Source of the DNA: the human T2T-CHM13v2.0 reference genome, Homo sapiens
DNA length: 64,000 nucleotides
Assembly (NCBI RefSeq): GCF_009914755.1
Contig: NC_060941.1
Strand: one strand, 5' to 3'
Shown here: positions 1 through 64,000 of the stretch, piece after piece
Layout of the letters: each line of letters opens with the position of its first letter
Numbering within the stretch: the stretch's first letter is position 1
Notes under the pieces: generated by a model
The model's database searches: none
The model's input: the letters and a program-made list of their open reading frames with translations, nothing else
What the model was told of the DNA's origin: nothing
Program-made: the position numbers and the translations under genes

Positions 1-95
1 GTAATCCCAGCACTTTGGGAGGCTGAGGCAGAAGGATCGCTTGTGCCCACGAGTGCAAGACCAGCCTGGCCAACATGGTGGAACCCTGTCTCAAA
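1..95 (+). mobile_element. Alu monomer/FLAM fragment, cut by the window edge
   Basis: GTAATCCCAGCACTTTGGGAGGCTGAGG...CCAGCCTGGCCAACATGG. Confidence 0.85.
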
Positions 96-98
96 TAC

Positions 99-151
99 TA
101 TCTTGGTGCAGAAGTAATTGTGGTTTTTGCCATTACTTTTTAAATGGCAAA
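99..151. mobile_element. Partial MADE1 (Hsmar1-derived MITE)
   Basis: TTGGTGCAGAAGTAATTGTGGTTTTTGCCATTACTT matches the Hsmar1/MADE1 inverted repeat; the second arm is truncated. Confidence 0.75.
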
Positions 152-162
152 TAAATAAAAAG

Positions 163-1495
163 AGGCTCCATCAAGTTTAAGACACTTGTAAGTGATGATA
201 CCAGCCATTTAGTCCATCCCTAAAGAACTGAGGGTCCTGGGAATTTAACCATTTCAATGCAGTATTTTTTGCATTATTAACTGACGAAAAACAGGTGTCC
301 TTTAATGATTTTTTTAAGATTAGAAAATAAAAAGTCAGAAGGAGTTAAATCAGTACTGTAAGGTGGATGCCTGATGATTTCTCATTGAAACTCTCACAAA
401 ATTGTTCTTGTTTTGTTAGTGGAGATGGGTGTTGCTATTTTGTCCAGGCTGGCACAAACTCATAGTTCTTCTACCTTAGCCTCCTGAGTAGCTGGGACTA
501 CAGGTGTGTGCCACTGTGCCCAGCTTGCCCTTGTTTGATGAGAAGAATGAGCAAGAGCATTGTTATGGTGGAGAAGGACTCTCTGGTGAAGCTTTCCCAG
601 ATGTTTTTTTGCTAAAGCTTTAGCTAGTGTTTCTCAGAACACTCTTATAGTAAACAGATGTTATTGTTCTTTGGTCTTCCAGAAAGTTAACAAGCAAAAT
701 GCCTTGAGCATCCCAAAAACTGTTGCCATGACCTTTGCTCTTGATCAGTCTGCTTTTGCTTTGACAGGACCAATTCCACATCTTGGTAACCAACCATTGC
801 TTTGATTGTGCTTTGTCTTCAGGATCATACTGGTAAAGCCATGTTTCCTCTCCTGGTACAATTCTTGGAAGAAATGCTTCGGGATCTTCATCCCACTGTT
901 TAAAATTTCCATTTGAAGCTCTGTTCTTGTCTGCGTCTGATCTGGGTGCAATGGTTTTGGCACCCATTGACTGGAAATTTTTTCAACTTTAATTTTTCAG
1001 TCAGAATTGTGTAAGCAGAGCCAACTGAGATGTCTATGTGTTGGCTATTGCTTCTGCTGTTAATTTTTAGTCCTGTTCAATAAGGGCATGAGCAAGATGA
1101 TTTTTTTCTTGCAAATTGGTGTGGATAGTCTGCACCATGGGCTTTATCTTCAACATCATTTCATCCTTTCTTAAAATGAATTATCCATTTGTAAACTGCT
1201 GATTTCTTTGGAGCATTGTCCCCATAAACACTTCATAAAACACCAGTGATTTCACCATTCTTCCCGCCAAGCTTCACCATAAATTTAATGTTTTTGCTTC
1301 AATTTTAGCAGAATTCATGTTGCTCTAATAGGGGCTCTTTTCAAACTGATGTCTTATCCTTTTTAGTTCTTCAAGCTAGATCTTGTTCAGACATAACAAG
1401 TTAACGACAAGTTTATTTTGGTGCAAAAAAAATTGAAATCCATGCATTTTTTTTCATAATACACATTTTCCATGAACTTTTTGAAGACCCCCTTG
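163..1495 (-). mobile_element. Hsmar2 mariner DNA transposon, decayed, with an Alu fragment at ~412-523
   Basis: TIR (reverse complement GGGGTCTTCAAAAAGTTCATGGAAAATG) at ~1464-1495; transposase remnant RIVPGEETWLYQYDPE, similar to mariner RIVTGDETW, in ORF 620..967. Confidence 0.88.
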
Positions 1496-1659
1496 TAGAA
1501 AGTATATGTGACTTATTACTATTTCTGTCCTTGGGTTGGAAAGATCACCCAATACTAAAACAGAAAGACTATAGATGGCTTTTAGTCTAAAATAACAAAT
1601 ATGTGGTAACTGAGGAGTGGCATATGGTTTCTTTCTTTTTTTCCTCTTTTGAGTTGCAG

Positions 1660-1708
1660 ATTCAGAATGTTCTTCAAGAATTCTTTCAAAATCCAGATTT
1701 CAAGCTTG
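1660..1708 (+). CDS. EFCAB5: EFCAB5 internal coding exon (49 nt; IQNVLQEFFQNPDFKL-G)
   Basis: Polypyrimidine tract and GCAG acceptor (AG 1658-1659); GTAAGT donor at 1709; frame continues into the next exon (G+GA=Gly). Confidence 0.9.
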
Positions 1709-2298
1709 GTAAGTCTGCCTATTACTCTGATATTTTTATTTTTATTTCTTTTTTGGGTGGGGGACACTGAATTCAGATGAAGAGTCAACATGAGACAGAT
1801 GTTATTCAAAACTCTTGCAGGGGCAATTGGGCTCTTCCATGCTGTCCAGATACAGAATGTATACAAGCAGAAAAGCAATCTGTGATTCTCAATCCTTTTA
1901 GTCTGGTGTCCATTTTATTACCAGTACTCTGCAATACTCTTTTATTATCCTATGACATTCCTAGAAAATATTTCTTACATACATAGAATTTTAAAAGAAA
2001 GATATGATGTCATAACTGTGATGTAAACGAGAAATAAAAGTAAAGGCATAAGAAAACTATATGCACTGGCTAGGCATGGTGGCTCACGCTAATATTTACC
2101 AGAGTTGAACACTGCCTCCGTAAATTCCTTAGTTTGAATTTCCTTGACTCTACCCAGTCTTATATCCTACACCTTCACTATAACCCTCCTGGGGTCATTC
2201 TCTGTTTCTCAAATGTTGTTTCTTGAGTTCCCTTTTCATGTTACATAAATTTCCCTGGATAATCTCATCCAGTTCTGTTACTATATATACTAGGATTA

Positions 2299-2654
<356 letters not shown>

Positions 2655-3751
2655 TTACGACTTCGCTAGAAGACGTAATAGAGTAGTCAGACATTTCTAC
2701 CTACTTATAATGTACCTTTAGATATAAGAGAAGTAAAATTATATACAGTTGACCATTTTATTTGTTTTTGACATTTTGGAATAGGGCAAAATGAATATAT
2801 ATATATATATAGAATTCCCAGAAATGCAGACTGACACAGGTGTGTTGTATTAGAATTCAGATACAATTTATATTACTCCCTATTACATAAGTCCTGAAAT
2901 GGTGAACAACTCTTGGTAAAGTTCCAGAATTAAACAAAGTATAATTCTCCCTCAAATTTTCATATAAGTTATATTCTTGGAAAATTCCACAGCAAAATTA
3001 TATTCTGCATTTATATGTAAAATAGAGTTGGGTTCTAAGTTCAAAATTATTATAATCAGGTTTTTCATCTACTTGAATGTCCTGCAGAAGGGGGAAAGTC
3101 TATGTGCAAGAATTCCATGTGTTCTGCCTCTGCTCCTATTCCTCATCACTGTGGCAATAAAAATTCACCCAAAAATTTCCACCATGCTCCCTGGGAGGAA
3201 AGGAGGACAGCACCACCCCTATGGAGAGTCACAGATTTTGGTGCTTTTGTTTTCAGAAAGATTTCCCTATATGAAATTAGGTGGAAAAAAAAAAAAAACC
3301 TCACTTGTCCCATAGGAACTAGAGTTTGGGTCCTGAGATTTACATAATTAATATCCAGTAGATTTTTTTCCAATTGATTATTTGACTACTTTTGTTACAT
3401 TGACAACAATACATTGTCTGAAGTCTGTTGTCACTTTTAAAAATAAAATATGCTTCCCGTCTTCCTGATCACTGATCTCCAAGCATGATTTGGGCCTTAC
3501 TGATAACCTTTTGTCCTTCTACCTGTTCTCACATTTTCCAAAAACCGTAATTCTTCAGTCAGCTCATCTTTTACTCTTGTTTCAAAAAATCATTGAAATA
3601 GCTTCCTTTATTTTTGAATGAGGGTACAGAAGGAGTGAGTTAAGAGAACTCAATTTGGGATCCTGATAAAATTACAGAAATTCCAGAGCATTCCAACTGA
3701 CAGTGATTGTTTCTCCTCTCACCTCCTATACTACAGTATTTATTTCTGTAC

Positions 3752-3975
3752 TATTCATTCGGTCAATATTCATTGAGCCCTCACTTAGTTCCAGATACTG
3801 TAATGAGTAAGAGAATGCAAAGAGGACTGACAAGACATGTTTCCTACCCTTAAGTTGCTCAAACTCCAGTCAGAGACAGACAGACAGGTATACTTAATAG
3901 CAACTGTTACTGCTAGAAACGTCTGGTTTGCATAATCATCTGGAGCTTGGGGGAAGGTCTGGGATGGAAATGTCT
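3752..3975 (-). mobile_element. L2 3' end fragment
   Basis: ATTCATTC...ATTCATTGAG pattern typical of an antisense L2 tail. Confidence 0.5.
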
Positions 3976-4304
3976 GCATCTAATGCATAAGTTTATATGA
4001 AAATTTATATAGCCTTCCTATGGCCACAATAACAGATATCTCATAATTAGCACTTACCAAATTCAAGAGTGATTGAAAAATCTTTTCTATGCCCTTGTGC
4101 CAACCCATGACAGGCAGGAAGAGTTACTATTAGAAGTAGGAGAGGAAGCCAGTGTATAGTTCTTTCATCATGAGCTTTCATACAATTTATGTATTTTTCT
4201 CTTGTAAGGTCAATAAGGATTACATAAATTGTCATATCAAATGAAGGTTTAAAAATCTGTATTTGAACTAACGGTCACATTCATCATTACTGATCACTCT
4301 AATT

Positions 4305-4570
4305 TATGAAACTCTTTTTTCTTGGTTTTTGTGATATCATTCTCTTGATTTTTTTCTTCTATTTTTGGTCACCTTTTAGTGTTTTTGTTTCTTGACTCTT
4401 CTTTTGCTTGCACCTTAAATTTTGTTTTCCAGAGTTTCCTTTTAGGCTTTCTTGTCACTATACACACTATACACATTCTGTGGGTTTTCTTATTCAAGTC
4501 CATGACTGCAGCTGATGACTCCCAATCTATATACACATTACGAACTTTCCCTGAGCCCCAGGTCCTATTT
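4305..4570 (+). mobile_element. L2 RT-region fragment
   Basis: GCTGATGACTCCCAATCTATAT (YADD-region remnant) in a pyrimidine-rich L2-like context. Confidence 0.6.
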
Positions 4571-5249
4571 GAAAAAAAGCTACTATGAGTGGTAAATGAA
4601 AAAGCAAGTTGCACATCAAAATGATCATATTTATAAGTAGAAAAAAGGTACATGTGTATATATATATACATTTGTATACATACAGAAATGCATAGAAAGG
4701 TTGCTGGAAGGATGATAAACTGTTGACAGTGGTTACATCTGGGGCAGAAAGGAGTGAGAGTGCTGATGGGAGGTAGAGAAAAAGGAAGATATTCATGTTT
4801 TGTTGCTTATATTTTTGTATTATTTGAATTTGTTAACTAAAAGAACATTTTTATGCATTATTTAATTTAAGAAACATTAAAGACAAAATAAAGTTTTTAA
4901 AAAGAAAGCTTGCAGAAGTGTTTTGTTTAAGGACCTGCTAGCATAAACCAACACAGATGTTTTTGTAGCCTTTTATACTATTGATGTGCATATTTATTTC
5001 TGCTTTATCCCAATCCAGACATTAAAAATATAGGCTCTTTTTTTTTAGTATTTGGTTTGCTTGCTCAGCCAGGAAAAGTAATAATTTTGTAGTATTTGGT
5101 ATGTTACCCAACTATATGTAATTCACTTTATTGTAATTATGGTTAGACATTAGCTAATAAATAATTTTATGTTCTTTTAAAGCACTATAGTATAAATATC
5201 AAATATATATTACAACCTAACTAACTAGCAAATAATCTTCATTCCATAA

Positions 5250-5348
<99 letters not shown>

Positions 5349-5629
5349 TGAATTGAATTATTTTGTCAGTTTCAATTGTCTGTTGGTGGCTGTCACACAT
5401 CATTAAATTAGTATTAAATGAAAGCACAAAACTTATTTTATACATTCTAAAATATGTACTTTAAAATATTTCAACTCCTCTGAAATTTTACAATTTCTTT
5501 CAATCAGTATCACGCATGATGTGAGAGTATAAAAATCGTCCACTGACACCTTCTGGTAAGATCAAGAAAAACCAGCATCTTATATTCAGTGAAATCTGGT
5601 TATTCAAACAATAATGAGATCTAAAACTT

Positions 5630-5810
5630 ACAAAAACTTTCCTATGGGCCAGGTATCATACATGAACTTGGTTAACCCTCTCAGCAACCCTTTCCTCTGC
5701 TTTTACAGATGAAGACACCAAGATGCAGAAAGGTTAAATAACTTGCACACTGTTTCACAATTAGTAAAACTGGGAAAATTTGTATTCAGTCAGTTTGGTT
5801 TCAAAGTCTA
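5630..5810 (-). mobile_element. MIR
   Basis: TTTTACAGATGAAGACACCAAG...AGGTTAAATAACTTGC core. Confidence 0.7.
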
Positions 5811-6147
5811 CATAATATTGCATATGAAAAAGTATGATTCTATTGTAATGGAATAAGTGAAATAAGCAATTTAATGGTACTAGAGTCCTAAGTCTTCCAC
5901 AGCCTACTTATGTATTTTTTCATGTTTCTCCATTTCCCCTTGTTTTTCTCTGATGAGTTCCAGAGTCCAGGTAACTTTCTGTTTCTCTTTTCATACACCT
6001 TTGCACGATTGAAGGTGAAGATTATGCACTATATACATTTTCAAAGCTCTGTATGAGGGATTTCTGGAATTCTTTTAAAAATTATTGTATAGATAAGAAT
6101 TTGGCAAATTCTACCTCAGTTATGTTCTAACTGTGTTTTCTTAGATT

Positions 6148-6620
6148 CTGTGTTTGTCTATTTGTCATGCATTACTCACAAGGCCAAACTAATGGCCACA
6201 GTTGTTTATATCTCTCCTGTGATCCAGAATCCATACTATGAACCATCTCCTTACTAATTCTCACACACTGAGCTAATATTTCTCCTGCTCTAAATCAACC
6301 CAGAACCAGGTACCAGACAACCAGAGATAGCCCTTCTGCCTCAGAGTCTGCCAGAATTATTCAAACCAGCCAATCCTCAACTGTTTAACCTCTCGTGGCT
6401 TGCATTTCTGGAAACTCCAGTAAGGATTCTGGCTTAGGCTGTCCCTTTGCTCCTTTCTGTTCTGCCTCCTGACCCAAACCTGGTGCTTCCCCTGTGGCCC
6501 TGCATGGTGTGGCATGCTTTCTTCACTCGGAAGTCTTAAGTAATAAAAATTTTCTTTCAGTGGCATTAGCCTCTCCATGTCATCACTCAGTCACCTCCAT
6601 AAATTAAAATTCCACAGATA
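6148..6620 (+). mobile_element. Old ERVL-type solo LTR (MER54/73/74-like)
   Basis: AATTATTCAAACCAGCCAATCCT motif, similar to a recalled consensus; boundaries approximate. Confidence 0.5.
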
Positions 6621-7129
6621 CAAATGAGACAAGCTACTGGAAGAAAAATACACAGAGGAACAAATGATAGTATTAAAATTGTTCATGAAAAGTCAAAGCT
6701 TTATCTCTTTAATACAGTAATAAACATAACTTACATTTCTTTGCAAGGGACTGATGTTCAGTGGTACTTGCCTATTTGTCTTATATTAGTTTCCCTAAAA
6801 GTACGCAAGTTAGAACATTTTCCTATTTTTTTCATTATAAAAGTAGGCCTGATGTGGTGGCTTATGCCAATGACTAGGGAGGCTGAGGCAAGAGGATTGC
6901 TTAAGACCAGGAGTTTGGGACCAACCTGGGCAACATAGTGAGACCCTCATGTCTAAAAACCATTATAAAATATATTAATTTTATGATATGTGAATTATGT
7001 CTCCATAAAAGATAATATAAGTTCATTATAAAAATTTAAAGGCATAAAAATGTAAAGAAGTAAACAATTTTAAATCCACAATTTACCACCAATAAAAGCC
7101 ACAGTTAACACTATATTTTTTTGTGTAAT

Positions 7130-7360
7130 AATAATAGCTAACACTTTTCACTCCTTTTTATGTGCCATATTGTGTACTGAGGTTATTACATGCACTTTCT
7201 TGTGTAATCGTCACACAACTCAGTTATTATTATGTTCATTTTGCAAATGAGACCTAAAAAGGTTGAACACTTGCCTTGAGATCACACAGCACATAAGTGA
7301 CAGAGCTAGACTAGACCCAGGTCAGCCTGACTTCAAAGCTCATCATAGTCTTGACCCTTG
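7130..7360 (-). mobile_element. MIR
   Basis: ATAATAATAGCTAACAC...GGTTGAACACTTGCCTTGAGATCACACAGC. Confidence 0.65.
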
Positions 7361-7529
7361 TGCTTTATAGTGTCTATTATATTCATAGTGAGACATGTAA
7401 GTTTTTAGTTTTAATTTTGTGGTTTTTCCATATAGATTTTTGGTTATGCCTAATATCCTACTTTTTTCACTTAATATCATCTCTTGATCATTTCTCTATG
7501 TCAATAAATATTCTTTAAAACATGTTTTA

Positions 7530-9246
<1,717 letters not shown>

Positions 9247-9594
9247 TGATGCAGGATTTTTTGCTCCTTAGTTCAGCTAAAATCCAAGTTCTTGTCTCAC
9301 AACTAGGGAAATGAGGCATGCAGACACATTGAAGGGTGAAGATGGATTTATTAGGCAAAAAGAAAACTCTCCACAAAGAAAAAGAGGGTCCATCCAACAG
9401 GTTCTCACTTCACAGACTGAATACCAGGTCACCACATGGGAGCCGAAGAGGCCTGGCTTCTCCCCTCTCATAAGGCGTGAATTATTGGTGGCTCTGCCCC
9501 ATTCTCCCAATGCACATGTGGTCCCCCAATCATTTGCAGGCATGCCCAGGCAAGACCCTGTGCAAGGTTTCCTTAGCTTCTCCTGCATCTATCA
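9247..9594 (-). mobile_element. ERV1 solo LTR, MER61-like
   Basis: TG...CA ends; 4-bp TSD CTAT (9243-9246 and 9595-9598); contains a p53-like double decamer. Confidence 0.8.
9538..9557 (+). promoter_or_regulatory. p53-type response element in the MER61-like LTR
   Basis: AGGCATGCCC-AGGCAAGACC: two unspaced decamers, one mismatch, both CWWG cores intact. Confidence 0.65.
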
Positions 9595-9927
9595 CTATGA
9601 GACTTGGGATCTTATTTGCATCTTCTTTTAAAAAGCTTCCTCTGATACCATGCTGGTGGAAGAAGGGGAGTGCCACCTCTCTACTGCCAGGTGGGCATAA
9701 AGATCCAATTTCCCCATTCAATCTCCATTGACATTTTGGAGGCAGGGGCAAGGTGCCTTGTTATTGCTCAGTGGAGGCGAAATTTTCTGATTTCTCTAAA
9801 GGTTAGATAACAATTTAGTTTTAGTTTAGTGTTGTGGAACCTCAGTCTGAGTTACTCCATTTTGATTTTTAGTCTGGTCTGTTGGGCCTGGTTCAGGAGC
9901 TTAGTCCAAGACAACTGCCTTCTATAA

Positions 9928-10398
<471 letters not shown>

Positions 10399-10911
10399 AG
10401 TTTCAGTGTTAGAGTCCCAGAAATGGAACAAATATGTCAAAGAATAAATATTTGAGGTTTTAGTATATATTTGTCAAATTGTGTTCTTGGTTATACTGAT
10501 TTATTCTCCTCAGCAATGCATGATGGCTCTCAAGGCACCGTCTTATCACCAACAGTAGGTATTATTGAGTATAAGAAATCTCTTGGTGAGGCCAAGTCAG
10601 GATTGCATGAGCCCAGGAGTTCAAGGCTGCAGTGAGCTATAATCAAGCCACTGCACTCCAGCCTGGATGACAGAGCAAGACCTTGTCTCAAACAAATAAA
10701 AGTAATTTGATGGCATTTTGTTTTTTAACTCTTATCTTTGAGATTTCTGGTGAGATTAAAGATTATTCTATGTAATTTAAAAATTTCTTCTTACGTAAAT
10801 TATGCATTCAGATCCTTTGGCCATCTTACCTGATTTTTATTTTTTCTTATGGAATTGTAAATGTTCATTATATATTAAAGACATTATTTATGATCACAAA
10901 TTGCATATGTT

Positions 10912-11584
10912 TGTAAACTAAAAATATAATCCTAAGCCTTCTGCTGACTGAACAGACCCCCTCTTATCCAAGGGAACCCCAGAAAAACCTTAAAAACTGA
11001 ATTCCCTGCCATGACAAGAAGGGAGGTCAGGCCTGCCTCATTATATCTCCTCCCCTTTGGAGTTTAGGCACAGTAAGTGACGATTGTTAATGTTAAAATA
11101 CAGATCCTAAAACTGACAAAACAGACTCTTTTTGGCAATAAGATACTAAGTTACAAACAAGACCTAAGGCCATGTCAGGTAAGGGTTAAGTCAAGCCTGT
11201 AGGCCATCAGTCTTGCCACATAGCAGCCTTATCTTAACTTAAAACATTCCTTTCTGCTGACTCCAAGTTTTAGACAGAGCCTTACTCCTTTAAACAATTG
11301 CAAATTAAATAATCTCTGAATCCACCTATAACCTGCAAACCCCTGCTTCACGATATCCCATCTTTTGGGGCCTAACCAACGTATACCTTCCGTGTATTGA
11401 CTTATGTCTTTGCGTGTAAATTCTGCCTCCCTAAAATGTATAAAACCAAACTGTAATCCGACTGCCTTAGGACCACTTACTCAAGGCTTCTTGGGTTTGT
11501 GTTTTCCTCAGGCTGTGGTCACTTATATTATCTCAGAATAAACTTCTTTAAAATATTTTATAGCGTTTGGTTTTTCTGTTAACA
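10912..11584 (+). mobile_element. MER4-group ERV1 solo LTR
   Basis: TGTAAACTAAAAAT start; TATAAAA at ~11439; AATAAA at ~11537; GTTAACA end. Confidence 0.75.
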
Positions 11585-12009
11585 TATTTTTCAACGTTTC
11601 TCAATTGTTTTAAAATTTTGGTGGTTTCTAATTTACAAAAAAATTTTAAAATTTTATGCAAACAAATTTGTAGATTTTTTTTGGAGATCTTTTTTATTGC
11701 TCCCATGCTTAGAAGGTTCTCTTCTTCCCAAATCAGTTAAATATTCACCTAGTTTTTTCTAGCTCTTTTTACTTTTTAAAATTAACTTGAAAATTGTTTT
11801 GATAAGTAATAGAAGGTGAGAATCTAACTTAATTTTTTCCCCCTAAAATGGCTAGCAAAGCATATCACTATGTTTATTAAACAAACCTTCTTTTTATAGG
11901 TAGCTAATTTTCCAAATAAAAGTTTTTCTACATTACTATTTTCTTCCTTTCCAATGGAAAATAAAAGTAGAACATTTTACAAAATTTGAATTACTGAGAT
12001 TTTATCTTA

Positions 12010-12305
12010 TTTTTTTGAGACAGAGTCTCACTCTATCACCCAGGCTGGGGTGCATTGGCACAATTTCGGCTCACTGCAGCCTCAACCTCCTGGGCTCAGG
12101 TTATTCTCCCACATCAGCCTCCCAAGTAGGGGGGATGCCACTTTGCCTGGCACATGCCACTTTGCCTGGCTAATTTTGTTTATTTTTGTGGACATTAATC
12201 TCCCTATGTTGCCCGGGCTGGTCTCAAATTCCTGGATTCAAGCGATCCTTCCACCTCTGCCTCCCAAAGTGCTGGGATTATAGGTGTGAGCCACTGCGCC
12301 CAGCT
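12010..12305 (-). mobile_element. AluJ
   Basis: Diverged antisense Alu dimer. Confidence 0.85.
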
Positions 12306-13054
12306 GAATGAGAGATTTTTTAGTGTCCATGTAAATTTTGATTTTTACAGAAAGAAGAGTATAGCATGAATTTTTTCAAGAATGTATATATTTTAATACA
12401 CTACCTATTGTCCTGTTGATAGAAGATAAATCAAAACCAGAAGAATGGAAAACAGTCTTTTTTGTTGTTGTTTTTGCTTTTAGCAAACTCGGCTGCAAAT
12501 AGCATACACAGTATTAGGTAAAATTTTTTCAGTCATCCCAAGATTTATTAGGGGAAGAAATGGGTAGACAAGCAGTGGATAAATTAGAAGTGGTAAGAAA
12601 ACCCTAGTTCCATGTGGCTTCTTGTTACTTTGTCTGCTGTTGATGAAGCTGTCATCCCTCCATTATCTTTTCATATTTATTGGGAAATACAATTTAATCT
12701 GCCAGACTGAAATGAAAAGATAAATCGAGTATGACTTCTTATTCTTGTTCAGTTGGGAATAAATTTATTCCAGAGTCTTATTTTACTCATAAACTGCCCA
12801 AGTAACATCACTGGAGTAAATTTTTAAAAATTACACAAACTATTATTAAGAGAATATTGTAAAAATGAACCCCTCGTTCTTCCCAATTTGTAGAGACAGA
12901 GGTCTTCTCTGACCATGTCAGTTTAAAATGTAACTTTTCCTATTCTTCTGTGTGGTTAGAGACTTCTAAACAGGAAGTCCAAACAATCATATTTCCATAA
13001 TTCCAAGATGAGTGGTTTTCCTTTTGCATCTCTGAAATCAAGGTGCATCATTTA

Positions 13055-13345
13055 GCCCAGAGTGGTGACCCACACCTGTTATACCACCATTTTGGAAGGC
13101 CAAGGCTGGAGGATCGCTTGAGCCTAGGAGTTCAAGACCAGCCCGGGCAACATAGTGGGACCCTGTCTGTACAAAAAATTAAAAACATAGCCAGGCATGG
13201 TGGCTCACGCCTGTAATCCCAGCTACTCAGGAGGCTGAGACCTAGGAGGATTGCTTGAGCCTGGGAAGTCAGGCTGCAGTGAACCATGATTGCACCACTG
13301 CACTCTGGGCAACAGAGTGAGACCCTGTCTCAAAACAAAAAAACG
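13055..13345 (+). mobile_element. AluJ
   Basis: Diverged Alu dimer. Confidence 0.85.
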
Positions 13346-13659
13346 AAAAGCTGCGTCATTTGATAAAGCAGTATGTTTTCCTCTCTTCCCCAATCCCCCA
13401 ATCTATTAAGTCAATAGCCCATCTAATGATTGATGGGTTTTGCTGATTAAAAAAATAAAAGCTGTACTATATGCATTTTATAAGCTAAACATCTAATATA
13501 AAAGGATGAAAAAAGATGAAAATAAGAAAATTGTTAAAGGAATAGCAGATACATTAAATAAACAAGTAAATAAACAAAAAGCAGATTTCAAGGTTAAAAA
13601 TCATTTAATGAGATCAAGACTATTTTTTATATTTGTAAATGTGAAAATTTTATATTTTA

Positions 13660-13951
13660 AGGCTGGGTGAGGTGGCTCACGCCTGTAATCCCAGCACTTT
13701 GGGAGGCCGAGGCAGGCAGACCGTTGGAGGTCAAGAGTTCAAGACCAGCCTGGCCAACATGGTGAATCCTGTCTCTACCAAAAATACAAAAATTAGCTGG
13801 GCATAGTGGCATGTGCCTGTAGTCCCAGCTACTTGGGAGGCTGAGGCAGGAGAATCACTTGAACCCAGGAGACAGGTTGCAGCGAGCTGAGATCATGCCA
13901 CTGCACTCCAGCCTGGGTGACAGAGCAAGACTCCATCTCAAAAAAAAAAAA
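13660..13951 (+). mobile_element. AluS
   Basis: Alu dimer with A tail; duplicated flank AAAATTTT(T)TATATTTTAA. Confidence 0.9.
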
Positions 13952-14132
13952 TTTTTTTATATTTTAAAATTTAAAATTAATGAAGTTAATAGGACTCTCT
14001 TAAGCTTTATGAGTTTATAGCACATTGTAATAGAATATATAAAAATATAAATAAAAGGTAAAAAATTTACAATAATTGTGCAGATTTTTAAACTTTTTTT
14101 GGTAGCAGCTTTATTCAGATATAATTTACAAA

Positions 14133-14600
14133 CTGCATTTATTTCCTGTGGCTGCTGTAGCAAATTACTGCAAACTTGGTTGCTGAAAACAGCAGACATT
14201 TATTTTCTCACAGCTCTGGAGGCCAGAAGTCCAAGATCAGTATCACTGGGCCAAAATGAAGGTGCTGGCAGGGCTGCACTGCTCTCAGGAGGGTCTGTGG
14301 AAGAATTTGTTCCTTGGCTCTTCCAACTTCTGGTGGCTGTTGGCATTCCTTTACTTGTGGCTGCATCACCAGTCCCTGTCTTTGTGGTCACATTGCCTTT
14401 TCTTCTCCTGTCTGAGAAATCTCCTTCTTAAAAGGATATATGTGATTGCATTTTAGGGTCTACCTAGATAATTTAGGATAATCTCCCCATCTCAAAATCC
14501 TTAATCACATCTGCAAAGACTCTTTTCCCATATAAGGAAGCATTTACAGATCCAGGGATTAGGACTTTACATCTTCGAGAGCCATTATCCAACCTACTAT
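14133..14600 (-). mobile_element. MLT1 (MaLR) LTR
   Basis: GCTGCTGTAGCAAATTAC...CTCACAGCTCTGGAGGCCAGAAGTCCAAGATC. Confidence 0.75.
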
Positions 14601-16446
14601 ACCTACCTTATACCCATTTAAAGTGTACAATTGAATGGGCTTTAGTATATTTGCAGAGGAGTACAACCATTAAAACAATCCATTTTAGAACATTTTCACC
14701 CACAAAAGAAACTTCATACCCATTAGCAGTCACTCCCCATTTCCTTCCAAACCTCCAGCCCATGCAGCCACAAATCTCTTTCTGTCTCCATAGCTTTGTC
14801 TATTCTGAACATTTCATATATATGGAATATACAATATGTGGTCTTTTGTTTTTGGCTTCTTGTACTTGTCATAATGTCTTCAAGGTTACTCCATGTTGTA
14901 GCATGTATCAGTACTTCATTTCTTTTTATTGCCAAATGATATTCCTTTTTATGAACATACTACCTTTTATTTATCCACTCATCAGTTGGTGGACATTTCG
15001 GTTGTTTTCATTTTTTGGCTACTGTAAATAATACCACTATGAACATTTGTGCCTAAGTTTTTACATGAATATGTGTTTTCTGTTCTCTTGGGAGTGGAAT
15101 TGCTGGGTCATGTGATAACTTTGTGTTTAACCTTTTGAGGAACTGCCAGATTGTTTTCTTTTCTTTTTTTTTTGTTATACTTTAAGTTCTAGGGTACATG
15201 TGCACAACATGCAGGTTTGTTACATATGTATACATGTGCCGTGTTGGTTTGCTGCACCCATTAACTCGTCATTTGCATTAGGTATTTCTCCTAATGCTAT
15301 CCCTCCTCCATCCCCCGACCCCATGACAGGCCCCGGTGTGTAATGTGTCCTATGTCCAAGTGTTCTCATTGTTCAATTCCCACCTATGAGTGAGAACATG
15401 CGGTGTTTGGTTTTCTGTCCTTGTGATAGTTTGCTCAGAATGATGGTTTCCAGCTTCATCCATGTCCCTACAAAGGACATGAGCTCATCTTTTTTTATGG
15501 CTGCATAGTATTCCATGGTATATATGTGCCACATTTTCTTAATCCAGTCTATCATTGATGGATATTTGGGTTGGTTCCAAGTCCTTGGTATTGTGAATAG
15601 TGCCGCAATAAACATACGTGTGCATGTGTCTTTATAGTAGCATGATTTATAATCCTTTGGGTATATACCCAGTAATGGGATCACTGGGTCAAATGATATT
15701 TCTAGTTCTAGATCCTTGAAGAATTGCCACACTGTCTTCCACAATGGTTGAACTAGTTTACACTCCTACCAACAGTGTAAAAGTGTTCCTATTTCTCCAC
15801 ATCCTCTCCAGCACCTGTTGTTTCCTGACGTTTTAATGATCACCATTCTAACTGGTGTGAGATGGTATCTCATTGTGGTTTTGATTTGCATTTCTCTGAT
15901 GACCAGTGATGATGAGCATTTTTTCATGTCTGTTGGCTGCATAAATGTCTTCTTTTGAAAAGTGTCTGTTCATATCCTTTGCCCACTTTTTGATGCAGTT
16001 GTTTGATTTTTTCTTGTAAATTTGTTTAAGTTTTTTGTAGATTCTGGATGTTAGCCCTTTGTCAGATGGGTAGATTGCAAAAATTTTGTCCCGTTCTGTA
16101 GGTTACCTGTTCACTTTGATGGTAGTTTCTCTGGCTGTGCAGAAGCTCTTTAGTTTAATTAGATCCCATTTGTCTATTTTGGCTTTTGTTGCCATTGCTT
16201 TTGGTGTTTTATTCATGAAGTCCTTGCCCATGCCTATGTCCTGAATGGTAATGCCTAGGTTTTCTTCTAGGGTTTTTATGGTTTTAGGTCTAACATTTAA
16301 GTATTTAATCCATCTTGAATTAATTTTTGTAAGGAAGGGATTCAGTTTAAGCTTTCTACATGTGGCTAGCCAGTTTTCCCAGCACCATTTATTAAATAGG
16401 GAATCCTTTCCCCATTTCTTGTTTTTGTCAGGTTTGTCAAAGATCA

Positions 16447-17107
<661 letters not shown>

Positions 17108-17139
17108 CTATTTGACTTCCTCTTTTCCTAATTGAATAC

Positions 17140-19488
<2,349 letters not shown>

Positions 19489-21019
19489 TCATTTGATTGC
19501 ACTGTGGCCTGAGAGACAGACTGTTGTGATTTCTGTTCTTTAACATTTGCTGAGGAGTGCTTTACTTCCAACTGTGTGGTCAATTTTGGAATAAGTGCAA
19601 TGTGGTGCTGAAAAGAATGTACATTCTGTTGATTTGGGGTGGAGAGTTCTGTAGATGTCTATTAGGTCTGCTTAGTGCAGAGCTGAGTTCAAGTCCTGGA
19701 TATCCTTGTTAACCTGTCTCGTTGATCTGTCTAATATTGACAGTGGGGTGTTAAAGTCTCCCATTATTATTGTGTGGGAGTCTAAGTGTCTTTTTAGGTC
19801 TCTAAGGACTTGCTTTATGAATCTGGGTGTTCCTGTATTGAGTGCATATGTATTTAGGATAGTTAGCTCTTCTTGTTGAATTGAACCCTTTACCATTATA
19901 TAATGACCTTCTTTGTCCCTTTTGATCTTTGTTGATTTAAAGTCTGTTTTATCAGAAAGTAGGATTGCAACCCCTGCTTTTTTTTGCTTTCCATTTGCTT
20001 GGTAGATCTGCCTCCATCCCTTTATTTTGAGTCCATGTGTGTCTCTGCACGTGAGATGGGTCTCCTGAGTACAGCACACTGATGGGCCTTGACTCTATCC
20101 AATTTGCCAGTCTGTGTCTTTTAATTGGAGCATTTAGCCCATTTACATTTAAGGTTAATATTGTTATGTGTGAATTTGATCCTGTCATTATGATGTTAGC
20201 TGGTTATGTTGCCTGTTAGTTGATGCAGTTTCTTCCTAGCCTCGATGGTCTTTACAATTTGGCATGTTTTTGCAGTGGCTGGTACCGGTTGTTCCTTTCC
20301 GTGTTTAGTGCTTCCTTCAGGAGCTCTTGTAAGGCAGGCCTGGTGGTGACAAAATCTCTCAGCATTTGCTTGTCTGTAAAGGATTTTATTTCTCCTGCAC
20401 TTATGAAGCTTAGTTTGGCTGGATATGAAATTCTGGCTTGAAAATTCTTTTCTTTAAGAATGTTGAATATTGGCCCCCACACTCTTCTGGCTTGTAGGGT
20501 TTCTGCTGAGAGATCTGCTGTTAGTATGATGGGCTTCCCTTTGTGGGTAACCCGACTTTTCTCTCTGGCTGCCCTTAGCATTTTTCCGTCATTTCAACCT
20601 TGGTAAATCTGACAATTATGTGTCTTGGCTTTGCTCTTCTCGAGGAGTATCTTTGTGGTGTTCTCTGTATTTCCTGAATTTGAATGTTGGCCTGCCTTGC
20701 TAGGCTGGGGAAGTTTTCCTGGATAATACCCTGAAGAGTGTTTTCCAGCTTGGTTCCATTCTCCCCGTCACTTTCAGGTACACCAATCAAATGTAGATTT
20801 GGTCTTTTCACATAGTCCCATATTTATTTGAAGATCAAATTAATGAAATGAAGCGAGAAGAGAAGTTTAGAACAATGCCAGACTGTTTTCTACTGTAGTT
20901 GCACCATTTTACATTCCCACCAGCGGTTTACAAGGGTTGCAATTGTTTCACATCCTTGCCAACACTTATTCTCTGTTTTGTTTTTTATTATAGCCATCTT
21001 TATGGGCATGAAGTGGTAG

Positions 21020-21412
<393 letters not shown>

Positions 21413-22242
21413 TAAAATTGGGTTGTCTTTTTATTATTGGATCATAACTGTTCTTTATATATTCAATCCTTTATCAAATATGTGATTTGCAAGTATTTTC
21501 TCCCATTCTGTGGGTTGTTTTTTAACTTTCTTGATGGTGTTATCTGAAGCACAAAAGTTTTAAATTTTTATGAAGCACAAAAGTTTTAAATTTTTATGAA
21601 GCCCAATTTGTCTATTTTTTTTCTTTTGTTGATTTTGCTTTTGATGTCATATCAAAAAACCATTGCCTAATTCAAGGTCATATATTCCTGTGTTTTCTTC
21701 TGAGAGTTTTATAGTTTTAGCTTTTACATTTATGTCTGTTTAAGTCTTTGATCCACTTTGAGTTAATTTTTGTCTATGGTGTGAGGTAGTAAAACTTTTT
21801 AAAAGTCTTTGATAAACTGAAGAGGTAAGAAACAAATAAGAATATAAAGAACCTATTAATATCAATAACTCATTATATGTGTATATTGAACTTTAATCCT
21901 TACAGTGACCCTCTTCCAATTTTCATAAAATTTTGGTCAAAATTCATTGACAATAGGCCACAAAGATTGCCTTATAAGTTCCAAAAGGTAGAAATATGAC
22001 ATGGTATATTCTTTTCTTATTATGTAATACAATTGGAAAACAATAAACTTAAAAATTAAGTCCAACCATTTGAAAATATTTAAAAAACTCTCCTCAATAA
22101 CTTTTGGATCAAAATCTTATATCTAATTTTATGGAATGCTACTAAATGTGTACTCAGATGAGAAATTATAATCTTAAAACTTTTAAATGAGATAGGATGA
22201 GGAATTTTTGAAACACAGATAAATACAAAACAATAGAATAAC

Positions 22243-22540
22243 AGCCAGCCACAGTGGCTCATACCTATAATCCCAGCACTTTGGGAGGCTTAGGTGGGAG
22301 GATCTCTTGAGCCCCAGGAGTTTGAGACCAGCCTGGGCAACATAGGAAGACCTGTCTCTACAAAAAATTTAAAAATTAGCTTGGCACAATGGCACGCACC
22401 TTTAGTCCCAGCTACTCAAGAGGTTGAGGTGGGAGTACCGCTTGAGCTCGGGAGGTTGCAGCTATAGTGAGCCGTGATCATGCCACTGCACTCCAGCCTG
22501 GGTGACAGAGCGAGAACGTGTCTCAAAAAAAGAAAAAAAA
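22243..22540 (+). mobile_element. AluJ
   Basis: Alu dimer; flanking duplication AATAGAATAACA. Confidence 0.85.
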
Positions 22541-24745
22541 ATCAATCCAAAAACCAACCAAACAAAAAACCACACAAAAAATAGAATAACAATATGCATA
22601 TTACCATCACCCAGAATTAAATCTTGTTACTTTGGCATATTTTTCTAAGGAAAATTATTCAATGTTGTAAAAGTGATACAGGACCATTAAAAAGAATCCA
22701 AACAACACATAAAAGTGCAAAGATGAGAATTTTTAAATCATCATTAATTTCTTAGGTGAACATCAAAACAGGTTTATATACTACGCCACTACAGATAGAT
22801 GGGTACATAGCAAGTAGATGATCATAAATAGTTACAAGCATTTGATTACTTAGAAAATAAAAATATAATTGTACTTGACTCCAACAGAGGAAAAAGACAC
22901 TAAAGTGAAAATAAGGGAATTACCGAAATTAAACATACCTTCACAAAATTTATTCTAAAGACATTCTAAGAAATAACTATACATATCTGTATATCTCTAT
23001 AGCAATATATATCACAAAAGAGTGCAGTCATTTTTTAAAACTACATATTTTAATTTTGGAAATAACAATTGATATCCTACCATAAAAGATGAGAGTATTT
23101 AATATTTTCTCATATCTTTCTTTTTGTCTATTTCCCAGTTTTAGTTATTTTATAATTTTTATTTTATCCAGATTTACACTATTCACCTTCTTTTCTGTAA
23201 TTACAATTGCCATAGTTGATTAATCTTAATTCAATATTTAAATGGATCCAAGGCTCATTTCCTGTCCTTTTACAATGTGTTTTGCTATTCCCAAATTATT
23301 TATTTTGATTCATCTCTTACTTGGCTGAATTTATTGTAGTTTTTTAAAGAAGATCACATGGGTGCTATATTTTCTGAGTTCTTATATATTGAGAATGTCT
23401 GCCTACACAGTGCCTTTATACCTAAACCATACCTTGAATGGTATACTGTAATTGGGTCACTTTTTTTTTCACCTAAAACAACATAAACATTGCTTAATTG
23501 TTTCCTGGTATTGAATGTTGTGGAGAAGTCTGATGTCAGTGTTTTTTTTTTTCTTCATTCATTTTAATTAGTTCAAAAAATATTTTATTGATTGCCAGGC
23601 ATTGTTCTATGTTCTGTTATTAAAACACTGGAAAAAAAGAAAACAGAAAACAGAAAAGTCAGTGTCTTCCTGTTGCTTATTTTGTAGGTGACTTGGTTGT
23701 TAGCTTGAAGTTCATCCTCAAAGTTAAAGAGTTTAAGTAGAATTGTCTTGGTATAGAGCATTTTGTTTTAAAAATGTATTGAATATGGTGTGATCTTTTG
23801 ATTTTTATTGTTTTTTTTTCATTTCAGGAACATTTTCTCATGTCTTTGAATACATCTTATATTCTATTTTTGGACTGCCTACATTAGGGAAACTAAATAT
23901 CCTTATGTAGGATTAGATTTGTTCTTTCTAATTTTATTAATTTTCTTGTCTTTTCACCTGAATTCACTGTGATAATCTAAACCTTTCTCTCTGTCAATAA
24001 TTCCATTTTATGATGCTTGCGCTTTTAAATTTTGATGCTCAATTTGGCTGCTTACACCTAAACTCTACCCTTTTATCTCATTCTGCTGTTTCATCAGCTT
24101 GTCTTTGAGTTCTTGTCATATTGAATCTGTGTTCCTATTAAGTTGTTCTATAGCTTAAAGCAATGGCGAGGAACTTTTTTTGTTTTTTAGCTATTTTTTG
24201 CTAGATTGAGTTTATCTATTTGCTTTTATTCTCCCTGTGTTGTTTGCACAGTTGCCACAATCCTATGTTACTTCTTTTTGTAGTCCTTGTGCTTGCATGA
24301 TCCTGCCCTAATTTCTATTTATTCTGATATGGTATGGATGCTTTCTTGACTTTCTTCCTAGCCTGACACCAGTTTGTTTTCACTTTGAATCTTCAGTTTA
24401 GAGGCTTGACATTTTCTTTTCTGGTGACTCTTCTGATTCCTCCTGTTAGAGTAAGAGAGGAAGAGAAGAGGAAAGTGCCTCTGGAACAAATGCAGTCTTT
24501 GTAAGCATGCCTGGGCTTTGTATTCTGTTTTATTCCATCCATTTATTCATTTATTTATTCAATAAATATGTTTGCTCTTATTTATAATGAACATTCTGAT
24601 AAATACCAAGCTGAAGAGTTTCCCTCTATGCTTAATTTAATTGAGTGTTTTTAAAGCAAAAATTGATTTTGAGTATTATCAAAAGGCTTATTTTATTTAT
24701 TGAGTAATCATATGATTATATTGATTTATTCTATTAATATAATGA

Positions 24746-25093
<348 letters not shown>

Positions 25094-25219
25094 CATCCCT
25101 CTGTTTCTAGAATAAGCCTCAGTCATGCATATTTTAGAAGAATTCCTAAAATCAGTCTTTTAATTCTCAGTTGTGCTTTTGTTCTTCATCTATTATTCAG
25201 CGCCTCTATTTAGTTTATT

Positions 25220-25610
25220 TTTATCAACATTTTTAATTGACAAATTATAATACGTGTATTTATGTACAACGGGATGTTTATATATATAAAATGTAGAATG
25301 ATTAAATCAAGCTAATTAACATATTCATCATCTCACATCATTTTTCAAGATTTTACATATGTGAGATCGTGTTGTATTTGTCTTTCTGTACTTGGCTTAT
25401 TTCACTTAGCATAATGTCTTCCAAGTTTATCCATGTTGTCACAAATGACAACATTTCCTTCTTTTTTAAGGCCAAATTATATTCCATTGTGTATATACAC
25501 CACATTTAATCTACTCATTGTTAATGAATACTTAGATGGTTCCATATATTGGCTATTGTGAATAATACTGCAAAGAATATTAGAGTACAGATTTCTTTTT
25601 GGCATAGTCT
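25220..25610 (-). mobile_element. L1MA 3' end fragment
   Basis: GGCTTATTTCACTTAGCATAATGTCTTCCAAGTTTATCCATGTTGTC. Confidence 0.7.
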
Positions 25611-25674
25611 CTATTTAGTTAAAAATTGTGTTATAATTGTTATTTCTATGAATATTTTCCTTCTTTCGGCTTAG

Positions 25675-26108
<434 letters not shown>

Positions 26109-26641
26109 TGATGGCAGTTGACTCTCATCCTCCACAGCAGGCTCAAGCCTGACCTTCCAATAAGGTGACTCTGAACCAGTGCAATTAAATTTTTTGGACC
26201 CCACTGTGGTCACTTTTTAATGTGTATGCCAGCTGTTGGGGTTACAGAGGTAAGTGAGGAGACAAACAGGCAAATAATTACAAATTATTGTAATAAAGGT
26301 TACACTAGAAGATATCAGCATGTCAGAGGAGGAACATTAACAGAGTAGGTGAGCCAAGATGTCTCAGATAATATATATAGCTGGGTCTTAATATGTATGT
26401 AGCTGGACAGATGTAGGAAAAGCAGAAAGGCTTTCCAGGAAGGAACAACATGTAAAAAGACATAAAGGTCTGAAAGAGTATGGTTTGTCTACATGATAGG
26501 AAATAATTTTTTTTTTTTTACTAGGATGTGAGGAATATGACTGGGGAAGGATGAGAAATAAGAGAGGAAAGTTAGGTTAGAACTCCATCTACAAAGATAT
26601 TATATAGAATGCTAATGAGTTTATATAAGTACTATTAGGTA

Positions 26642-26880
26642 TATATCACCTTTACCCCATTTTCTCCTTTGTGTCATTTTTTATATATATAACATATAAA
26701 TATTTAATAAATATGGTATATATTATATGTAAATATATAAATATTTTTACATTTATATAAAATATGAGCATGTATTTGTGTGTTGTTATATATAATATAA
26801 TGTTTATTAAATATTTATATATAAATATATATAATACATGTATATAAAACAACACACAAATGAGAAAATGGAGTGATATA
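26642..26880. repeat. AT-rich imperfect palindrome
   Basis: Arms 26642-26712 and 26802-26880 are reverse-complementary with indels. Confidence 0.75.
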
Positions 26881-27259
26881 CATTATTTATTTTATATATA
26901 TAAACAAATATAATTTTGTTTTAATGGATGGCTTGATCTAATTAATATTAGTTTTCCTGAAATTTCCCACTTTCTCTTCTTGAAGTGCAAACAGCACACA
27001 ATCAGACACTTTCATTATAAAGAAGAGCTGTTACCTGAACAGAAACAAGAAAGTATTTCTTACATAGAAATATTTATTGAAAGTTTTTAGTTATCTCACC
27101 AACAAATCATTGGGCCATCCCATATGACATAGAAGTAGTGTTTGGAGCACTTGCTTTCAAAGAGATTGCTTTAAAGCTATCTTATCAGTACTCATTTAAC
27201 GAAACTGGAAGATAATGTAATAATAAATGTTGGGCTTGAAGTAGAGATGTTACACACAG

Positions 27260-27273
27260 GTGCCGCCTAGTGG
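27260..27273 (-). promoter_or_regulatory. CTCF-like motif in apparently non-repetitive intron
   Basis: Reverse complement reads CCACTAGGCGGCAC. Confidence 0.45.
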
Positions 27274-28127
27274 AGATACTATGTCATACAATTGCCCCTC
27301 AGATCATTTGTAAAGAGCAATGTAATTAGTACTCAGGATGGAGTATGGAGAAAACTGAGTCACTGAGTAATAATTAATATAGAGAAAAAGAGAAATGGAG
27401 AGAATGAATGTCACAGATGCCTTCATATTCCTACCATTTTCCTAGCATATCTGTTTTCTGATGGATAAATGAACAGGTGATAATCTGTTTGTTGACTGTG
27501 ACCTCTCTCACTTTTCATCTGTTTTATCATAGTAAATGAAGACCCAAAGTAACTACTTTAGAATGTTTACTTCTGGTCTCTTAGTTATTAAGAAAATAAA
27601 AAATATTTACTCAATACAATAATGCATTGTTGTATGGGAGTGTGTCTGTAGGTATATGCAGGAATTTATTTCCCCGTCTGAGGGTTGGAGACACACATGT
27701 GCACAGACATACTGGATTGGACTAGGGTAGAACCAGAGAAGGAGAGGATCAAAATATTAGTAAATTAAGGACACATGCAGGCACGCACACAAGCACGTGC
27801 ACACAAACACACACATACAATTACAAAACAATGAACAGACGGCAATGAACAGATGCAAACATTATAAACTAGTATATTCATTGCTGCTGAGGGATGCATA
27901 GCAGAAGAAAAGTGAGACTTCAGCAGGGTGGGTTAAGTGTAGGAAACTCGTCTGGTGGTCGTGAGTTTTAATTTTCTTCCACCTTCCACTTTGTTTCCTT
28001 ACTTCAGAAAGAACCTTAAGAACAATGTTTTCAAAATTCATATACTGACGGAAACAATTTAAAAGGTAGAATATACTGGTTTATTTTGTTTTGTTTTATA
28101 AGTCAAGTGTTTAGAAATATGTTTTAG

Positions 28128-31568
<3,441 letters not shown>

Positions 31569-32009
31569 AAATAATCAGAACACTTTGATCCCCAAAAGAC
31601 AACTCATTCCAAGAGACAAAACTTAACAATTTGTATCACTTTTAACACTGGTGCCGAGTTCCCTATACAAGTTTGAAAAGACATAGAAGTCTTATCCCTT
31701 AGACTTCAGTGGACTTCCATTAGAAAAACAAGCTGCATTGTCTTGTGTTCAGGCCAAGAGTATGCAGGTGTTGTTAGGCAGATCCTTTCTGAAATTCCCA
31801 TCATTTAATCTGACAGAGGATCTACTCTTTCATTTCATTATCTAGTTGGTTAATTTGTTTACCAGCAAAAGAAAACCACTATAAAAGTATATTTGTTTTA
31901 TTCAAACGTCATTAATGTAGTTATTAAAAATTTAATTAACTTTTTAGGTAGGAGAGTTCTCTTTTATTTCCAGGACTTTTTTAGTTGTACATGTTCCTCT
32001 CATTTTATT

Positions 32010-32755
<746 letters not shown>

Positions 32756-32989
32756 ATGTATACCACAGAATATGAACTCTCTTTATACTTTATTAGGTGT
32801 GGTTGTCCCAATGGAATGATGACAGAAAGATGCTGCAGACACAGCTAAAGGCTGTGACGTTTCTTTTATGGCAAAGGATACAGATATAGACAGTTTGTTA
32901 TGTAAAGCAGGATATGATACAGCATACGTCCAAACAGAAGTCTCCCAAAGGTCTCCACAGGGATTATACCATCGGCATGCATCGAGGTA

Positions 32990-33104
32990 TAGGGTGTCAA
33001 GCCATCCTGGCTTGCCTGGGACTGAGGAGTTTTCTGGAACATGAAACTTTCTGTGTTAAAACCAGGTTTTTGGTTCCAGGCAAAGTGAGGCACTTGGTCA
33101 CTCG
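32990..33104. mobile_element. MER81-like hAT MITE
   Basis: AGGGTGTCAAGCCATCCTGGCTTGCCTGGGAC ... CCAGGCAAAGTGAGGCACTTGGTCACTC, degenerate inverted ends. Confidence 0.6.
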
Positions 33105-34010
33105 ATTTGAGGAGTTTACTTGGCTATACTTACATGCTGTCCAGACCTTACTGCCCACCTGATTATTGTGGCGACTCTAGCCCCACGTCTTCCTGCTTAC
33201 CAGGGGCAAGTGAAAACACCCAATACATTCTTCTTTACTATGAGACTATATAAAGCAAAGGTCAGTTTCCCAGGTGCATTCTTCAGTAGACCTGGGCCTC
33301 AAGCAGTCTGAGGTCCACTCCTGAATCATATAATGGGTTTAAGAATAATTATATGCAAAACTACAAATACTAGAAAGTATGGGATTCAGATATTGACTTT
33401 TGATTCTGCTACACGGAGGAACTGTTGTATCCCTTAGCCAGGAGGAATAAGGGCCATGCCTCTGCCTGGATTCTCTTTTTTGGGACCCATTCTGTTCTTG
33501 CTCAGTGGTGGTCCACTCTGAGATGGTCACTTCCTTATGGGATTGTTTAATATCAGTCATACAATCTGAGGCCTTCAAACTGATGTGGCTCCAAGTTTAA
33601 ATTTTAAAGAGAAAGGCTTCGTCAACTGTACCCAAAGATTCTGTCTTTCCTTTAATATACTCTAATAAATCCAGGCTGTGCATTTTTCTTACAATGATAT
33701 TTATCTGAATGGCTTTCTATTCTGTCTCTAGTTCATCTGTATCTTGTATTTTTTGCTTGTTTTGCTCATTTTGTTTTTTATGTGCTTTGAGCTGTAGCAT
33801 GGAAAGACAGAAAAAATAATCACAGCTTTTGGCGAGGTTGAGGCAAGTATGTTGTGAAAATATATGAGAAAAACTTGGGGAGAAATGAGAGAATTTTAAG
33901 CCGGGAAAATAGGTGAACTACCCTCCAATTGGATGTGTCTCTTCCTAGGCAGTCTTCAACTATGGGAAACATAAATCAAGGACCTGCCTGATCAACAAAT
34001 CCTTATTGGC

Positions 34011-34395
34011 TGTATTAGTTTGCTAGTGCTGCCATACCAAAGTACCACAGATTGAGAGGTTTAAACAACCGAAATTTAATTCCTCACAACTGTGGAAGTT
34101 AGAAGGCTGAGACAAGGTGTTGGCAGGGTTGGTTTCTTCTGAGGGCCTCTCTCATTGGCTTGTAGATGGCTGATTTTTGCCCTTGTCTTCATAGTCTGTA
34201 CACTCTGTACATGTCTTTAAGTCCAAATTTCCTCTTCTTTAAGAACACTAGTCAGATTAGAGCCCACCCTATTGACCTCATTTTAATTTAATTACCTCTT
34301 TAAAGACCCTATCTCCAAATACAGTTATATTTTGAGATACCGAGGGTTAGGCTGTCAACATATTAATTTTAGGGAGTAAAACTTAGCTTATAACA
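34011..34395 (-). mobile_element. MLT1A-type MaLR LTR
   Basis: TGTATTAGTTTGCTAGTGCTGCCATACCAAAGTACCACAG start. Confidence 0.8.
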
Positions 34396-34548
34396 TTACC
34401 TAAGCTATCGTTCACCATCAGAGGCACATTTTTAATTTGTCATTTTTATTATTACTAGATAATAAATGTGGCCTTTGTTTAATTCATTTGTTAAGCAAAG
34501 TTTTGAAAAATCAGAAGAGTTAAAAGTATGTTACTACTTTGTTAAGTA

Positions 34549-34904
34549 CAGATGCTCTTTGACTTATGATGGGATTACATCCTGGTAAATTCATTGTACG
34601 TTGAAAATATCTAAGTAAAAAATGCATTTAATTCATCTAACCTACTGAACATCACAGTTTAGCCTAGCCCATCTTAAATGTGCTCAGAACACTTATATTA
34701 GCCTACAGTCGCAAAATCATCTAACAAAAAGCTTATTTTATAATGAGGTGTTGAGTAGCTCATGTAATTTATTAAATATTATACTGAAAGTGAAAAACAG
34801 AATTGTTGTATAGGTACTTCAAAGTACTGAATGCATATCACTTTTGTGTCATCATAAAGTGGAAAAATTGTTAAATTGAACCATCATAAGTCAGGGGCTG
34901 TCTG
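34549..34904. mobile_element. MER47-like Tigger-derived DNA transposon
   Basis: CAGATGCTC...GACTTATGATGG and CCATCATAAGTC...TCTG TIRs; TA on both sides. Confidence 0.75.
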
Positions 34905-35666
34905 TATATAATTAGCACTAATCTTTTTTTTTTTTTTTAAAGTTTCCTCCCTAAAACTGGAAAGCTAATTTTCTGCCCACAGGCTATAGGAACACACCAT
35001 TTCTTCAGTGATAGATAACAAATATAACCTGAGTACTTCAATATTCTGTACTCCTTGTTTGCACTCCTCGTATACTACCAGGGCTTAAAAATACCGTTTG
35101 GAAGTTAATACCTAAGATAGATAGTTTCCAAACATAGTTTTCTTTCTATTGCTCTTATATCACCCACTTCATCAACTCTTCAGTATGTCTACAATTAAAT
35201 AAGTATGAATCCCACTGGCCCAGAGCTATAGAATCTTATAATAGCTATTAAATGTGATATTTACCACATTCTCAGCATTAAGTCAGAAAGGAAAATCCCA
35301 GAATTCATTACATTGGGACTTAGCACATAGAGATAACTTGACTAAGTACAGTTCAAATGTTTAACATCTCACAGAGATATTAACTGAAAGATATTGGTAA
35401 TTATATTCTTAAATTAAGCAATCATTCCTTGGAAAGGTATGAAAACACAAAGGCTCCCATCGATTTTCACCTTTTTCTGTTTTTACAAGAGACATTGGCA
35501 AACTTCTGTAATTATCTGGAATTTGATTTGTAGTTGATATCGCCAACTGTTAGTCTTTATGCCAGCTAGCCTAAACTTACAGAACAATCAGAATATGCTA
35601 ACTCAGAAAACCGACAGACTATAGCTCCAGAATATTTTTTTTTTCCATCAGAACTTTCAGGGATGA

Positions 35667-36267
<601 letters not shown>

Positions 36268-36567
36268 AAACCTTTTAAAACTAATTATTGATTCAATAGC
36301 ATTCCCACAGCCAGAAAGCTCATATGGCTTTGAAGTCAATTCCCAAACACTTAATTTAAAATTGGTGTTCTTCCAAATACCAATTTTTTTTTCAGCATTA
36401 GAGGATTGAGCTACATTGTTGCCAGAAAAGGTCAATTATTCAATAATTCTGACTTATGAGTAATATAGAAAAATACCTACTAGTCAAGTAAAAAGTCATT
36501 AAGGATCAAACAACAGGATCTTAGGATACGGGACTAATCAGGACCAGATACCCCAGATCATGTAGTT

Positions 36568-36755
36568 CAGTGGTTCTCAAACTTTAACAAGCATCAGAAT
36601 CACCAGGGAGGCTTGTTAAACTATAGATTATTGGGCCCTACTCCCAGAATTTCTGATTCAGTAAATATGGGGTGGGGCCTAAAAATTTGCAGTTCTGACA
36701 AGTTCTCAGATGATGCTGATGCTGTTGGTCTAGGGATCACACTTTGAGAACCGCT
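36568..36755. mobile_element. MER5A hAT-Charlie MITE
   Basis: CAGTGGTTCTCAAA ... TTTGAGAACCGCTG TIRs. Confidence 0.85.
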
Positions 36756-37101
36756 GATCTTGTTGGGTTTTCTCCTTCTAAAGTTGTTTATCAGCTAAGA
36801 GGACTGTTTATTTAATGAAGAAGATGTTCTTGGCCAATTTGTTACCTACCTCAAGAGTAGACAAACACAATGGCTGAAGAGAACTTACTACGTGAAACAC
36901 CCAGATCGTACATACCATAACTCAGTGAGGTAACTACTACTGTGATACCCATTTCACAAATGAACGGATATGAGAACAGGGAGTTGAGCCCAGACAGGCT
37001 TCAGAGTGAGTTCTTAACCACTTCCACTACTCTGCTTGTTCCCATGGTAACAGCTAAGAACTTAACTGTGTGCATTGATCCATCAAGAATAATGATAATG
37101 A

Positions 37102-37418
37102 TGCTGGGTACAGTGGCTCATGCCTGTAATTTCAGTACTTTGAGAGGCTGAAGCAGGAAGATGACCTGAGCCCAGGAGTTTGAGACCAGTTTGGGCAACA
37201 TAGTGAGACCCTATCTCTACACACACACATTTTTTTTTTTAATTAGCCAGGTGTGGTGGCTCGTACCTGTAGTCCCAGCAACTCAGGAGGCTGAGGTAGG
37301 AGGATCACTTGAGTCTTGTGACCAAGGCTGCAGTGAGCCATGATTGTGCCACTGCACCATTGCACTCCAGCTTGGGCAACAGAGTGAGACCCTGTCTCTA
37401 AAAAAATAAAAATAAAAA
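37102..37418 (+). mobile_element. AluJ
   Basis: Diverged Alu dimer. Confidence 0.85.
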
Positions 37419-37735
37419 TTATATGTCAATGAAATATGCCAAAAACATGTTCCATTTTAAACAAATTACTAAAGTGGAACATGATTTTTACAAACCATGT
37501 TAAATACATGCTAATTACAAGAACCAGAAACCAACCTGAGCTGAATATGTACAACTGAATATGAAATGTGCACAATCCAAGGGCTTCAGGAAGAGACTAG
37601 AACAAGGACTTGGAAAGTGTTAAGACTGTTTCTCTCTGCTTTGCATTTCATCTGTTTCTCTCCATAACAGACTTTCCCGGCAGTCTCAGTTCACATGGAG
37701 GAATCTGGCCACCCCAAAACTCTTAAATTTACATT

Positions 37736-38238
37736 TGAAGGGTGGCAAAATATGCTACCCCGAAACATTCCACTTTGGCATAAGGATTACTTTCAGCTAA
37801 AGGCACTTGAAAAATAGATACAAGAAGGGCATTCTAATCTCTTTTTCTTCTGGAAAATAGGAAGTTAAAATCTCCCATGTAAAAGATGTCCTCCCTGTAT
37901 CAGGAGAAAGGAAACATTATTCAACTGGGAGTCTTAGCTGAGAGAATTCTGTACAAACAGACCTTGTTAAAATAATTATTATCTTCCTTTTAGTTTCCCA
38001 ACATAATTTAGTTACTTTTCCACAATTGCCTCTCTTTGTTCAACTCAATATATTAATAAAAGCATGTAGTTTTTGCCATTTCTTTGGATCTTCATTTCTT
38101 TATGACAGCTCCTATGTCACATAAAATTTATATTAAATCTTTATTCCTTTCTCCTGCTAACCTATCTTATGTCAATTTAATTCTCAGGCCCAGCCAAAGA
38201 CCCTAAGAGAGTAGAGGTAAAATTTTGCCTCGACTACA
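37736..38238 (+). mobile_element. MER34-group ERV1 solo LTR
   Basis: TGAAGGG...CTACA ends; 4-bp TSD CATT (37732-37735 and 38239-38242). Confidence 0.75.
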
Positions 38239-38327
38239 CATTCACAAATTCAGGCCCACTCAGATTAACTGGCTGTTACTCAGTTCTAATCCCCAATTCC
38301 TAGTGGAGAGAATCTGAATGGCCTTAA

Positions 38328-38739
<412 letters not shown>

Positions 38740-39591
38740 GAGCTCACACTTTAAAAGGAGTGCACTCAGAAACTCTTGCAGTGCTTGATCACTTCTCTCT
38801 ATCACAGGATACCTTCTATCTCTTAAAGTGTAGACCAAGAATGTAATTCGTTCCTGACCTATCAAATTGGCAAAAACCCAGATGCCAATATACACTGATG
38901 GTGAGGCTGAGAAGAAATAATCACTCATGCATTAGTCATAGGAGTGCAAAAGTGGGCAAGCCCCATGTCAAACCTACAAAATATTCAGGTGCATTAATCC
39001 TCTAAGCTAGAAATTCCACTTCTGGGAATCTACTCAACAGGGATCAAGAGAAATGGCCGAAGAGTATAGACGTTTTCAGTCCCTATACTTTAAAAGAAGA
39101 TCATAGACAAAGGATATCTTATTGCAATATCAAAAAACAAAAAGCCACCCATGATCCTTGTCGCTTACACTCCAGTAATTAAATGCAGCCAGTCTTGCAA
39201 TACACATGCTTTTATATACCATATACCATAGAAAAACTGCATTCAATTTTTAGGACTTTTAATTTGCAGGTAGCATTTTACAGGCAACTACTGCTATTTC
39301 ATACTGTGAGGAAAGTCTGCCCTATATAATGTTGATGTGATATAGAGGGAAATTGCTCCAAAAATATCTAGTCCCACTGATGTGTGGTATTGGGGACTGC
39401 ATTAGTTACCTCTCTCTGCATCACAGCTTTTACAGCAGCTAGCATGAAAATGCTTCATCTAAGTGATAAGCAAATCATATGGAAACATTTTACAGCCAAT
39501 GTATTTCATGCACATTGGTTGAATCCTGGGGAAAATCCAAGTAGAGCATGGTTTTAAGTCAATCGTTTATCCTCTTTTTTTTCCCCTGTAG

Positions 39592-39753
<162 letters not shown>

Positions 39754-39778
39754 TAAGACATTTAAATAATTGCTTCTT

Positions 39779-39900
39779 GGCCAGACACTGTGGCTCACGC
39801 CTGTAATCCCAGCACTTTAGGAGGCTGAGGCTGGTGGATTACTTGAGCCCAGGAGTTTGAGACCAGCCTGGACAACATGGTGAAACCCCATATCTACAAA
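39779..39900 (+). mobile_element. Alu monomer (FLAM)
   Basis: Left-arm Alu sequence about 30 nt downstream of the exon donor. Confidence 0.8.
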
Positions 39901-40785
39901 ATAGATACAAACTTTACTGAAATATATTTGTTTATGAACCTTATATTTATTTGTTTGTATCTCCATGTCCAGAAAGAATTTAAGTAAGCCTGCAAGAATA
40001 GATAAGATGCAACAACAAAATGTAAACTAAAAGTAGGATGAAAGAAGAAAAAAATAAGAGAGGGGATAGTAAATGAAGCTGGGAACAAAGCCCCAAAATG
40101 CATAACATAATGACCTAAATAGTCATTGTGGGTTGTTTACAAGCTTGGATCTGAGCTTCCTAGCAGTGAATGTGAAAAGGGAAACATGACCAAACACACT
40201 ATTAACAATGTTTATAAGATAATTACAAACAAGTGCTAAGAAGCACAGAAATTTGGGGTTCAAATTATAGTTAGGAGCTTCTCTTTATAAAGGGGCCCTT
40301 ATGTGCTGAAGTGAAAATCTTTCATGATGGGCTTGTAATAAATTAAACAATGACTTTTTTAGGGCAGTTTCTTATAGTTACTTCAAATGTAGGCAAACGA
40401 TGCCACACTGGACTGCAATTCAGAAAAAGCAATTCTTAAAAGAACCGATATATTGCAATCTAGGTTCTTAGATTCCTGCTAATTTAAATGAAGTCAGGAA
40501 TATATTTTATAAAATCTGAAATGTCTATGTGTCTTTCAGTTAATCCTTATTGAATATTGCTTCTTTTAACAGAGCTTGTAATAAATATTGAGTGACAAGT
40601 GTCAAAGTTTTACTCCCTGGTAAAATGCCTGAAGGACAACTATTCTCTGTTGGCCAATTTAACACCAATTCGTGTGCTGTAACAAACATAGTGGGATAAT
40701 ATTTAGAGCAATTAATTGAGGTTTGCTTTCATTCTTTGCTTTTCTTCCCATCATTCAAGCAGTAGTTATATGCTGATATTGAAAG

Positions 40786-41261
40786 TGCAGGGGCAGAAAA
40801 ACTACACTTCCATCCTCGTAGGATTCCTGCTGGGTCTGAGCATTAAACTGACAGAAGATAGAATAACAGGAGAAAACCATACAAATTTAGTTACAAGTTT
40901 TATATGGCACAGGAGTCCTCTTAAGGAAATGAAGACCCAAAGAAGCAGTTAGAGCCAGTTACTTATGTACTGGATTGGACAAAGAACAGTAAACCGTGAA
41001 AATGTGATTAAATTATGTGGGGAGTCTTATAAGAGTTATTCTAACAAGGTCTGTACAGTATTCTGTTGGTCTCAACTTCTCATCCTTGAAGATAACAATT
41101 ATGCCTTTCCTTATAGTATAGGGAGAGTTACTTTCACAGGGGAATTTCATCTTCTGCTTTGAAGAAACAGCACGAAGGTCAAGTGATCTTCTCATATCTG
41201 TTGCTTTTCAAGTATCTTTAACTTAGTCAATATGCCAGAATAGCATATTTTAACCCCTTCA
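40786..41261 (-). mobile_element. MER34-group ERV1 solo LTR
   Basis: TG...CA ends; reverse complement start TGAAGGGGTTAAAATATGC resembles the LTR at 37736. Confidence 0.6.
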
Positions 41262-41310
41262 GAGGAAAGATAGAGTCTCAAAAAAAGAAGTTAGATGAGT
41301 TTCTGAATGG

Positions 41311-41765
41311 AATATATATCTGGGAACAAAGCCCCAAAATGCATAACATAATGACTATGTATATGTCTTATACACACACATGCATATATATAACTATATA
41401 TTTGTATATATTTTATATATAACCATATATTTATATATATTTTATATATAACCATATATTTATACATATTTAATATATAAATATATATGAGGCACTCTAT
41501 ATATAATATATAATATATTATTATATATAATATAATATATGTATGTATAAATATATCTTATAATATATATGTATATTATATATGCATATATAATGTATGT
41601 ATATATAAATATAGAATATACATATATAATATATAATTATATATAATACACATATATAATATATAATTATATATAATACACATATATAATATATAATTAT
41701 ATATAATACACATATATAATATATAATTATATATATAATATTAGAGAGAGAGAGAGAGAGAGGGA
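41311..41765. repeat. AT-rich minisatellite (30-bp unit CATATATAATATATAATTATATATAATACA, ~4 copies from 41621) and (GA)n, abutting an AluJ (-) at ~41778-42058
   Basis: Units at 41621, 41651, 41681 and 41711 (partial). Confidence 0.85.
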
Positions 41766-44179
41766 GATTGCACCTGTGAGAGACAGAGCCTCACTCTATC
41801 ACCCAGGCTAGAATGCAGCGGCATCATCATACCTCACTACAGCCTCTACCTTCTGGGTTCAAGTAATCCCCCAACCTCAGCCTCCCAAATAGCTAAGACT
41901 ACAGGCATGTACCACCATGCCTGGCTAATTTTTAAATTTTTTAGAAACAGAGTCCTACTATGTTGCCCAGGCTGTTCTTGATCTCCCAGCTCTAGAGATC
42001 TTCCCACCTTGGCCTCCCAAAGCCCTGGGATTACAGGCGTGAGCCACCACATCCAGCCTCGAATGTATCTTTTTAACCAGCAGCTGAGACAAAAGTTCTA
42101 AAAGCCCAGACTTTAAATGGAAAATGCTGGGCTCTTAAGAAATAATGGAGAATCATAAAGTAAAGAAGAATGCAAAATATGGCATCAAAGCAGTTATTCT
42201 ATCAATGGGAAATTGTGACCAGCTGAAGAGAGAAGGAGGTTGGAGTGTGTGTGACTAGAATTTAAAGGTTGTCTGGGTCCCTAAGTCAGAGTTAGCACCT
42301 GATCTCCCATTCCTGAGCTCCAATCATGGTTGGAGATTGAGGGCAACATTATTGATACCCCTGGAAATTCCAGGTAGGTTGAGAGGAAATTTAAGAACAG
42401 CAGGCACTTACACTTCATTTTCTAGGTGTAGCTCAGAGACTACAAGCTTCATAGAGAAGTGCTAAATCCAACATGGCACTAAAGAGAAAGAGTAGCAGCT
42501 ATAGAAGGTAGGGTGTAGGTAGATGGGCCTGAAGATACTCCCTTTCACTCCTGTGGCCAGAGGAAAGATGATGAGTATTCCTAAATACCTGTGTGTAAAG
42601 GACAGTCGGTGTGCAGAGATGATGACTGTGAAAGTTCTGGGAGTACCCCCAAGAAGACACCTGGGTTAGGACAAGGATAACTATGGACATAAATAGCAAA
42701 TACCAAAATAAAACTTCCAAATGACTCAATGAGATGAAGTACATACACCACAGTCACAGTCAACAAGTATTGTGGCTGGCATTGAGCTAGACTCTCCTTT
42801 CTCTGATGGCAGGACTCTATATAAGCACCCCCACCCCCCAAAATATGGGCGAAAGATATGAACACACAATTCATGGAATCACTATATACTCAATAGGTGA
42901 CCAAAAATAGTTTTTAATGATAATACCTATCACTGATATGAATAGAAGAAAAACATTTCTCAAACATTCCTGGTGAAAATTTAATAGTTGTATCTTTGCA
43001 AAGCATTCTGGATATATCTACTTAAATGAAAAATGCATACGTGCTTCAGCCAGGCAAGCCATTCCTGAAATTTTTATTCCACAGAAATAAAAGTATTAGT
43101 AAATTAAAAAATACACATGCAAAGAAAATTCTTGATGCATTGTTTATAAATGAAGAAAAAGAGAGAAGTTAATGAAATATTTACTATATAGGGGAATGCT
43201 TTAAGCATCCCTATTTCCTGAGATACAACAATATTAAAATTAGGCCAATTAATAACCCTAGAAAGGGTTATTAATTGTGTGCAAGTGAAAGGAAGAGTCA
43301 CATATCTCTCACTTTAAATCAAAAGCTAGAAATGATTAATCTTAGTAAGGAAGGCATGTTGAAAGCCAAGAGGTGGCTGAAAGCTGGGCCCCTTGCTCCA
43401 GTTAGCCAAGTTGTGAATGCAAGGAAAAGTTCTTGAAGGAAATTAAGAGCACTACTCCCACAAAGACACAAGTCATAAGAAAGCAAACAGCCTTATTTCT
43501 GAGAGAAGTCAATGCCTGGCTTCAAAGCTTCAAAGGCCTAGCAGACTCTCTTCTTAGAGGCTAGTGCAGCTGGTGACTTTCAGTTGAAACCAGTGCTCAT
43601 TGACCATTCCAAAAATCCTAGCCCTTAAGAATTATGCCAAATCTACTCTGCCTGTGCTCTATAAAGGAAACAGCAAAGCCTAGATAACAGTAGATATGTT
43701 TGTGGCATGGTTTACTGAATATTTTAATCACACTGTGGAGACCTACTGCTCAGAAAAAAAGATTCCTTTCAAAATATTACTGTTCATTGAGATGCGCCTG
43801 GTTAACCAAGAGCTCTGATGGAGATGTACAAGGAGATGAATGTTGTTTTCATTCCTAATAACACAATATCCGTTCTGCAGCCCATGGTCAAGGAGTCAGT
43901 CATTTTGACGTTCAAGTCTTGTTACTTAAGAAATACATTTCATAAGGCTATAGCTTCCATAGATAGTGATTCCTTTGATGGATCTGGGCAAAGCAAATTG
44001 AAAATCTTTTATAAATAATTCACCATTCTAGGTGCTCTTGCCACTGTTCCATCTGTGATTGAGCATCCTTTCTGCAGAAAGTAAAGATAGCCTTGCTGAG
44101 AGATCTTTTGTATCCATGCTGATTTTTCTTCTTGGCACCAATTATCTATTTCTAACAATTTTGGTATTTCTAACAATTT

Positions 44180-44197
44180 TGGTGGCCCATATGGGGA
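44180..44197 (+). other. Retroviral primer-binding site for tRNA-Ile
   Basis: TGGTGGCCCATATGGGGA is a CpG-decayed form of TGGTGGCCCGTACGGGGA, complementary to the tRNA-Ile(AAT) 3' end. Confidence 0.8.
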
Positions 44198-46157
44198 TAC
44201 ATTCTCCTCTGGTGTTGGTCTCTGGTCCTTTCTCATGAGGAGGCGCCCCACCGCCTCTTGTGGTGGCCTCAGGGGTAAGGGACCGAGACCCACCTGGTGT
44301 GACGAATAAACCCAAACTCTCAGCAATGCAGAAAGAAACCAGCCAGCAACCTGGGGTAAAGGATCCTCACATACTGCGGTGCCGAGTCTGTGCACAGACC
44401 ATACAAGGAGAAGCCGCAGGAGCCGTCTTTTAGCACAGCTACCACCCTTAGAATTTCCGGTAAACCAACACCATCCTGAGAACCACATCCTCACCAAAGG
44501 GTGGAAAGAAGGGAAACTCAAGCTAGCCTGGGAAGGACCCTACCTCGTGCTGCTAACCACCAAGTACGGTGGAAAGGGGATGGACACATCACACCCGAGT
44601 CAAGCAAGTGCCGTTATCATCAGAATCATGGGCCATTGTTCCTGGATCAAGCCCTACCAAATTAAAGCTAAGAAAAGCTTCATCTTTCCATCTTTTCCTT
44701 TCCTTTCCTTCCCTCTAACTATCCCTCATCTTGTCATCAGTGTAACCAAATCAGATTCACCACAGGTTATAACATTTGATGCTTGCCTTGTTATACCTTG
44801 TGGAGGTTTGCAAAGCCAGAGACAACTCTCTACTTCAGAAAAATACCTCTGCCACTCCAGGGAGACCACTGCCACCCCTGCATCTTGCTTGTGGTGGAGG
44901 TACCAAGATACCCCAAGTTGGAATTTATATGCTCAGTGGGTAGATGTCATCTGGATCAAGGCTGGACCTCCGAGGAGGGATGTGCCGACTTAAAGCCATA
45001 CCTCCACCTTACTAAAGGGATTGCCCCTGCCCCAATTGTCAATCCCACCAGTGTAACCCAGTGCTTATATCCATTACTATTCCTACCACTAGCAACTCTA
45101 ACCCCACTTTAGAGCGTTTCTATGGTTTAGGATCAGAGGTCACTGGAAAGGATCCTTCTTTAAGATGTGCTTTGTTCTCCCTTCTCCACCTCCTACAACT
45201 GCCCTTTTCCCAAATCTATGAAATCAAGCCACACCTCACCTCATGCCAAATGACAAAAGCAAAGTCTCAGTAGTAGAAATAGGAGACCTAAGGCAAACCA
45301 GTGCCACTGAAACAGGGTATAAAGATGTAAATGCTTGGTTAGAATGTATTAAATATTCCATTTGCACTTTAAGCAAAAGTGACTGTTATGCTTGTGTGCA
45401 CAGTAGGCCAGAGGCCCAGGTTGTCCCCTTTCCACTAGGATGGTCCTCAAATCAAGTAGACATGGAGTGCATGGTAGCTCTTTCTCAAGATTCCACCGCC
45501 TGGAATAATGAATTGTGCCAAGCTCTTTCTCTGCTATTTCCTGAAGTTCAACATCCTGCAGGTCAGCCCCCAAGGGCCATCCAGCCTCCATCTTCCAAAA
45601 CCAATTTTACCTCGTTTCTCCAATGACAAGGGGAAAAATTTGGCGTTCCTTGGAGACTTAACAGGATGCAGTGCAGTCAGGCACCTCCATGATCTGACCT
45701 ATCAGTCCACCCTTATCCATCCCCAAGCAGTTGTATGGTGGTATTATGGAGAACCTTTACTGGACACTCTGCCAAATAATTAGAGTGGTACTTATGCTCT
45801 AGTTCAGATGGCTACCCTTTTTACCCTGGCATTTCATCAACCAGAAAAAGAAGAAAAAGTAGCCTCAATTCTTACCTCTTTAACAGCTATAGTAAGTATA
45901 CTCCTTAGGTGCTATGTTGTACCATACATCCAGAAGTTAATCAAAACAACTAAGCCAACACATATTAAGTGAGTTTGAAGAGGAAACTATAAAGTGAAAG
46001 AGGAAGAAATTGTAGAAAGTAGAAAAGTTCCTCTTCAAAGCTTATCTTGGTTTAAAAATAAAATAATAGACACTAGGAATAATAGCTCCTTACTCTAAAG
46101 CCTCCTATCAACTATTAGTTCTTACAGTTTAGCCCAGTTAGTTGCTTTGGCTTACTC

Positions 46158-46187
46158 AGGCATGTCTGGACAGGTCCAGGCAGGTCT
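46158..46187 (+). promoter_or_regulatory. p53-type response element in the LTR10-like U3
   Basis: AGGCATGTCT-GGACAGGTCC-AGGCAGGTCT: three unspaced RRRCWWGYYY-like decamers; the first is perfect, the other two have a CAGG core. Confidence 0.55.
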
Positions 46188-47356
46188 TAGCTCATAGCTT
46201 ATGCCCCTTCCTTATTTGGAAATGTTTTTGCTTCCTTAAACCTTTCGTAAGCAACTTCCTCTCATTCTCTGTTCTTCCCTGCACTTACCTATTTAGGGAA
46301 GTTTTAGGCTATTAGCAAATCGGGTATCAGTTTAAGAGTGTGAAGTCCAGCTCCAGCCAATGGATGCAGGACCCAACAGTAAGGACGACCCAAATGTGTA
46401 AGGGATAAATATGTCGGCTTTTCCTTTGTTTAGGTGTTCTCTTGCCATTGTTCCATCTGTGATTGAGCACCCTTTCTGCAGAAAGTAAAGATTGCCTTAC
46501 TGACAGATCAAAAGAAAGGAAGGAAGGAAGGAAGAAAGGAAAGAAGGAAGGAAGGAAGGAAGGAAGGAAGGAAGGAAATAATTCACCATTCTAGATGCCA
46601 TTAAGAACATTTGTGATTCATGGGAGGAGGTCAAAATATCAACATTAACAGGAGTTTGAGAGATTTCAACTCTCATGGATGACTTTGAGAGCTTTAAGAC
46701 TTCAGTAGACAAAATAGCTGCAGATATAGTGGAAATAGCAAGAAAACTAGAATTATAAATGGAGCCTGCAGATGTGACTGAATTGCTGTAATCTCATGAT
46801 AAAACTTGAATGCATGACAAATTTTTTCTAATGGATAAGCAAAGAAAATAGTTTCTTGATATGGAATTTACCCCCGGTGAAGACATTAGCATTGTTGAAA
46901 TGACAACAAAGGATTTAGATTATTACATAAACTTAGTTGATAAAGCAGCAAGTAGGGTTTGAAAGAATTGACTCCAATTTTGAAAGAAGTTCTACTGTAG
47001 ATAAAATGCTATCAAACAGCATCACATGCTACAGAGAAATCCTTCATTAAAGGAAGAGTCAACAGATGCAGCAAACTTCATTGTTGTCTTATTTTAAGAA
47101 ATTGCCACAGCACACACCCACCTTCAGCAACCACAACCCTAATCAGTCAGTAGCCAACAACATTAAGGTACAACCCTCCACCAGCAAAACAACTATGGCT
47201 TGCTGAAGGCACAGATGATCATTAGCATTTTTTAGCAATAAAGTGTTTTTAAATTCAGGTGTGTACTTTTTTTAGGCAATTAATCTATGGTACACTTAAG
47301 AGACTACAGTTTAAGCTATTGAGCACTTAATAGACTACAGTATAGTATAAACATAA

Positions 47357-47653
<297 letters not shown>

Positions 47654-47774
47654 TAAACATAGCTTTTATATGCACTAACAAACCAAAGCGAATTTGTGTG
47701 ACTCACTTTATTGCAATATTCATTTTATTGCCATTGTCTGGAACTGGACCTCTGGTATCTCTAAGGAATGCCTG

Positions 47775-50980
<3,206 letters not shown>

Positions 50981-50987
50981 AAGAATG

Positions 50988-51405
50988 GACTGGGCACAGT
51001 GGCTCACACTTGTGAGGGCAATGTAGTGAGACCCCCTCTCTACAAAAAATAAACAAAAATTACCTGGGTATCGTGGTGCATGCCTGTAGTCCTATCTACT
51101 CAGGAGTCTGAGGCAAGAGCATCACTTGAAGCTAGGAGTTCAAGACCTGCCTGGGCAACATAGTGAGACCTGGTCTCTACAAAAATAAATAAATAAATAA
51201 ATAAAATTAAAAATAAATAAATAAATAAATAAAAGTTAGCTGAGTGTAGTGGCATGGTACCTGTAGTCCCAGCTATTCAGGAGGCTGAGGCAGGAGGATA
51301 GCTTGAGCCCAGAAGTTAGAGGTTACAGTGAGCTATGATCATGCCACTACATTCTAGCCTGGGCAACAGTGTGAAACCTTGTCTCAAAGAAAACAAAAAC
51401 AAAAA
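50988..51405 (+). mobile_element. Composite/trimeric AluJ
   Basis: Deleted left arm, then a monomer, (TAAA)n and a right arm. Confidence 0.75.
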
Positions 51406-51619
51406 TGAACAAACTAATCTATAATGATAAATATCAGAATAATCACCACCTTTGGAGGAATTATTGACTAAGAAATAGTAAGGGAGCCTTCTGGCAGTGA
51501 TGAAAATGTGCTATGTCTTTATCTGAGTGGCAAACATTCAGTGAGCTAAACACTTAAGATTTGCATACCTCATTGCATATTTGTTGCTCCTTAATGAAAA
51601 TTTTCTTAAAAATAATCAC

Positions 51620-54575
51620 TTATGGTTGCTTGGGTTGAAGTGCCTATTAAAGAAAAAAGCTTTTGCTGCATTTGGCCATAATTACAATAGTGATGACCCC
51701 TGGGGTTATCAGTGGGTGGGCTTCATCTCACAGTATTAGAGAGGTTATAGAAAGTAAAAGACAAGCTCAGGACTTTAAACTCTCAGCTCAAATTGCAGTC
51801 AGAAAACCTGATCATTATATAGAAATCTCTATTTCTTGTAGCTTCAGGGCAGATACGGATGAAAAATCAGCCCCCAAATATAATGTGACAGAATCAAGAT
51901 GTAAGTTGAATTCACAGACTTGCCAAGTCTTTTACATTAAAGTTAGCACATTGGAAAATAGATGAGACCCTGAAATTTGGAATAGTTACATTTGGGTGGA
52001 CTCAGAGGAATCTGAGACTTGAGCCACAAATCTTCCCAAGCTTTCCTTGGCAGGAGAAGCAACCCCTTCTCTCCTGTCTGAGAATATTAGCTTTTCTTTC
52101 CTTAGAGATCCTTTAATAACTTCTCTTGGGGCATTTAGCTTGCAAGGAGGTGTCTATTTTCTTCAAGATCCACCTGTACAACATTCATTGCCTTTAAATC
52201 CAAAATTGGAGTCTGATCTTGGTATTGCTCCAGGAATACTAGTTCAAAGTCTGTCTTGAGAGATGAGTGTTGGTACTCCAAGAGATCAGTAAGTTTTTGC
52301 TAATTTCTAGCAGCAGAAAGCTGGGGAATATGTGTGGGAATTGATTATAGTACTTTCAGACTAAGAAGGATAGATATAACTTTGGATTGCCTCAAATTTA
52401 TCAGTATTGCTATACTTTGCAGTATATACTTAGCAGTGACATTTTTGATATCTGGGAATAGTTTTAACAATTTTCTTGGTAGATTAAATAAAACCTTGAC
52501 TCAAAGATAGCCTGCATTCAATGAGGTTGAGATGCCGGAATCTTCTTGGCTTACTATACAGTAAGAAATCTAAAGGCTTTCAAGATTTCTGAAATTGATT
52601 TTTCATATGTAGCCTCTATATGTGCACTTCTACCATATCGCCCAGGACAGCCCAAATGACATTCCCTTGAGAAATAACTAAAGAAATTAACGAGGGGAGC
52701 ACCAATATCACTAAAAAGTTCTATGGTTGCTGTCCTGGGGATGATGGTGAGAGATACTGTCATTGAAGTAAACTCTCTAATTTCAAGGGAAATGATTGGC
52801 TTCTAGAGTGACAAAAGATATATGACATTTAACTACCAGAGACAAGTCCCACTAGTCAAAGTTAGTGCTCATAAGTATAATTAATAATAGTATTTTGATC
52901 CAATCTCAAAGATCCAAGGCCATATTTTAACGGATCCAGTTTGTCTAGGACTCACACTGTGGTTAGTTCCTGAATATATACTTGGAATTACCATAATGAA
53001 CAGTGGGAGTTAAAGTGGCCATCTAAATGTTTTCTTGGTGATTACAGTTTCCTTAGGAATTAAATGGATATAATGCCTACTAAATTATTACTGGATCTAC
53101 TTACAGAAAAGCACTAACTATAGGTCCAGAAACATGAGTTGAGATACCACAATGGAGAATCTCAGCCTCTCACCCAGATGCCAGACTTAAGTCAGTTGGT
53201 ATACCCAGAACTCTTTGGTTGAAGGGAAGGCTGGGTCTCTTGGGGAAGAATTCGACAAGACTTCCTCAAGTACATATTGTAGATTTTACTCTAGGCTTTA
53301 CTCAAAGGGCCTGTAGCCATTTATTAGGGTAAATATGCATTGGCAAAGGAAATATCACAGACTCAGGGATTACCAGATATTGATTCCAAGTTAACATCAA
53401 TTCCTAGGATCCCAAAACACTCCCGTGGACCACTGGGTAAAGTTAGGATGTATAGATGTCAGATAATAAATGCTATTTTGGTCAAAGTTTATGTCATAGG
53501 TCCAATTACTCTGTGGACTTAGCTATGGTTATTTCTGGTTCTTGGATGTTTAATTGGAATAGACACACAGCAACCAGCAGAATCTTCACATTTGTTCTCC
53601 ATTTTGGGAACTGAGGACTATTATGGTAGGAAGGACCTGGTATTATGGTAACAGAAACTCCTGAACTTTCCCTGTCTGCCAGAATGTTAAAAAAAAAAAT
53701 ACATAATCATATAACAAAAACAAAAAACTCCACAGAGATAGATATGAAAATATATAAACGATTCAGGGGAAGTAATCCTATCATATTCTTATCTAATTTT
53801 CCTGTTTTGTCTATGTAGAAGGTGGAGGATACTTCTTTTTTTTTTTTTTCTTTTGTGAGACAGAGTCTCACCCTGTCACCCAGGCTGGAGTACAGTGTCA
53901 TGATCTCAGCTCACTGCAACATCCACCTCCTGGGTTCGAGCGATTCTCCTACCTCAGCCTCCCAAGTAGTTAGGACACGTGCCACCATGCCTGGCTAATT
54001 TTTATATTTTTAGTAGAGATGGGGTTTCACTGTGTTGGCCAGGCTGCTCTTAAACTCCTGACCTCAGGTGATCCGCCTACCCCAGCATCCCAAAGTGCTG
54101 GGATTACAGGCATGAGCTGCTGCGCCCAGCCTACATCTTGAAGAATGTAGATTACTGTGGCTCTATTTACATGGCTATTCCAGGTGTGGAATCTTTATTG
54201 AATCAAATTGACGTAGCTCTCTCATTCACAACAACTATTGGTCTGGCAAATGCTGTTTTCTCTAGAGAAGTTTACAAGGACCAAAAGAAATTTGATTTCA
54301 CCTGTCAAGAATAGCAATACTTTTCACTGCATTCTCTTAGGGCTAAGGCAGTTCTTCTTTTCTCTATCGTAATCTAGTATACATAGACCTTGATTGTATT
54401 GACATCACAGAACAGGTCCATGATATCCATCATGATGATTGGACTTGATGAGCTGAAAGCAGCATTAGATACCTTGGTAAAGTAGCATTAGATACCTTGG
54501 TAAGACAGCTAATGTGTGTCAGAGGATGGGAGATAAGCCCCATAAAAATACAGGGTTTATGACCTTGTTAAAATT
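51620..54575 (+). mobile_element. Heavily decayed ERVL-class internal region (gag-pro-RT), with AluS (-) at 53836-54131
   Basis: ERVL gag-like GACCCTGAAATTTGGAAT; protease-like DIDSKLTSIPRIPK (cf. LDTGSELTLIPGDPK); RT-like ATTGGTCTGGCAAATGC (cf. IDLANA). Confidence 0.6.
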
Positions 54576-54578
54576 TTT

Positions 54579-55985
<1,407 letters not shown>

Positions 55986-56461
55986 CAGGCTTTTTAAAGC
56001 ACATACACAAAATGTTAACAATCATTATTTCTGGGTGTTGGGAACACATATGTTAATTCTATCATTTTCTATATTTTTCTATAATCAAAAAAATTTTTTA
56101 AAAATAACAATGGAAAAAGGACAAGTAGGGAGCGGTAAATTGTTTCAAGTGACATACTCAGGTCAGGTAAGATAAGTACTGAACATTATACATTGGATTT
56201 AGCCATCAATAAGTCAGTCACAAATATTTCTTAAACATTTACTAAGTAGAGGTCATTTTGACACGTCACAGAATGGGAAAGTAGAGTATAAGCCTAAAGG
56301 CAAGATATAACTTTCTTGATTTTGATGCTGCAGCTTTTATTTACATGATAATGATTGTTGTGGTGATAGTGATGATAAAAGCTTCAATAAGCCACGTTCC
56401 AACTGCATAAAAATCTTAAATCTCCTGTAACAACTAATCACAAACTTTCTTCTTTGCTTAG

Positions 56462-56611
<150 letters not shown>

Positions 56612-56915
56612 TGATATGTACTGATATGATACACTGATATGTTAACACAAGATTATTCTACCACCATGGAATCCCTTCACATAATAGCTCTCTTAGATCA
56701 TGATAACTGTATCTAGTTGTTTATTCCCTCCACGAAATTCACTCTTCATCACAACTAGATGTATTTTTCACCACAGTGCAATACTCAAAAATTTTATATC
56801 AGAACTCAGCTAGAACTCAATTCTAAATTCATTCAAATGAAGAAATGCTTTAGTGACAGTCTGAATGTTTTGGAAATTAAGTTAGTAATGGTAATTCCAT
56901 TTTATTAACAAAAAA

Positions 56916-57810
56916 ATTTTTTTGAGTCTTACTCTTCTCACCCAGGCTGGAGTGCAGTGGCATGATCATGACTCACTGCAGCCTCAACCTCCCAGGTGGG
57001 AGATGATTCTCCCACCTCAGCCACCTGAGTAGCTGGGACTACAGGTGTGCACCACCATGCCCAGCTAATTTTTTGTATTTTTAATAGAGAGAAGGTTTCA
57101 CCCTGTTGCCAAGGATAGTCTCAAATGCCTGGGTGCTGGGATTGTAGGTGTAAGCCACCGTACCCAGCCTGGTAATTCCATTTTTAATGCCCAACTTAAA
57201 ATTATAAGATGTATAAGAACAGTATTTCCTTTTCCCAAGCATTTACTTATACAGTAAAATATCCTTTTTATGTTATTTCCAAAACAAGTACAATTATGGG
57301 GTTTATTTTTATTTTTTTTTATTTTATGTTATTTTACGTTTTCAGAGATGGGGTCTTGCTATGTTGCCCAGACTGGCTTCAAACTCCTGGGCTCCAGCAA
57401 TCCTCCTGCCTCAGCCTCCAGAGTAGCCAGGACTACAGGGATGTGCCACTGTGGTCAGTTTATTTTCATTTTTTTTAAAGAGAAGGTATTGTACTGGCTG
57501 AGTTTCCCAAAGAATGTCTTTTTTTTGAGACAGAGTCTCGCTCTGTTGCCGAGGCTGGAGTACAATGGCGCGATCTCAGCTCACTGCAACTTCTGCCTCC
57601 CAGGTTCAAGCGATTCCCCCTGCCTCATCCTCCCAAGTGTCTGGGATTACAGGCGCCTGCCACCACACCCAGCTATTTTTTTGTATTTTTAGTAGAGACG
57701 GGGTTTTGCCATGTTGGGCAGGCAGGTCTCAAACTCCTGACCTCAGGCATCCACCTGCCTTGGCTTCCCAAAGTGCTGGGATTACAGGCATTGAGCCACC
57801 ACACCTGGCC
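56916..57810 (-). mobile_element. Three antisense Alus (56916-57169, ~57340-57465, 57519-57810)
   Basis: Alu consensus matches; TSD AAGAATGTC around the last copy. Confidence 0.85.
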
Positions 57811-58573
57811 AAGAATGTCAATATTTTATTTCTGTGTGAAGATTTATTAATTGGATACTTACAAATCTGTGGGTGATATACTTGGAGTATTTCTGAAAAT
57901 TGTGAGAATTGCAATTTTATGGCTTACCACTACTGTTTTGGGAGAAATGGGGACAGTCTTGTGGCATGATTTCCACTCTTTATAGTACAGACACCAGGGT
58001 TTTATTGTTGTTGTTTAACAGTGGGATTCTGTGAATACTATCCAGTCTTTCCCTAGTATTCTGTTCTAGGTATCCACATAACTGTAGAGGAAAATAATTG
58101 AGGAATGAAGAACAAAGAAGAGGGAAAGAGATAGGGGGAAGAAATGAATGTTGGAAAAACATAGCCCCATTGAAAGATTGTCATGGATAAAGACTTGCTT
58201 TTTATATTGCAAATATTGAAAATATATTTGACATGAAAGATGTGTCCCTTTTCCCATCCCTATGTGATGCTTATTGTAGGAGACCACAAAGGTAGAGGAC
58301 AAATTCTATTTGCCTTGGCAGTCTAAGCAACACTCCAAGTAGCAAAAGGAGAATCCTATTTATTTCCAAAATCACACCTTTTAGGAAGGGATGATTTCTA
58401 ACTTACAGTAGTATAAGTTCTTTTGGGTACCTTTTTACTTTTTATTGTGTTGCAGCCAAAGATAACTGATATTTATTTAGAGCAATAGGCCTATATTACA
58501 ATTTCTGTGCTCAATGCTTTTCTTTGCATTAATTTAATAGCTCTAATTCTGCATTATAAGATCAATGGTTTAA

Positions 58574-59545
<972 letters not shown>

Positions 59546-59984
59546 TAAAGTCTTTTCAGAAAACACTCATTTAAGTTAGAATTTTTTTTCTGGCATATCA
59601 GATCATGCAAACCTCAGGCATATTTTGCTGCTCCACATTAGTCTAGACCTTGAACAATAATCAATTAATTACATTCACTAATGAAATGCAAGCCAGAATG
59701 TCTGTATTGTCAATTTACATATAATTTCCATTGCACTAGATTATAGAAGTGTTTTAATTGGGTTTCTGAAAAGGTAGTAGAAGCCCTTTTGTTTTAAATG
59801 TAATGTCTGATATTAGAAACCACTTTAAAAATTTTCTTTTATTTCAACTGTAAATGGGTCTCGCTTTTTTCAGTTAAATATAAAATATATGTTCTAGAAG
59901 AGTTTCTGAAAGTCATATTCAAGACAGAACGCACCCTGCATTTCAAATATTTATTCTCATGTCTTTGGTCAGAATTTAGGCATA

Positions 59985-60948
<964 letters not shown>

Positions 60949-61186
60949 TATAGTAATACCTAGCTGTGAGGGTGGCTGAGAAATGTAGCCTCATTTTGCA
61001 TGGCCAAATTGGATACAATAATAGCTTTTGCTATAGAGCTGCTTTCAACAATTCAAGTTATTCAGTGACTTCACTGTGGTCGATTGCAACACTGCATATA
61101 TGGGAAAGTACTTAGAGTTTTTGGTGTTCTATATGCAATGCATTTCTATCACTTATTAACCTTAAAATAGCTAATGGAATATGTAA

Positions 61187-61500
<314 letters not shown>

Positions 61501-62439
61501 TAACAATGAAAGTAGGAATAGATGGCAGTCCAATAGATGGATTTAATTTACTGTGGTACTCGATGATAAAGACTGAATTTAGCTAAGGCAGAATGGGAAG
61601 GTGTTCCTTGCATTATTTTGTCCTTGAGCTGGTGAATCTAAATATATACCAGATAGATATATTTGGTGGTGATGTACTATTGATGGTGGCATGTGCTATT
61701 GATGAATGCTCTTCTGCTTTAAAACTTATGGCATTAGTACCCATTTTTTAACCATGATATGGCCCTACCACTGCTTTAAAGCTATGATCTAAGCATACAG
61801 AGAAAATCAGACATTAGATACTAAAACTCAATAGAAATCATTTCAGCTATTCCTTTACCTGGTAGGGCCACATCTAAACATATGAGACAAGTGAGAATCT
61901 ATCTTGTTTTTGAAGACTTGCAAAGAAAGATCTACTCAACAGAGCAGAGTAGTTTCTGGCTTTCAGACAAAGCATGTCTTTAAAATGATTGTTCCAAAAG
62001 CACTCATATTTCACTAAAATGCTACTGTATTGTTTTGCCTTTCACATCAACAAGTTGTAGAACTAAATTAGATCAAGATTATCTTCTTCCTACCTGCAAA
62101 TTTTTCTCTCATTTAAGCCTCAAATAACAAACTTTCTATCCTCAAATTTTCTGGTGAAAATGCATGGCATTGGTCAACCTCTTGCAGCCTGCTAGTTCAT
62201 GTTCTTCTTCTTAGTCATCTTTATATCAATTTTGCTTTACCAATATATGTAAAAATTGTGAGTAATCATTTTTTTTAATCACATCAAATCTCATATAGAA
62301 GGTATAAGGGCATGAATGATTGAATCAATGAATAAATCAAACGGAAGTCACTTTGCTGACATTTTATGAAATATACTTCATACTGTACTATTGAGCTAAA
62401 AGGTAAATATATTAGCCAAGGCTTTTGGAAGAAGGAGTT

Positions 62440-62935
62440 GTGGTGGTGGTATTTAGTAATTTGTTTAACTAGAAAGTTCAGCGTGCAGCTGTTTTCAGGC
62501 ACAACTAGATTCAAAGGCTCAACAATAGCAGCAGGATACTGTCTGTCTTCCTCTAAGCCCTGTTTTTCTGTGTCACTTTCAATTGAGACAGTTTTCTCCA
62601 TGTTGTGACAAAAATGGCCATGAAAGCATCTCTAAGCTTATACTCTACTAGTTCAGCAATCAGAGTACAAAAAGAGTGATTCGTCCCTAATAGTTCTTCC
62701 AAAAGTTCTGAGGCTAACTCTCATTGGCCTATAGTAGGTTACATTGCTATCATATATGAATTGTTAGCCAGATGTATATCACATGACCATCCATGGCACA
62801 AAAGTGGGAGGCACAGTATGACCTGACTCATCTGAACTGACAATGGAGAGATGTTTTTCCAAAGAAAAAAGGAGGATGCTGTCCTCATGAAGGAAGCATG
62901 GATTCCTGACAGTCAAAAATGGCAGATATTCATTA
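62440..62935 (-). mobile_element. Old MLT1-type MaLR LTR
   Basis: CTCTCATTGGCCTATAGTAGGTTACA...TTTTTCCAAAGAAAAAAGGAGGATGCTG, similar to antisense MLT1; boundaries approximate. Confidence 0.5.
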
Positions 62936-62962
62936 CAATAGGCACTCATTTATTTTCCCTAA

Positions 62963-63244
<282 letters not shown>

Positions 63245-64000
63245 TAATGATACAAGTGAGGTCACTATTATAAGTAAATCTCTCAACCTCAGTTGCTCCC
63301 GATGTGGCTCGTGTTAAAAAATGTACAACCAAACTGATCACTTTCTTTCAACAAGCATAGCCATTAAAGATTCTATTTTATCATCAAATATTCTAAGATC
63401 ACACTCCAGAGAACTCATTCCCCTAATAATAACATGATTGCTCCTAGCAGGAGATGGTTTATTGTACAGCTTTATTCTTTCTCTGAAGCTTTTTGAGAAG
63501 CAGATATGGATATATGCAAAGATGTGTATGTGCATTATTTGCCTGTGTGTGAGTGTCTTTACAAGTACACACACCTGGGGTATGATTATGGCCTGAGTAT
63601 ATATTTTTACTCATGAGCACCCAGGTAGTACATATTTCCTAAGAACTTACTACTTACTTGGGTGACAGGTAAGTGCATACACATTAGCTTATATAAACAA
63701 TTTATTCTCTCATATGAAATATGTAAATTACTTTCACTAAGCTTATTCAGTAATCATCAGCCTTATGAGTCTTTTCAACCTAATTCTAGACAATTCCCTT
63801 TACCTTCTCAATTCCAGTTCTTCCTACTAAATCAAAAGGTGTATATTCATTTTATTTTTGCAATTATATCTATCTAGATATTAATTCAATTACTATCTCA
63901 CTAATATAATTAACCTAGTGAAAACTCTAAAAGATAAATAAAATTAATGTCAAATATAGTCAATCTTAAATATAAAAAAAGAATTTTTAAAACACAGCCA

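What the first reader, a model, noticed from the sequence alone, without database searches (positions are those of the whole stretch)
44013..46594. HERV-I env mRNA captured by LINE-1: a spliced retroviral transcript fixed as a processed retrocopy
Seen: the element starts in R with no 5' U3. The equivalent position in the 3' LTR (46434) is ~29 nt after a TATA-like GATAAATA (46404), i.e. the expected cap site. It ends 20 nt after AGTAAA (46484-46489), exactly where U5 begins in the 5' copy. An A/GGAA tail follows, and a perfect 19-bp TSD flanks the whole, against the 4-6 bp expected from integrase. About 245 nt after the PBS-Ile, the leader joins directly to the last codons of integrase (junction ~44425), with all of gag/pro and most of pol absent. 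Known: L1-made processed ERV copies are described mainly for HERV-W. Inference: this is a fossil cDNA of the HERV-I subgenomic env mRNA, recording its start site, splice junction and poly(A) site, and implying germ-line expression.
Basis: partly seen in the sequence, partly recalled or inferred. Interest (0 to 1): 0.8.

Follow-up and report, generated by a model that had tools for sequence, protein, structure and literature searches.

The report
L1-made retrocopy of spliced HERV-I/IP env mRNA
An ancient endogenous-retrovirus envelope messenger RNA, already spliced and polyadenylated, was copied into an intron of EFCAB5 by the LINE-1 machinery, so this fossil preserves where that virus started, spliced and ended its env transcript; the mechanism is known from other human retrovirus families but seems unreported for this one.

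Summary
Window 44032-46509 is an RNA-shaped copy of a gammaretrovirus-like HERV-I/HERVIP element.

- **Ends.** It starts at the first base of R, 30 nt after a TATA-like box kept in 10 of 10 related LTRs. It ends at the last base of R, 20 nt after AGTAAA.
- **L1 marks.** A 66-nt A/(AAGG)n tail follows. A perfect 19-bp target-site duplication flanks the whole element. In 14 of 14 paralogous copies of the host Tigger-like transposon that 19-mer occurs once, with the two flanks contiguous.
- **Splice junction.** The junction at 44425|44426 equals a canonical GT...AG splice. Related proviruses read ..GGAGCCG|GTAAAGTAC at the donor (GTAAAG kept in 5 of 7). The subgroup closest to the window reads polypyrimidine..AAAAG|TCTTTTAGC at the acceptor (6 of 15). 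The intron is about 5.5 kb in a full-length relative.
- **Identity.** The acceptor lies about 325 nt after the integrase core. The env start follows about 200 nt later, and its product matches the solved EnvP(b)1 receptor-binding domain (E 8.6e-19). The primer-binding site fits tRNA-Ile.
- **Second case.** A 5'-truncated L1-type retrocopy of the same LTR family lies at C2:129.39 Mb.
- **Prior art.** Published precedents are HERV-W, HERV-H and spliced HML-2 rec mRNA. My searches found none for HERV-I/IP.

Verdict: a real, new member of a known kind, of moderate interest.

The parts
44013..44031 (+). 5' copy of the target-site duplication (AAATAATTCACCATTCTAG)
   Evidence: Identical 19-mer at 46576-46594. 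It occurs once, between contiguous flanks, in 14 of 14 paralogous host-repeat copies.
44032..44105 (+). 5' R region. Its first base is the inferred transcription start; no U3 lies upstream.
   Evidence: 68 of 74 identical to 46436-46509. It starts 30 nt after the T of the conserved TATA-like box as seen in the 3' LTR.
44106..44175 (+). U5, ending ..TCTAACA, with an 18-nt internal repeat that is a family feature
   Evidence: Colinear with the U5 of L022, L023, L026 and L002. TRF repeat at 44147-44183.
44180..44197 (+). Primer-binding site complementary to the 3' end of tRNA-Ile(AAT), with two CpG-type transitions
   Evidence: 18-mer located. A 15-mer differing at the two CpG positions lies on the 3' end of a tRNA-Ile(AAT) gene found by ARAGORN.
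44032..44425 (+). Exon 1 of the env mRNA (R-U5-PBS-leader), ending at the splice donor
   Evidence: Leader homology in 5 proviruses stops at 44423-44425. Those copies continue with GTAAAGTAC.
44426..44718 (+). Start of exon 2: remnant of the C-terminal part of integrase (3' end of pol), frameshifted
   Evidence: 31 pol-end hits start here. In the full-length relative L028 the homologous point lies about 325 nt after a Pfam rve domain (E 2.8e-14). ORF pieces are listed.
44628..45972 (+). env remnant: ATG at 44628, signal peptide, SU, CYAC at 45384, RKRR at 45843, then a short hydrophobic tail. It is broken by stops and frameshifts, and no TM-ectodomain motifs were found.
   Evidence: PDB 6w5y_A, EnvP(b)1 receptor-binding domain, E 8.6e-19 on the translation of about 44724-44903. 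ORFs, motif scan. Colinear with 6 of 6 compared proviruses in 45054-46010.
46011..46435 (+). U3 of the 3' LTR, starting TGTAGAAAG after a purine-rich tract. It contains the TATA-like GATAAATA at 46404-46411.
   Evidence: Same start as the 5' LTR of the C8:49.47 Mb provirus. 22 LTR-only genome hits at 89-93% identity begin at 46005-46011.
46436..46509 (+). 3' R, with the poly(A) signal AGTAAA at 46484-46489 and cleavage after 46509
   Evidence: A second retrocopy of the family is polyadenylated 15 nt after the same AGTAAA.
46510..46575 (+). Degenerated poly(A) tail, now an A/(AAGG)n microsatellite
   Evidence: TRF finds period 4, 16.5 copies at 46512-46577.
46576..46594 (+). 3' copy of the target-site duplication
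43650..44012 (+). Left part of the host repeat, a pogo/Tigger-like DNA transposon. It continues at 46595 onward.
   Evidence: 3883 first-look candidates in the genome; the 40 scored gave 39 hits elsewhere at 82-85% identity plus the locus itself. ORF 43806-44018 hits Pfam DDE_1, E 1e-7. The two flanks are contiguous in 14 of 14 paralogs.

Best explanation
A provirus of the HERV-I/HERVIP group (gammaretrovirus-like, tRNA-Ile primer site) was transcribed from its 5' LTR in a germ-line or early-embryo cell. The RNA was spliced from the leader donor to the env acceptor inside the integrase-coding end of pol, removing about 5.5 kb. It was cleaved and polyadenylated 20 nt after the AGTAAA of the 3' LTR. 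LINE-1 proteins then used this mRNA in trans. The endonuclease nicked a Tigger-like transposon in what is now an EFCAB5 intron, and the poly(A) tail primed reverse transcription at the nick. The full-length cDNA was fixed with a 19-bp target-site duplication.

Shown here: the anatomy (R start, R end, tail, TSD), the single-copy state of the target, the exact GT/AG equivalence of the junction, and the env and integrase identity.

Inferred: L1 as the enzyme, the germ-line setting, and an age of tens of millions of years.
For: (1) The ends are those of an RNA, not of a provirus. There is no 5' U3 and no 3' U5, and R is 74 nt at both ends.
(2) The start lies 30 nt after the T of a GATAAATA box kept in 10 of 10 related LTRs.
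(3) The 3' end lies 20 nt after AGTAAA and is followed by a 66-nt A-rich tail.
(4) The TSD is 19 of 19 identical. In 14 of 14 paralogous host-repeat copies the 19-mer occurs once with the flanks contiguous. Both window copies share the locus-specific AAATAA where paralogs read AAAGGA or AAAGAA.
(5) The junction reads GGAGCCG|TCTTTTAGC. Proviruses read ..GGAGCCG|GTAAAGTAC at the donor; GTAAAG is kept in 5 of 7 loci and mutated to ATAAAG or TTAAAG in 2. At the acceptor 6 of 15 loci read a pyrimidine-rich tract then ..AAAAG|TCTTTTAGC, and these 6 are the closest to the window's exon 2 (83-87% against 74-80%).
(6) The junction is found only at this locus among the 40 best-scoring hits of each of two genome searches.
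(7) Layout is as in gammaretroviruses. Pfam rve lies upstream of the acceptor in relative L028. The env ATG follows 203 nt after the junction. The SU N-terminus matches the EnvP(b)1 RBD at E 8.6e-19.
(8) An independent 5'-truncated retrocopy of the same LTR family lies at C2:129389652-682, with a poly(A) run starting 15 nt after AGTAAA and a 14-15-bp TSD.
Against: - The L1 cleavage site is only a loose match to the usual top-strand TT|AAAA (recalled). Here it is AT|AAAT, read.
- In 8 of 15 related loci the acceptor reads AAAGG|TCTTTT. A canonical splice there would leave one more G than the window has. Exactness therefore depends on the source being of the AAAAG|T type, as its nearest relatives are.
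- No near-identical source provirus was found. The best matches are 86% for the leader, 85-87% for exon 2 and 93% for the LTR.
- Transcription start and poly(A) use are read from the fossil itself; no RNA data were examined.
- The age rests on 6 differences in 74 nt.
Confidence: 0.9

Rival explanations
1. The splice-shaped deletion arose in an earlier retroviral cycle: a spliced env RNA was packaged, reverse transcribed and integrated as a gag-pol-less provirus. L1 later copied an unspliced transcript of that deleted provirus.
For: The locus records only the final RNA, so it cannot say when the intron was lost. Deletion variants did spread in this family: 13 of 16 other env-bearing loci lack 44710-45053.
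Against: No copy with LTRs and this junction turned up among the best 40 hits of two genome searches. This account needs an extra step for the same outcome.
Confidence: 0.05
2. It is an ordinary integrase-made provirus that later lost its 5' U3, its 3' U5 and gag-pol through three separate deletions.
For: Internally deleted proviruses are common in this family. Donor-to-acceptor distances of about 0.6-5.5 kb are seen between paired hits.
Against: Three deletions would have to end exactly at the R start, the R end and the GT/AG pair. A 19-bp duplication of a once-single target (14 of 14 paralogs) and an A-rich tail exactly at the poly(A) site are not made by integrase.
Confidence: 0.02
3. The env cDNA was captured at a chromosome break without L1 endonuclease, either by endonuclease-independent insertion or by repair capture of a cDNA.
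For: The nick site AT|AAAT is not a textbook L1 endonuclease site.
Against: Endonuclease-independent insertions typically lack TSDs and often lack tails or carry target deletions (recalled, not tested here). This locus has a clean 19-bp TSD, an intact target and a long tail.
Confidence: 0.03

Closest known systems
L1-retrotransposed spliced HERV-K(HML-2) rec mRNAs, ERVK-30 (2q32.1) and ERVK-31 (5q15)
   Same: A spliced retroviral mRNA copied by L1. [quoted passage not shown]
   Different: Those are betaretrovirus-like, derive from the multiply spliced accessory-gene mRNA, and one is 5'-truncated by about 250 bp. Here the family is gammaretrovirus-like HERV-I/IP, the RNA is the singly spliced env mRNA, and the copy is full length from cap site to poly(A) site.
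HERV-W processed pseudogenes (Pavlicek et al. 2002; Grandi and Tramontano 2017)
   Same: R-to-R structure, no 5' U3 and no 3' U5, poly(A) tail and long TSDs made by L1.
   Different: As I recall, the W copies are numerous and derive from unspliced genomic RNA. The 2002 paper was not held, so this was not checked. [quoted passage not shown] Here I found only two events for the family, one of them spliced.
L1 retrocopy of the co-opted ARTenvV env gene in Hippotraginae (PMC9604959)
   Same: An intronless copy of a spliced env-containing mRNA with a 14-bp TSD, an L1 target site and an A run (passages read).
   Different: That parent is a domesticated host gene with an open reading frame. Here the parent was an ordinary, already env-defective provirus, and the copy is a pseudogene.
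Mtv proviruses with the rem intron removed (PMC11998498)
   Same: A retroviral insertion carrying a splice-shaped deletion. [quoted passage not shown]
   Different: Those retain provirus-like LTRs and are explicitly not retrotransposed cDNAs. The window element has RNA-shaped ends and L1 hallmarks.

Membership tests
L1-mediated processed retrocopy (target-primed reverse transcription in trans) | Target-site duplication of roughly 7-20 bp made from a once-single target | tested here: met
   19 of 19 identical. The 19-mer is single with contiguous flanks in 14 of 14 paralogs.
L1-mediated processed retrocopy (target-primed reverse transcription in trans) | Poly(A) tail directly at the mRNA cleavage site, downstream of a poly(A) signal | tested here: met
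   AGTAAA at 46484-46489, end of R at 46509, A/(AAGG)n tail at 46510-46575.
L1-mediated processed retrocopy (target-primed reverse transcription in trans) | Intron removed exactly at GT...AG boundaries of the parent | tested here: met
   Donor CCG|GTAAAG (GTAAAG kept in 5 of 7 loci). Acceptor AAAAG|TCTTTT in 6 of 15 loci, which are the nearest relatives; 8 of 15 read AAAGG|T.
L1-mediated processed retrocopy (target-primed reverse transcription in trans) | Insertion at an L1 endonuclease-type site (top strand TT|AAAA; consensus recalled) | tested here: inconclusive
   The top strand reads ..TTTTAT|AAATAA, which I count as 4 of 6 positions of the recalled consensus.
L1-mediated processed retrocopy (target-primed reverse transcription in trans) | 5' end at the parent's transcription start (or 5'-truncated) | tested here: met
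   The first base is 30 nt downstream of the T of the conserved GATAAATA box. There is no direct RNA evidence for the start site.
HERV-I / HERVIP group (gammaretrovirus-like class I HERV) | Primer-binding site complementary to tRNA-Ile | tested here: met
   The PBS at 44180-44197 differs by two CpG-type transitions from a 15-mer that lies on the 3' end of a tRNA-Ile(AAT) gene.
HERV-I / HERVIP group (gammaretrovirus-like class I HERV) | env related to HERVIP-type env | tested here: met
   EnvP(b)1 RBD (PDB 6w5y_A), E 8.6e-19. PMC4724089 states that the ERVPB1 envelope clusters with HERVIP Env (passage read). That EnvP(b)1 and ERVPB1 are the same gene is my recall.
HERV-I / HERVIP group (gammaretrovirus-like class I HERV) | LTR classified as an LTR10 subfamily and internal part as HERVI or HERVIP10 by Dfam/Repbase | not testable with these tools
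   No repeat library is on hand.
Integrase-made provirus or solo LTR | Complete U3-R-U5 LTRs at both ends and a 4-6-bp TSD | tested here: not met
   The 5' end starts in R, the 3' end stops in R, and the TSD is 19 bp.

The most novel reading that the evidence does not exclude
Unlike ordinary retrocopies, an ERV mRNA carries a complete U3 (promoter and enhancer) in its 3' LTR, so L1 here may have delivered a working LTR10-type regulatory module into an EFCAB5 intron. RefSeq marks an enhancer at 45662-46873, which covers the whole U3-R. If that activity comes from the U3, this locus would show L1 acting as a second dispersal route for ERV enhancers. It would also be the only known fossil that fixes the start, splice and poly(A) sites of the HERV-I/IP env mRNA.
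Probability: 0.3. Interest if true: 0.45.

Novelty: new member of a known kind. Interest (0 to 1): 0.35.

Why it matters
It gives a base-exact record of how an extinct primate gammaretrovirus expressed env. The record comprises the cap site 30 nt after the TATA-like box, a 394-nt first exon, the donor and acceptor, and the poly(A) site. No RNA from the living virus can ever be obtained.

It adds the HERV-I/IP group to the short list of HERV families with documented L1 trans-mobilisation (W, H, HML-2). It is one of very few spliced retroviral mRNAs fixed in a genome.

It implies that env mRNA of this family and active L1 met in germ-line or early-embryo cells.

Practically, it warns annotators that this 'truncated provirus' is a retrocopy. 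It also preserves an env receptor-binding-domain segment that only 1 of 16 other env-bearing loci scored still has.

Tried and rejected
- **Pfam on window pieces.** Six window env/integrase ORF pieces gave no retroviral family, at E<=0.01 or at E<=10, where only two chance-level hits appeared.
- **PDB search, second env piece.** The ORF at 45222-45626 gave nothing at E<=10.
- **A '1.4-kb deletion' in env.** The apparent deletion relative to the C8:49.47 Mb provirus is not one. Five other proviruses are colinear with the window there, and the extra DNA in C8 starts like an unrelated LTR. Naming it LTR12-like is my recall only.
- **A second intron.** The 345-bp segment 44710-45053 that most proviruses lack has no GT/AG edges on either strand, so this was rejected.
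- **C23:148.10 Mb (L057).** It has an A run right after the donor, but it is a more distant ordinary provirus (71% identity), not a retrocopy.
- **C14:64.06 Mb.** This pattern hit has no similarity to the element.
- **PBS sampling.** Of 29 other loci fetched with the PBS 18-mer, only 4 resemble this element (L062, L064, L079, L085). They could not be used to enlarge the LTR and donor sample.
- **Not available.** Pavlicek et al. 2002 (PMC155283) is not held.
Full report
**1. What is at the coordinates**

- AAATAATTCACCATTCTAG occurs at 44013-44031 and again at 46576-46594, 19 of 19 identical.
- Directly inside the left copy, 44032-44105 matches 46436-46509 without gaps, 68 of 74 identical.
- After 44105 the 5' copy continues as TTTTGTATCC. 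This stretch is colinear with the U5 of related LTRs.
- After 46509 the 3' copy continues as AAAAGAAAGGAAGG.... TRF calls it an (AAGG)n array of 16.5 units at 46512-46577.
- AGTAAA sits at 46484-46489, 20 nt before the break.

**2. The LTR anatomy makes these ends RNA ends**
- The 3' LTR begins at 46011 with TGTAGAAAG, after a purine-rich tract. The 5' LTR of a full-length relative begins with the same words against unrelated flank (C8:49.47 Mb, locus L005).
- 22 LTR-only genome hits at 89-93% identity begin at window 46005-46011.
- So U3 is 46011-46435 and R is 46436-46509. U5 is 44106-44175 and ends ..TCTAACA.
- The element has no U3 on the left and no U5 on the right.
- GGGATAAATA is kept in 10 of 10 related LTRs. 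The element's first base (G of GTGCTCT) lies 30 nt after the T of TAAATA, which is the usual TATA-to-start distance (established knowledge).
That is the only coordinate I would change.

**3. The duplication is a real target-site duplication**
- The flanks belong to a high-copy repeat. One search found 3883 first-look candidates; the 40 scored gave 39 hits elsewhere at 82-85% identity plus the locus itself.
- Its ORF at 43806-44018 hits Pfam DDE_1 at E 1e-7. That fits a pogo/Tigger-like DNA transposon; the subfamily name 'Tigger1' was not tested.
- In 14 of 14 paralogous copies fetched, the left and right flanks are contiguous and the 19-mer occurs once, typically as AAAGGATTCACCATTCTAG followed by ATGCCATTAAG.
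- Both window copies share the locus-specific AAATAA where the paralogs read AAAGGA or AAAGAA. They are therefore copies of one another, not of the repeat family.
- The nick site on the top strand is ..TTTTAT|AAATAA, only a loose match to the L1 endonuclease preference (TT|AAAA, recalled).

**4. The internal junction is a splice**
- BLAST of 44032-44700 against the whole genome gave 41 matches (40 of 703 candidates scored).
  - The locus itself spans the junction.
  - 5 leader hits end at query 392-394.
  - 4 more distant leader hits end at query 343.
  - 31 hits start at query 394-395.
- A junction-centred query (44340-44510) gave the same picture: 1 spanning hit (self), 3 ending at the junction and 36 starting there (40 of 242 scored).
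- Donor side, 7 loci examined:
  - L002, L004 and L056 continue ..GGAGCCG|GTAAAGTAC.
  - L014 reads ..CTG|GTAAAG and L057 reads ..CCA|GTAAAG.
  - L003 has ATAAAG and L005 has TTAAAG.
  - GTAAAG is thus kept in 5 of 7.
- Acceptor side, 15 distinct loci examined. All have a pyrimidine-rich stretch upstream.
  - 6 read ..AAAAG|TCTTTTAGC or ..ACAAG|TCTTTTAGC (L006, L007, L008, L011, L018, L020).
  - 8 read ..AAAGG|TCTTTT or ..AGAGG|TCTTTT.
  - 1 reads ..AAATG|TCTTTT.
- The 6 AG|T loci are the closest to the window's exon 2 (83-87% identity over the first 90 nt, against 74-80% for the AGG type).
- The window reads GGAGCCG|TCTTTTAGC, which is exactly exon 1 plus exon 2 for a GT...AG intron of the AG|T type.
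- With an AGG-type source one extra G would be expected. I count that as the one soft spot.
- In the C8:49.47 Mb provirus the donor and acceptor homologues lie about 5.53 kb apart (coordinates).

**5. What lies downstream is the end of pol, then env**
- In L028 a Pfam rve domain (E 2.8e-14, above the curated cut-off) ends about 325 nt before the acceptor homologue.
- In the window a frameshifted integrase C-terminal remnant runs to a stop at 44716-44718. That puts the acceptor about 97 codons, not the 'last codons', before the end of pol.
- An ATG at 44628 opens MGHCSW..., a hydrophobic stretch, then HLVISVTKSDSPQVITFDACLVIPCGG.... This matches residues 2-64 of the solved EnvP(b)1 receptor-binding domain (PDB 6w5y_A, E 8.6e-19).
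- Further on there is a CYAC at 45384 and an RKRR at 45843. Only about 40 codons follow before the purine-rich tract.
- No immunosuppressive-domain-like or CX6CC motif was found in the three forward frames (the motifs are recalled).
- The window is colinear in 45054-46010 with 6 of 6 compared proviruses. I infer that the missing TM ectodomain was already a property of the source lineage.
- env is now broken into pieces in three frames.

**6. Family**
- The PBS at 44180-44197 differs by two CpG-type transitions from a 15-mer that occurs at 14 places in the genome.
- Of the two places fetched, one is the 3' end of a tRNA-Ile(AAT) gene by ARAGORN. In the other my cut removed the gene's start, and ARAGORN found nothing.
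- PMC4724089 states that the ERVPB1 envelope clusters with HERVIP Env, and that the HERVI/HERVIP distinction is problematic (passages read).
- PMC466953 describes LTR10A-G (n = 2331) as the LTRs of HERV-I, integrated in anthropoids about 30 million years ago (passage read).
- I could not name the LTR subfamily because no repeat library is on hand.

**7. Age (rough)**
- The two R copies differ at 6 of 74 positions.
- The two LTRs of the C8:49.47 Mb relative differ at 51 of 555.
- Both are of the order expected for an event tens of millions of years old. The first figure has a wide error.
- A perfect 19-bp TSD is not at odds with this: at about 8% pairwise divergence the chance of no difference in 19 nt is about 0.2 (my arithmetic).

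**8. A second event**
- A pattern for 'R end plus A run' found one more locus, C2:129389652-682, minus strand.
- It holds about 350 bp of U3-R ending 15 nt after AGTAAA, then 14 A. It is flanked by (A)GAAATTGACACTTC on both sides.
- It is a 5'-truncated L1-type retrocopy of a transcript of the same LTR family. It shows independently that this AGTAAA is used and that L1 acted on this family more than once.
- The pattern was narrow, so two is a lower bound.

**9. Prior knowledge**
- HERV-W processed pseudogenes are the classic case. The abstract of PMC5537654 calls W the sole group specifically mobilised by L1.
- PMC3590776 and PMC4351823 describe two L1 retrocopies of spliced HML-2 rec mRNA and cite HERV-H and HERV-W precedents (passages read).
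- PMC9604959 describes an L1 retrocopy of a spliced co-opted env gene in antelopes.
- PMC11998498 states that spliced retroviral insertions are rare.
- Searches for HERVIP10 with 'processed pseudogene', HERVIP with L1-mediated retrotransposition and HERV-I/RTVL-I with splice sites or env mRNA returned no paper describing such a copy for this family.
- Supplements of bioRxiv preprints, and the 2002 Genome Research paper, could not be seen. Either could list this locus.

**10. Verdict**

The finding is real and correctly interpreted. It is a full-length L1-made retrocopy of the singly spliced env mRNA of a HERV-I/IP provirus, and so a new member of a known kind.

RefSeq's enhancer feature (45662-46873, from the hub's annotation) covers the delivered U3-R. 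Whether the U3 is responsible is untested.

Noticed in passing
window 44710-45053: This 345-bp stretch encodes part of the env receptor-binding domain (EnvP(b)1 match). Among 16 other env-bearing loci scored, 13 lack it (hits resume at query 395-398), 2 resume only at query 590-592, and only C8:49.48 Mb keeps it. The edges are not splice-like. A deletion variant evidently made most copies of this family.
   Followed up: partly
L028:2606-4011 (G000:C8:49480014-49481419): The otherwise most complete relative carries about 1.4 kb of extra DNA inside env, at the homologue of window 45741-45748, with an 8-nt overlap at the edges. It looks like a secondary insertion of an unrelated LTR. 'LTR12-like' is my recall only.
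   Followed up: no
G000:C2:129389300-129389700 (L049, minus strand): A second, 5'-truncated L1-type retrocopy of the same LTR family: part of U3 plus R, 14 A starting 15 nt after AGTAAA, and a 14-15-bp TSD GAAATTGACACTTC.
   Followed up: yes
window 44147-44183: An 18-nt tandem repeat (TATTTCTAACAATTTTGG, two copies) at the end of U5 repeats the LTR terminus and the spacer. It is shared by L022, L023, L026 and L002 but not by L005. It is therefore an old family feature, not a local slip.
   Followed up: partly
window 44180-44197 and genome-wide: The PBS 18-mer has 204 genome matches at up to 2 mismatches, against 14 for the reversed control. Of 29 other loci fetched, only 4 resemble this element. 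Other repeat families evidently carry the same tRNA-Ile-type primer site.
   Followed up: partly
window 45662-46873: The RefSeq enhancer feature (hub annotation) covers the end of env, the whole U3-R, the tail and about 280 bp of the Tigger-like flank. LTR10 elements are reported as enhancers in colorectal cancer and trophoblast (PMC466953, passages read; PMC10113160, search listing only).
   Followed up: no
window 44013-46594 relative to EFCAB5: The retrocopy lies in sense orientation in the EFCAB5 intron between the exons at 39592-39747 and 56462-56561. It brings a splice acceptor-derived sequence and an AGTAAA signal, but no annotated exon overlaps it.
   Followed up: no
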